The notes: generated by a model from the letters alone, not told the origin. A stretch of 64,000 nucleotides of DNA from Blepharisma stoltei ATCC 30299 (GCA_965603825.1 CBFDEM010000002.1:496001-560000), one strand, 5' to 3'; positions 1 to 64,000 are shown, numbered from the stretch's first letter. Program-made: numbers and translations.

Positions 1-1278
1 AATAAGAATTATATAAATTCATAATATTAAGCTATTAAAACTCTATAATAGTATCTTTATTTTTATCTTTTTAGTAATAAAAATCTTAATCCCAAAGTTT
101 AAATCTTCTCTAACTTCTGATTTAGTTATTTATTCAGCTTCATGGCTTAGAGTGCTTTACCAAAGACTTAAGGTTACCACTTCGTAGATTAGATTTCATT
201 TAGGATAAATTATATGATATCATGGTGACTATCTTTCATGGTCTGCATAGTGGCTACTAATAGCAAAGCCTTTTCTATCATCTTTATCATTGATAATAAA
301 AAAATTGAGAAGCAAAGCTATTGAAAAACAATGTCCAACACCCAAAAGATTTTACAAGATTTTAGTTTTGACGCAGCAGGCTCAAAAACTCTAACTATAA
401 CTATCCATTAACAAGCAAAATCATTAGTAAAAATCTTATATTTTTTGGTAAAACTAACAATCTAATTGATATAACTCATGACTATTGAAACGAAACATTT
501 AATATAATATAAAGCCCAAATTGTTAATTAATTAAATTGCGCATTACTTTCTATTATTTGCTAATTAGGGTTTTTAATTTCCTAAAGTATAAAAATTCTG
601 CATAAATATTTTAAACTAAGCCCTTTCGTAAGCGAGTAAAGCAACTTGCTCAGTCTTAAGAGTGAAATATAAAAGCTGAATAAATATAAAGTACTGATCG
701 ATTCAAAATTAGTTCACTTAGAAATATAATATTACTATTAGCAACTTCAAATGTTTTATAACTGACTCTTGAGTCTATCATTTTTAAATTTTATTTACTT
801 AATGAAGATCATTTGATAAATTAAAAGCATTATTTTTATAATTTTAAGTACTAAAGAATTCTCTTTAGAATTGGCTATGCATATTTAGATATTTAAATTT
901 CTAAAGATAATTTATTAGTCCCAAAAACATAAACAATCATAATTCAGTATACTGATTCTGTAATTATTCAAAAATTTAAGAAATGAAAAAGGAAAGAAAC
1001 TAAAATTAACCATGTGTCTTAGTCAGCAGATATAGATTTCGAAGTCAAAACTCAGTCTAAATATTTCTCGGTCCTTTTTTTTGAACTCAGACTTCTATTC
1101 AAGATTCTTCATTCTTCCTATCAATTTCTAGTAATAAGCAACTCTTTGTTTACTTATAGAAAGGATATTATAATATTATTAAGCATCTTTAAGTTTTCTG
1201 CTATTAATTATTTATTCAAAAACATTATAAAATTGTTTTGTTCAAGCCTAAACTTGCTTTCTGAATTTATGCTGAGGC

Positions 1279-2649
1279 CTAAGGTTTTGAAACAATATTT
1301 CTTTTAAAAGATGCACTCTTTTCTAAAGGCTTTTTTATTTTTGAGTTACTTTCAAAGCAGCTGTGGCGTCTTTGCTTTATTATTTCTTTAACAGAGACTT
1401 CAAATTTTGTTAATAGCTGAACTTGTAAGTTTGAAAGAGAAGCAGTTTTCCTCATCGCATTTATATTCGGGAAATATTTTTTAAACCATTCACATCCAAG
1501 AGCTTCCTTTGCATTTGGCCTCATTTTAGGTTGAGACCTTGCAAGAAACAAAATAGCGTCTATTGCTTGCCTTGAAATGTTCTTTCAAAATTCTTTAGGA
1601 AATAATATAGAGCAATCTCTATTTCTAATTAAAGTTTCTTTTTGGGTTTTACCGGAAAAAGGTGCTCTTCCAGATAAAAGTATATACAAAACTACGCCAG
1701 CACTAAAAATATCAACTTTCGACCCATAAGGTCTTCTTTTAAGTATTTCTGGAGCGACATATCCAGGGGATCCGCAACTTTGTGTAAGATCAGCATCTAT
1801 AAAGCATGCAAGCCCGAAATCACTGAGTTTTATTTTATAGTCGTTATTATCAGAAACAAATAATATGTTTTCTAGCTTAATATCTCTATGAACAACATTT
1901 TTCGTTTGTAAATATTCAAGCACTTTTAGAAGATTTCTCATCAATTTAGCAGCATTCTCTTCAGTTAAAGGGCCTTTATTTAAAATCCTATGAAGTAAAT
2001 CGCCACCTTGTGCGTAGTCAAGAACCATATGAACATGGTGTTCAGATTCATATATGCCATGAAGCTTGATTATATTCGGGTGATTCAGGGTTCTTAAAAT
2101 CTCTATTTCGTTTACTAATAATAGAAAATTTTTTTTGGTTTGAATTAAAGCTTTTTCTATTGACTTTACAGCGTAATCTTGGGAAGTTTCTACTTGTGTA
2201 GCTAGGTAAACCTGAGCAAAAGTTCCAGCTCCTAAGACTTTTTTAAAATCATAGTCATTTTTTATATCAGTCATTATTCCAATTTTTGATAAACAAGTAA
2301 GCCAATTGTCAAGATCATCTGGGAAATTGGTGTAAAAGTGACGGCATAATGCACCTTGGGTAACCCTGAAGCCATACTTTTTGCTTTTGCTGCCTTCTTC
2401 AATGAAAGGCTCAATTACCTTCCACTTTAGCGAAGAAACCTTCGTAAATGGCTGATTATCAGTTTTTGCTCTTAAAAAAGAAAAATTTGATAGGCAGTAA
2501 TATCGTTCTTTAAACGTATTTTTTGGTGTCAGTTCTGTCAAAAATCCTTTTATAAGTATGCTTGAATTAACTGTACAGTTTGAGTTTGATAAATCGCTTC
2601 AAAAATCAAGGTTTCCTGGCTGATCAAATAGAGCAAATATAGATAACAT
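1279..2649 (-). CDS. CAMK-group Ser/Thr kinase with N-terminal PH-like region
   Basis: Motifs LGAGTFAQV, AVK, HRDIKLEN, DFG, GSPGYVAPE. ORFs 1585-2541 and 1279-1551 join through TGA=Trp (FPKEF-W-KNIS). ATG at 2649, one more TGA near 2600, TAG stop. Confidence 0.9.
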
Positions 2650-3184
2650 TTTTTTTATTAAAAAATCAATTATTTTCAGTTATTAATAGAAAGAGATAAG
2701 TCTTTCGGCTATGATAATCAAAAATACCGGAAACTATTTCCGGGAAAAACCGACGTAATAGTAAAACAATTTTTTAGCATAAATTATTTTATATGCATTA
2801 GCTCTCCTTCTCCATAATCCTCATTCACGTCTCCTTCATCAGGCCAGCCTTTCTCATTATCCACTCCTCAAGGCTCTCTTCAAGATAGTAAGGAACCAGT
2901 TCCTGAAGGCGAGTTTATTGCCAATCATTCAAAAACCCTCGCACTCAAGATTTTTACCGTGTAATTATGCTGCTGCCTTTATCTCGTATCATCAAATGGA
3001 TTTAAAAATTTTATTTTTTTGATTTCTCTGCTGAATTTCTGGCTTGATGACTACTCCATAAAAATATTCAAATTGAATAAATAATAAAATATAAATAATG
3101 CAATAAATAAATATCAAACTTTGCATAATTATGGATATATCACAAAAATAAGTACTTTTCATTTCAGCATCAGGTAAATTCTTA

Positions 3185-3451
3185 ATGCGAGGAATCCGAC
3201 AATATAAATTAAACAAAGCTGCAGGAAATCCTTTTGACTCTTCTAAAATCAAGACATATATGGGTGGATTCAACACTCCAATGACACGAAAAGAAGCAGC
3301 ATTAATTTTGGGAATTAAAGAAAGAAGCTCAGAAGACATCGTATTCCAAGCATATAAACGTATTATGATGCTAAATCACCCAGACAATGGCGGATCAACA
3401 TACATGGCCATGAAAATCAATGAAGCCAAAAATTTACTAACATTAAAGTAA
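3185..3451 (+). CDS. PAM18: Mitochondrial import motor J-protein (PAM18/TIM14); start uncertain
   Basis: YMGGFNTPMTRKEAALILGI...IMMLNHPDNGGSTYMAMKINEAKNLL is the PAM18 J-domain signature. Confidence 0.88.
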   Translation: MRGIRQYKLNKAAGNPFDSSKIKTYMGGFNTPMTRKEAALILGIKERSSEDIVFQAYKRIMMLNHPDNGGSTYMAMKINEAKNLLTLK

Positions 3452-3473
3452 TTTTCCATTTACATAATTTAAT

Positions 3474-4031
3474 ATGGCAAATATTCCTTATTATATCGTC
3501 CCTCCATGCATTCCAATTCGTAAAAAAATAGTTGATGCCCAAACAGAGCTTTATAGGTCCCAAAAGAAACTTTTATATGAAGAACCTCCAATAATGATTT
3601 CTTATTATAAGAGCTTTATATCAAGAAAAAGTATTGAATTTTTTTTCGAAAATGTATTGAGACCAATGGAGTTATTTACTGATATAGAGACTTATAAAAA
3701 GAAAGAGGCTTTTTACAACCTTTATCACATTAAAACTTATATGCACATGGTCATAAAAGCACTCATTTGTGGGGTAGGAGCTTATTTTTCAATCAAAGTA
3801 GACCCTGAGTGGCTTTGGAAATACAAACTTATTTATATTCCGTATTTTCCTATTAAAGATCTCGTAAAAAGATTTGCGATAATCGCAGTTACTGGATTTT
3901 TTTATAAACAGTCTTATAGATTGGTGCCATGGGTAATTTGTTTGTGGTATCCAAATATTCTTGCTGACTTGCAGATTGGAAGTGACTTTGAGTTAGGGTA
4001 CTGGACGCAGAAATTTGTTAAAGGAATTTAA
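3474..4031 (+). CDS. Hypothetical membrane protein
   Basis: 185-aa ATG..TAA ORF with hydrophobic segments, tightly flanked by neighbouring genes. Confidence 0.7.
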   Translation: MANIPYYIVPPCIPIRKKIVDAQTELYRSQKKLLYEEPPIMISYYKSFISRKSIEFFFENVLRPMELFTDIETYKKKEAFYNLYHIKTYMHMVIKALICGVGAYFSIKVDPEWLWKYKLIYIPYFPIKDLVKRFAIIAVTGFFYKQSYRLVPWVICLWYPNILADLQIGSDFELGYWTQKFVKGI

Positions 4032-4045
4032 GTTAAAATTGCAAA

Positions 4046-6034
4046 TTAATTTTTTTTGTCTAAAACTGCAACTATAGCTGTTAAAACTTCTTCTAGACTT
4101 ATACAAACTTTGGAAGAATCTACATATGGCTGGATTTCTACTACACTACTAGTTAATTCCCTAGTATTGAAAGTTGGAAATCCATTTAATTCTTGTTTCA
4201 ACTTATTTACCATTCTTTTCAACTCGCTTGGCTTTTTAGGGTCCTCATTTCTAGCTGAAGCAGGCTTTGATTTGATAAATGAAGCCATTTTGAAAAATCT
4301 TTGAATTATTTGACAAGCTTGTGAAGTTTTTTCAGCAGAAAGTCTAAAACTTTGATCTTGAGGTGGTGGACTGTCAGCTATAGATCTGAGTTCTGGGGAA
4401 TGGCGTTCTATTCTTGATTTAATTCTGCTTATATCGATCTCTCTCTGTTTTACCTGCAATTGGCTTCCTTTGACAACATTTTTTAGTATTTCTATTTGTT
4501 GCTCTTTTTCTTGAAGCTCCTTTATATTTTTTTCCATTTGCTTTGTAAAGTTTTTATTTTGCTCACTTTCAAATTCACTTACTTTTACCTGTAATTTTTC
4601 GGCTTGGGTTTGGTACTGTAAAGCGAGCTTTTTATATTTTATTGCATTTGTGTCTTTTTTAGAGATCTCATCACGCAAAACTTGGATAGTATTTGCGTAT
4701 TTTTTACATAAATCTTTTTCGTTTTTAATATTATTTTCCAAATCAAAAAATTTCTGTTTTAGATTTTTATATTTTTCATTGAGTTCTGCAAATGATTTTT
4801 CTAGCTGATTTTTAATTATATGCTCTGCTGCAAGTTTATCATTAATTTTTTTCGTTTTTGCCTCTGAGCTCATTAGTTTTGCTTGAACATTATTCGCTAC
4901 ATTATCTAATTGATTTAAATCCGATCTTAATGCTTGTAATTGGCTTTTTAAATATTCATTATGCTGATAAATTGCTTCGATTTTCTTTTGGCCAATCTCT
5001 GCAGCCTCAAGTTCCTGCCTTTTGAGTAGCTCTATTAATTCTTTTTGTCCTTTAACCTGATTTATCAAAGGATTGCTAATTTTTTCTAATTCTTGGACTC
5101 TAAGTTCCAATTTTTTTATTTGGTCTTTTAAGCCATTGATAATTTCATCAGAGTTTTTTGTGAAATAATTTTTCTCTGGCCTTGTTTCAATTCTATTGAT
5201 TATATCAGTCTTTATATGGGTTATCATATTAGCCCCTATCTCGATTTTTCCTTTATTAAATTCGTTTATAGCACTATTTATTCTTTCTAGTGCTATCCTT
5301 AAAAAATCGCAAGTTTCTTGAGTATAGCTTTGCAAAGCCCCTGACAAATTTGAAAAACTTTCTTGGCTTTTTTGATAATTAATCATATATTCCTGTAAAC
5401 TATTTTCCAGTTCTTCAACGTTTGCGGCTTTGACCTGCAACTCATAAGATTTTATAGTCAAGTCTGAAAAATCATTATTTAATTTTTCTATTTTGCCTGT
5501 CAGATCTTTATTAATTTCACTCATTTTTTCTATAACTTCTGATAACTGTTTCACGTCATCCCGTGCATCTTCTGAATCTTTAGTTTTTTGTTTTATTTGA
5601 TTTTTTAAATGCTCTATTTCTTCTGAGATTGCTTCATTCAAGATTTCTAACTGCTCTTTTTCATGAGCCCAATTTTGAGATTCTTTGAAATATTTTTCTT
5701 GGAAATCTAGTAACTTCTCTTCTAGTAAAGAATTTTCAGATTGAAGGTCAATGATTATTTGCTTCTTATTAGGAGAATGATTAGGGGAGACATTTTCTAA
5801 TGGCTTGCTTTTCAATTGAAGTTTGAGAGTTTCGATTTCTTTATTTAATTCTGATATAATATCATCTCTGGATTTTAGCTGCATAACGACTTCATCTTTG
5901 AAATCTGAAGTCTGCTCTTGAAGCGTTTCCAAAATTCGTTTGCGAGCATTGATACGGTCATTTATTGAGTTTAAAACTTCAGTAGGATCTTTTATAGGTC
6001 TTGCTTGCTTTGACTTAGATCTTCCATGACTCAT
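4046..6034 (-). CDS. Long coiled-coil protein
   Basis: 662-aa ORF with E/K/L/Q-rich heptads. Confidence 0.85.
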   Translation of the reverse strand: MSHGRSKSKQARPIKDPTEVLNSINDRINARKRILETLQEQTSDFKDEVVMQLKSRDDIISELNKEIETLKLQLKSKPLENVSPNHSPNKKQIIIDLQSENSLLEEKLLDFQEKYFKESQNWAHEKEQLEILNEAISEEIEHLKNQIKQKTKDSEDARDDVKQLSEVIEKMSEINKDLTGKIEKLNNDFSDLTIKSYELQVKAANVEELENSLQEYMINYQKSQESFSNLSGALQSYTQETCDFLRIALERINSAINEFNKGKIEIGANMITHIKTDIINRIETRPEKNYFTKNSDEIINGLKDQIKKLELRVQELEKISNPLINQVKGQKELIELLKRQELEAAEIGQKKIEAIYQHNEYLKSQLQALRSDLNQLDNVANNVQAKLMSSEAKTKKINDKLAAEHIIKNQLEKSFAELNEKYKNLKQKFFDLENNIKNEKDLCKKYANTIQVLRDEISKKDTNAIKYKKLALQYQTQAEKLQVKVSEFESEQNKNFTKQMEKNIKELQEKEQQIEILKNVVKGSQLQVKQREIDISRIKSRIERHSPELRSIADSPPPQDQSFRLSAEKTSQACQIIQRFFKMASFIKSKPASARNEDPKKPSELKRMVNKLKQELNGFPTFNTRELTSSVVEIQPYVDSSKVCISLEEVLTAIVAVLDKKN

Positions 6035-6252
6035 TTGTTTATTCCCTTAATAAAATATAGAGAGAGTAAAATAAAATTAATGACCATTTTAGCTAATTTT
6101 TCAAGTGTATTCTTATTATATGGAATTTTCATTAGAAAATCGAAAAAATAGAATTCCCCTTATTAATATGATTTTCCTATATATTCCATAATGCTAGTGA
6201 AATCTAAATATGTTGGCTGTGGAAATAAGTGATCCATTGTAGTAATATTAAT

Positions 6253-6570
6253 ATGGCTGACTTTGACGAGCCTCTCTGTGGATGTCTACAAGATATGTTC
6301 AGTTGTCTCATTGTATTCTGTGTTCCTTGCGGCGGGCTTTGCATACAGGCTTATGCAGTTGACAAGGCAACGCAATCTGGAATGGTAGTTCCTTTTCTTT
6401 GGCCTTTATTGACATGCTGTATTGGAGCAGCTGTTAACCGTGGCCAAATAAGGCAGAAATACCATCTCGAAGGGTCTTTTATCATGGATTGCCTGTTATC
6501 ATGGCTTTGTGGCTGTTGTACCACGACTCAAGAATACCGTGAAGTTATGAATAGAGAAAGACCTAAATAA
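6253..6570 (+). CDS. PLAC8 family Cys-rich protein
   Basis: LCGCLQD..CLIVFCVPC, NRGQIRQKYHLEGSFIMDC..WLCGCCTTTQEYRE. ATG at 6253. Confidence 0.9.
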   Translation: MADFDEPLCGCLQDMFSCLIVFCVPCGGLCIQAYAVDKATQSGMVVPFLWPLLTCCIGAAVNRGQIRQKYHLEGSFIMDCLLSWLCGCCTTTQEYREVMNRERPK

Positions 6571-6635
6571 AAGATAATCTTAACTAATTTACTAAAATTC
6601 GAATTCTTATTAGAAATTATTTTACATATATAATT

Positions 6636-6875
6636 ATGGGTGATAACTTTAGATCTGGGCCTCAAAAATATAAAAACTCAAGGAAAAGAGAGCAAACTGA
6701 AAAGACACCTTGGTGGGAAAAATTGCAAACTGAATTAAATAATCGATGGAAAACGCTAGAAAGTGACCCTTCAGTAGAAATTTATAATGAGCCTGCATTG
6801 CCTCAAGCACGAACGACAAACATTAACTTTTTCGAAGAAATGAATAGATTGTGTGAAATAAACAAAAATAGCTAG
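6636..6875 (+). CDS. Small hypothetical protein
   Basis: 79-aa ATG..TAG ORF exactly filling the space between neighbours. Confidence 0.6.
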   Translation: MGDNFRSGPQKYKNSRKREQTEKTPWWEKLQTELNNRWKTLESDPSVEIYNEPALPQARTTNINFFEEMNRLCEINKNS

Positions 6876-7535
6876 TTAATTATTTTTTATATATTGTGGA
6901 GCATGGCTGTAGTCTGCTGCAACTCTAACTGTGTATTTTCCGTCTTTTAGTTCTGAAATGGTTATTGCGCAATGCCCTTCATGAACTATCCGAAAAGTCG
7001 TATTTTTCATGAATCCTGTTATTGCTTCTAGTCCAAAAAAGTGAGTAACTATTATGATCACGTCTTCTTCTAAAGAATTTATATGGTTAATAAAGCTAGA
7101 ATTTGTTCTTGATTCCATTACTTCGTAAGTTTCTGGGAAAGTTGGCTTTGGAGTTAGACTTTCTGTATATTGCACATTAAATTTACTTGAGAACCATTCT
7201 GTAGCATAAGTGAGCTCTGTTGGTGCTGATGAAAAGTGAATTGGGTTTAAAAAATCTCCAAATCCTCAGTCTATAATTAAAGGCTTATTAAATTGTGAGG
7301 ATAATGGGATTGCAGTTTGAATGCAGGCCAGATAAGGTGATGTAATAATTTTCACTGATTTTCCTGCAGGGATAAGATGGGATAATAATTGTGATGATCT
7401 ATCAGATTGAAGGATGCCTAGCTCAGTTAATGCTGGATCACCTCGGATCGGATATTCTGGGCGAAATCGGGGATGAACGCTTTCTGCTAGCTGTCCATGC
7501 TGTAGAATAAAAATTGTTTTGCCCTGGTAATCCAT
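6876..7535 (-). CDS. Histidine phosphatase (phosphoglycerate mutase-like) superfamily protein
   Basis: IFILQHGQ, DPALTELG, ITSPYLACIQTA, IIVTH motifs. Two ORFs joined by TGA=Trp at 7266. Confidence 0.82.
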
Positions 7536-7581
7536 TTTAAGAAATCTGATAGATTAAGTTAGTATAATGTGACATTAATTT

Positions 7582-8463
7582 TTATGATTCAGCTTTAATC
7601 TTGGTGCTTTCGATAAACTCATAAACATATTTCAGCTCTGTTTCTATGTCTTCTATTGATTCGTCTCAGTTTTGAGTTCCATTTATATTTTCTCCCAACT
7701 GATGCTGCAAAATCTGTATGTGCTGCTTATGTTTTTTTATTCTAAATAAATCTTACTCAGCTTTCAAATAATTTGTTTCATTTATCAGAGCTTCTTCTTC
7801 GACTTTTACATTATTTCATTTTTTAATATAATATTTCAGCCTATTTTTTTCGTTTTTTAATTTTGGCCCTATTTCTGAGCTCTGTTTTTCAATATCTTCT
7901 AAAGCAGAATCTCGACTTGCTCCTATAATTAATGAAGCAAATTCCTGAGCTTCCTTTTTAGATAAATGAACCCCGCTTCTGTTATCTAAAATTTTATCCA
8001 AAACACTTTTATGGTTATGAATAAAAGTTACATCTTTTATTTTGAAGTTTGAATTGTTTTCTCTGATCAATATGTTTAAATTATTTGAAGACCCAGACCG
8101 TTTGCTTTTGATGTGCTTTTTGATAATTTTGATTATCCTGTTTGCGTAGTTTATTTTCTCAGACGTATCCAGTAGAGATATATCAGGAAAGTCTCATAAT
8201 AAATGCTCTGAAATCATGTATTTGAGTAAAGAGTTAAGCAAATTTGTGACTTCTTCAATGGTAGAAGATGCTGAAATTTCGATCGGAAAAAAGGAAAAAA
8301 AAATTTTGTTATTAGGGGAAGCTATTTCTGATGATTTATAAAATGATGGGGAATTTTTAAACTGAAACTGTGTAGATCTTGGAGTCGGGGCTGTTGAAGT
8401 TGTTGATATTATTGTAGAACGATCACTTCGAGCTTGCAGCGAGATATCAGAATTTTTAGACAT
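7582..8463 (-). CDS. Hypothetical protein (1 intron, 3 TGA-Trp)
   Basis: Track ORFs join via TGA at 8194 and 7816 plus the 15-nt intron 7742-7756. TAA at 7582. Alternative start at 8481. Confidence 0.75.
7742..7756 (-). other. 15-nt spliceosomal intron gtaagatttatttag
   Basis: GT..AG; removal deletes an in-frame TAA and restores the ORF. Confidence 0.85.
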
Positions 8464-8833
8464 TTTAAACCATAAAGTCATATTTGGAAAAAATCAAATT
8501 TGCCTGTGTGGCTAAGGCGAAATATGGAGGTAAAAAAAAGAAATAAGAAGACAGTTGCGAAATTTAGAAGAATTCTAAATAATTAATCAATATTCAGCGT
8601 CTTCAAGGTAATTTTGTTTTCAGGAAACCTTGATAAACGGTTCTAATTTTTTGCATTACAAAATTATGCATAGATATTTTATTTAAATAATTTTTCTAGT
8701 TTACTATATTATTTTGATTTAGATTTATAATATGAATTGCTTTATTCTTTAAAATTTATTACATTTCAACTTACTATCGGGACTTAGGTTTATAACAGAG
8801 ATATGTTGTGATAATTAAAATTTACATATTAAA

Positions 8834-10480
8834 TTAATGACCTCCGCCTGTTCCACTATTATTTCTTTCGATTTCGTCAGAAGTTTCATTATTCTTTCCA
8901 CCTGTCGAATCTTTTTGAGAGTCTTCAGAATCCGAATAAATTCCATATAAATCATAGGAAGATATAATAATTTCTTCAGGATTAATAGATTCACTCTCAG
9001 ACTTTATGGAGTTCTCATTTGTGATTTTAGTAAGCTTTGATGACAATTCTGAATATTTAACAGGATAAGAAATTTCCTTATGCTTAAAATCTTGAAATTC
9101 ATCAAATTTTTGGTATTTTTCAGGCTTTGGGGTTGGCTCTGTCATGATTATGTTTGATATATTATTCAAATCTTCTTCTGGAGGAAGTTGTAACGGGCCC
9201 TGAGGAATAATTCCAATTTGTAATCTTTTTTCAGTGCTTTGCTTTGAGTTTCTCATATTTGATGATGAGCGGGGTCTACTTTGTTTTTGTGAATTGCTAT
9301 CAAAGCCTGCTATATGTGGAGTTTTTGCTCTTTTACTTCTAAAGGATGTATCCATTTTTCGGCTGCTTCTTATGGACTTTTTGGTAGCTGCCATATCATT
9401 TTTATAATTCTTTTCAAATGAAGCTTTTATGTGATTATATAAAGGGCATTCATGAGGAATAAAATGTCTAGCTAGATCAATAGCTTTTTTGTGCCAGTTT
9501 TTACCTTCTTTGCCTTTAAATTGAGATTTTTCGACTCCAGCTAAAAATCTTATTTCTGTGGCTAAGCAGAAATGGCTGACCATAAGCAGAAAGATTTTAT
9601 CAAACATTAAATCTCTGGTCAGTTCAGACTGGATTCCATAATTTGATTTTAAGTCAAAAAGCGTAATTTTATGCAAATTCATCACATCTTCAATATTATA
9701 CGTATAAATTCAGTCATTATGATGATGCACCCCTAGCACATTTCTCAGCTCAATTTTTGGAGGTTTTGAGCTGTTTTTTTTCCCTGTGTTTTTTTCCTTC
9801 AATTTTTCATCAAGAAATTCCAAAATCGGCAGTGACTTTATGACGGAGTCATGGAAATTCTTATAATGGGGACTTTCAAATAGTTTATATTGTGGATGTT
9901 CTAATACTCTTGACCTGAACCTTGACGAACTGATAATTTTTCTATGCCTTTGCAGATGATCTATACATGCATTCAAACAGTCATTAATTATAGCATGACT
10001 TTTCTTAACAGCCAATTTTGCATGATTTAGAGCCGCTTCATGCTTATTTAATTGCGATAAAACTGCACAGAGCTGTATATGGGCCCGACATTCATATTTT
10101 GCCTTTTTAAGCTTGTTTGCAAGAGTATTTGATTTATTTTTGTCAGTGGTCACTAAGAATTTCGACTTTATATTGTAAAGACAGCCATCTAGATATGACG
10201 CGCAGTCATCAAGAAGTCCGAGCCTAATAAACAGTTACTTTTGAAAACATAGCGCTGAGTTGTGTATTGTCAGTAAAATAAAATCTGGATCTACAAAGCC
10301 GCCTTGGGTAGTTATCGCTTCTAAAAGTTCTTCACTTTGAGAGAGAGCATTCAAGGCATTTTCAAATTCCTCTTTTTCAATGAAATAAATAGCAGCGCTT
10401 GAGTAGTCTGTCAATAGTTTTGGGATATCGCCTGAGTTATAAATACCTTCGGAAACAATGTTTTCATAATCGCTATCCAT
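8834..10480 (-). CDS. TPR-like helical protein with low-complexity C-terminus
   Basis: Three track ORFs join through intron 10224-10238 and TGA=Trp at 9710. Segment QLCAVLSQLNKHEAALNHAKLA is TPR-like. Confidence 0.8.
10224..10238 (-). other. 15-nt intron gtaactgtttattag
   Basis: Removal gives CFQK-LGLLDDCASYL in frame with the downstream ORF. Confidence 0.85.
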
Positions 10481-10860
10481 ATTATTTTTGTTTATTTTGT
10501 CCTTGTAAAGTCCAAGATTTCATTATTTTTGAATTATAAAAAGAAAGGAAGGTATAAGAAATCTTTGGAAGAAATATGAAAAATATGCTATAATATAATT
10601 TATTAGCATCACAATATAAAATTTTGGCAGTTAAATTTCGATAAATAATTAAATCTTTATCCTCTAATAATTTTCTCAACATTTCAAATCCACAAATTTT
10701 CTTCCAAACCAATTTTCTCTCCCTTATCTTCTATCTATCTTTCTCAGCTACAAATTCTCCTGAATCTCTTATTAAGCCTTTTCCCCTAGTAAACACATCT
10801 ATCCTTATTGATTAAAAAGCGGTTAATCTCTATTCATATTTAAATTAAAAAGCATCGTTA

Positions 10861-13188
10861 ATGTCAAGATCTGAAAACATTCATGTCTCTCTCCGTTTTC
10901 GCCCTCTGAACACCCGTGAAATTGACGATTATGAATCAAGCATTTGAAATATTTCCAAAAATTCGGTCTCAATCAAGCCTGAGTATGCCCAAATTTTGCT
11001 TGAATCCAAACGCCTAACACGACCTCCAAAAGGTTATACTTATAACCATTGTTTTGCACCTAGAGACTCGAACCAATTTGTATATGATGCAATTGGGAAA
11101 CGAGTGGTGCTTGCATCATTGGAAGGCTACAACGGGACAATTTTTGCATATGGGCAAACAGGGAGTGGGAAAACTTTTACTATGATGGGAGCTGATGAGG
11201 ACGAAAATGAGGTAAATGAAGAAAGGAAAATACTGAACGCGACACCTTCTTTGAAGAAAGATAGGAGATCAGTTTCGCCGCTGTTTCGACCAAGCTCATC
11301 TTTTCAAAAAACAACTCCTGCACCTCCTGCGATCATCCCAGTTGGGATCAAAGATAAAGGGATTATTTCTTTAGCGCTGGATGACTTATTTGCAAATATA
11401 AAAAAATTTCCTGAAAAAACATATTTTTTGACTTGCAGCTATTTAGAAATTTATAATGAACAAGTTTTTGATTTGCTGTCAGAATCAGCGCAATTTAAAG
11501 GGGATATACTGAGTATCAACGAAGATCCGACCAAAGGATTTTACGTGAAAGGCTTAAGCGAGCATGTAATAAATTCAATAGAAGAAGTTAAAAGTTTTTT
11601 AGAAAAAGGTGAGTCAAATAGGAAATATGCAGCCACAGCTATGAACCATCATAGTTCTCGTTCACACACAATCTTTAGGCTAAACGTGACAAGTGTAACA
11701 GTTTTAGAAAACTTCGAAAATGATGAAAATGGTAACAGCATTACAACTGAAAGTGTATTAAATTTTGTCGACTTAGCAGGCTCCGAAAGAGTTAGCAACC
11801 TCCAGCAAGATGTTTCTTCAGATAATCTCAAGAAAAAAGCAAAAAATTCTCTTGACACTTTGGTTACTGAAGGGAAGCACATAAATACAAGCTTATTTTA
11901 CTTATGCCAAGTAATTCATAGGCTTTCGGAAAAAGATACAATAAAATCAGAAACGCACATTCCATACAGAAACTCAAATTTAACCAAAATCCTGAGATCT
12001 TCATTAGGTGGGAATTCTTTGACCTGCATCATCTGTACAGCAACACCTACTTTATCTCAATTTGAGATGACATTAAGCACTCTTCGCTTTGGAGGTATAG
12101 CTAAGACTATCACAAATAAAGTAGAAGCTAATGTGACTTCCAATAAAAATGCTGAGCTTCTTCAAGCTTACCAGCATGATATTGAGCAGCTTAAAAAAGA
12201 CCTTGAAATTGCTCAGCAAGGCGGAAAAGCAAAGATTGATGAAGCGATCCAAGCGAAAAAGCAGCTTGAAGAAAGGATTTCGAAGCTGATACAAATGCTC
12301 CTAAACCAGTCAAGAAATAACATACAAAAGCCAGTGAGTGGGATTTCTCAGCCATCTTCGCGTGATTTATGGTGTAAACAAGTTGGTGAATTGATCATTG
12401 ACTTTCGGTTAGAAAATCATGATTATCTTAACAAAATTAATGAAAGCGAAACAAATCAACTAAGATTTGACGATAAAGGCTCCATGGCAATGGAAAGAAT
12501 GAAATCTATGCATATCGAATTGAAAAATAAAGACACTCAAATTCAAGAACTAAAAGACTGCAAGCAAGCACTAATTGATTCAAAAGCAAATTTGAAAAAT
12601 GACTTGAAAAAAGCTTTAACATTGTGCAAAGAATTGTCAGATAAGAAGCAAGCTTATAAAGTCAAATGCAAAAAGCTACATAAGCATAATAAAAATTTGG
12701 AGCAGAGGCTGAATTTGATAGAAAAACAGATAGGACTAGAAAAGTTGTCATCAGAACAGCTACAACAATTAGAAGCATTTTTCTTCCATTCTTTAGATGC
12801 AGTCAAAAACGCAAGATTTAGAAAAAAATACGAAAATAAGCTTAGCTTGATTACTCATCAAGAGTCCACAATTGCAGAGTCCCCTGTCCATAGAGTAAAT
12901 GGCAGGCTGTTTTGCCACTTTGGAGGAGAAGATTTAACATCTTCAGGTAGCGACTCAGAGTCCTCTCTTGAATTTGAAACTTCTTTTTACAAAAATAAGA
13001 AGTTCGGTGAAAGGAGCTTTGCAGCGAGCTTTAACTCGCAAGATATCAGCGCCTTAATGCTTGGTAGTTTAATAGAAAACGACTATGAAGATTCCCCTAA
13101 AAAAGACTTGAGTAAAGTCGATGTAAATGTTGGGTTGAGGAAGGAGCCACTGTTAGAAATTCCACAAAATTCGGAAAAATGGTTGTAA
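10861..13188 (+). CDS. Kinesin motor protein, kinesin-7/CENP-E-like
   Basis: ENIHVSLRFRPL, GQTGSGKT, SSRSH, DLAGSE, HIPYR. True start at 10861, read through one TGA. Confidence 0.93.
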
Positions 13189-13233
13189 TTATTTTAAAAT
13201 TTAGTAATTTTAAACTCTAGATAGTTCGTTTTA

Positions 13234-14139
13234 TTATAAATCTTTGATTTCTTTTGTTGTTTTATCTTTTAAATTAAATTCTACCAATTTTTGTCTAGCT
13301 TGGATGAAATAGACTTTATCTTTATATCTCACTGAGTGAGAAAAACCAGAGTAATTATTCAAATCATTCGTCCCAATGATTTCTCAATTTGAGAGGTCGC
13401 TGCTTCTGTTTGTATAAGTATTTCCACGGACTTCAATGATATAAACTGAGCATCTAACTGTAAAAATATTTTTGAAGATATGCCCATTCAGAGTGAGATT
13501 TTTGATAGAATCAAGTGATTCATTATTAATATCATATTTCATAAGTTTAGTAAAGTAGTAACCAGTAATTAAAATATTGTCCGTAATTAGCGCACAAGTA
13601 GTCTGCAGCATAGATATTGCATTTAACGGCGCACATTCTTCTCATGTATTTAGCGTAAGATTGTATTTCACAGATAATGAAGACTCATGTCCTCCTATAG
13701 CATAAATATAGTTCTTATAATAAGTAAGACTAATCCTTCCAGCTGGCGGCCCTGAAGGCAGTTGCATTATATTTTTATTTTTGCTAATAAGAAAAGCTTC
13801 ACCTATATATTCTGTTCCTGTTCATCCTCCATAGAAAAATGTTGATTGATTGCAGGGTATATAGACAGATCCGAAAGAAAAAAGTTTGTGTGATAAATCA
13901 TAGTGCTTGGTAGTAAGCAGAGAATCCAGATTTAAAGTAAGGACTTCACAAGTGCTTCCTTTTATAAATACCAGCTCATTAAATTTCCTGCGGTTTGCCT
14001 CCGTTTCAGATACTAATTTTAAACGCTTACAAGTAGCTCCTAGCAAAGATATTTCGTCTTGGTCTAAAAACTCTAAAATAATATTCAGTAAGTTGGATGA
14101 TAATCCGTCTAAGTTTATCTCTCGCTTTTTTGTCTCCAT
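13234..14139 (-). CDS. F-box / Kelch-repeat protein
   Basis: N-terminal LDGLSSNLLNIILEFLD (F-box); FFYGG-W and IYAIGG..YNLTLNT-W-EECAPL (Kelch). Three TGA-Trp, TAA at 13234. Confidence 0.82.
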
Positions 14140-14674
14140 CTAAAGTAATTTATATTTATTTTTATCATAGAGTTATATTTTTTATATCTCTGAAATAAAG
14201 CAAATTTCACTAATTAAACTCTGTGGAATAAAAGTCTGCTGAGCGAGTTTATCTGCTAGCAACCAAATCATATTTTAGGTTTTAAAGAAAATACAGCAAA
14301 GAAGGTTCCATTTATACGATAACAAAATGGCTTTTGCTGATGTAAACAGTATATACAAGTTTTAAGTCCTCCGAATGAACTAATATTTGGCCAATTAATT
14401 TCAGTTTTAGAGGCTAAAATAATTAAAATTTGGCGGATAAAATACAAATTTAGCATATATTTATTAATCCTTTTTTATAATTATTTTGGTAAATACATAA
14501 ATTTCTATATATTTTTATAATTTAATTGATGACATATTAAATAAAGGTTCCTAAAATCTCTTCATTAATTCCTAAAATTTATAAATTCAATAAATTTAAT
14601 TTTTATGAGCTAATCTGCTCTTTGGATTTTAGATTTTTTATTTCAGTAATTCGAATTTCTGATTGTTGATATAA

Positions 14675-16039
14675 ATGGAACAAACAACTTCACCAACAGC
14701 GTGGTACAATCCTAAAATTCACGTAGAGCGGCTCTGCAGGTGGCATTTACACATGCAGAGCACTTTTGGAAACACAACTCTCATAGTTTTATTCTTGGTA
14801 TACTTCGCCCAAGGCTTGCGAAACTTTATTACTCTGGCAATCACCCTTTTTTACAAAGACATTCTCGAGCTTCCTCCTGATGCGACGCAGTTTTTGAAAT
14901 CCCTAATATGGATAGCTTGGTACATTAAGCCAATTTTTGGATTATTGAGTGATAATATTCCAATCTTTGGCTATCACAGAAAGAGCTATTTGTTTTTATC
15001 TGGGATCATGGGAATAGTCGCTTATATAGGAATGCTCTTTATTGAGACAGAACTTGAGTCAGTGATTCTCCTGATGATCAGTGAAGTAGGACAATGCATA
15101 GCAGACATAATTGCCGACGCAATCATGGTTGAAGCCTCAAGAAAAGACCTAGAAGTTGGCTCAGGGAGATTGCAGAGCTATTGTTGGTTTTCTTTCGCTT
15201 TGGGCGGCTTAATTGGAGGTACATTAGGAGGTATGGCTCTGGACTACATGTCTCCTCAACATGTATTGGCTTGCCTTGTAGTGTGTCCTATGATTTTGCT
15301 TGTAGTCTCGATCTGTATTAAAGAAAATAATGATAAAACTCATCTCTCCTGGGCTACAATTCTAGAAAAACTTAGAAAAGTTGGCAAAGCTTTCACAGAC
15401 TCTGCCATCCTTAAAGCCTTGCTAGTAATTTTCATTGCAAGAAGCTGTTCTCCGTCTTTTTCTGAGTTAATGTCTTATTTTATGAGGGACGAGTTAAAGT
15501 TCTCAGCGACTTTTATGAGCTTTTTAACGACCCTAAGCTATTTTATGCTAGCGTTAGGAAGCATTTTATATGGGAAATTCATAGTGAATTGGGAGTTTTC
15601 TTCAGCACTTGGGGTGGGACAGATCCTATTGACTTTTCTAGGAGGAGTCGATATTTTGTTGGTTACTAAATCATACAAAAATATTGGAGCCAGTCCTTAT
15701 TACTTTGTGCTTGGAGGAGATGCATTCGGAAGTGTTATAGAATACACATTTAGGAAATTACCCATGTTGGTATTAGGTGGACAATTATGCCCTCTAGGGA
15801 TTGAAGCCACTTTATTTTCTCTTTTTGCGTCTGCGAGTAACTTTGGTGTGTCTGTAGCGTCAACTGAAGGAGCGTTTATTATGAAGATGACTGGGATCAA
15901 TAGCTCAAGCAACAAAAATATATGAATTCTATTTGCGATAGCTGCGCTATCACATTTATTGCTATTTCCATTTTTAAGGCTATTGCCCAAAAAGGGAAAA
16001 GCAGATGAACAAAATGACTTAAAAGAGCCACTAATTTAG
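14675..16039 (+). CDS. Folate/biopterin transporter (BT1/FBT, MFS)
   Basis: WYIKPIFGLLSDNIPIFGYHRKSY, LQSYCW, CPLGIEATLFSL. TGA=Trp at 15923, TAG at 16037. Confidence 0.92.
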
Positions 16040-16224
16040 TAAATAATTTTATGTTTAATAATCAATTGCTTTTAATAAATTTCTTATCTTTTTTTAAAAT
16101 TAAGGTTATTTTATTTCGTTAAATTTGGCTTAAAATGAGCATTAATTTTAGCACTGAATGTATTCGGTACGATATATCAAAAATATAAAATGAAATAAAA
16201 GTATAAGAATTAATCATATATAAA

Positions 16225-16668
16225 ATGGAATATTCAGTATCTTGGATTTCAATCTCAAGGATTATCGGATATCAATCACGAAAGCTTAAAGAAGAACTCA
16301 AAATTGAGCAAAAGCTTTTGATCTCATCAGAAAAATTGTTAGCTTCAATCAATAATCAACTTCAATCCCTTCAATTAAGTAGCAATCCAGACCCATCAGA
16401 GATTTCGATAATTCAAACACGCATGATTGCTTTATATAGCGTTTTGAATATAAAAAGTCGAATGGTTTTATCAGAATCCTTAAATAATTGCTATAAGGGA
16501 CTACAAAGATCTTTGCATAAGAAAGACACAAAAATTTATGAAGCTTGCAATAGAATTATTGAACTTACTCAATCTGAAAATGAAGGCTCAATAAGGCCAA
16601 AAGAAATGAAAAAAATTTTGAAGATTAAGCAGCTAGCGAGTGAGATATTATGTAACAAGAGACTTTAA
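16225..16668 (+). CDS. Hypothetical coiled-coil protein
   Basis: 147-aa ATG..TAA ORF. Confidence 0.65.
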   Translation: MEYSVSWISISRIIGYQSRKLKEELKIEQKLLISSEKLLASINNQLQSLQLSSNPDPSEISIIQTRMIALYSVLNIKSRMVLSESLNNCYKGLQRSLHKKDTKIYEACNRIIELTQSENEGSIRPKEMKKILKIKQLASEILCNKRL

Positions 16669-16962
16669 TAAAGTAAATTATCTATTAAAAACTAGGCGTT
16701 ATTATAATCCAAAGATGGAAATTTTTATTGCATTTTTATTTAATTTAAGATTTGTAACTTCTTATTTCCATAATTTTTTTTAGGTTAAATTATAAGAATA
16801 TAAAATTGTTTATTGATTTCAAGTAAATGAAAAATAAAGTGTATGTCGTTTTGATAAAGTTTTAGCTTGTCTTTAAACATTTCATTTTACTTACACAAAT
16901 AGAGAAATCAAAATATTTTTAAACAGTATTTAAGACTTAGTAAACAGAGACTTTAATCTAAG

Positions 16963-18675
16963 TTAATTAGTGTTTCCTTCAATCTTTTGCTTTTTATGTA
17001 TGAGTCGTTTATATTGTCTCCAAAGTGGTATTTTCCCTTTGATTGCTCCACCAAATAGAGCAGCCTCCCTCACTGAAAACATCAAGAGTCCAGTAAGTGC
17101 GCAGAAATCAGTGAAATACTGAGGATTTAGCGTCGATTCACGTCCTCCTATGATTTCTTCTAATTTATCGATATTTTCATCAGAAAAATCAAATTCCGTT
17201 ACTTTTTCATTGAAAATCTTATCGACAGTTTTCTTATTTTTTTCCTTATTTCTAGAATCAATAAGGAACTTCCTGCACTCATCCCATGCTTTGCTGTCAT
17301 CTTCAGGCAAGCTCTGACCAAGCAATTGGAAGAAAATCCTCCAAGCCCAAACTACATCTGACCTTGGATAGCGATCGAGGTAGAATTTGTCGTCATCCAT
17401 TGTAGTTAATAGAGAAAGGGCACTTTTAGCTCCTACAGAAAGCTCAAATGGCTTTCCAGTTGTTAGCTCATCAATAGAGTGATTCTCCGTCAACGATGCA
17501 ATAAGCTTATCAATTTCTTCGAGTGATAAAGTTGAAGTTGTAGGCTTGGCTACTGGACTGGATTCTTTTGATTCTTCTGTTGATGTTGATTCTTTATTTT
17601 CTTCTGGAGCTGAGTCTTGGTTGTTTTCTTGCGGTAGATCATTATTTTCAATAAGTAAATCTTCCGCATTTGCTGGCTCAATTGGAGAGCCTCCAGCATC
17701 TGAAACATTGTCGACATTTGGAATTTTATCTTCAGAATTTTCTTCAGGTTGGCTTGAAGGCTCAGCATTTTCTGGGTCTTCATGCTTTTCTTCTTCTGTT
17801 GTTTCTGGCTCATTTTTTCCCTCTTCATGGCTTTCTGTTTTAGTTTTCTCTTCTTCGCCTTTCTTTTTCTTCTCTTCTCCAGCCTTCTTTTTATGTTCTT
17901 CTGTTTTTTTCTTTCCTTCTTCGCCTTTTTTCTTGCTTTCTTCAACTTTCTTCTTACTTTCTTCTTTTTTCTTTCCTTCTTCTTTCTTTTTATCTTCAGT
18001 ACCCTTTTTCTTTGCTTCCTCAGCTTTTTTCTTTTCCTCGCCTGCCTTTTTCTTGCTTTCTTCTTCTAGTTTTTTATTTTTAGCTTCCTCAGCTTTTTTG
18101 GCTTTTGCTTCTTCAGCTTTTTGTTTTTTCTCAGCTTCTTCTTGTTTCTTCTTTTCTTTTTCTTCCTCAGCTTTTTTCTTTGCCTCTTCTTTCTTCTTAT
18201 TCTCTTCATCTTTCTTTTTCTTAGCTTCCTCTGCTTTTAATTTCTTTTCATCCTCAGCCTTTTTCTTAGCTTCTTCCTTTTTCTTATTCTCCTCCTCTTT
18301 TTTCTTTTTCGCTTCTTCTGCTTTTTTATTTTTCTCTTCATCAGCTTTTTTCTTAGCTTCTTCTTTCTTTAGTTTTTCCTCTTCCGCCTTCTTATTTTTT
18401 GGGTCAGCAGTGCCAGGTTTATCAAATCCTGGCTTTCTGCTTGGATTAACACGAGCAGTTTGAGGCCTTTTAGGCTCTTCATTGGAACTGGTTTCAACAT
18501 CTATTGATAGTTTAGGTTTTCCTTTTGGATGAGTTTGAATATGTTGGGAGAGGGATTCAACAACTTGGATTAGTTCTTGGATTTGCTCATGGTGAGAGTG
18601 AAAGCCACTATAGAGGTTTTCAAGGCGAGGAGAGAGCATCTCTTCTACTTCGACAAGCACACGATCCCAATCCAT
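16963..18675 (-). CDS. Hypothetical protein with K/E-rich charged helical repeat
   Basis: 570-aa ORF with central EEAKKK repeats and a globular C-terminus. Confidence 0.85.
   Translation of the reverse strand: MDWDRVLVEVEEMLSPRLENLYSGFHSHHEQIQELIQVVESLSQHIQTHPKGKPKLSIDVETSSNEEPKRPQTARVNPSRKPGFDKPGTADPKNKKAEEEKLKKEEAKKKADEEKNKKAEEAKKKKEEENKKKEEAKKKAEDEKKLKAEEAKKKKDEENKKKEEAKKKAEEEKEKKKQEEAEKKQKAEEAKAKKAEEAKNKKLEEESKKKAGEEKKKAEEAKKKGTEDKKKEEGKKKEESKKKVEESKKKGEEGKKKTEEHKKKAGEEKKKKGEEEKTKTESHEEGKNEPETTEEEKHEDPENAEPSSQPEENSEDKIPNVDNVSDAGGSPIEPANAEDLLIENNDLPQENNQDSAPEENKESTSTEESKESSPVAKPTTSTLSLEEIDKLIASLTENHSIDELTTGKPFELSVGAKSALSLLTTMDDDKFYLDRYPRSDVVWAWRIFFQLLGQSLPEDDSKAWDECRKFLIDSRNKEKNKKTVDKIFNEKVTEFDFSDENIDKLEEIIGGRESTLNPQYFTDFCALTGLLMFSVREAALFGGAIKGKIPLWRQYKRLIHKKQKIEGNTN
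17860..18395 (-). repeat. Coding tandem repeats (EEAKKK-type, ~29-aa higher-order unit)
   Basis: KAEEAKKKK(E/D)[14 protein letters not shown] occurs twice, with degenerate copies on either side. Confidence 0.8.
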
Positions 18676-19433
18676 TATTATTATCCAATAAAAGAATTTA
18701 ATAAAATATGCTTTGGCTGGAGATATTAAGGTGGAAAAAAGCCGGTTGATTATGAAATCATTAAATTATAGCCAATTTGCCCAATTTATAGAAATTGTAA
18801 TGGACTGGCATTAAAAGTAAGAATTAATTCTTAAATTATATGGCTTATTTAAATCTATTGGTTTTATTTTAAATAATATATCTACATTTACGATTAATTA
18901 CGGCTTAACAACAAACTTTTTTTGCCTAAATTCTGCTAGCCTATAATGCTGAAGCTATAATTGATAATAAAAAAGAGGCATTTGGTGATTTTAAATAGTG
19001 AAACATCAAAGAGAATAGTAAAAATGGCTATAATCTTTGATTAGTAATCAAAAAAGATCTATCATTCTTATCTAAGAATTAATCAATTTATATCATTTAA
19101 ATAATTAATTGCGAAATGGTCATTTATGATGTGATATTTTTATAAACATAAACTGATAGCACGATTATAACTTTAAGATGTTACATGAAAAGCTTTGCTT
19201 AATGCATACTGACATGAAATTGAAGAGTTTATGCTTTTTCATCTAATATAAATTATATTAATCTTAACTGGCATATATCGCAATTTAAGTTATTATAATT
19301 TAATAAATATACCAACAACGTTTTAACCTTTAAAAGATGAGATTCAGAAATTTTTAAGATCTCGCTTGGTAATAAGCAAATAACTTACTTCTTGTCTTAA
19401 ATTTTAACGACAGCTTTATATTTTAAACACAAA

Positions 19434-20630
19434 ATGTCACAAATTACAGACAGGCTTCGATCTCAGAACGGGAAGCTCCGCGAAGAAATAAAAAAACTCC
19501 AATATGCTCTTAAAGAGATAAATAATGACGTCCCAATCTCATCTTTCTCCCAAAAGGAGCCAAAAATACATTCACAAAATTTCAAAAATCAAAATCGTTA
19601 TTACATGAAGCAAGGCTTAGATGGAAAAATTCAAAAAGAAGTAGCTTTACGAGAGTATCCTAGAGTTATCGAAGTTTCAATAAAAAAGAAAGATACAGGC
19701 TGCGATCCGATTTATTTCGAATCCAATTCGAAGTCTGAAAGCTTGCTAGATTCCTCTAAACAGTCAAATCCCTTTGACACTAAAAAAACGATAAACAGCT
19801 CCCATATAGACAGTCTATTCACAAGCACCTTACAAAATGATTCTGAAGACTATATCCGAGATAACTTTGAAAGTCCTGAATTTTCAAAGAAATTCAAAAA
19901 TAAAAATCCAGAAAGGGCACTTAAAGATTCTTTTGACTCTTATTATGAGTCAGAACAAGAAAATCTTGATAAATCAGGAAAATGCGAATTAAGCTTCCAT
20001 GATTATGAAAAAGACCATGAAAGAGGTTCGAGAAGAAAGGAAAGAAATTTGCTGCAAGAAATCGAGAGTTTGAGAGATGAAAATAAAAAGTTGAGGACAG
20101 TGCTTAAAACTAGTTTCAGCAGTAATGCTGATAAAGAAAATAGAGATACAAAAGTGAAAAAACTTGATAAAAGCGAAGAAATTGTGGTCATAGAAAACAA
20201 TAATTGCATAGAAAGTGCTAAAAAGAGAAATGGAGTAAAAATTAAGGCAAAAACTCCAATAAAGCAAGCAAAAATTACGAAATCAACTACACCTAGAAGC
20301 AAAACAGTAGCAAAAGTAGTTAAGAAAAGCCAAGAAAAATCCAAAACTCCACGAAAAGTATTAACACATAGATCATCAACCCCACGAAAAGTTTTAACAA
20401 ATAGGTCATCGACTCCTCAGAACTTCAGCCAATCTACAACTCCAAAAAGATCCCAAAAACATTCGCAAAGTTCTATATCTTTATCTCAAAGAGCTGAGAG
20501 ATCACTAACGCCATCTCGTTCTCATCATTGCCAAAAATGTGACAGCCTTCTTACAAGAGGCAGATCGACATTTAGCTGTAAAAAACATGGAAGTTGCATA
20601 TCTAAAAGTTCAAGCTCTAAAAACCTGTAA
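19434..20630 (+). CDS. Hypothetical Ser/Lys-rich protein with C-terminal Cys/His motif
   Basis: 398-aa ORF; tandem TPRKVLTxRSS; C-terminal CQKC...CKKH. Confidence 0.8.
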   Translation: MSQITDRLRSQNGKLREEIKKLQYALKEINNDVPISSFSQKEPKIHSQNFKNQNRYYMKQGLDGKIQKEVALREYPRVIEVSIKKKDTGCDPIYFESNSKSESLLDSSKQSNPFDTKKTINSSHIDSLFTSTLQNDSEDYIRDNFESPEFSKKFKNKNPERALKDSFDSYYESEQENLDKSGKCELSFHDYEKDHERGSRRKERNLLQEIESLRDENKKLRTVLKTSFSSNADKENRDTKVKKLDKSEEIVVIENNNCIESAKKRNGVKIKAKTPIKQAKITKSTTPRSKTVAKVVKKSQEKSKTPRKVLTHRSSTPRKVLTNRSSTPQNFSQSTTPKRSQKHSQSSISLSQRAERSLTPSRSHHCQKCDSLLTRGRSTFSCKKHGSCISKSSSSKNL

Positions 20631-20647
20631 GTTATAAATATTGTTTA

Positions 20648-21568
20648 TTAAAGTTTAGGACGTGCTTTTTCCGCTTCAATAATTCCCATAACTTTTTGCA
20701 ACGTATCCGTATGAGCTTGTGGGTAATCCACGTTTCCAGTATAATTATTAGCTTCAGCCCATCTTCTTTTGATATCTTCAGCTCTGATATTTTCACCTCC
20801 ATAAAGTCCAGGGCTTCTTTGCCATCTCATTGTAGCGATAAATCCTCCAGCGACCTCATAAAGGTTTCCAGTCTGTTGGCAGCTTTCATGGCACAAATAA
20901 ACTACTAAAGGAACAACTCTTTCTGGGGTCAATAATCTCAATAAATCAGGAGTCAAAATATCTTCAGTCATTCTTGATGCTGCATTCGGGACTATGGTGT
21001 TAACTCTGATATTATTTTTTTCACCTTCTTTAGCTAAAGTAAGTGTAAATCCATGTAGCCCGTATTTCGCGGTTGAATAGTTGGCTTGACCGAAATTTCC
21101 ATAAATTCCGCTTCCGCTAGAAGTGTTGATGATTCTTCCGAATTTTTGTTCACGCATCTTCAGCCAGGCTGCTTTGGTTAGGGAAAAAGCACCGCCCAAG
21201 TGGACTCTCATGATTAAGTCCCAGTCGTTGTCAGTCATTTTGCCAAAGCTGACGTCTCTGAGGATTCCAGCATTGTTGATTATAACATCAATTCTTCCAA
21301 ATGCGTCGATTGCGGCTTTAACGATTTTTTCTCCGAACTCTACGGAGTCATAATTGGCTACAGCAGTTCCTCCGAGTTTTCTGATTTCGTCAACAACATT
21401 ATCAGCTACTCTTGCTGAAGAGCCTTCACCTACACGTGAGACACCTAAGTCATTGACTACAATTTTACCTCCTCTTCTAGCGAACTCAAGCGCATAGGCT
21501 CTGCCAAGACCGGAGCCAGCACCTGTCACAATGATGACTCTGTTATCGAATCGAAGAGTGTCTGCCAT
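20648..21568 (-). CDS. Peroxisomal MFE-2/HSD17B4-type 3-hydroxyacyl-CoA dehydrogenase (SDR domain only)
   Basis: LRFDNRVIIVTGAGSGLG, NNAGILRD, GNFGQANYSTAK. C-terminal PKL resembles a PTS1 signal. Confidence 0.92.
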   Translation of the reverse strand: MADTLRFDNRVIIVTGAGSGLGRAYALEFARRGGKIVVNDLGVSRVGEGSSARVADNVVDEIRKLGGTAVANYDSVEFGEKIVKAAIDAFGRIDVIINNAGILRDVSFGKMTDNDWDLIMRVHLGGAFSLTKAAWLKMREQKFGRIINTSSGSGIYGNFGQANYSTAKYGLHGFTLTLAKEGEKNNIRVNTIVPNAASRMTEDILTPDLLRLLTPERVVPLVVYLCHESCQQTGNLYEVAGGFIATMRWQRSPGLYGGENIRAEDIKRRWAEANNYTGNVDYPQAHTDTLQKVMGIIEAEKARPKL

Positions 21569-21648
21569 TATTATAACTTAATCTAAGAATTTTAAGTGAC
21601 GACATAACTTTTGCCAATATAAAAACTCCTTCACAAAAATATTTATAG

Positions 21649-22956
21649 TTAACAATTATTCATCCCTTGTATTACAGATACAAATGAGAGGGTCTCCGAT
21701 TCCATTGTAAACCTATTCACCAATACAACCTGCTGCCTTGAAGTGAACTTTGGTATTGTTATGCAATGAACTCCTTCCTCAGTAACTAATTTCTGATAAT
21801 TTGGCATCCCTCCAACTACATACAAATTAGGCAAATCCTCTACAATAAAAGGATCATCATCTTGCATGGGGATACATCCTAAGGCATCTGGGGCGTTAGG
21901 TGCTAAATGCCTTCATTTCATAGTTAGCTCCAGTATCTTTATAGGGTCTTGCGTATCAATGAACTGCATTATTGCATTAATATTCTGCCCTGAAGTGCAA
22001 AGTATATGGATCCCATCTATTTTGCATTCATAAGGATTAGGGAAGCTTCTTAATGCAGAATATCTTGATGCCAAAGGAAATAAATAAGGGTTTAAAGGCT
22101 GCTGAGGCATTGAGGAATTCGACGGATCCATTTCTCCAGGAATCAAATCAACAGGAAGTATCCCTGCAAGCTCAGCGAGAAAAGTGTCAAAAAACTCTAG
22201 TGATTTTGATATAGAAGGTACTATATCTGCACTTATGTCACTGTAGGCTTTTTGCTCGAAAGAATTTTCTTTATCGGCTTTATACAATGAATTTCCCAGG
22301 ATCACAAATCTTACGATGTTTTTTGCAACTTCTGCGGAATCGTTTCCAAGGTTTCCTTGGAGAAAATTTGATAATAAATTTAGGAGAATTGGGTCCAATG
22401 AAGGATTTCCTATTTCAATTCCTGAAATAAAGCAAATAAATTCATCGCCTTTGCGCAATAAAGGTCTTGGTGGGTCTGCAGAGGGGTAAAATATTTCGAT
22501 AACTTCTAAAACAGAATTTTCTCTCATTACTCCTCTTACAGCTACAACTAAACCAGTTATTAAATTTTCCCAGTCAAAATATTGCTTTAGATCAAGTCTG
22601 ACCCTTCCTGACTCGTCTTCCAGATATATAAAATCTTCTTCTTTCCGTCTATTATAAAAAGTTGACTGCTTTCTATCAGCTAAAATCCCTATTTTCGATA
22701 TATATTTTTCTACTATAGAGCTTCTGTCTGCGTAGGTACAAACAATAATTCCTGCAATTAAACAGCTTTGATTGACTTTGACTTCCATTATTTCTGAGAG
22801 AGAAAAATACCCAGACTCGTCAGCAGAAATACAGCGATATTTGAGAGACTTTAGCCTTGCACAGTATAAAGAGTGATATTGGGAGGTAAAATCGAGCTTT
22901 GCTATGAATTGTTGGCCGATGAAGGAATGCTGGTAAGTAATCTTTCGCTCGATCAT
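21649..22956 (-). CDS. POLD2: DNA polymerase delta subunit 2
   Basis: QYHSLYCARL, LEDESGRVRL, PGEMDPSNSSMPQQPL, SGQNI, and W(TGA)RHLAPNAPD. Confidence 0.93.
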
Positions 22957-23041
22957 TATTTGTATAAGGGGGATCTGAGGGTCTTATGAAATTTTTTAAT
23001 AAAATTTAATTCGGTTTTATATAACATTAAGTTTACAAGAA

Positions 23042-24865
23042 ATGAAACCTTCTCTATTGTCTGAATGTAAGAAGACTAAAAACCCTTGCTTCTTTGGTTT
23101 GAACTCATTTAATTTAGGGCTAAACTCTCATTCAGAAAAATCTCAAGGCATTCAAAGCGGAGAAGCATCAAATGATTTTCAGTTCACTAGAGACCCAGGT
23201 CCAGATATTTATTTTCATTTAAGTACTCATTATAGCCCATTACCTGTCAATATAAGAATCCCAGAAACTTTAATCAGAGCCCCAGGGCTATCAAGTCCTG
23301 TATTTTTATATTGAGAAAATCAATCAGTCCAGGCATATCAGAAAAAAGAGTAAAATTTATGCAGCGCATTTTCAACATTTATTGCTACCACTGAAAAATT
23401 CATAGACAATAGCTCCTTATTTCCTAGCTATATTCATTCCAACGGGAAAAGTAAGGTAACTCTCTGTAAAAACTCAAAACACGCAATAAGAATTTGAGCG
23501 GAGTGCAAAGACGACTATCAGATATTGCAGAGATATGTAGCACCTAAAGCAAATCAAGTAGAAAAACTAAGAGTTTATTGATATTATTCAGAGCCTACGA
23601 AATTCTATTTAATAAGAAATAAAGCATCAGCTATTAATTTAGGGAAAAGTTCAACACTAGCTACAAAGATTCCTATGGTGAATAGCAGCTATATGTACCA
23701 AACAAAAGACTATGCATTTGCAGGGAGGATTCTAAAAACTTCTTTTAGTCCTTCCTTTCCTTTCAGACCTAAATTAAGCAAATCAATTTCTCCAGTATCA
23801 AAGAGCTCATCTAAGATCTTAAATATATCATCTTATTATATTCCCTTGCAAAACGGCCCTGGAAATTCTTCCCCTACACACTCCCAAAATACTTCAAAAA
23901 TAATAAATTCTTCAACACTTGACCTTAGCTCCAAGCCCAAAGAATTTGAAAAAGATCTCTATATAGTAAAAAGCCGAAAAGGAGGAATTAATGTAGAAGT
24001 TGTAGTGATAGAAAATGAAAATGAAGTAGAAAAAATGATGAATTTTATGGTCGGATATTTGGAAAATTGCATAATAATGCCGGAGAACACAAAAATTGTT
24101 GAGCTAATTGCAGATTTTATGCAGGATAGAAATGACGATTGATTTTTATTACGCTGTAAAGCACACAAAATTGATTATATTCATTCAGGTAACCGTGCGA
24201 AATATAAAAATAAAAGACTATCTGGAGTTTTGCGGTCACTTAATAGTGCTAAATTGTTAGCTGAAGCTTTACAAATTCATGAAGAAAATCGCAGAAAAAA
24301 CGTCAATTCGATGATGAATTCTTTAAAAAGAAGACTTGACTCACTTATCCAGCAGAATTCAAAAATCCCAAAAAATTATGCATATTATAGCCCTAAAGAA
24401 TCTGTTCAGGAAACCAGAAATATTTATTTAGCTGAGAGGAGAGCATCTAGACACGGTACAGTCCCAATATTAATGATTGGAACAGATGACGATCTTCCTG
24501 TAGACGACATCAATTCCTCCTTATTTTCCCCTATGCTAAAATCATATAAAAAATCTAAAAAGGCTCAAACCAAAAGCGAACCCTTTTCACAGGTAAATGA
24601 ACTCATTGAAAAAATTTCAGAAGAAAGCTTAAGATACTCAGATCTAATTGGGATTGATAAAATCACGATAAAAGAAATCGTAGCAAGCTGCGTTTATTCT
24701 ACTATTAATATTGCAAGTAGTGAAGTTAGAAATGTTTCATTACAGTCTAAAAGAAGATTATTAAAAATTTTTGAAAGCAACTTGGTGTTACTAGGAGCAG
24801 ATAAAGAGGAATATTTACTTTATATAGAAAATTTTAAGCGATTGTTGGAAATTCCAGATGATTAA
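23042..24865 (+). CDS. Hypothetical protein (1 intron, 4 TGA-Trp)
   Basis: Three track ORFs form one frame after TGA=Trp and removal of intron 23350-23364. Confidence 0.78.
23350..23364 (+). other. 15-nt intron gtaaaatttatgcag
   Basis: Removes an in-frame TAA; the frame then stays open to 24865. Confidence 0.85.
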
Positions 24866-25035
24866 TAAATTAATGTGTAATAAATTTATTTATTTTAAAA
24901 ACTGAGCTATCAGCAACCTTTGATGGGTATTTACTCTAGAGTTTTTGTATGATTAAGGGATTTCCATTTATTATTTAATTTTTTTTAAAAAATACATAGC
25001 TTCATTAATGGTCCTCTCCTATTAATAACAATAAA

Positions 25036-26518
25036 ATGCAAAAAAATGGGTCAACGTAATTTTCACATAGTTTAATAATCAAATCGCTCACCTGGGCTCG
25101 TGATTCCCATGCCTTATTTGATTATGAAGCTCGTGAAGTCTCCAAAGCAACTCTAAAAACAGGCCACGACAGCTATTTATTCAGAACTGGTGAAAATGTG
25201 ATGATTTCTTACGATCCTTCTGATCTCTCCAATCCGGGATCTAGATATCTATGCAAAATTCAAATAATTGATGGTAAATTCTATTTTAGGGTTTTTCACA
25301 GTTGCTGTGGTTGATTCAATAGACGGAAATGCACTTACCCGAAATGAATTTGAAAAAATTTGGCTTTGCGTTCGCAGTCTTCAGCCAAGCGGAGGAATTA
25401 AAGGTTACAAATTGTGCGAAGGTGACGTTATCAGACTTGGAAGAGTAAAATACCGTGTTAAAGAGCTTAAAGGTGGCACAGGGTCTAAAAAAGGACCCCA
25501 ATTCAGCTTAAGTGATGCGCTTTTAGGGCTCAATGTAGAAGAAAATTCTGAAGAATCTGACGGAATCGCTTACAAACTCCCTTGCAGAGTATGCTTAAGC
25601 GAAGTCTATACACCAAACAACCCATTAATATCGCCTTGCAAGTGCGATGGAACTATGAAATATATTCATTTGAAATGCTTACAACAGTGCTTGCGCTCTA
25701 AATTAGCAACAAAATCTAGTGACCACATCATTTCACTATCATGGAAAAAATTATGCTGCGAGCTCTGTATGAAGCCTTATCCTTATAAGCTTGCAGTTGG
25801 AAAAGAAATTGTGGAATTAATTGAAATTCCGAAGCCGCCAAATCAGTATGTAATTTTGGAATCATTAAAAAAAGACAAAAATTCAAGTAAAGGCTTACAT
25901 GTTGTAAGCTTATATAATAACAATTCTATAAAGATAGGAAGAGCCCATGATTGTGATTTGAGGATTTCTGATATATCAGCATCAAGGCTTCATGCAATTT
26001 TGAAATATCATGATAGAGGATTTTACATAGAAGACCAAGGCAGCAAATTCGGCACATTAATTCAAGTAAAAAGACCAATTGCATTAGAAACTAATGACTT
26101 ATTATCAATACAATGTGGGAGATCTATGCTAACTTTTACTACTAAAAAGCCATGAAATCTTATCCCAGCCTGCTTCCGGTCAAGCGCATCACCATTTGAG
26201 TTATTCAATTCTCCTATTTCTCCGGGAAAAATCCCTTTATTGCCTATAAATACAGGGATTCCTCTCAGTATAAACGATCCTCAAGATTTATTATCAATTG
26301 CAGGAGCCAGACCAGTCAGACCTGAGCAATATAAAGAGCACAATAATTTATTATTCCAACATTATCAGCTAGGACTTAACAGCTCTTGTGAAGACGAGCA
26401 GGGCGATGAACAATCAATTGAGGAAGTAGAAATCGCTGAACTGCCTGATGATTTGCTTGATATCCCAATGAACCCTTCATGCGCTGCAGGCGATAAGTTG
26501 AATAAGTCATTTTCATAA
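25036..26518 (+). CDS. FHA + RING-CH (C3HC4 variant) protein, alveolate type
   Basis: TWARDSHALFDYE, CRVC...SPCKCDGTMKYIHLKCL...CELC, FHA motif GRAHDCD..SRLHA..SKFGT. Introns 25056-25070 and 25274-25289, TGA at 26153. Confidence 0.9.
25056..25070 (+). other. 15-nt intron gtaattttcacatag
   Basis: Links ATG 25036 to the conserved TWxRDSH motif. Confidence 0.85.
25274..25289 (+). other. 16-nt intron gtaaattctattttag
   Basis: Accounts exactly for the +1 frame change between the flanking exons. Confidence 0.85.
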
Positions 26519-26586
26519 TATAATAATTTATAAATAAATAGTTATCTCAGATTTTGATTATGCAAGTTATTTAATTAGTCAAGGCT

Positions 26587-27885
26587 TTAACTAAATTCAA
26601 AAATAATTGGTTGCGCATGAGGGAAATTTATTTCCTCTTTTTCTGAATTTCCAAAATATTCACCTCATATCACCATTGCTAAATGGCTAATTTTTGTGTT
26701 TTCTGCATATTGTAGAGCCTCCAAATCTTGTAGGCAGTCAGTATCTCCAAAATATTGTGCAACTTGATTTTTTCCTTCTTGAGATGTTTCTGATTCTTCT
26801 CTACCGGCTTGTAGAAGCAGTGCTGAAATGTCAAGAATTTTTAACAAAAAATTTGGGCTATTATTTTCATCCAAAGCTTCAGGAATTTCCAAAAATATTC
26901 CGAGCTTGATTAAGCTTAATTTTTGGTTATTATTAGCTGATCTCAGCATTTCTCTCACCATCTTAGCTGCTTCGTTTTTCACTTCATGCGATTTATCATT
27001 TAACCCTCTAATTGTTTCATAAGCAATTTGGTGGCATAAAAATCTATCAATTTGTTTTTCCATTTGTCCACGGAAGCCAGAAACAACATTCCTTAAGGTT
27101 CTATATAAGTAATATTTTATCTTACAGTTCTGACTTTCAAATAAAGGTAAAAACTCATCCAAAATATTTAAGTCAAGCAAATCTTGCACCATATCAATGC
27201 TTATAGCCAGGAAATTACTAATAATTTTGATAGCATATATTACTGATTTTTCTGATGAGCTTTTTAAGGTTTTTACTATAAATTCAACGAGATTGTAGTT
27301 ATTATCTAAAATAATCTCAATTCCGTCAATTCCTATGATGCTTATTTGGTAAATTGTGCAAATACAATCCTCTCTAACTGTATTATCTTCATATTTTTTA
27401 TTTCTATTTACCCACTCGAGGATTTTTTTTAAATCTTCTAAATCGCATGAAGCGGCACAAAAAGCCAAGTTAAAGCCTAAATACGCAATTGATTTCATAA
27501 ACTCTAAATTAATTTCAGATACTCCTTGAAGGCAGTTTGAAACTGTATCAATAACTCTAGCTTTAAGGATATCGGAGATATTCTTTTCTTCAGATGCTAT
27601 TATCGCTATAGCGTTTATAGATTCAGTAGAGTTTGATAAACTGTTTGGGCTGATTTTTCTGAGTAAGGAAGGAAGATCTTGAAGTGTGAAGTTTTGATCT
27701 TCGGCACTTTTTGCTGAAGCGGCACCTGCAATGCTTCTCTTTTTCTTAGCGTTTTCAAGTCTTCGAGACTTTCTAAGCTCGATCCCATAGTTTTCAAACC
27801 TTTGCTTTGTTTCTCCGAAAAAATCAACTTGCTGAAAGCAAGATTGGCGATCCTTAAATCTGTCTATTCTATCTATTAATTCCAT
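26587..27885 (-). CDS. Divergent importin-alpha-like ARM protein
   Basis: IBB-like IELRKSRRLENAKKKR, ARM-like helices, C-terminal LEALQYAEN..I-W-GEYFG...FEF. TGA at 26665. Confidence 0.75.
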
Positions 27886-28052
27886 TCTCGCTAATTATTT
27901 TTATTTGATATTAAGATACACATTTTTAAATAACCGAATTTTATAGCGAAGCTCGCTGATAAATACTATATGCTAACCAAGTTAAAATTAATTTAATCTT
28001 TCGAAAAAAATCATTTCTAACGATTTCTAATTATTTTTGTACAAATTTCAAC

Positions 28053-29066
28053 ATGTCCCAAATCTCAAACCAAGAAGTGGCTTTAGCTCTTAGCAAGCTT
28101 AGCTCCCTGCTCGTTAAAGAAGGTGTAGTACGTCACAAACATGAAGAAGAAGCCTTAATGGTAGCTATGGAAAGTGTTGCTCACAAGTTAGCCATAACTG
28201 AGTCTCCAAAATCCCAGCCTTTAGCTTCAACACAATCCAAAGCAATTTCTTCCAAAGAATTTGTACAAAATACATTTTCAAGGATGAATGCAAAATATAC
28301 ACAATCACAAAATAAACTAGAAGAGCAAAGACACACAAAATATATCGAAGAAATTTCATGTCTCCAAGATAGGCCCAATATAAATCCCTTATCAAAGAAA
28401 CTTGTATGATCTATTTAGTACTATTCTAGAAGTCCACCGATATATGATCGGGTTGAAGATGTGATTTCACAGAAAAAAGAATACATGCAACAGCTGCAAG
28501 AAGACGCAGGTAAAAAGAAAAAAGCAATTGAAGATAGAGAATGCACTTTTCAGCCTGAGAAAAAGCATCGGTCCCGAAGGTCTTCAAGAGAATTTACAGA
28601 GCAATGCTATTCATGAAATAAAAGGCGTGAAGAAGAATTAGAAAAAGAGCACAAACTAGCTGAAGATTTAAAAGTTGCCGAAGTAAAACAAAAACCGACA
28701 TTAAATCCGAAATCCCAAAAACTAGCAGAACAAAGGGCAAAAACGCCAATTCTGGAAAGGCTACAGGAAAGAGGAAGAACTGAGAAGCCCCCACAACCTA
28801 CATTTAGGCCAGCCATTAATGAGAGATCAGCTGGTTTAAAATTAGGAAATGTCACTGAAAGACTTTATGGGTCTCGCCACTCTTCTGTGACTGATGAATC
28901 CCCTAGACGGAACTCAGGATCTCCTAAAAAAAGTATTGAAAAAGTTTCATTCAGTTTAGGAAATTCGTATAAAATCAACGTCAACAAAGGTGCATCCACT
29001 GATAGAGAAGTCAATGAAATCAGATATACTGCAGGGCTTGAATTTTTGATGAGGACTATTAGATAG
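28053..29066 (+). CDS. Hypothetical protein with ECTFQP/PTFRPAIN repeats
   Basis: Joined through intron 28404-28418 and one TGA; TAG at 29064. Confidence 0.78.
28404..28418 (+). other. 15-nt intron gtatgatctatttag
   Basis: Contains an in-frame TAG; removal restores the ORF. Confidence 0.85.
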
Positions 29067-29156
29067 TGTATAATTAAAATCATATATATTTAATAATTCT
29101 ACACAATGCAATATATTTTATATGTAAGCTTTATACAAAATTCTAAATAAAGATAT

Positions 29157-31241
29157 TTAAACTCTATGAACAGCTCCATCAGTTTTCCATAATCTCAAGC
29201 CTTCAATTGAAGCCATTAAACAAGGGTATTTATGTGAATTTAGCTCAACAGCTAGAGAATGTAGCTGTTTAAACCCGCACTCACTACACATTTCAGCCAA
29301 CACTACTTCTAGCCAAGGAGGTAAAGTTTTCATGTCTACTTCATATTCATTGGCATTTAGCTGTTTTAACACTTCTATTATACATATGAGCACTGCTTTA
29401 GGATTTCCTGAGCGGATATAAATTTTCATTAGTCTATATCATCCAAAAATGGAAAATCCTGAGTCCACTGCATATCTATAAGCCCTTTCTGCTAATTTTG
29501 GCCTTCTTAATCTTTCTGCCAATGCTCCTCTTCTGACCCAAATTTCGCCTCCATAAGGCACTTTTGTTTCTAAATATATTTTACTTTTATTCGCATCTTG
29601 TTGTATATCAATTTCAGTAGCTTGTTTCTGCCACTCATACACAGTTTTTAAATCTGCAATCAAGCATTTAAAAAGTCCATCTAGATTTTTCGATAAATTT
29701 CTGAATGAAGGATGCATTAAATGGCTTAGACGATGATCTGTAGGTGTTGAGAAAAAGTAATCCCTTGGCGTTATATCAGGTGTTGGCTCTCTTACTTCTT
29801 CAATATCCTGTCCTTGAGAATCTACAGCAATAGATTCAGAGTTATAAAAGGAAAAATGTTTTTTTATTGTGGATTGGTTGACGCTTTCATTCATACTGAA
29901 TTCTTGGCTCATTTCTAGTCTAATTTCTTCTTCGTTAATCGCCTCTTCTTGGTTCTGGATGAACAGTCTATTCTTTAATTTTTGTAAGTTTTCTCATTCC
30001 ATAGACTTTTCAAGGTTCACAATGATTTTGTACATCTTTTTGCCACAGTGGTTTAATTTAGTAGAAGGCAAGAAACACAATGTTTTAAGGATTTCTTGAT
30101 CACTTTTAGATCTTGATTTTTCTTGGAAAGGTCGGTAATCATATTGTGTAGGCTTCATTCATATATTTCCTGCAAAGCTTATAGGGATTTTGTTAGGTAT
30201 ATCAATATCTTCTTCTCTGAAGATATATTTTGTATCATCAATCATAGATTCATAGGCAGGAAAGCAATTTAATGCCAGCAAAACGTTTGCATATTTTTTT
30301 TCTTTTAAGTAGCATCATGCCAATAATTCCCAAAAACAAAAAGTTTCTAAATTCAGCTCGATCAAATACTGGCAAATCCTTCTAGCTTGCAAAAAATCAT
30401 TTTGCCGATAAAATGCTAAAGCTTGTGTATAATATAAAGAAAATGAGTAAGGTGAAATAGTCAATTGCATAGCTGTAGAATCAATAGCTTCTTGACTATT
30501 CCCTAATAGTATATTAGCTTTTCCAAGATAATTCAGCATAAGTGGGTCAACAGTTGACAGTTTTTTGAAAATTGCTGTATGGGTTAGAAACCTTTTTCGC
30601 TTTAACAGAAATTTGCTGGTCATAGCAAATAAGAGGTTCTCACCATATTGAGCTTTGTCATTCAAATCTCCTAATACAAATCCTAGTCTATCTCAAAAGG
30701 TTGCAGCTGCATCAATGAACTCCTGCATTTGAGAAGGCTGAGATGGACCTTCCAACAGCCTTGCTCCTAAAATAGGCTCAGCATAAAAATATCTTAGCGT
30801 TGAACTAACGTAACTGCCTTGCCAATGAATATTCCCAGCTTGTATTCTATTGCTGCTCCCGTTGACTAGATAATGCTTATACTCATAATTCTGATTAATT
30901 TCTATTCTGAAGTCAAATTTTGAAAATAAATCAAAAATACAAAAATAAGCTACCACAACCTTCCCTTTATTTTTATGCTTAGATAGCATATAACTTTTTA
31001 AGTATTCAATGGCGCCAATAGGTGAGCTCAAATTCAATCCATATATAAAGTGAAAGTAGCCTCTATTCATAGGTCTTGATAAAAACTTTTTAAGCCCAGT
31101 TTGCTTTATTTCCCATACAACATAAAACAAATCTGGCGGGCCTAATCCTCTGGCTTCTTTTAAATTTCCATTCCTCAAATCCAAAAAGTTTCCCACCCCT
31201 GGTGAGTCGTTGATTTCTACTATATTTGTGCCAGATTCCAT
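29157..31241 (-). CDS. ChAP-family (Chs6/Bch1/Bud7-like exomer adaptor) TPR protein
   Basis: GLGPPDL..GYFHFIYGLNLSS, YFCIFDLFSKFDFRIE, LLALNCFP, EIWVRRGALAERL. Four ORFs joined by TGA=Trp. Confidence 0.8.
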
Positions 31242-31274
31242 TTATCCCTTAAATTTATTCATATTTAGACATTT

Positions 31275-32783
31275 ATGCTTCGAGTTCTCATAAGACATCA
31301 TCGAGTCGTCAAGCCACGCAGAGAACCCACAGTTTTTGACTTAGAATTTCACAAATGGAAGGAAGACATGAAGCAATGTATAGATAAATATCGCAGAGAA
31401 TTTTGGGAAATACAAACTCAAGTAGAAAATGAGTGGATTGAACATTTTAATGAAAGATGGACCATCAAAAGAATAAAGCAAGACATTCACTGGAGAGAAA
31501 GTGTGATAAAAATATCAAAAAATACAAAGAAACTGCTGGATTACAGGGCAGAGAAGGAAAGGCAAAGACAATCTCACCAAAAGATGCTGGATGAAATTGA
31601 AGCCAATGAAAATGCAAGAAAGTCATTGTACATCAGTGCTTTGAATTATGAAAGCCAGTTTTGGATCACTAAGGAGAATATGGATGAAAGGATTAGAGAG
31701 CAGCTCATTGTGCCTCATAATCTTGATTTTACCGAGTATTACACTCGACTGAGATACCACAGCCTTCAAATGGATGACGGAATAAGTGCATCCAAGTTTG
31801 ACAACTTCAATAACCGTGAAGAAACTTTCAAAAGAAACCAACTTTTGCATCCTTTTTACGTCGAGCTTAAAAGCTGCATTAAGCACTTAACATACACTCC
31901 AGAGCATCAGCTTCAACAAGACTACGAAGGCATGAAATCCCGCTTATACACTCAGCCAGAAAAGATTAAACTATTACGTGAAAAGTATATACAAATTGTC
32001 AAAGCTTCTCGAGCTCTCGATCAAATGGATGACATTTTCTTAATCAGGACCCACAAACAATTAGGATTATTAAAAAAAATGCTTGGGTTTTGGGATCAAT
32101 ATATTTCCATAGTAAAATTAGACGAAATTCAAATGATGTCTTATGTGGCAAGCTTAGATGGCAGCAACCAAGAGATTGAAGAAAAAGTGTTTGAAGAAGA
32201 GATAAACGATTTCGAAGAAGATATGAAGCCGCCAAATCCTGAAAGTTCTGATTACTTTGAAGCACAAAATACGCCAAAGGAACAAATTTTGGAAATCATG
32301 CAAGCAAAAGAAGAATTGAAAAAGCCTGAATGGCAAATGGATGAACTGATTGAGGGAGATCAAAAAGGAACTGATATTGATATGTATGGGGAAGAAGCAT
32401 CATTTAAAAATGTAGAACCAAATGAATCAAAACAAACTTTAGATCAGCTGCTTAGAGAACTTAATCAAGAAATGAGCGCTAATGAGCTATTTAATATGGG
32501 ACAAGAAATACCTGACTTAAAAACATATCAAGAGCACGATGAGCTTGCTATTAAAGCAAATCAGCCAATTGCTCCAAAAATCTTCAATCCTTCTATATCT
32601 TTGTTAGGACTTCATGAAAGAATTTCCAAAATAAATGAATATAAACTAGATCTTCAAGGAAGATGGAGGAAATCAGAATGTCTGGGCTTGATTGAAAGTA
32701 TTAACAATACTCACATACAAGAACCTCACATGCTGTTGAAGGTATTTAGCCATCTTCAATATGATCCTCCTAAATTTGACTAA
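31275..32783 (+). CDS. Probable mitochondrial protein, mS26-like with acidic extension
   Basis: Basic presequence-like N-terminus; long helix ending FWITKENMDERIREQL, which resembles the mS26 motif. The family call is tentative. Confidence 0.6.
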   Translation: MLRVLIRHHRVVKPRREPTVFDLEFHKWKEDMKQCIDKYRREFWEIQTQVENEWIEHFNERWTIKRIKQDIHWRESVIKISKNTKKLLDYRAEKERQRQSHQKMLDEIEANENARKSLYISALNYESQFWITKENMDERIREQLIVPHNLDFTEYYTRLRYHSLQMDDGISASKFDNFNNREETFKRNQLLHPFYVELKSCIKHLTYTPEHQLQQDYEGMKSRLYTQPEKIKLLREKYIQIVKASRALDQMDDIFLIRTHKQLGLLKKMLGFWDQYISIVKLDEIQMMSYVASLDGSNQEIEEKVFEEEINDFEEDMKPPNPESSDYFEAQNTPKEQILEIMQAKEELKKPEWQMDELIEGDQKGTDIDMYGEEASFKNVEPNESKQTLDQLLRELNQEMSANELFNMGQEIPDLKTYQEHDELAIKANQPIAPKIFNPSISLLGLHERISKINEYKLDLQGRWRKSECLGLIESINNTHIQEPHMLLKVFSHLQYDPPKFD

Positions 32784-32812
32784 GCTAATAGAGTTAGATT
32801 AACGAAATAAAA

Positions 32813-33619
32813 ATGGAATTGAAGAAACCCCAAAAATCAGTTAAGCAGCTTAGAAGTATTAGCCATGCCGTGACCACAGTTCAATTATTACGAATTATTA
32901 ACCCATCAGCAGACTCCACAATAGATCTAAGTAGCATGGTAATTTTTATACAGAAGCAAATTATTGATCGTATCCCAAGTCCAGTGAAAAATCGAGTTAA
33001 AGAAATTTTCCAGAATTTCGTTTTCAAAAATCATTCGTTCACACTACCTACAGCTGAATTCTTAAAATTATATGACAAATCTATATCAAAAAAGCCAAGA
33101 TTAAAAGAAAATTCCAAAGCTCCTAAAACTGCGTATGAGAAATCCAATATTTCCTTTATTGAAAGTAATAGAAATTTATCAGAAAACCTCAATATTAGTA
33201 AAAGGGTCAGAAATTTGTCACATGAAAGAGAGTTTATTCGATATGGAACTGATTTTCAAGAAATTATACAGCAAAGTCCAGAAGTTAAAAGAAGTGTTTC
33301 TCAAGGCCGAAAAATCTTAAAAAAACCGATTAAAGAGACCCCGAAAAAGTCACCCAAAATTGTAAATGTGTCTTATTCTGATCTTCATAAGAAAAAAGCT
33401 TTGACTATCTGCAACACTCCTGAGCCTAAATCGAGAAAAATATCCTATTTAACTCAGTCATATGATCATAATATAAATAATGACGAAGGAAAATCTTTTA
33501 TTTTGGATATTACTCAAAGCTCAGGTGTTTTTAAAACGCTTTATACGAATATACAAGAATTGATTGAGATCAGAAAAGCTCATCTGAGCTTGAGTAAGCC
33601 AAAAAATAACGAAAATTAA
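32813..33619 (+). CDS. Hypothetical basic protein
   Basis: 268-aa ATG..TAA ORF. Confidence 0.75.
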   Translation: MELKKPQKSVKQLRSISHAVTTVQLLRIINPSADSTIDLSSMVIFIQKQIIDRIPSPVKNRVKEIFQNFVFKNHSFTLPTAEFLKLYDKSISKKPRLKENSKAPKTAYEKSNISFIESNRNLSENLNISKRVRNLSHEREFIRYGTDFQEIIQQSPEVKRSVSQGRKILKKPIKETPKKSPKIVNVSYSDLHKKKALTICNTPEPKSRKISYLTQSYDHNINNDEGKSFILDITQSSGVFKTLYTNIQELIEIRKAHLSLSKPKNNEN

Positions 33620-33685
33620 TAAGTGTATATTTATATTGCGGAAACTTTAATAAGGATAAGGTATTTCAAATAAAAAATTTTAAAA

Positions 33686-33988
33686 ATGAACTTAGAAAAT
33701 GCAAAAAGTTTAAAGCTTCCGAAAGTAAGAATTATTCAGGGTGATGAAATTATTAAAAAATTAAGCCAAGACAGAACTGAGAGGATCAAATCAAGAAAAA
33801 ATTCAATGAATAAAAGCATGGACCAAGACTCCACAAACTTTCCAAGTGTTTCTAATGGAGGCGATATTAGTGGAGTAAGGAATGAAGAACCTCCAAAAAA
33901 CCCCAAAAAAGATAAAACTCGATCATATGGCAAGTGATTTTTGTTTAGCCTATGCAAATGGAGCTGCATAGATGGAATTGGATCATAA
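33686..33988 (+). CDS. Small hypothetical protein
   Basis: ORF extends through TGA 33935 to TAA 33986. Confidence 0.6.
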
Positions 33989-34364
33989 TGAAAATTAAAA
34001 GAAGTTAATTTCGAGAAAGTCAAATAAGAACTTGCTTGCTTTTACTATAGAATATAAATTAAAAATATTTAAACAATTTTTATTATTCTGAAGAAGAAAA
34101 GATTTTATTTCATAAATCATAATAATTTAAACTAAATTTCCATATAAAAATGATCAAAATATTGGGTTACAATGATTCCAATTCAAACTTAAAAAGTTGT
34201 ATTTGCAGTGATAAAAAAATATTAAATCTTTTTATAAATTAATCATTATCCCACATATCACTTAGAAGTCTTTTTCATCTAAACAACTCTCCTGCTCTAA
34301 ACAATTTTTTCCTTATCTAAACTCCATTAACCTTATATCTGCTTTATAATTTAGGCCATATTTG

Positions 34365-35828
34365 ATGGGTTGCATCCAAGCGCCAGCACCAGGCTCTGAT
34401 TTTACTCTTCAGCCTGAAATTTCAACACCTCTGAACTCTGCAGAAAATAAAAAATTCAAATGCTCAAAGTTCGGAAAAGTTGCTGATACTTATTCTGTCC
34501 AAGAAAGAATAGAATCAGGATCATTCAGTACCGTGGTAAGAGCCGTTGATCAAGAAGGCAACGAAAGAGCAATAAGACTTATAAACAAATCAGTGATAGA
34601 CCCAAACTCCATCTATAAGTTTAACAACGCGCTAGAGATTCTTATGGAATTGGACCATATGAATATGGTCAAAGTTTTTGAAGTAATTGAAGACGAATTT
34701 ACTATCAATATAGTCACTGAGTTTTGCACTGGGAAAGACCTAATTGGAAAAATTGCTGACTGCAGTCCATTTTCCGAAAACCAAGCAGCTGTTATTATGT
34801 ACCAAGTGTTATCAGCGTTAATTTCTACCCATGAAGCTGGGATTATTCATTGGGATCTGCACCCTGAAAACCTAGTCTTCCTTGATAGCTCTGATGAAGC
34901 GCCTCTAAAAATCACTGAATTCGGTGTCTTCCAGTGGCTGAAATCAGTTCCTTCAATAACCGAAAATATTGACGTCACTTTTTATACAGCGCCAGAAGTA
35001 ATTGAAGGTAAATTTGACAATAAATGCGATATTTGGAGCTGTGGAGCTATGCTTTATACAATGCTAAGCGGAGAGCCACCTTTTACAGGCAGCAATAAAG
35101 ATGAAATCTTTGCAAGCATCAAGGAAGCGAATATTAAGCTTAAGGGATCAAGATGGTCAAAAATTTCCCAAGAAGCAAAAGATTTAATAAGAAAAATGCT
35201 CGTGCTTGACCCATCTGAAAGAATTACCGCACAAGAAGCATGGGAGGATACTTGGATTCAAGATAGAGCAAACGGTGTTATTGACGACAACGAAATCAGT
35301 TCAAGAGTAGTCAGAAAACTCGTTGAATTCAAAGTAAATTTTATATAGGCAAAAAACAAACTTCAACAAGCTACTATGGCATTTATTTCCAGCTATTTAT
35401 TACCTTCTCAAGACCTAGCCGATCTTAAAAAACAATTCGAGTCTCTCGATGTAAATCATGATGGAAAATTGAGCCAAGATGAACTCAGAAGGGGCTTTGA
35501 AAAATTCCCTAATTTGGCTGGAATTAACATTTCCGAGGTCTTTAAGAACTGCGATTTAGATGCAAATGGGTTTGTAAGCTACCAGGAATTCATTGACGCA
35601 ACGCTAAATTGGCAAAAAGAGTTGACACAAGAGAGACTTGAAGCGACATTTAAAGCTATAGATAAAGATAACAGTGGAACATTGACAGCTGATGAAGTCA
35701 AAGCGTTTATTGGGGATGGAGCTGACGATAGAGAGTGGAAAAGGATTTTGAAAGATGCTGATCTTAATGGAGATGGAGTTTTGGACCTTGATGAGTTTAA
35801 GGGAGCTATGGTTAGATTAATGTCCTAA
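34365..35828 (+). CDS. CDPK-like pseudokinase with 4 EF-hands
   Basis: Kinase fold, junction and 4 EF-hands. Intron 35334-35348. Catalytic motifs altered (AIR, HWDLHPEN, EFG). Confidence 0.9.
35334..35348 (+). other. 15-nt intron gtaaattttatatag
   Basis: Removal gives VEFK-AKNKLQQATM, colinear with the intronless paralogue VQFR-TRNKLQQATM. Confidence 0.93.
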
Positions 35829-35908
35829 GGATAAGACTTATTTAATCAGTTGAAAACGGATAGATATCTAAACTTTGTATATTTTATATAGCGAGTAATA
35901 CAAATATA

Positions 35909-37414
35909 ATGGGTTGCATAAATTCAACACCTCAAAACGCTACGGAGTTTAAGCCAACAGATAACCCTGATGTATCAGCAGAAGTTTCTATTACTAGCCC
36001 ATCTAAAAATCTCCCAAGAGACTCAATTCTTATTAATCGCAAACAGTTCATTTTTTCGCGTCTCGGACAAATTACTGATTACTATATAATTCATGATGAA
36101 ATTGGCTCAGGGGCATTTTCTACAGTTAAAAGAGCAACCCATAAAGAAACGAATCTGCCAAGAGCTATAAAAATAATTTCAAAATCTGGAATTGCTGATG
36201 AGGTAAGAGAAAAGCTCAATGAAGAAGTAGAAATTCTTAAAGAGCTTGACCATCCGAATATTATTAAAATTTATGAAATTATTGAAGATGATAGCTCACT
36301 GAATATTGTTACTGAGTTATGTGAAGGTCAAGAATTATTTAATAAAATTGTTGAGTGTAAGCCTTTTTCTGAAACACAAGCAGCTATTATTATGTATCAA
36401 ATTCTATCTGGGCTGATTATGGCGCATCAGCGTGGCATAGTTCATAGAGACTTGAAGCCTGAAAATCTCTTATTTCTAAACAACAGTAAAGACTCCCCCT
36501 TAAAAATAATTGATTTTGGTTTATCCCAAAAAATCAAAGCTGAAAATAAATCAGTCAATTTTGTAGGAACTGCTTATTATATAGCTCCAGAAGTGTTAGA
36601 AAGCAATTATAATACAAAGTGTGATCTATGAAGCTGTGGAGTTATTTTATATTTAATGCTGTGTGGGCATCCTCCATTCAATGGAACTTCTGAAGAGCAG
36701 ATTTTTAAAAAAATATCAAGAGGCGTTTTTCCATTCAAAGGTAATGAATGAGCTGTGGTGTCACGTGAAGCTAAGAATTTAATCAAAAAAATGCTAACAA
36801 AAGACATATCAAAACGATGCAGTGCTGAAGAAGCTTTTCAAGACCCATGGGTGCAAGAGAGAGTTCAAGGACTTGTTGCAGATCGGCTGATTGATGAAAA
36901 TGTTCTGTTAAATCTTGTGCAATTCAGAACCAGAAATAAGCTTCAACAAGCCACAATGGCATTTATCGCAAGCCATTTTGTATCAAATCAAGAAATTGAA
37001 GGCCTGAGAAAAATGTTTGTCACCTTGGATGCTAATGGTGATGGAAAGCTAAATTTAGATGAATTAAGGAGAGGCTTTGCTAAATACCCAAATTTATCCA
37101 AGATGAATATTCAAGAAATACTTGAAAATTGTGATGTGGATAATAATGGATTTATTGACTATAACGAATTTTTAGCAGCAACGCTAAATTGACAGAAAAC
37201 TTTATCACATGAGAGATTAGAAGCGGCATTTAAAGCTTTTGATTCGGATCAAAGTGGAAGTATAACAGTTAAAGAAATTAAGTCATTTTTAGGAGATGAG
37301 TCAGAGCTGGAGGAAGGAATTTGGGAACAGATTTTAAAAGAAGCTGACACTAATGGAGATGGGGTTTTAGATCTAGAAGAATTTAAAAATGTGATGCTGA
37401 AGAAAATTGATTAA
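35909..37414 (+). CDS. Calcium-dependent protein kinase (CDPK), canonical motifs
   Basis: GSGAFS, AIK, HRDLKPEN, DFG, APE, KCDL-W(TGA)-SCG and 4 EF-hands. Three TGA-Trp. Confidence 0.95.
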
Positions 37415-37621
37415 AATTTTATTTAATCATTTAAATTAGTTAAATTTCATGGAATTTGTGCTTTTAAATGGGAAATTTTATGGTTTGAAAAGCAGTAGTC
37501 GTTTAAGCTGAAAGAATTAGGTTAATAGCTTGTAGGTATTATATTGTATTAAAAGACACTTGTGGTTAAGTAAAGCATAACTGATATATAGGAAATATAT
37601 GATATGTGTTTTAAAAATAAA

Positions 37622-37693
37622 CTCTCGGTGGTGTATCGTGCACGCCTGTACGAGATAACTCAGGAGGTGGAAGTTCGAGTCTTCCTCGAGAGA
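37622..37693 (+). ncRNA. tRNA-like RNA with aberrant D loop and anticodon arm
   Basis: Acceptor CTCTCGG/TCGAGAG plus A; D stem GTGT/GCAC; CCTG/CAGG stem; T arm GGAAG-TTCGAGT-CTTCC; T6 terminator at 37695-37700. Confidence 0.75.
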
Positions 37694-38139
37694 CTTTTTT
37701 CTGGTTATTATCTGTAAAAAATCAAACTTATATATATTCATGATTGCTTTACACATAATCCTTAAATAGGAAATCACCAGAAATAGCAAAAATATAAGCA
37801 TAAAAAATGTTTTTTAAATAAATAGACAAATATATTTTAATTTCACTTATTCTCTTATTTTTTCTTTATAATCTCTGACTCAGAGTTAAAATCTTTGCTT
37901 TTTTGCAATTTTTAGAATATAGGTCATTTGCAAATATTTCAGCAATAATAATTTAATAATCATAGCTATCAGTTATGAAAATAATTCAAGCAAACTTATC
38001 AAGTGATTGAATACTAAAGATAATAATGAAATTTTGAATAGTTTCTCATGAATATTTCATATTAAGAATTATCAGATTCAAATTTTCATATTTTATGCGT
38101 TTTAAGTTATTTTCCATATACAATTCTATAATTATTTTC

Positions 38140-38385
38140 ATGCAAAAAGAAGAATTCTCCAGAAATGATAATGCCCCAGAATCTCCAAGAAAACTTATCA
38201 AATCATCCTCAAGCCCACGAATAAAGAGAAAAGAAGAAGAGCTTAACTCAATCATCGGTTCCCTTGAAGGCAAGCCTACCAGGTATCATCGGAATCGTAA
38301 GGTCACGATTACTAATTCTCGAGGAAAGCCTCAAAAAGTTGGCTTTTTCAATTGGATGATAGGAATACTAGGGTGTTCAAACTAG
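38140..38385 (+). CDS. Small hypothetical protein
   Basis: ATG 38140 to TAG; basic, Ser-rich, ending GFFNWMIGILGCSN. Confidence 0.6.
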   Translation: MQKEEFSRNDNAPESPRKLIKSSSSPRIKRKEEELNSIIGSLEGKPTRYHRNRKVTITNSRGKPQKVGFFNWMIGILGCSN

Positions 38386-38397
38386 TGATGATTAAAA

Positions 38398-38772
38398 TTA
38401 AACAGTCTTTTTAGTTAAATTACTTTGTAATGTTGGTGAATAAGAATACATAAGCGAATGGAAAGGCGAACTTAGTCGACTCTGGCAGCTTCAGGACAGT
38501 CTGATACCAATGACTAATTTCTGGTTTGTTGATAAAATATAGGCTTCTTGTAGTGATAAATCATGGATTATGGAGTTTATTCCTTCTGGGCCGCTGTATT
38601 CTAATATTATGTCTTGAGGTGTTTTTACATCAGAAATGAAATTCATAATTACTCGAAAAAGCTCGTTGTAATCTCGAGGTCTTTTATTGAGAAATAGTCT
38701 TTGGTCTTCATATACCAAATCGACAGGGCCATACAAATGTTCAGGCTGCACACAGGCAAGATTGCATCCCAT
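38398..38772 (-). CDS. Small protein with MGC acylation-type N-terminus
   Basis: ORF extends through TGA 38491 to TAA 38398. Confidence 0.6.
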
Positions 38773-39083
38773 ATTGATACTTATAATGGACGTTTAAATT
38801 CGCATTTAACCTTCAAAACACGAATGAAGACTTTTCTAGTAAATTTTGAATGCATTTGTTTATTTTGACAATATAAAAATTAAGTAAAGCGATTATTAAA
38901 ACTAAATTAAAAAGAACTGACATTGATTATAGATTTATTAGGATAGAAGAATAGAAATAAGATTTCAGGAATAATTTAAGAAAAAATCAAATATAAAGCT
39001 AAAAATTATATGTAATTCTTTATAACAAAGCTTATCCTCTTAAAAATTATCTCTAAATATCATGGCATAAATCCCATAATTTA

Positions 39084-39767
39084 ATGGAATCCACACAGTA
39101 CGACGAAAATATCACCTATGATCTCGGCAACTTAGCAGCATACGATATTTCATCACTTGATTATTCATCACTTTATGATGTGACCAGCAAAAATTCATCG
39201 AGGCTCCTAGCAAAGCTTTTCTCATTAGAAAAAGAAGAAGATGAGCTCTCAGTCCTCATCAAACTTCCACAACCTTTGATGGTTTTACCCAGGGAAAAAG
39301 ACCCTCCCAAGCCAAAACCATTGAATAAATGGGAAAAATTTAGACTCAGCAAAGGGCTGGGAAGAAGGCTTAAGAGATCAAGAATGGTCTATGAGCCATC
39401 TGTTGATGACTATTTGCCACGATGGGGACCTTATTCAGTTAAAAGACTTCATGACAAGCAGACTGCTATCATTGAAGAAAACGAGGAAGGAAATGCAAGA
39501 GAAAAACGAGGCGAAGAAAAATCATTAAAAAAGCTAAAACAAAAAGAAAATGAACTGAAAAATAAATTAAGCAATGCTATGGAAGGCAAGAAAGGGAAAA
39601 AAGATATTGATGCAGCATTAGATGTTGCGAAATCTTCGACTGTTAAGCATGAAAAACAAGCTAAGAAGAGAACGATCCCAAGAAAAGACAAAAATACAAG
39701 AGAAGAAAAACAAAATAATTTGGCACTTTTGGATCAAGTTATAAAGAAAGCTAAAATTTCCACATAA
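39084..39767 (+). CDS. RRS1: Ribosome biogenesis regulatory protein
   Basis: YDLGNLAAYD, LPREKDPPKPKPLNKWEKF, YLPRWGPY. Confidence 0.92.
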   Translation: MESTQYDENITYDLGNLAAYDISSLDYSSLYDVTSKNSSRLLAKLFSLEKEEDELSVLIKLPQPLMVLPREKDPPKPKPLNKWEKFRLSKGLGRRLKRSRMVYEPSVDDYLPRWGPYSVKRLHDKQTAIIEENEEGNAREKRGEEKSLKKLKQKENELKNKLSNAMEGKKGKKDIDAALDVAKSSTVKHEKQAKKRTIPRKDKNTREEKQNNLALLDQVIKKAKIST

Positions 39768-39809
39768 AACTTTTGATTTACTTATTGAAAATAGATATTA
39801 GATAATAAA

Positions 39810-40544
39810 ATGGAGGATAGAGCATCAACAGTAATTATTTTTCTTAGTCTTCTCATTTTGGCATATAATTGGAATATCAAGTTTGATTTCTCTATATTGA
39901 ACTGGATTTTATATGGCTCTTTAATAGGCTTGTATTTATTTTGGAGTTTAGGCTTATTTTTAAGACGAAAAGACACTAAACTTGACATCCTCACCAATCA
40001 TGGAGCAGTTTCTCAAGGAATTTTTAGTATGTTTTCCTTTCAAAACAATAAATTTTACTGCATTGCCGGACTAATCATTGGCGGCTATTCTGGATATAAT
40101 TTATCAATAGTTTACACAGCATACTCCAAAATGAAATTTTCAATTACCATATCCTTCTTGATTAATTCTATTGCATCTATAGTAACAACACTTATAATAA
40201 CTGGCTTTGAGAACTCAAAAACCTTAAGAAATTTCTTGCCTTTTTTTTACCCTGACACAAATCCATGGACTGTTAGCAGCTTTTTGAGATCTTTATATAC
40301 ATGCATGGTTATTGGGGAGTATGTTGGACTTATGGCCATGCTATATTTGGGATTCTTTGAAATTATGTACTTTGTTTCATATGAAATTGCATCATATATA
40401 GGATGGTGATGGATTCTTGGAGGAGTTGGAGTCTGCTGCTGTATGAATGCCATCGCCAGTTACCAACAAGCAATGCTTAGAAGGAGAAGAAAGCTGGAAA
40501 AGCAAGAAGAAATTGAACTTAATAACTTCACAACAGTAGTTTAA
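39810..40544 (+). CDS. Multi-pass membrane protein
   Basis: About 6 hydrophobic segments. TGA 40407 read through, TAA at 40542. Confidence 0.72.
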
Positions 40545-40570
40545 CCTATTTTATCTAGCCTAAATTAGCT

Positions 40571-41722
40571 TTAAAATAATGACGCTATCAAAGCTGTCAC
40601 TATTAAAATCTCAGCTGAGCTGTCTTCATATGCCTTTTTCGCTTCATAAAATTCGGTTAGAAAAGTCTTCAAAACGCAAGATTCAGCACCTTGAATGTTC
40701 GCGAAATACTCATAGTAGGCATTATAATAAACTAACTTATTATAATTGTCACTGTCCCAAAAGTCCTTTATACACACTGCGCTATTTCTTCTTATTGTAT
40801 TACATTTTTTGCTTTCTTCAGAATTTAGCCACTTTTTTAATTGAGTGAAATATTGAATAACTGGGGTATCTCCATAGAAAAGCGGACAATATAAGCTTCC
40901 AGCTTGGTTGTAAGCGCAAGCGCAAGGTTCTTCAGCAAATGCATTAGCACTGAAATATTCATCTGGGGTTGATTGGCAGAATTGACCTTCAAGATCACAA
41001 GTGTTTGGAAGAGAATTTGGCTGAGCTGAAGTTAAATTTTTACTGCATTGATAGTGCCCTGTTCCTTCTTTAGCAAAACAATATCCGGAAGAACATAAGA
41101 AATTCTGGCTATTGCTGCAGGTACTTACATAAGCATGTTCAGCGAATGAGCCAAAACTAAAGCAAAGGTTTTTTGTTACTACGTTAGTGACATTGCACCA
41201 AGCATTGTTTACGCAGTCATAGTCTTCGGCACAGTCGTAGCCATTTGTTTCAATCTGCTTTTGGCAAGTTCCTTTGGTTGTTGAGTTATATCCTAAGCAG
41301 TAATAGCCAGGTAAACAATAGTTATGATCTATGCATTCTTCTTGATCTCCACTTCCTAAGCATCTGCTATCCTTGCAGCCGCTTGAATAAGTCGGGTTGC
41401 ACATATCACTATTGTCGCATTTTTCGCCTGGCCATTTGTAGCCAGTCACAACATTTGATTGGCATGTGTAAGTTGTCGTGTCTCCAGAAGTTGCGCCAAT
41501 TGCGCATGCCTCCTTTTCTGAGCAAGTAGGGGATGCATACACATTATAGCGGCCATCACTGCTTAGTTCTTTCAAACCACATTGGCCTTTACTAAACGAT
41601 TGACCAGAAGTTTTGCAGTAATAACGATAGCAGGTATTTGTATCAGCCTTTATTGAGGAAAATTCTGTATCCGCTTGAGCAGTGTAAAGAAAGAAAATGA
41701 CGGCGATCAAACAAATTTTCAT
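40571..41722 (-). CDS. Secreted/GPI-type cysteine-rich surface protein
   Basis: Signal peptide MKICLIAVIFFLYTAQA, periodic Cys, and a hydrophobic C-terminal tail after DSS. Confidence 0.85.
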   Translation of the reverse strand: MKICLIAVIFFLYTAQADTEFSSIKADTNTCYRYYCKTSGQSFSKGQCGLKELSSDGRYNVYASPTCSEKEACAIGATSGDTTTYTCQSNVVTGYKWPGEKCDNSDMCNPTYSSGCKDSRCLGSGDQEECIDHNYCLPGYYCLGYNSTTKGTCQKQIETNGYDCAEDYDCVNNAWCNVTNVVTKNLCFSFGSFAEHAYVSTCSNSQNFLCSSGYCFAKEGTGHYQCSKNLTSAQPNSLPNTCDLEGQFCQSTPDEYFSANAFAEEPCACAYNQAGSLYCPLFYGDTPVIQYFTQLKKWLNSEESKKCNTIRRNSAVCIKDFWDSDNYNKLVYYNAYYEYFANIQGAESCVLKTFLTEFYEAKKAYEDSSAEILIVTALIASLF

Positions 41723-42440
41723 TTTGTCCAATTTTTATTTATATTCGCCTTATTAAAATGGTTTTAACTGTTGTGAGAGACGAGAAACTAAGATGAATTA
41801 TTAGAAAATTGCAATGAGAGGGTTTATTTAGAAAAAAATAAAAGTTGAGGAATAAAAATAGAAAGGTTTAATTGAAAGCTTATAATTAGGCACTTGAAAA
41901 TAAAAATAGCATTTAAATATAAAGAATATAGTTAATTAATACAATAATTATTTATAACTAACTGAAATTAGGGTATTAATATATATGTCATATTAAATAT
42001 TAGGAAAAATCGAAAATCATATTCATCTTCATATTAACTGTTTTAAAATTTATACACTCCAAAGAAATTAATAGTCACTCTCGATGTTTTATTCTACTGA
42101 CTAGTTTTAATTGCTAATAATTTTTCACATTTTACCAGAGTATATATTAATATGTGATTAATTTTTAAAATAATTCATTTCATTAAAGCATATAAAATAT
42201 CATATGAAACCAGAGCAATAAATTTAATTTTCATTATAATTCTCTATTAATCCATTAATTGTTAAAATCAACTATTTTTTAAAATCCTCTTCCGAGTTTA
42301 AAAGCTAAGCTCATCGATACCTTTTAATTTTTTCTTTAAAATTCATATTCGTTTTTGCATTCCAATTTTATACAAATGTTTGCTTATATACTCCAGTTAA
42401 TCATATTTATTTACATCTAAGAAGTAATATCTACTAAAGC

Positions 42441-42689
42441 ATGGAAAGATCACTAACAGGCTCTCAAGAAGTCAATAGCACGCTAAGCTTTAATGGAAAT
42501 ATGAAACCAATATTGAAATCCCCGATTCCTACAGAAAAAATATTCGCCTTCACAGTAATTCCTGCTCAATCTGACCATAAAAAGAGTAAAGTTTCTTTCA
42601 GGAAACCTGTACAAAACGTAGTGTTAGTTGAACCTATAATTTATGAATCTGAAAAGAAAATTAAGAGTTGTGCATGTGAAATATTTTAA
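42441..42689 (+). CDS. Small protein with RVxF-like (KVSF) motif and CaaX end
   Basis: 82-aa ORF containing KPILK, KVSF and C-terminal CACEIF. Confidence 0.65.
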   Translation: MERSLTGSQEVNSTLSFNGNMKPILKSPIPTEKIFAFTVIPAQSDHKKSKVSFRKPVQNVVLVEPIIYESEKKIKSCACEIF

Positions 42690-43136
42690 ATTACAGCTAA
42701 GTTAATAATGTTCATATGTTGCCAATAAAAAGGATTGATAGTGTTTAAATCTTAATTATGGTGAAAGAATTGATTGAAATATATTTAAAAGAATTGCTTA
42801 AACGTAAAATTCGAATAAATGTTTATTACATGATTACTGACAAGTATGCTCAGTTTTAAAAAAATATTAATTTCATAATAATTTTAATAGAAAATTGAAA
42901 ATTTTCCAATTTAAATGTTCATTGATTTAAATTCCCTTAAATTCCAATCTGAATTTATGAAAAAACTTTCTAAATGCTTGCATCTTTTTCAGTAAAATTA
43001 TTCCAATAAGTTAAAATAAATTTGTTTTATAGGAGTATCTTTTAGGTATGAATATAAAATTATTGCAGTTTGATGTCAAAGAGCCAATCAAAAAAATTTA
43101 TATATAAGCAAATTTTGTAAAATTACACAAAATAAT

Positions 43137-43490
43137 ATGAGAAGGTTCTTTTCTGCCACAAAGACTTTTATAGAAGAGCAGCTCATAAAAGCTATGAATC
43201 CAGCTTCTTTAGAAATAATAAACGATTCCTGAATGCACCAACGAGGTTCTGATACCCATTTCAAAGTTCATGTAGTAAGTGAGGATTTTCAAGGGAAAAC
43301 CCAAGTGGAAAGAGAGAGACTTGTTAATAGAGCATTAAAAGAAGCTTGGGAGCAAGGCGTAATCTCTATTTCTGTAGTAGCCAAAACTCCTGAGGAAGCC
43401 AAAGCTGAGCCAAAATTAAGCAAGTCAATAAGGTGTATGAGTCACACAAAAGACCAATTTAATAATTCTTTTAATACAGAGCAAAAATAG
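43137..43490 (+). CDS. BolA-family protein (mitochondrial BolA1-like)
   Basis: MRRFFS..LEIINDS-W(TGA)-MH..DTHFKVHVVSEDFQGK..RERLVNRAL..AKTPEE. Confidence 0.9.
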
Positions 43491-43729
43491 TGTCGAATTG
43501 ATATTTGAATTAAAAAACGTGCCTAGTTAATATTCTTAAGAGATAATAATGCAAATTTCTCTATCCAATTAAAAGCATTATCTATTAAATGATTATTAGA
43601 TTATTTTTAGCTTTAAGGGATTAAACCTAACTTCTTTATCTTTATTTTTTAAAAATCAATAAATCAGACCCAATTGCCTCTTTTTAATCCTCCAATTAAT
43701 GTTTATGAGATTCATTCTATTTAGTAAAA

Positions 43730-46222
43730 ATGTATCAATTTAATCCCAATAACCTCATACAATTAGATTTTCAAGAACTATCCAAAGCACTAGCCTACAT
43801 TTTTGCTACATTGCAAGAAAACGAGTCCAAAATTTCAGAGGTAAAAGCCACCTCCACCGAAGCAGTATTTGAAATTTCAAAACATAAAGAAAAATTCAAA
43901 GACATAGAAAGTAAATTTCTGATTTTCGAAGAGAGCATCAAAGAAGTCAACAAAATAAGCGACAAAGTCAATACATGGGGCGAGCGATTTAGAGAAATGG
44001 AGGAAAGAAATTTCGCATTTTCAAGCAAAATAGAAGAATTGAGTCATCAATTCCAATCACAAATAGATGAAGTAACTAGACTGATATCTCAAACTACTAG
44101 ATCAGCACAAATAGATACTAAAAGAGACGTGATGATCAAAATGGAAGAAATGAATAACGCAGAAACGGTAAAAATTGGAATTATAAATAGCCAACTTGAG
44201 AGACAAATCTCTGAATTAAAGAATCAATTGGAAATGCTAAATTTGGAAAACCAAGCAAAATTTGTAGAAATCCATAGCTCGCTTGGATTGGTCAGCTCCC
44301 AGACTCAGCAGCCCGAATCCCAAAAGCAACCAAAGGAAAGCCAAAAAAACAGAAACGTTGTCAGTAGGTTAGCGTCATTAGAAAAAACATTTCAAAATTT
44401 TGTAACTTCAATGTCAAGTACAAGAAGCGTTGGAAATACCAACCAAGAGATTCAAATCCCAGCATTTATTGAACCAAAAATAAATTTAATAGAAAATGAG
44501 CCAAAGCCGATATTTTCTATGGTTAATGAAGGAATTGATCTAATAAAGCCTGCATCCAAAGAAAATGAATCAAATCCTCCAAGCCCATTATATCTACCAA
44601 ATAATGAAAATTTATTACCTTTATTTGATAGGATAAGTAAGCTTGAGAAAGCAAATTATAAGCTAGGAGACTATGAAGCAATGGAAAATAAAATTGAGAT
44701 ACTGAATGAAAAAATTGAAATTTTATTTGAAAAAGCGTTAAATGATGCAAATATTGTGATTCCTTCTATTCAGATAGAAGCCCCAAAAGAGCATCACCAA
44801 GAAAAATCATTAGAAAAGCCATATGAACTAAATTTAATAACAATACCATCTCCAATTCCATCTCCTTCTATGTCACCAATGCCATCTCCAAGGACTCCTC
44901 GACTTGATAGTCTTTATGATAAAAAATTTTCAAAAATAGAAGAAGCAGTTCAGCTGTTACAAAAAAATATTACAGAAGTCCAGTTAAGCATTGATAATAA
45001 TAAATTGAAAGAGTATTTAGATGATAAATTTACTGTATTTGGAAAAAATACTAGGGATACCCTAGTAAAGCAATTTTCAGGCGTTTCTGAAGAAGTATCA
45101 AGCAAACTATCCGAGTTCCAATCAAGACTAAATGGCTTCTGAAAAGATACTCAAATCGTTCATGAAATTATTGAAACCATTAAGTCTCAAATTGAAGAAT
45201 CTGCGCACAGTTTAAAAGAGGAAAATAAATTATTATCAAGTAGTATAGAAGATATATCAAAAAGCATTGACATAAAATTAACAGAAAAATTAACTGAAGT
45301 TAAAGAGTTAATTCCTCAAGTTCAGGTTACTAAAGAAAAACCCGAACAAACCGAGAGTGACACTGTTCTTCGTAGCATGATTTTTAGTTTGAGGAATGAA
45401 TTAACAAAATTAAGGTCATCAATTGAACAAATCGAGCATAAAAGAATGGTTGAAGAGTCAATTTTTGAAGAAAACGCATCAACTGTTTTTGTGGAGAATT
45501 TTGGAACAAAAGATGAAAATAATAACTTGAAAGGGATACTGAAACTGCATGATAATGCTATACGAAATTTAGCACTAAAAATCATGCCAGGATCTCAGAT
45601 GCCTTCTCAACAAAATCAAGAAATCACTAATGTTTTGCAATATTTAGAAGATTTAAAATCTCAAATAAAAGAAGTGATAAATAAACAAGAACATACCAAG
45701 TCTTTTACCTCAAAAGATTTTGAGCTTCTAAATGAAATTTATCAAAATTTAGAAAATAAATCAAATAAATCAGAATTAATACAAAAAGTTGATAGAAACG
45801 AACTAAGAAGGATTTATCAGCTGCTTAAGAAAAGAATTGATGAATTATCTGAACAGTTAAAAAAAAGTGATCAGATGCAGGCATTATTAAGCACACAAGA
45901 GGAGCCTTATTTCATGAAGAAAAAATATGATTTTGGCTGTGCATCTTGTGGGCAGGTTTTTAGTCCGCAATCTGATACTCAAATGACTCAGCAGACTTGG
46001 TATAAACCTGGGACAAGAAACGGAACATTTATGCCAGGATTTTCAAACATTTTATCATCGCTAATACAAAGCCCCTCTGGGTCTTTTACTTTGCCAAGTC
46101 GAGCTGAAGAAAATATTGATAGGGAATCTATAAAAAGTCCAAAAAACTCAATTGTGACGCCTTCATATAGTAAAGGGAAAAATAGAAGAATTAGGCTTCC
46201 TTCTGTTAAAGAATCTTCATAA
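43730..46222 (+). CDS. Long coiled-coil protein with C-terminal CxxC
   Basis: Two ORFs joined by TGA at 45140; CASCG motif near the C-terminus. Confidence 0.82.
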
Positions 46223-46295
46223 TAAAATGATAATAAAATAGTTTTGAAGTATTAGCACAAGTATATAAAAAGAGTTTCAAATTGAAACCCAGCTA

Positions 46296-46376
46296 GACAG
46301 TATGGCCGAGTGGTTAAGGCGACAGACTTGAAATCTGTTGGGATCTCCCGCGCAGGTTCGAATCCTGCTACTGTCG
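46296..46376 (+). tRNA. tRNA-Ser, anticodon UGA
   Basis: Acceptor GACAGTA/TACTGTC, G73, TGGCCGAGTGG, ACAGA-CTTGAAA-TCTGT, long variable arm, GGTTCGAATCC, T-run terminator and upstream TATA. Confidence 0.97.
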
Positions 46377-46676
46377 TTTTTTGATATTTTTTAATAATGA
46401 TCTTGACAATAAATAATAATCATCTCCATGCAAAATTAGCTGAAATATTAATTTTTCTTATTTGAATAGCTTCAAAGTTTTAAAATTCATCATAAAATGG
46501 AAAATTGAAGATTTCTTTGAAAAATATTGTAAAATTATTATTCTAGCATTTATCACAATAATATCATATTGGGCCATGTTTAGTTATTTTTATATTTGCA
46601 AAATCAGATCTTATTTTTAAGTAAATGATTAGCTGGTATTTTAAGTACTATGAAATAATTTAAGAATAAATATAAG

Positions 46677-47393
46677 ATGGATTACATGTGTCCTATATGT
46701 CTTAGAGATGATCGAACTCCAGTCATCAAACTCATGTTTTCTGTCTGCGGTCATCAAATTTGTGAAGACTGCCTTAAAACTCTTTTTCGTACAGAAACTC
46801 AAATTAATTGTCCGACTTGCCGCCGACCTTTAAAAAGAGTTGATTTCTCTTCAAGATATTTAGAAGAAAAAGAAGTTGACAAAGAAAATGAAATTCGTCG
46901 CGAAGTTTTGAATGTATACAATAAGCTTGAAGATGATTTTACTGATAGAGAATCTTATGATGCATATTTAGAAATGATTGAAGATATGATTTATGAATAT
47001 ATTTCTCAAAAAAACAGTGATATCATTAAAAAAAAACTTGACCTAGAACGCCAAAACAATATTCAAGAGATCACTCAAAACGAATCAAGAAAAGAAGAAG
47101 AGCTAAGAGTCATGAGAGAAAACGCAGTTATTGAGGACTCTATGTTTGATGAAAGCTTAAAAGATAGAGCAAAGGAAATTATATGAGAAAGAGCTCACAA
47201 AGTTGAAGAAAATTTAGTTAGCAAAGAAATGCCAGAGTGCAAAAATTTTGATTCAGTAAATTTTATATAGAGTTATGACCTAAACACCCTGGATGAAGAA
47301 TTAAGGAATTTATTTTTAAATGCCAGCGGGTTTGATATAGATGAAATAAAGAGAAGTTCTTATCAAGAATTAATTGATGGATTGAATATTTAA
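46677..47393 (+). CDS. MAT1: CDK-activating kinase assembly factor MAT1
   Basis: RING CPIC..CGHQICEDC..CPTC, EVDKENEIRREVLNVYNK..YDAYLEMIEDMIY. TGA at 47184, intron 47256-47270. Confidence 0.92.
47256..47270 (+). other. 15-nt intron gtaaattttatatag
   Basis: Removes an in-frame TAG; the MAT1-like C-terminus follows. Confidence 0.85.
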
Positions 47394-47402
47394 TTGATAA
47401 AT

Positions 47403-48032
<630 letters not shown>

Positions 48033-48296
48033 TTATTAGTAAGACAGAAGAGAATAGAAAATTTGAAAATATGCTAAAGATAATCATGCTCATAAATGTG
48101 ATAATTCATTTTGCATATAAATAGCATGCTTTAGTTTATTTTTAAAATAAAATAAAATGCCTTATATAATAATCGTATAATATTTTGCACTGGCTAATAA
48201 ACATTCCATATGAAATATGAATGTTACTGCCAGAGAACGCTTAAAAAATTGATAAATATAAAATAATCAGTAAAAAATCTTAAACTATGTGATTAG

Positions 48297-49127
48297 TTAT
48301 TCAATTGGTTTGTATTCTCCAGCAACAACAGCGTGGTCAACTTCATAAGGTTCCAAAGTAAGCATCTCTTTTGGCACAAATCCCATCTCCTTCAAAGTCT
48401 CTATTTCCCTCTCAAACACCACACTAGGCTCTACAGTCGAATCAATACAATTTGCTTTAATTGAAATCACAAAATGTCCTCCATTCTTCACAAAATGCTG
48501 TGCATTATGAGCTAAAATTCTGGCTTGGTCTCTTTGTGCGACATCAGCAAAAATAACATCAACCATTGGTACAAGCATTCTGTACCTCATTGGATGTCTA
48601 GCGTCATCTACAATTGGTACCACATTTGTCCTTCTTTTAGCCATATTCACTAAGTCTCTGCCAGATCTATGAGAAAACTCTACAGCATATACAGCTCCTT
48701 CAGGGCCTACTATATCTGAAACATGGCTAACTGTTGTACCAGATGCTGCTCCTAGATAAAGAACTTTAGCGCCTGGCTGGATCCAAATTTGGTCGATTCC
48801 ACCCAAAATAGCTGCAGCGATTTTAGACCTATAAGGGTTCCATACTCTGTATTCAATTTTGTCTTCCCCAACTTGGACTGGGATTCTTTTTTCTTGATAA
48901 ACGCTTTCTCCTGGGGCGAAACTTTTTGTAACTAGAGAGTCTTCATTACCTCTGGCAATGAAAATTCCTGGGAATCTGTGAGGCTCGACTAAGACTTTGG
49001 AGCCACCTTTCATGCCTCTTCCGCCACGGCCACCTCTTGGAGCGCCTCTACCTCTTGGACCTCCTCTTGGTGGGCCACCACGGCCTCTTGGTGCACCTCT
49101 TCCTCCTCCAAAATCTCCTCTAACCAT
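48297..49127 (-). CDS. FBL: Fibrillarin (rRNA 2'-O-methyltransferase)
   Basis: RGG N-terminus, [34 protein letters not shown] at 49127. Confidence 0.97.
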
Positions 49128-49161
49128 GGTTAATATGGAATTATAATTAATTAAAGAATTT

Positions 49162-50685
49162 ATGCAAAAATTTTCGAATAAAGAAGATAGAGATATGACT
49201 CCCAAGTATAGGGAAGCGTGCAGAAGGCTAGGAATTAATCCTGAAGAATTAGCCTATAAATCTATTGATGAGTTTAGAGAGCCTGGGATAAGTTATGAGG
49301 TGGCTAGGCTTTACTATAACAACTATGAAACGAAAAGAAACGAAAGGATAGCTTGAATATGGAGTGAAAGAGAAAGAATCAAAGAAAATGAAATGAAAAC
49401 TAGACAAACAACAGCAGCTACCAATATTTCATGGACAAATTCAGTCAGTTATGAAAAAGAAAAGAGAGAACTTGAGTGACTCCAGAGAAAACAATCAATT
49501 GATCTTAATTTCTTAAAAAAACAGAAAAGCTATCTAATATCCCTTGAGACGAAAGACCGTGATATAGCTGAAAGAAATAAAGAAAAACTTGAAGAAAGGA
49601 ACAAAGAAATAGAGAAAAAAAGAAAATTGCAAGAAGAAAATAAAAGAAAAAGAGACCAAATTTTAGCTGAGCGTCAAATAAAATTAGAAGAAGCTATATT
49701 AAAGCAATCTCAGCTAGATTCTCAAAAATCTCAAGACTTTCTAAAGATAAAAGCTGAGAGTGAACAGGAAAAGAAAGAAGAAGCCAAAAAGAAAGAAATA
49801 GAAATGAAAAATAAGCAAGATGAATTTCAAAGGAAAATTGAGCAGATGGAAACTTTTAAAAAAAGAATTGCTGAGGAAAAGAAGCAAGAGCTAGAAGAAA
49901 GAGAAAGAAATAGGATAGAAGCTATAAATAGCTTGAATAGAGAAAGAACAGAGGAGAATTTAAGGAAAGCTGAAGAGAAAAAGCAAAGAATTGAAGAGGC
50001 AAAAAGAAATTTGGAAAAATTAAAAGAAAAAAATAAACTGGAGACCGAAAAAAAGCAAATGATTAATGAAAAAAGGAGAAAAGAAATGGATGAGGAAAAG
50101 AGGATAGAAATTGAAATTTCTAGACAAAATGCTCAAGAAAAAGCTAAGCACTTAGATTATGTTAAAAAAATGAATCAAGATAATGTAGAAAAAAGAAGAA
50201 ATGATTTATTAAAATGTTCATCCATAGCAGATATGAGATTCAAAGAGCAGCAAAAAATAAAGCAAGATGAAATTCAAGAGAAAAAGCAAGAGCTTAAAGC
50301 TCACTATGATGCAATAAAACAAGCAAAGTTAAATCTCCAAATATCTGAGTCTGAAAGGCTAAATAAGTTAAGGGAAAAGCAATTTGAAGAAGACCGTAAA
50401 ATAAAAGAGCTGAAAGAACAGATAAATAATTACGAAAAGAGCAAAAAAGAAATAAAAAATAAAAAACATCAAGAAAGGCTGGAACTAGTGAAAAGTGCTA
50501 AAGAGGAAGATATGCTGAAAAGGCAAAAAACATTAGAAAGGATAAGAGAAGAAGATAAAAGGTCAGAAAGAATCAAAGCAGAAAGAGAGGAAAGTATGAA
50601 AGATAGACAAAGAGCGAAGTCTGTTGCACAGTTTGAAAGGAGCTCAATGATTGAAAAGTTTAATAGTGAAAAGAAAAAAGTGTAA
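49162..50685 (+). CDS. E/K/R-rich coiled-coil protein
   Basis: ORFs joined by TGA at 49354 and 49477; N-terminal [18 protein letters not shown]. Confidence 0.82.
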
Positions 50686-50777
50686 AATACCAAAAACTAT
50701 TTAATTAAAATAATAAATTTGCCGGGATTTTTATGAGTAAAGAAATAAATTAATTATGATAATTGTGCTATCATCGG

Positions 50778-51290
50778 CTAGAACTGGAATGGAAATGGCT
50801 CAAATTCAGCTTCACTCTCAGTATATGGAGAGGGAGCTGTATAGTAAATATCTCCTGATCAGCTTTCTTCAGCCTGTTTAGGCTGCAAGTTTTCTTTTAT
50901 ATCCTCTTCACAGTTCTCATTTTGAATTTCTTCTTGCGGCTGGGTTTCTTCATTTACATTATCTTCAACCTTGTCTGCTTCTTTGTCCGCTGCCTTTTCT
51001 GAAAATTCTGGACTATTAATATCATTCTCTGTGCATCCTGTGTTTAATTGAGCGTCACTTTCTGCCTCAACTACTCTCTTTTGTGGGGTAACTTCTTTGA
51101 TTAAATCCATTTCATCTAATGGCTGTTGAGATTGTGTTAAGTTTGTAAGTTTATCTTTTCTTGGGCGACGATTTATAGTTCTCTTAACAGCTCTCACAAG
51201 CGGGGTCTCTCTTCTTGTTCTTTTGATAGTGTTGACAAAAGCGCAGGTTATTTTGTTAAGTGCTTCAGGTTTTTGTACAATGAGCTTCAT
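50778..51290 (-). CDS. Hypothetical protein with acidic C-terminus
   Basis: Extends through TGA 50859 to TAG 50778. Confidence 0.68.
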
Positions 51291-51754
51291 ATTGATTTAT
51301 TAACCACTTATTTAACAGAAATAAGTCTTGCTTATATGATATCAAATGAATTTAAAGCATATGCTAAAGATTAATTACTTTGCTGAATGAAATATTCAAT
51401 AAAAATAAATTAACGATTTAATGGAAAATTTTAATTTTTTAGATAATATCTAGGACTAGAGTAACTCTATGTATCAGTGTATTTTATAATGCTCTATTTG
51501 CAAAATTAAACTAATGCCAGTATTAAAGCATTGCATATATATAAAATTGTCTAGCAAATGAGTTTAAGAAATCTAAACATTTTATTAAGCGCAATATTAT
51601 TTAAGATTGAATTAAGGTTTGCTTTATTAAAATTAAAGTAAATAATTAAATTTCTTACTTAATAGGAGGTACTGCCTCTAGCGGACATGGCCGGATGTGA
51701 ACAGTATAAAAACAAAAATTAAATCTAAAGCTTAAATCTCTTTCAACAATAAAT

Positions 51755-52958
51755 ATGTCTTTTGCCATCAAATTTGCTTTTCTCTACATTTTCATTTCCT
51801 CTTCTTTTGCTGCAATTTCTATTGACCTCCACCGTCGTTACAAAACCGGCAAAAAGCTTTCGGAATATCCATCAAATGTGCCGTTCTGAAGGAACATCGA
51901 ATAAGGTTACTAATTTTGAAAATGTAAAACTTATTTAGTGACTTTACTATGGGATGGTAAATATTGGAACTCCACCCCAAGTTTTTACTTGTCACATTGA
52001 CACCGGAAGTACAATGATATGGGTTGTTCAAACTGGATGCCAAGATTGCCATAAATGCAACAACACCTTTACGCCTTCCAAATCAAGTACATTTTCTACA
52101 GAATTCTACCCTTATAATTTAACTTACTTGAAAGGTAAGACTATAGGATATATTGCTTATGACACTTTAAGTCTTGGGGATGCAAGTATAAATGTAACTG
52201 ACCAACCTTTTGTGCTTGCGATTGGAGAAGAAGATGACGATGGTTATGCATCAGATGGACTTATCGGATTTGCCTTTGATTCTTTAGAGCCAGGCTACCC
52301 ATCCTTTATGACCCAGTTATATATTCAAGGGGAAATCAAGCATAGGACATTTGCTCTTTATTTAAACAAGGAAGGAGGAGATATTTCATCAAATCTCATG
52401 ATCGATGGCTATGATTTGAAAAAATATTCAAAAGATAAAGACTTCCTCTATTTAAATATATACCAGCAAAGTGGCTTTTGAAATCTTTTAAATACCCAAT
52501 TTAGCTTTGGAAATACAATTCTAGCGACTTACATTCCAGCTGTGCTTGATTCAGGCACGTCATGAATTTATGCCCCTGAAGAAATATATGAATCAATTTT
52601 AGATGAATTTATTGGGTCCTCCAGTTGCGAAATGATTTCAAAACAAATACAATGTCTTTGCGATAAAAAGTACCCTGATTTTAGCTGGATATTGAATGGG
52701 CATACGTTCAATATTTCGTCTGAATCTTATTTTTCTAAAAAACAAAAAATTGATGGAGTCAATTTATGCCAGTTCCTTCTTGGTAAGGGTTCAGAAGATG
52801 CATGACTGCTAGGTGATGTTTTTATGAGGAATTTTTATATAAATCATGACATGGATAATTTGAGAATAGGAATTGCAGAAGCTAGACATAGTGATAATGC
52901 ACTTAGGTGGATTTTCGAAGGATGGAAGCTGATTCTTATCCTAATCATTGCATCTTAA
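51755..52958 (+). CDS. Pepsin-family (A1) aspartic protease with a frame disruption in the pro-region
   Basis: Signal peptide from 51755; YYGMVNIGTPPQ, DTGS, DSGTS, W-LLGDVFMR. Intron 51924-51938. The leader frame hits TAA at 51902. Confidence 0.85.
51924..51938 (+). other. 15-nt intron gtaaaacttatttag
   Basis: Removal gives VTNFEN-WLYYG, the usual start of the mature pepsin fold. Confidence 0.85.
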
Positions 52959-53590
52959 GCAAATAATTATCATCCTTATTATCTAATATTTAAATTAATC
53001 TGGACGAAGGGTAGTACACAGAATGATGAAATAATCAAGTAATAATGATTTCATTACAAAAAACTTGATTTTGTAGGAAAATTACAAACATTAAGTTTAT
53101 AAAAAATTTTACTTATTAAAACGTTTTTAATAATCAATTTAGCTTTAAAAATAGCATTATTTACTTATATTTCAGTAATAATATGTTCGGTTACTCATTA
53201 ATTTAGCTCCTCTCAACTATATGCTATCCTTGGAAATGCAGCAGCAACTATTGCTGCCTTAGCTATGCTTTTATAACAAAATATTATATCAAAAATGATA
53301 TGATAATTTGAAAGCCATATTTGCAGAAACCAATTATAATGCTATTCAATCTAATGGCATGAGTGGGAGCTTATCTTAATCTTAATCATTACTTCTTAGC
53401 AATATTAATAGCTAAAGCTTAATTAACTAAAATAACCTTATTTTTTTTAATTTCTTCAAGCAATCTTATAAAAGCAATTTTTGATTTTATTTTTCTACTT
53501 TAAAACTTAACTATACACATAATTAATTGCAATTAATTAAACTCTCAATTTACCACTATCATTATCCAATAATAGAAGTATAAAAAAGAA

Positions 53591-54568
53591 ATGTCCCAAA
53601 GAGTTTGCTATAAACCCGGATGTGGAGCAAAAGCCAAATTCAAATGCGTCTGCACCACTCCTGAAACTTATATGTGTGAAAAACATATCGACGATAGAGA
53701 TCCACTCTTCAGAAGTCACATGGGCCATGAACTGATCAATGTTTATTGCAAGCCAGATTACGCTTCGAAAGATGCCTTCCTTAAGTTTCTTAATACTGAA
53801 ATCATGAAACTTGGAACAGTCGAAAAAATCATTGTTGAAAACACAATGCTTGAAATTAAGGCTATCGAGAACAGTCTCCATAAAATCCTCTTTGGCATCA
53901 GTGATGCTAAAAACACTTTATCTCGTCTATTAGAAGAAATAAACTCCCTAAGAGAAATGCCTTACGACAGCTCCAAGTCTCTATACAATTGATTAAAACT
54001 CCCCATACAAGAAGTTAATGCTCTTATCGAAAATTTAAAAAGGACCAAAGAGTTGCCCTCATCAGAAGGTTTTTACCAAGAAATGATAGACTTTACCCTA
54101 GATTTCGCCTTAAAACCAATAGAGTCTCCTTTAGAAATTTTAGAAATTTTAAATGAAGGGAATAGAAAAAGTCAAAACCAATGCTTTAAGCAGCAAATGA
54201 ATGTTATCTTAAACCTAAAAAATATTGTTGGGCATTATAAAAACAATCTTAATCAAGATTTAAGAAGCCCAATCAATAATGAAAGGTCTCCGAACTCGCT
54301 TTCTACGTATAAGCAAGACTTTGAAGCGTTGGCTAAGCAGGATATATCGAATTACAACATTCCTAAAAGAAATAGCCACATATTTACGAATAATAATTTG
54401 GCAGCACCTGATGCGGCTTATCATATGACGGTGGAAGGGGTTGAATTAGAGCATTCAGATTCAGATCAGCCAACCACAGAAGAGGCATCTTCAGTAAACA
54501 CTACGCATTCTGCTTATACAGCAGAAACTATTTCAGATTATTCTCCGATGAATACGCAATTCAGCTAA
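53591..54568 (+). CDS. Hypothetical protein with N-terminal Cys/His Zn-binding motif
   Basis: CYKPGC..CVC..CEKH..H; two ORFs joined by TGA 53990. Confidence 0.78.
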
Positions 54569-54974
54569 TAGAAAAGGAAAAGGCAAAGGTATAAATAATT
54601 AATGGTTATATTAATTAATAGACTGATAGATTAATATCTATAGAGATTGTTTAAAATTCGATATTATTACCGTCTGAATTAAGCAATATTCTCAAGATTT
54701 CAATTTGGTAAAGAATAATTTTTTTGATTTTAATAAATGATAGGGTATGATTGTTCAAGTAATATTTAATATGCAATATAGCTTTTCTCTGTAAAATCGT
54801 TTATAAATATAAGTTTATCTGCATTAAATATATCATAATTTTATCGTGATATATTTAAATGGCTGTGCTAATTTTATTAAGTTCAATTTCCCTTGCTCTT
54901 AGCATTCTTGTCTTCTTAAAAGTTAGCAAACTTATACTAACTTTAATGCAGTAATAGATCCAAAAACTGATATT

Positions 54975-55560
54975 TTTTGCTTCTGCAAATCACATTCTTA
55001 AGCTATCATGATAAATATAATATTTCCTCATAAAAGCATCACATAGTAGCCAAATAAGGCATTCGAGTTTTGCCAGGAATTATTCGGCATATTGGATTCT
55101 CATCATCAACTTTATATTTTTCAAAATAAAATCCAGATTCTATTTTAAACGTATACCCATTCCATAACTAGCTAAAATCAGGGTATTTCAAAATATGCGA
55201 ACAAAAATAATTATTTAAAATTTCTTTACACCCATAGTGCCCAGCAAATCCATACATGATTGACTCATGCAGTTTCAGGAGCCACAATATGCGAGGAGCC
55301 TAAGTCAATAATTGATAGAAAATTATCATTATAAAAATAATTTCCAAAGCTAAATTGAGTATTTAAAAGATTTCAATGCCCACTTCCTTCATATACACTT
55401 CAGAAAGTAAAAATTTTTCTTTTAAATAGTTCTTCAGGTCATACCATTAAAAGAAGATTTGATGAAAAAAAGATGTTCCTCTTTATTATTTAAATAAATA
55501 TTAAATGTTCTGTGCTCAATTTTCCCTTGAATATATAGTTGATTCATAAAAGAGGATAAT
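54975..55560 (-). pseudogene. Decayed inverted paralogue of the aspartic protease gene
   Basis: The reverse complement aligns by eye to ~52300-52885 (tatatattcaaggg, gaaatcttttaaatac-caatttagctttggaaat, taccctgattttagct, ttttatgaggaa, ttgcagaagc). It has frameshifts, a TAG, and DSG changed to DLG. Confidence 0.85.
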
Positions 55561-55897
55561 ATTTCTTAGCACTCTAAAGATTTGCAGTCTGGTCAAGGCC
55601 TATTTATTAATTATGAATTGGCTAAATAATTATTTCCAACAAAAGAGACAAAATTTTCTGGATTATTAGCTTCGCTCTTTTGCCTTTATTTCCATAATTA
55701 CAAAAAGAGCTAATAATATAGAGAAATTATAATCCTGGTAAGAACCCCAAAGTAAAAACTAGTGCGAAGATTCATACTGAATTATAGACAAAGAAAAACC
55801 CTATTTTTTAAATAAGCTAATCTTCGTATATCTAAAAATTCAATCTTAGAATTAGTTTTAAATGACTTTAAATAAATTCAATTTCACACAGCAATAA

Positions 55898-57652
55898 CTA
55901 ATCTTTGCTTGAAAATTGAGGTCTATGATTTAATTGTAATTTTGCATCAGAGTAGCTCCGTTGCACTCCTGCTTTATCTGACATCCTCAAAGGAGAAGGA
56001 GATTTTCGGAAATCACCGATAAGCATTGACACTTTATTAATCATTTCATCAATATCAGGTCTGGAAACTGACACTGAAGAAAATTGTACACACTGAGATC
56101 TCGGTAAATTGTTTTCCATTGTAGAATTTGAGAAATCTTGGTCGCCTAACTCTATAGATTTTCTCATTTTAATTATTTCTGACTGGTTTTCTTTAAATTC
56201 AATCTTAGGAACTTCTTTTATTTCTGTATTAAATCCGTCAATTTTATGATTTTTTTCTTCTTTTATTGTAGGGCCATAATGAGCTGTTGCAAAAGCTTCA
56301 TAAAATCTGATAGCAGTTCTCAAAAATTCATATAAAATAAAAGCAGTTAACGTCCTATCAGTGGCTTTTACATCATCAACAGTAAACTTATCCAGCATTT
56401 GTTTAATTTTCTTGATGATTTTGCAAGAAATCATCTCGTTTTCAATAAAATAAAAAATCTGCCTAGTTGTTTGGACAACCATTCCTGGGTTTTTGGCATA
56501 TTTTTGCATAGAATTAACAGCAGAGCTATCTCTTGCTTTGCTGCTTGGGAGTGAAATGGTTTTGTCTACTTCAGAAAAAAGCAAGAGAAATGATGTGCAT
56601 ATTGAATCAATAATATTATTACCTGGATTAAGGATTTTTTGCCAAATATTAATGACTCGTGGAGTAATTCTGTTAATTTTTTGCTTTAGCTCAACAGCAA
56701 TTTCAGCTAAATTTTCTGATTGTGGAACTTCTTCTGGCTGCTTTCTTGGAGATGCAGGCTCCGCAGATGATATTATATTATTTTCATCTAAATCACTTGC
56801 TAGCTGTAATAATTTATTAGCTAAAGCTCTATAATCTGCTTTGTCGTTGCTTATAGCAATTTTTTGAATATCATTAATAGATGATTCCATCAAAGAGTAG
56901 AAATTTAAAGATAAATCAGGTATTGCCTCCAAACAATCATCGAGTACAACCCTCATTTGTCTAGCCTTTCTTAACAAATTTTCATTAATTTCAGTTGTTG
57001 AAGCTATTGATTTGCAAACGTCAGAAAAATATTTTTCTAAAATGACGAGTGAAATAGGTTTTTCCTTTTTAGGTTTTGGGGATAAACTTTTTCTTGAATA
57101 AACACTAGATTTAGGACTATCAGAAGGATTCAATAGGTTTATACTTAATGGCTGAGAATTAGGGAGTGTTTGATTTCTTTTGTGAGTAAAACCTGCTTTT
57201 ACTTGAGGAGAGTTAGGTGAGCGCTCTGGAGAAAATGGTCTTGATCTATTTGATTGGGGCTCTTTAGGCTTTAAATTAACTTTGGCAACAGGTCCAACCG
57301 TTTTTGATGGAGATTTTTGTTTATATTTTAAAGGGGATACAGTTTTACGTTCAAGCTCAATTAATTCGATTTTCTTTTGAGTTTTTGGCACAGTGTCATA
57401 ATTTTCTTCAAGCACTTCCTTAGTACCCTTAGCATCATTTATTTTAGTCTTTATCTCATTTGATTTGCTTTTGTAGTCTTCATGGATTTTAACTAAATCT
57501 TGCATAATCGGATTTCCTCTACCAGCTTTTATATTTTTAGCCCCTGCCTTTTGTATTGCTTTTGCTAGTAAACTCTTTCTTACACATCCTAATTGGCTCA
57601 AATCAGTATTTCCCACTTCGTCCTTGGTTGAGGAATCTACTAAATTTTCCAT
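55898..57652 (-). CDS. Hypothetical protein, Ser/Pro/Lys-rich N-terminal half
   Basis: 584-aa ORF from ATG 57652. Confidence 0.82.
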   Translation of the reverse strand: MENLVDSSTKDEVGNTDLSQLGCVRKSLLAKAIQKAGAKNIKAGRGNPIMQDLVKIHEDYKSKSNEIKTKINDAKGTKEVLEENYDTVPKTQKKIELIELERKTVSPLKYKQKSPSKTVGPVAKVNLKPKEPQSNRSRPFSPERSPNSPQVKAGFTHKRNQTLPNSQPLSINLLNPSDSPKSSVYSRKSLSPKPKKEKPISLVILEKYFSDVCKSIASTTEINENLLRKARQMRVVLDDCLEAIPDLSLNFYSLMESSINDIQKIAISNDKADYRALANKLLQLASDLDENNIISSAEPASPRKQPEEVPQSENLAEIAVELKQKINRITPRVINIWQKILNPGNNIIDSICTSFLLLFSEVDKTISLPSSKARDSSAVNSMQKYAKNPGMVVQTTRQIFYFIENEMISCKIIKKIKQMLDKFTVDDVKATDRTLTAFILYEFLRTAIRFYEAFATAHYGPTIKEEKNHKIDGFNTEIKEVPKIEFKENQSEIIKMRKSIELGDQDFSNSTMENNLPRSQCVQFSSVSVSRPDIDEMINKVSMLIGDFRKSPSPLRMSDKAGVQRSYSDAKLQLNHRPQFSSKD

Positions 57653-57804
57653 TTTATCCAATTAAAAATTCAAATTTTCAAGACGATTTTACTTGATTTT
57701 TAAGCAAGTAAAATATCGAATTTTCTTTAAAATTGCAGTTTCTTTATAAATTGCTCTGAAATTTCTTTATGACTTAAAAAATGAATTCGAAATAAATAAA
57801 AGAA

Positions 57805-58194
57805 ATGAGCGAGCTTCAGGAACGAATTGAAAGAACAATGAGAAAGATAGAAGATTTTTACTTTGGAGATGAAGGAGATTCTGGTGAGCAGATGCTATCA
57901 AGTTTCGCTGAAAAATACTCTCATCTTTTCAATCGTCACATGAGGGCGACTGAAGTTGAAAACAGGCTTGAACATACCTTGGCTTATCAAGAATTCCAAA
58001 ACATCTTTGAAGCCAAGCTAGATGAATTAGTTAGTTCTGAAGGCTGAACTGTTGACCAATTTTTTTCAGAGCTTAAAGGGAGAGTAGAAGAAGATGAAGA
58101 TTGCGCAGTTTTTGTGCAAGTTATACTTTCAATTTCGGATTATTCTAGTTTTGTCGATATGATGGCGTCTTATTGCAAGCATCATCGTAAATAG
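57805..58194 (+). CDS. BART-domain protein (ARL2BP/CFAP36-like)
   Basis: ENRLEHTLAYQEFQNIFEAKL..G-W-TVDQF..ILSISDYSSFVDMM. Confidence 0.85.
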
Positions 58195-58400
58195 CGTATT
58201 GAAAAATACTCAAAAAAAATCTAAAGTTAATTTATTAACATATCTCACAAATTATTTCTATGTTAATAGAGACCCGCTTTTTCACACATGGCTGAGTTAT
58301 AAGAGCAGAATAAATAAATTAATTTACCCAATAATTAAATAATTTATTTTAGTATGAAAATTAGATCCCTTTTTCTCTTTCTAAATGTTGTAAATACTTA

Positions 58401-59471
58401 ATGGATATTTTACAAATATTTAGATCATGTGTTACTGGTATGATCCCTGTCACAATTATCACAATTTCAGGAGCTTACCTTACATGAGCTAAAGTATTTG
58501 AAAAAAAGTCCAATGAAGTAATATCCAAAAGCAGTGCAAGGTTCTTTTTTCCTCTATTTATTGTTATAGCTATGTCAAAAGCTGTGGATACATCAACTAT
58601 CGTATCTTTATGGCCATTATTTGTAGGCCAAGTTCTGCTTATTTTTATCACAATTGGGCTAGGGTTTTTAATGTTACCAATATTTAAGGTTCCTAAGGAA
58701 TTTAAATATACGACAATATCAATACTTGCTTTTTCTAATGTAGGAAATGTGCCACTGCTAGTAATGAAAGGAATATGTGCATCTTATGGGCCTTTTGCTG
58801 GAGATGATTATTGTGATAACTCAGTAGGATATATATCTATTGTCTGTTTTGTGTTTAATATTATGATTTGGTCAATCTGCACAGCCTTTGTTCGAATTGA
58901 CTCAAGTGAAAGAGCAAAAAACGAAAACTCAGAAAATAATCCAAATAGCACCGACCTAAAAAAATTGATTATAAACGGGCTCTTATCCCCAGTCCCAATA
59001 GCATCTGTACTAGGATTGCTAATAGGACTTTTACCAGGCTATAAATGGCTATTTGTTTATAAGTCGTCACCTCTCTATGCATTCTTTGATACTCTAAGTG
59101 TCATTGGATATGTAGGGATTGTTGCGTCACAGATGGTAGTTGGGAGCAATTTAATGATGATAGAAAGGAAAGAAAAATTCCTTGATACTCATTTTTTATG
59201 GACCCTAACTTTCACTAAAAGTGTTGTGCTTTCAGGGATTTATCTATTTATTGTTTGGGGCTTTTGAGAAATAGGAGTTTTTGGGGATAATAAGGTAATG
59301 GCTTATGTGCTATTTATTGCTCAAACAAGTCCTGTGTCTGTGACTGTAATGATTGTATGCCAACTTTTTAACACAAACTTAAAAGAGTGCTGCATAACTA
59401 CGCTTTGACAGTATATTGCTGCACCAGTTTATATGACTTTATACTCATATGCATTTTTCTTGATAATTTAA
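58401..59471 (+). CDS. PILS/auxin efflux carrier-like membrane transporter
   Basis: FFFPLFI, AFSNVGNVPLLVM, SPVPIASVLGLLIG, VGSNL. Three TGA-Trp. Confidence 0.85.
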
Positions 59472-59758
59472 AAAATTTTACACAAAATTTGAATTGTAAT
59501 CATAAGAATCAGCTTCTTTAAAAAATAATTTAATAGAAAAGAATAAATGAATAGACTTTTTATTTATAGCTTTTATTAAATCTATACGAGTTATTTTTTA
59601 AAAATATCAATAAATAAATACGATTATAAGTCAAATAGCGCTGCTATTTTAGGTTAATTCACCACTTGCTTGATATTTAGTATCTTTTAAAATATGCTGA
59701 TTCTTTTATCTATTCTGTTTCCTTTATAAATTCCTTAGACTATAAAAAATAATTTAAA

Positions 59759-61636
59759 ATGGCACGCAAGGCTTTTATTTCAAGACACATTGTTCTTTGT
59801 GAAGAAAACAAACCAGTCTTTGGAGCTGTTTTGATTGAAGGCAGCACTATTTGTGAGGTCAGGAAATACGACAAACTCAAAAAAATTGAAAACGTCTTGC
59901 AAGAGCTTCAAGAGTGAAACCCTGAAATCTATGAACATTCTTATATTTTCCCAGGAATGGTTGACTGCAATGCCAAAACCAATGGGGAATGAGAAGGAAA
60001 TTCTTTTTTAACGAGAGCCGCTATATCTGGCGGTGTTACCACAGTGATTATTGAACCGAGTCTTTGGGAACAGCCTGAATCTCAAGAGGAAATTTTTTGT
60101 GATTATGGAGAAATTGGGATTATTAGCGGAAATTCAGTTTCCACTGACGGGGTTTTAGCTATAAAAGGATATCTTTATAAGCCAACCAGGTATATAGAAG
60201 AAATACTTGACCTAGAAGCAATACTCACAGAAGCAGCGAGGCTAGATTTGCCTGTTATAATTGACCCATCGCTACCTAACCCCAGAATGCTGTTTATGGC
60301 TTCTCCTTGCCGAACGGTGTCTCTAGCGAAAAGAATGGAAATTCAAGACCTTTCCGACATGCAGCACTTTGCTGGAGCATTTCCTGAAAATGTCATAGAT
60401 TCAGGTGATAACTCCCCTGCTTCAAATGACGAACAAAGGGAATCGACAGATCTTGATAAGAGATTTTCATTAAGAGACATGAAAAAAGACTCTGATATAG
60501 TAAGAAGCCCTGAACATAGGATAAGCTTGATTTCTGATGCAAATATAGTTGAAAAAAATGATGGAGAAAATAAAGAACAAGTTGTAGTTAAGAAGCACCA
60601 CAGGAAAAATTTATCTGATATATATCAAGATTTGGACAAAAGAATAAAAGAGTCACAAGATAACATAGAGCATCTAAGTAGAGCTGAAATTTCATTATAT
60701 TCCGAAGCAGGCACTTCAGGAGACCAATCCAACCCTGAGCAGCCTACTTTATCACATTTTCATCCAATCCACTCATGCCCTGATATGTCTTTAGCTCTCA
60801 AATCTTCACCAGTTTCTCTTCAAGAAAGAAGGAAAATCCGCACTACATCCCTCGATGTCTCCAAGCAAAAGCCTAAAGAAGAATCTCTCTATGTCCGATA
60901 TTTAGCAAATTGTCCTGACTCTTGGGAAACCTCAGGTGTTGAAAGAGTGATAAAGGCAATGGAAGGGGTCAAGCATAAAGTCCACGTATCAAACCTTTCC
61001 TCAGCTAGAAGTGTAAATTTAATCCGGCAATTTAAAGAAACCTCAAAGTACCTTACATGTGACACAACGTCTTATTTTTTATATTTCACAGATGTAGATA
61101 TTCCTAATGGGGACACTCGATTCAAAGCTCATCCTCCTATTAGAAGCAATTTAAACTGCAATTTATTATGGGACTTGCTGAAAATGAAAGCAATTGACAT
61201 GGTCTGTTCAGCTCATAACCCTATTCTTCCGATGTATAAGTTTATAAGCCTAGGAGATTTCCGAAGAGCTGTAAATGGGGTTAATTCGATAGGCTTTACC
61301 TTGCAGGTCTTGTGGACAAAATTGAGGCAGCCTGTTTTATCGTCATCAAGTCTAGAGCATTATATTGTAAGGCTTTCTAAATGGCTCGCCTTAAACCCAG
61401 CAAAATTTTTTAAAATTGACAACGTCAAAGGCTCAATTTCCCCCGGGAAGCACGCTGACTTGATAATCTGGAATCCTCATGAAACTATAATAGCAGAAAG
61501 TCATAGTAAATTCCCTGATATGAGTGTATTTAGAGGTAGAGAATTATATGGGAAAATTGAAGAAGTTTATGTAAGAGGACAGTTGGCGTTTAAGGATAAC
61601 CAGTTTTATCCTGTAGGAACAAAAATAATTAGGTAA
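59759..61636 (+). CDS. Allantoinase/dihydroorotase-like cyclic amidohydrolase with long insertion
   Basis: IFPGMVD, TRAAISGGVTT, FKAHPPIR, NPAKFF..KGSISPGKHADLIIW. ATG at 59759, two TGA-Trp. Confidence 0.85.
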
Positions 61637-61659
61637 TATTTAATGTGAGTAAAAAATAA

Positions 61660-63117
61660 ATGGGAAATTGCAACAACAGTGCAAAACCGGAAAGTCCACA
61701 GACAGGAGTCTCGTATTCTGAAATTGCAATGCTAAAAATAAAAGAAAGGGACTTCGCAGGGCATGTGGTAAACTTGGATAAAATCAAATTCAAATTAACT
61801 TCTCCATGTTTAAGTCTGAATGCGAGATATCTGCATATGCCTTATGCATTTGATATCACAGGGACTGTATTACCTGGATTAGACCCCAGAGAACTTGTGG
61901 ATAAAGAATGCCAAGATAATATAATTTTCTTGGAAAAAGAAAATACCCTTCTTGCTGCACTATTTGATGGGCATGGCCAAGATGGGTTTAAAGTTACTGA
62001 ATTTTGCAAAAAATTTATGAACCGATATTTCAGGGAAAAATTCGAGGATTTTAAAATCAAGCCAAAAGAAGCGATATCAAGGATAATTGAAGATTGTGAT
62101 GCTGCAATAAAAGCAAACCCTGGGGAAATTAACTATCTGATATCTGGGACAACTGCCGTAGTGTTATTTATAGACGGAAATAATATATATGCGGCAAGTG
62201 TAGGGGACTCTAGAGCGATATTAGGCACAATCCCAAAATCAGCTGATGAAGTGCCAAAAACTGCTCATAGCGCTCCAAACCCTTATAAAACTGTTGTAGA
62301 GCCTAAAAGGCTGCTGAATTCAATTGCATTAACGGTAGATCAGAAGCCAAATCATCAAGAAGAGCTTGAAAGAATAGAAAAATCAGGCGGAAAAGTCCAA
62401 CAACTTACTGATGAAAGAGGAAATAAAATCGGACCTTTTAGAGTATGAAAAGGAAATGGAAACATCCCAGGCTTAGCAATGTCTCGCTCAATAGGTGACG
62501 GTGTTGCCAAAGAATGTGGTGTAATTTCAACTCCAATAGTCCATGATTTTCAGCTATTCCCTGATAGAGACCAGTTCATTATTATGGGATCAGACGGTGT
62601 CTGAGACGTTTTCGATAACCAAGAAGCCGTAAATTATGTCGAAAAATATCGCTCAGAATGTTTAAAAACTGCTCAAAGTAACTGTAGCTACCCTATCAAA
62701 GTAACCAAAATTTAGCCTGAAAATTCAACTATATCTCAGCTATTAGGTGAAGAAGCTAGATGTAGATGGTTCGGTATCTGTGAAGACGAAGACGTCATAA
62801 TTGATGATATTTCTGTTATTATCATTGAAATAAGCACTCTAATACCTTTATCGCACATAGATACAAGTGAAGCAGAGGATAGAAGAACAGTAAGACTTAA
62901 CAGCTTAGGTGAAATCAAAGAAGAAACTAAGCCAATGGTTTCTAATATGCTTAGAGGTGATGCTGTAAGAGGAAGCTTCATTCCTGCGAAGGACCCTAAT
63001 GCAAAAAGAGTCAGAATTGACCCTAAAAGAGGCTCACATGCAATTGTAGAAGGCAATGAAGAGCCTGAAGGGCAAATTGATGTGCCGTTTGTCGATGACG
63101 AACACAAGCTTGATTAA
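61660..63117 (+). CDS. PP2C/PPM protein phosphatase, N-myristoylation motif
   Basis: CQD, LFDGHG, SGTT, VGDSRA, GLAMSRSIGD, SDGV-W(TGA)-D, DDISV. Intron 62701-62715. Confidence 0.93.
62701..62715 (+). other. 15-nt intron gtaaccaaaatttag
   Basis: Removes an in-frame TAG that would cut off the essential DDISV motif. Confidence 0.9.
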
Positions 63118-63128
63118 TTTAGAATAAA

Positions 63129-64000
63129 ATGGATAATAAAAAGTGGAAAGGGATCACTGCACTTTTTGGATGTTTCATTGCCAATATGGTTTCAGGGACT
63201 ATCAATTTGTGAGGAGCTGTTGGGATTTATTTTACTTCCTATTACCACGCGAAGGATTCTGCAATAAGTGAGTCTGATATGTATTTGGCATTCGCAGTGG
63301 CTTATGCTCTGGAATCGTTATTTTTTAGTATGAGTCTATATAGTAATTGCAAGCTCTCTGAGTGAAATTATAGGACCAAAATTAACCTCATTAATTGGTG
63401 TATGAATTGGGAGTCTATTTCTGCTTTCCTGCTCATTTATAGAAGAGCCTTATCTCTTTTGTGTTTTCTATGGATTTTACGGAGGAATTATTTCTGGGAT
63501 GATTGATGTCCCTATAATCTGGGCTTGCTGGGAATTTTTCCCTGATAAAATTGGAAGAGTTACAAGCATAGGCTTCGCAGGGTACAGCTTAGGGCCTATG
63601 GTTTTTGGGTTTATATGAACCATGCTAGTCAATCCAGGAAATGATTCTCCACATTCCAGCCATAACGGAAATACAAGCACAAGCTATTTTGGGAGCAATG
63701 TCTATGATAAAGTCCCTGCATCCCTAAGGTGGATGTCATTAATGTACTTTCTGGTCGCTACAATTGGAGCACTTTTAGTTCGGAGTAAATCAAAAGAAAA
63801 GAAAAAAGTGAAGTCCACTCAAAAAATATCATCTATAGTTCAACAAAAGGAATTTTGGCTGATGTTTTTTAACTTTTATTTTCTTTTTGCTCCATACAGT
63901 TTTATTTTTACAAACTATAAGAGCATTGGCTTAACAAAAATCAAAAATGACCACTTTTTTGCTTATTTAGGCTCTGCTGGATTTTTTTCAGCATGCATTG
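63129..64000 (+). CDS. MFS transporter (oxalate/formate antiporter-like), 3' partial
   Basis: WEFFPDKIGRVTSIGFAGYSLG, LVNPGN and multiple TM segments. 16-nt intron 63328-63343. Runs off the window end. Confidence 0.85.
63328..63343 (+). other. 16-nt intron gtatgagtctatatag
   Basis: Explains the frame change into IIASSLSEIIGPKLTSLIG. Confidence 0.85.

Follow-up and report, generated by a model that had tools for sequence, protein, structure and literature searches.

A candidate family of non-decoding tRNA-like RNAs with a tyrosine-type identity signature in Blepharisma stoltei

A locus that retains the acceptor and T-arm half of a tRNA together with signals of the kind used by Pol III, but presents no usable anticodon loop, raises the question whether it is a functional gene for an RNA that does not decode or the remnant of a tRNA gene. 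We addressed this question for a 72-nt locus in a 64,000-nt stretch of the Blepharisma stoltei ATCC 30299 genome (hereinafter, the window), which the initial annotation had described as a standalone non-decoding tRNA mimic with Pol III-type signals, a constrained body and a remodelled loop. The analysis of the sequence agrees with that description and, with moderate confidence, we lean towards the view that the locus is a functional gene for a non-decoding tRNA-like RNA.

The locus and its predicted fold

The features of the locus are as follows.

37583-37606, plus strand: upstream TATA-like tracts, GATATATAG at -39 to -31 and TATATGAT at -26 to -19 (consensus match only)
37622-37693, plus strand: tRNA-like gene body, 72 nt including the discriminator A37693, equivalent to Contig_10:533622-533693 of B. 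stoltei ATCC 30299
37622-37628, plus strand: 5' strand of the acceptor stem, CTCTCGG, pairing with 37686-37692 (C1-G72)
37629-37644, plus strand: U8-G9, D stem GTGT/GCAC (37631-37634 / 37640-37643), 5-nt D loop ATCGT and G26; partial A box
37645-37664, plus strand: anticodon-arm equivalent, a 4-bp CCTG/CAGG stem around a 12-nt loop (37649-37660)
37665-37685, plus strand: variable loop AGGT (4 nt) and perfect T arm GGAAG-TTCGAGT-CTTCC (B box, 37669-37685)
37686-37693, plus strand: 3' strand of the acceptor stem, TCGAGAG, and discriminator A73 (A37693)
37695-37700, plus strand: T6 Pol III-type terminator, 1 nt past the discriminator

The stems, discriminator A, D loop, 12-nt loop, T arm and T6 run that had been described at this locus were all recovered, and so was the GC-rich island in AT-rich DNA, with a GC content of 0.54 in the gene compared to 0.26 and 0.22 in its 300-nt flanks. 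The acceptor stem consists of 7 bp, with G7-U66 as the sole wobble pair; the D stem is unchanged in all three paralogues described below; and the T arm contains all canonical invariants, namely, G53, T54, T55, C56, R57, A58 and C61. The sequence at positions 8-14, TGGTGTA, is that of tRNA-Gln, but the GG of the A box and D loop is absent. In particular, the D loop ATCGT lacks the G18 and G19 of the elbow contact, a GG that is present in 47 of the 47 canonical B. stoltei tRNAs (here and below, one representative of each of the 47 isoacceptor types).

The window copy also lacks the combination of a 5-bp anticodon stem, a 7-nt loop, U33 and a purine at position 37 that is required of a canonical tRNA: its 12-nt loop shows neither U33 nor anticodon geometry, and the position homologous to 33 is occupied by G. 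When the register of the arm is moved by one base, stems of five positions with one or two mismatches can be drawn in all three copies, enclosing 8 nt in the window copy (where the loop is closed by an A.C mismatch), 7 nt in the Contig_8 copy and 6 nt in the Contig_6 copy. The anticodon arm of the window copy is thus aberrant, yet less chaotic than initially described. The hairpin at 37636-37653 that had been proposed as a mutually exclusive alternative does exist in the window copy, but its pairing is broken in the Contig_8 paralogue, and it was dropped as a conserved fold.

Comparison with Rfam and with tRNA gene finders, which had been envisaged when the locus was first annotated, gave a score above the cut-off for the tRNA model and negative results with the gene finders. 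In a local search, the Rfam tRNA model RF00005 matches over model positions 1-71 with 34.8 bits against a cut-off of 29 (E = 4.8e-6), and the Infernal alignment bypasses the inner anticodon arm, with 12 nt in place of 9 model positions; under this model, the cloverleaf at 37622-37693 is assessed to be beyond chance. The window-wide Rfam gathering scan, which applies the speed filters of Rfam, reported the tRNA-Ser at 46296-46376 only and missed the tRNA-like gene. Similarly, ARAGORN called the tRNA-Ser at 46296-46376 in the window and nothing at 37622-37693, and the published tRNAscan-SE table (169 genes) contains no entry at Contig_10:533622-533693. A covariance model built from the family copies (R1) scores the window copy at 99 bits. 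For the three paralogues together, RNAalifold predicts a cloverleaf with no structure supplied; for the window copy alone, the predicted cloverleaf (-20.8 kcal/mol) lies 4.7 kcal/mol above the minimum-energy rod (-25.5 kcal/mol). With no ARAGORN call, no GG in the D loop and a minimum-energy fold other than the cloverleaf, the window copy departs further from a tRNA than either of its paralogues.

These features, along with the absence from the published tRNAscan-SE set and the drift of the anticodon loop, are what would be expected if the locus were the relic of an old tRNA gene that has fallen silent or is dying. Its sequence would be kept for reasons at the DNA level, for instance because TFIIIC or Pol III bound at the A and B boxes provides a landmark for chromatin or replication, or would be homogenized by gene conversion, with no functional RNA made from the window copy. 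We consider such a relic to be rather unlikely in view of the comparison of the paralogues below.

With respect to transcription, the TATA-like tract that had been noted upstream, as at the tRNA-Ser gene in the window, is represented by consensus matches at -39 to -31 and -26 to -19, compared to the interval from -37 to -27 that holds the best TATA-like match for roughly three in four of the 47 canonical genes. The TATA-like tracts of the family, all of them consensus matches, are at -39 and -26 (window copy), -47 and -38 (Contig_8) and -31 (Contig_6). The terminators are T5-T6 runs at offset 1 in all three family members and T4-T7 runs at offset 0-3 in the canonical tRNAs.

Three paralogues and an old duplication

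BLAST, an exact T-arm pattern and the covariance model R1 agree on exactly three copies in the macronuclear genome of 41,464,486 bases, the 64 contigs of which extend from telomere to telomere according to the genome paper, and R1 detected no further distant members in it. The copies are listed here with our own contig labels, which follow a lexicographic numbering.

Contig_10:533622-533693 (G000:C2), plus strand: paralogue 1, the window copy
Contig_8:155484-155554 (G000:C63), plus strand: paralogue 2, detected by BLAST, T-arm pattern and R1
Contig_6:376565-376636 (G000:C56), minus strand: paralogue 3, detected by BLAST, T-arm pattern and R1

The Contig_10 and Contig_8 copies are embedded in paralogous blocks, in which the protein-coding genes (kinase-like upstream, other downstream) share 65-76% DNA identity; the intergenic DNA of the two blocks is unalignable, and the tRNA-like stretch within it aligns at 94%. 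In global alignments, the 100- and 200-nt flanks show an identity of 0.61-0.63, compared to 0.59-0.61 +/- 0.02-0.03 for shuffled sequences. Given that the identity of the flanks is at the level of the shuffles, neutral sites are saturated, so that these two copies are old. Within the RNA, a single difference between the two copies falls among the 60 positions outside the loop, compared to four among its 12 aligned columns (Fisher p = 0.002). A bona fide tRNA-Ser(TGA), located downstream of the tRNA-like gene at a distance of 8.7 kb on Contig_10 and 5.3 kb on Contig_8, displays a similar pattern, being identical in both blocks amid diverged flanks.

Immediately upstream of the tRNA-like gene in the window are two tandem open reading frames for EF-hand/kinase-like proteins (34350-35825 and 35864-37411, both on the plus strand). 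Both predicted proteins begin with MGC, as is often the case in calcium-dependent protein kinases; this may be a motif for N-myristoylation/palmitoylation. The second of these reading frames (35864-37411) is matched, at approximately 48% identity, by a paralogue that precedes the Contig_8 copy in the block G000:C63:153983-157060, which indicates an old segmental duplication that included the tRNA-Ser(TGA).

The Contig_10 and Contig_8 copies share the same variable loop and T arm, and the Contig_6 copy has a single loop change in this part. In the acceptor stem of the Contig_6 copy, T4-A69 is replaced by C-G, C5-G68 by U-G and G7-U66 by A-U, so that all three pairs are kept; over the paralogues, this amounts to one compensatory and two one-sided pair-preserving (wobble) changes, with 100% of the cells paired. 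Thus, of the additional copies and covariation that the initial annotation had called for, the former exist, as two paralogues in B. stoltei, whereas the latter is weak, consisting of a single double change among three paralogues that is matched by 155 of 500 shuffles.

Taken together, the conservation over the entire body, not just the A and B boxes, and the respect for pairing point to selection at the level of the RNA, and we interpret the sequence comparison as purifying selection over the tRNA-like body, with a relaxed anticodon loop. The original claim of selection, as opposed to random decay of a current tRNA, is borne out to the extent that a nearly invariant body contrasts with a variable loop and randomized flanks, and no parent tRNA was found. 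The same observations argue against a relic. Conservation that extends over all 60 body positions, and takes in the variable loop, the anticodon stem and the 3' side of the acceptor stem, goes beyond what binding to the A and B boxes would call for, the acceptor pairing of the Contig_6 copy survives three changes, and the fully randomized flanks imply that the copies are old. Gene conversion fares no better, as a conversion tract would have homogenized the central loop as well.

Representatives in other Blepharisma species

The raw ARAGORN output published by the laboratory that sequenced the B. stoltei genome lists the Contig_8 copy as tRNA-Ser(gga) and the Contig_6 copy as tRNA-?(Thr|Tyr)(gt) (bioRxiv 10.1101/2023.10.09.561518). 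We identified orthologues from the published ARAGORN drawings, which cover the Contig_8 and Contig_6 types, the window copy being uncalled by ARAGORN. In B. japonicum, both types are present with cloverleaf drawings identical to those of B. stoltei, and the Contig_8 type is found in a conserved Leu(aag) ... Ser(tga) gene order. In B. undulans, the Contig_6 type is present with two changes relative to B. stoltei, one that turns an acceptor G-C pair into G-U and one in the anticodon stem, where B. undulans has a U-A pair in place of U.U; the 6-nt loop GTGTAA is unchanged. For comparison, neutral flanks at another locus are about 60% identical among these species (bioRxiv 10.1101/2023.10.09.561518). 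On the strength of the drawings, two members of the family (the Contig_8 and Contig_6 types) are more conserved across Blepharisma than flanking DNA and are conserved at the level of the genus.

The U.U mismatch in the anticodon stem of the Contig_6 copy, shared by B. stoltei and B. japonicum, is compatible with a decaying gene; it probably is a derived weakening because the other paralogues, like B. undulans, have U-A at this position. Outside the genus, an exact-pattern search of the JGI metagenomes detected no homologue, and a looser structural pattern retrieved from them four ordinary GC-rich tRNAs, apparently prokaryotic, and nothing relevant.

Tyrosine signature and origin

The C1-G72 pair and A73 are the identity elements of eukaryotic and archaeal TyrRS. 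All three paralogues possess this combination, and among the 47 canonical isoacceptor representatives, it is found in tRNA-Tyr alone. When the Contig_6 copy is aligned to the tRNA model with Infernal, it reads U33-GUA-A37 with one inserted base; the homologous anticodon columns are G-AUA-A in the window copy and a purine-rich string in the Contig_8 copy. No copy carries GUA in a 7-nt loop: the triplet occurs in the Contig_6 paralogue only and there with one extra loop base. The otherwise tRNA-Tyr-specific C1-G72/A73 set and the U33-GUA-A37 of the Contig_6 copy make an origin from tyrosine tRNA likely, and both strengthen the Tyr-type identity that had been assigned to the window copy. On this evidence, the Contig_10/8/6 family is probably derived from tyrosine tRNA, and the window copy likely belongs to a lineage that arose from a tyrosine tRNA long ago and in which constraint on the anticodon loop was lifted.

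The resemblance to the present-day tRNA-Tyr does not go much further. The genuine B. stoltei tRNA-Tyr(GUA) is encoded by four genes that do not differ from one another and contain a 10-nt intron; it shares with the window copy C1-G72, A73, an upstream TATA and the T-run, whereas the D arm, the T stem and acceptor bases 2-7 are unrelated, and the window copy is intronless, with a 12-nt loop and no GUA in register. The best canonical match of the window copy, at 47-49 of 72 positions, reflects generic tRNA similarity, with the D arm alone resembling the Gln/Arg type, and no parent gene emerged among the 47 canonical isoacceptor representatives. A recent tRNA-Tyr pseudogene or an assembly error can be rejected, considering that the four tRNA-Tyr bodies are unrelated and that two paralogues and orthologues exist. 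More generally, the window copy shares with ordinary tRNA pseudogenes a low tRNA model score, the missing anticodon and the damaged D loop but, unlike these, it has no identifiable parent, retains 59 of 60 body positions against randomized flanks, and has sister copies with orthologues in other species.

The presence of GUA in one copy brings up the possibility that these genes encode a decoding isoacceptor of the tyrosine type, with the loop repaired by editing or by a non-canonical mini-intron, or else read as a quadruplet or through frameshifting. The Contig_6 loop departs from U33-GUA-A37 by a single extra base and comprises 8 nt, or 6 nt if G32 pairs with C38; the Contig_8 copy has a 7-nt loop in the shifted register and is called tRNA-Ser(gga) by ARAGORN; and B. 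stoltei already uses an unusual tRNA-Trp with a 4-bp anticodon stem. However, the window and Contig_8 copies have G rather than U at position 33, and their nominal anticodons differ (AUA as against GGA or GAA, depending on the register); combined with tyrosine identity, these would mistranslate Ile or Ser/Phe codons. The 17-nt arm would require the removal of 1-3 nt, far less than the 10-nt intron of tRNA-Tyr, and a tiny intron that restores a normal arm was rejected for this reason. Furthermore, the decoding set is already complete, and tRNA-Tyr is covered by four canonical genes. We therefore regard decoding by these RNAs as very unlikely. A UCA (UGA-decoding) anticodon, as in the Contig_39 RNA discussed below, was rejected as well: by inspection, TCA straddles the border between loop and stem, and no supporting stem can be drawn.

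With regard to charging, five genes with the PF00579 domain (class Ic synthetases) were identified, namely, one cytosolic-type TyrRS, one bacterial-type TyrRS (assigned by motif inspection) and three TrpRS, in agreement with the published paper. With no spare copy among the five, a dedicated extra TyrRS was rejected. The bacterial-type TyrRS gene, presumably mitochondrial in function (G000:C52:51118-52011), contains an in-frame TGA, which fits the nuclear assignment of UGA to Trp.

Comparison with known tRNA-like RNAs

In the Rfam search, the only matches at E <= 10 besides tRNA were mascRNA-menRNA (RF01684), at 18.7 bits against a cut-off of 42.5, and a chance miRNA match. Membership in the mascRNA-menRNA family was rejected on that score, and SRP, Y and vault RNA were rejected for want of an Rfam match. 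There are similarities in form: the mascRNA and MEN-beta RNAs are tRNA-shaped and, as in the window copy, their acceptor/T half is intact and their anticodon arm degenerate, and the corresponding expectation for the window RNA would be cleavage by RNase P and RNase Z and addition of a CCA tail without decoding. In vertebrates, a long transcript made by Pol II yields mascRNA from its 3' end, whereas the window copy is a gene that stands by itself and carries a terminator of its own.

The initial annotation had also pointed to the SRP Alu domain and to the tRNA-like RNA of trypanosome SRP, a link that found no support. In trypanosomatids, the tRNA-like sRNA-76/85 substitutes for an absent SRP Alu domain, and the likeness to it is that of a tRNA-like Pol III RNA with a non-translational role; there is no sequence or model match. 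B. stoltei has a single SRP RNA gene (G000:C18:120757-121049; RF00017, 122.6 bits; RF01856, 116.2 bits). This RNA covers RF00017 positions 1-299, including the Alu end and, being an ordinary full-length SRP RNA with an Alu domain, has no need for a trypanosome-style partner. A tRNA-derived SINE was rejected given that there are three copies only, with the terminator 1 nt after the discriminator and no 3' extension. Overall, the general tRNA-like shape and the weak mascRNA-menRNA match notwithstanding, the low score, the normal SRP RNA and the three compact copies render it extremely improbable that the locus encodes an SRP-associated RNA of the trypanosomatid style or a member of another described family (mascRNA, Y RNA, vault RNA or SINE).

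The closest comparison is provided by the tRNA-like RNAs that have been published for Blepharisma itself. Six macronuclear loci that are negative by tRNAscan-SE have YAMAT-seq coverage of 620-7800x, and four of the six are named, Contig_39-tRNA-like(UCA) and three on Contig_1; the named loci show non-templated CCA tails, modification signatures and cross-species conservation (bioRxiv 10.1101/2023.10.09.561518 and its supplement). The Contig_10/8/6 family does not figure in the text of that paper and appears in the raw ARAGORN output only (bioRxiv 10.1101/2023.10.09.561518). The original designation of the window locus as an undescribed system was, accordingly, too strong, the same laboratory having reported other expressed, CCA-tailed tRNA-like RNAs in B. 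stoltei. Since four of the six highly covered loci are other genes, at most two of the three Contig_10/8/6 loci can be highly covered, and the resulting conclusion that at least one family locus lies outside the six is compatible with a relic.

Two tandem genes of the Contig_1 cluster, for which the coverage is 7700x (bioRxiv 10.1101/2023.10.09.561518), were located at G000:C1:246555-246624 and about 246763-246830; they have the acceptor TCCARGG/CCYTGGA, discriminator C, a T-run and the loop TTTCTCACTC, and show no match to the Rfam tRNA model at E <= 1. Like the window copy, the Contig_39 and Contig_1 RNAs are about 70-72 nt long, of Pol III type and tRNAscan-SE-negative; their acceptor/T half is intact, and their 'anticodon' stem is short and its loop larger than normal. 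They also exceed their flanks in conservation across Blepharisma species. By contrast, they are unrelated in sequence to the Contig_10/8/6 family, neither R1 nor BLAST connecting the two; they have T1-A72 and C73 instead of C1-G72 and A73; and their paralogues share the loop, which differs between the Contig_10/8/6 paralogues. YAMAT-seq and CCA evidence has been published for the Contig_39 and Contig_1 RNAs. That very aberrant tRNA-like genes are expressed and matured in B. stoltei makes maturation of the Contig_10/8/6 transcripts plausible by analogy.

Additional aberrant tRNA genes were observed in the B. stoltei genome. About a dozen low-scoring tRNAscan-SE calls have the common acceptor TCAGAGG...CCTCTGA or a near variant, discriminator C and a T arm of the CCAGG/CCTGG type (G000:C12:83102-83173, C38:104467-104538, C3:113481-113552, C10:276672-276744, C62:61870-61942, C42:21582-21656, 21724-21795 and 52403-52475, C37:127654-127725, C33:56559-56630, C15:410082-410154 and 410325-410395). 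Their anticodons are assigned to Val, Arg, Ser, Leu, Ala, Glu, Met and Phe or are undetermined, and in some of these genes a 4-bp stem closes a loop of 9-10 nt; judging by these sequences, the group looks like a second, larger tRNA-like family with a shuffled bottom half. Another conserved aberrant tRNA is a 69-nt 'tRNA-Lys(ttt)' at G000:C4:968603-968671 (tRNAscan-SE score 38.5), in which the T stem is mismatched and the anticodon arm is unusual; the ARAGORN drawings for B. undulans and B. japonicum show nearly the same molecule.

Possible function and significance

Under the preferred interpretation, that of a functional gene for a non-decoding tRNA-like RNA, the sequence of the locus suggests the following sequence of events. 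The upstream TATA-like element and the internal A and B boxes would drive transcription by Pol III, which would stop at the T6 run. The intact acceptor/T half would then be recognized by RNase P, RNase Z and the CCA-adding enzyme, yielding a CCA-tailed RNA of about 75 nt, as with the other B. stoltei tRNA-like genes detected by YAMAT-seq. Given the enlarged loop, without U33 or the 7-nt anticodon geometry, ordinary triplet decoding by this RNA is implausible. Since the old duplication, the body, the acceptor pairing and the TyrRS set C1-G72/A73 have been kept by selection, whereas the loop drifted. Speculatively, the function would reside in the top half of the molecule, which might act as a tyrosine-chargeable carrier, as a decoy of TyrRS off the ribosome, or as the precursor of a 3' tRNA fragment.

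A more elaborate version, which we view as quite improbable, holds that the family members are tyrosine-identity look-alikes that are CCA-tailed, charged by TyrRS and kept off the ribosome to serve as a carrier, as a decoy for a synthetase or amino-acid sensor, or as a source of 3' fragments, with the loop of each paralogue conferring a distinct partner specificity. Conceivably, as a variant of the same reading, the Contig_6 member, with GUA in a loop of 6 or 8 nt, would engage in non-triplet decoding at Tyr codons. The lack of an extra TyrRS gene in B. stoltei counts against a dedicated charging system.

Non-decoding tRNA look-alikes are already known, with examples published for B. stoltei, so the category is not new. 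The Contig_10/8/6 family itself is unannotated and undiscussed; it has a clean tyrosine identity signature, and an old duplication serves as an internal control that reveals a selected tRNA body and a freed anticodon loop. The family thus provides a tractable case for the role that the top half of a tRNA may play once decoding is lost. Blepharisma, in which the nuclear code assigns UGA to tryptophan and tRNA-Trp has a 4-bp anticodon stem, holds several independent families of tRNA-like genes.
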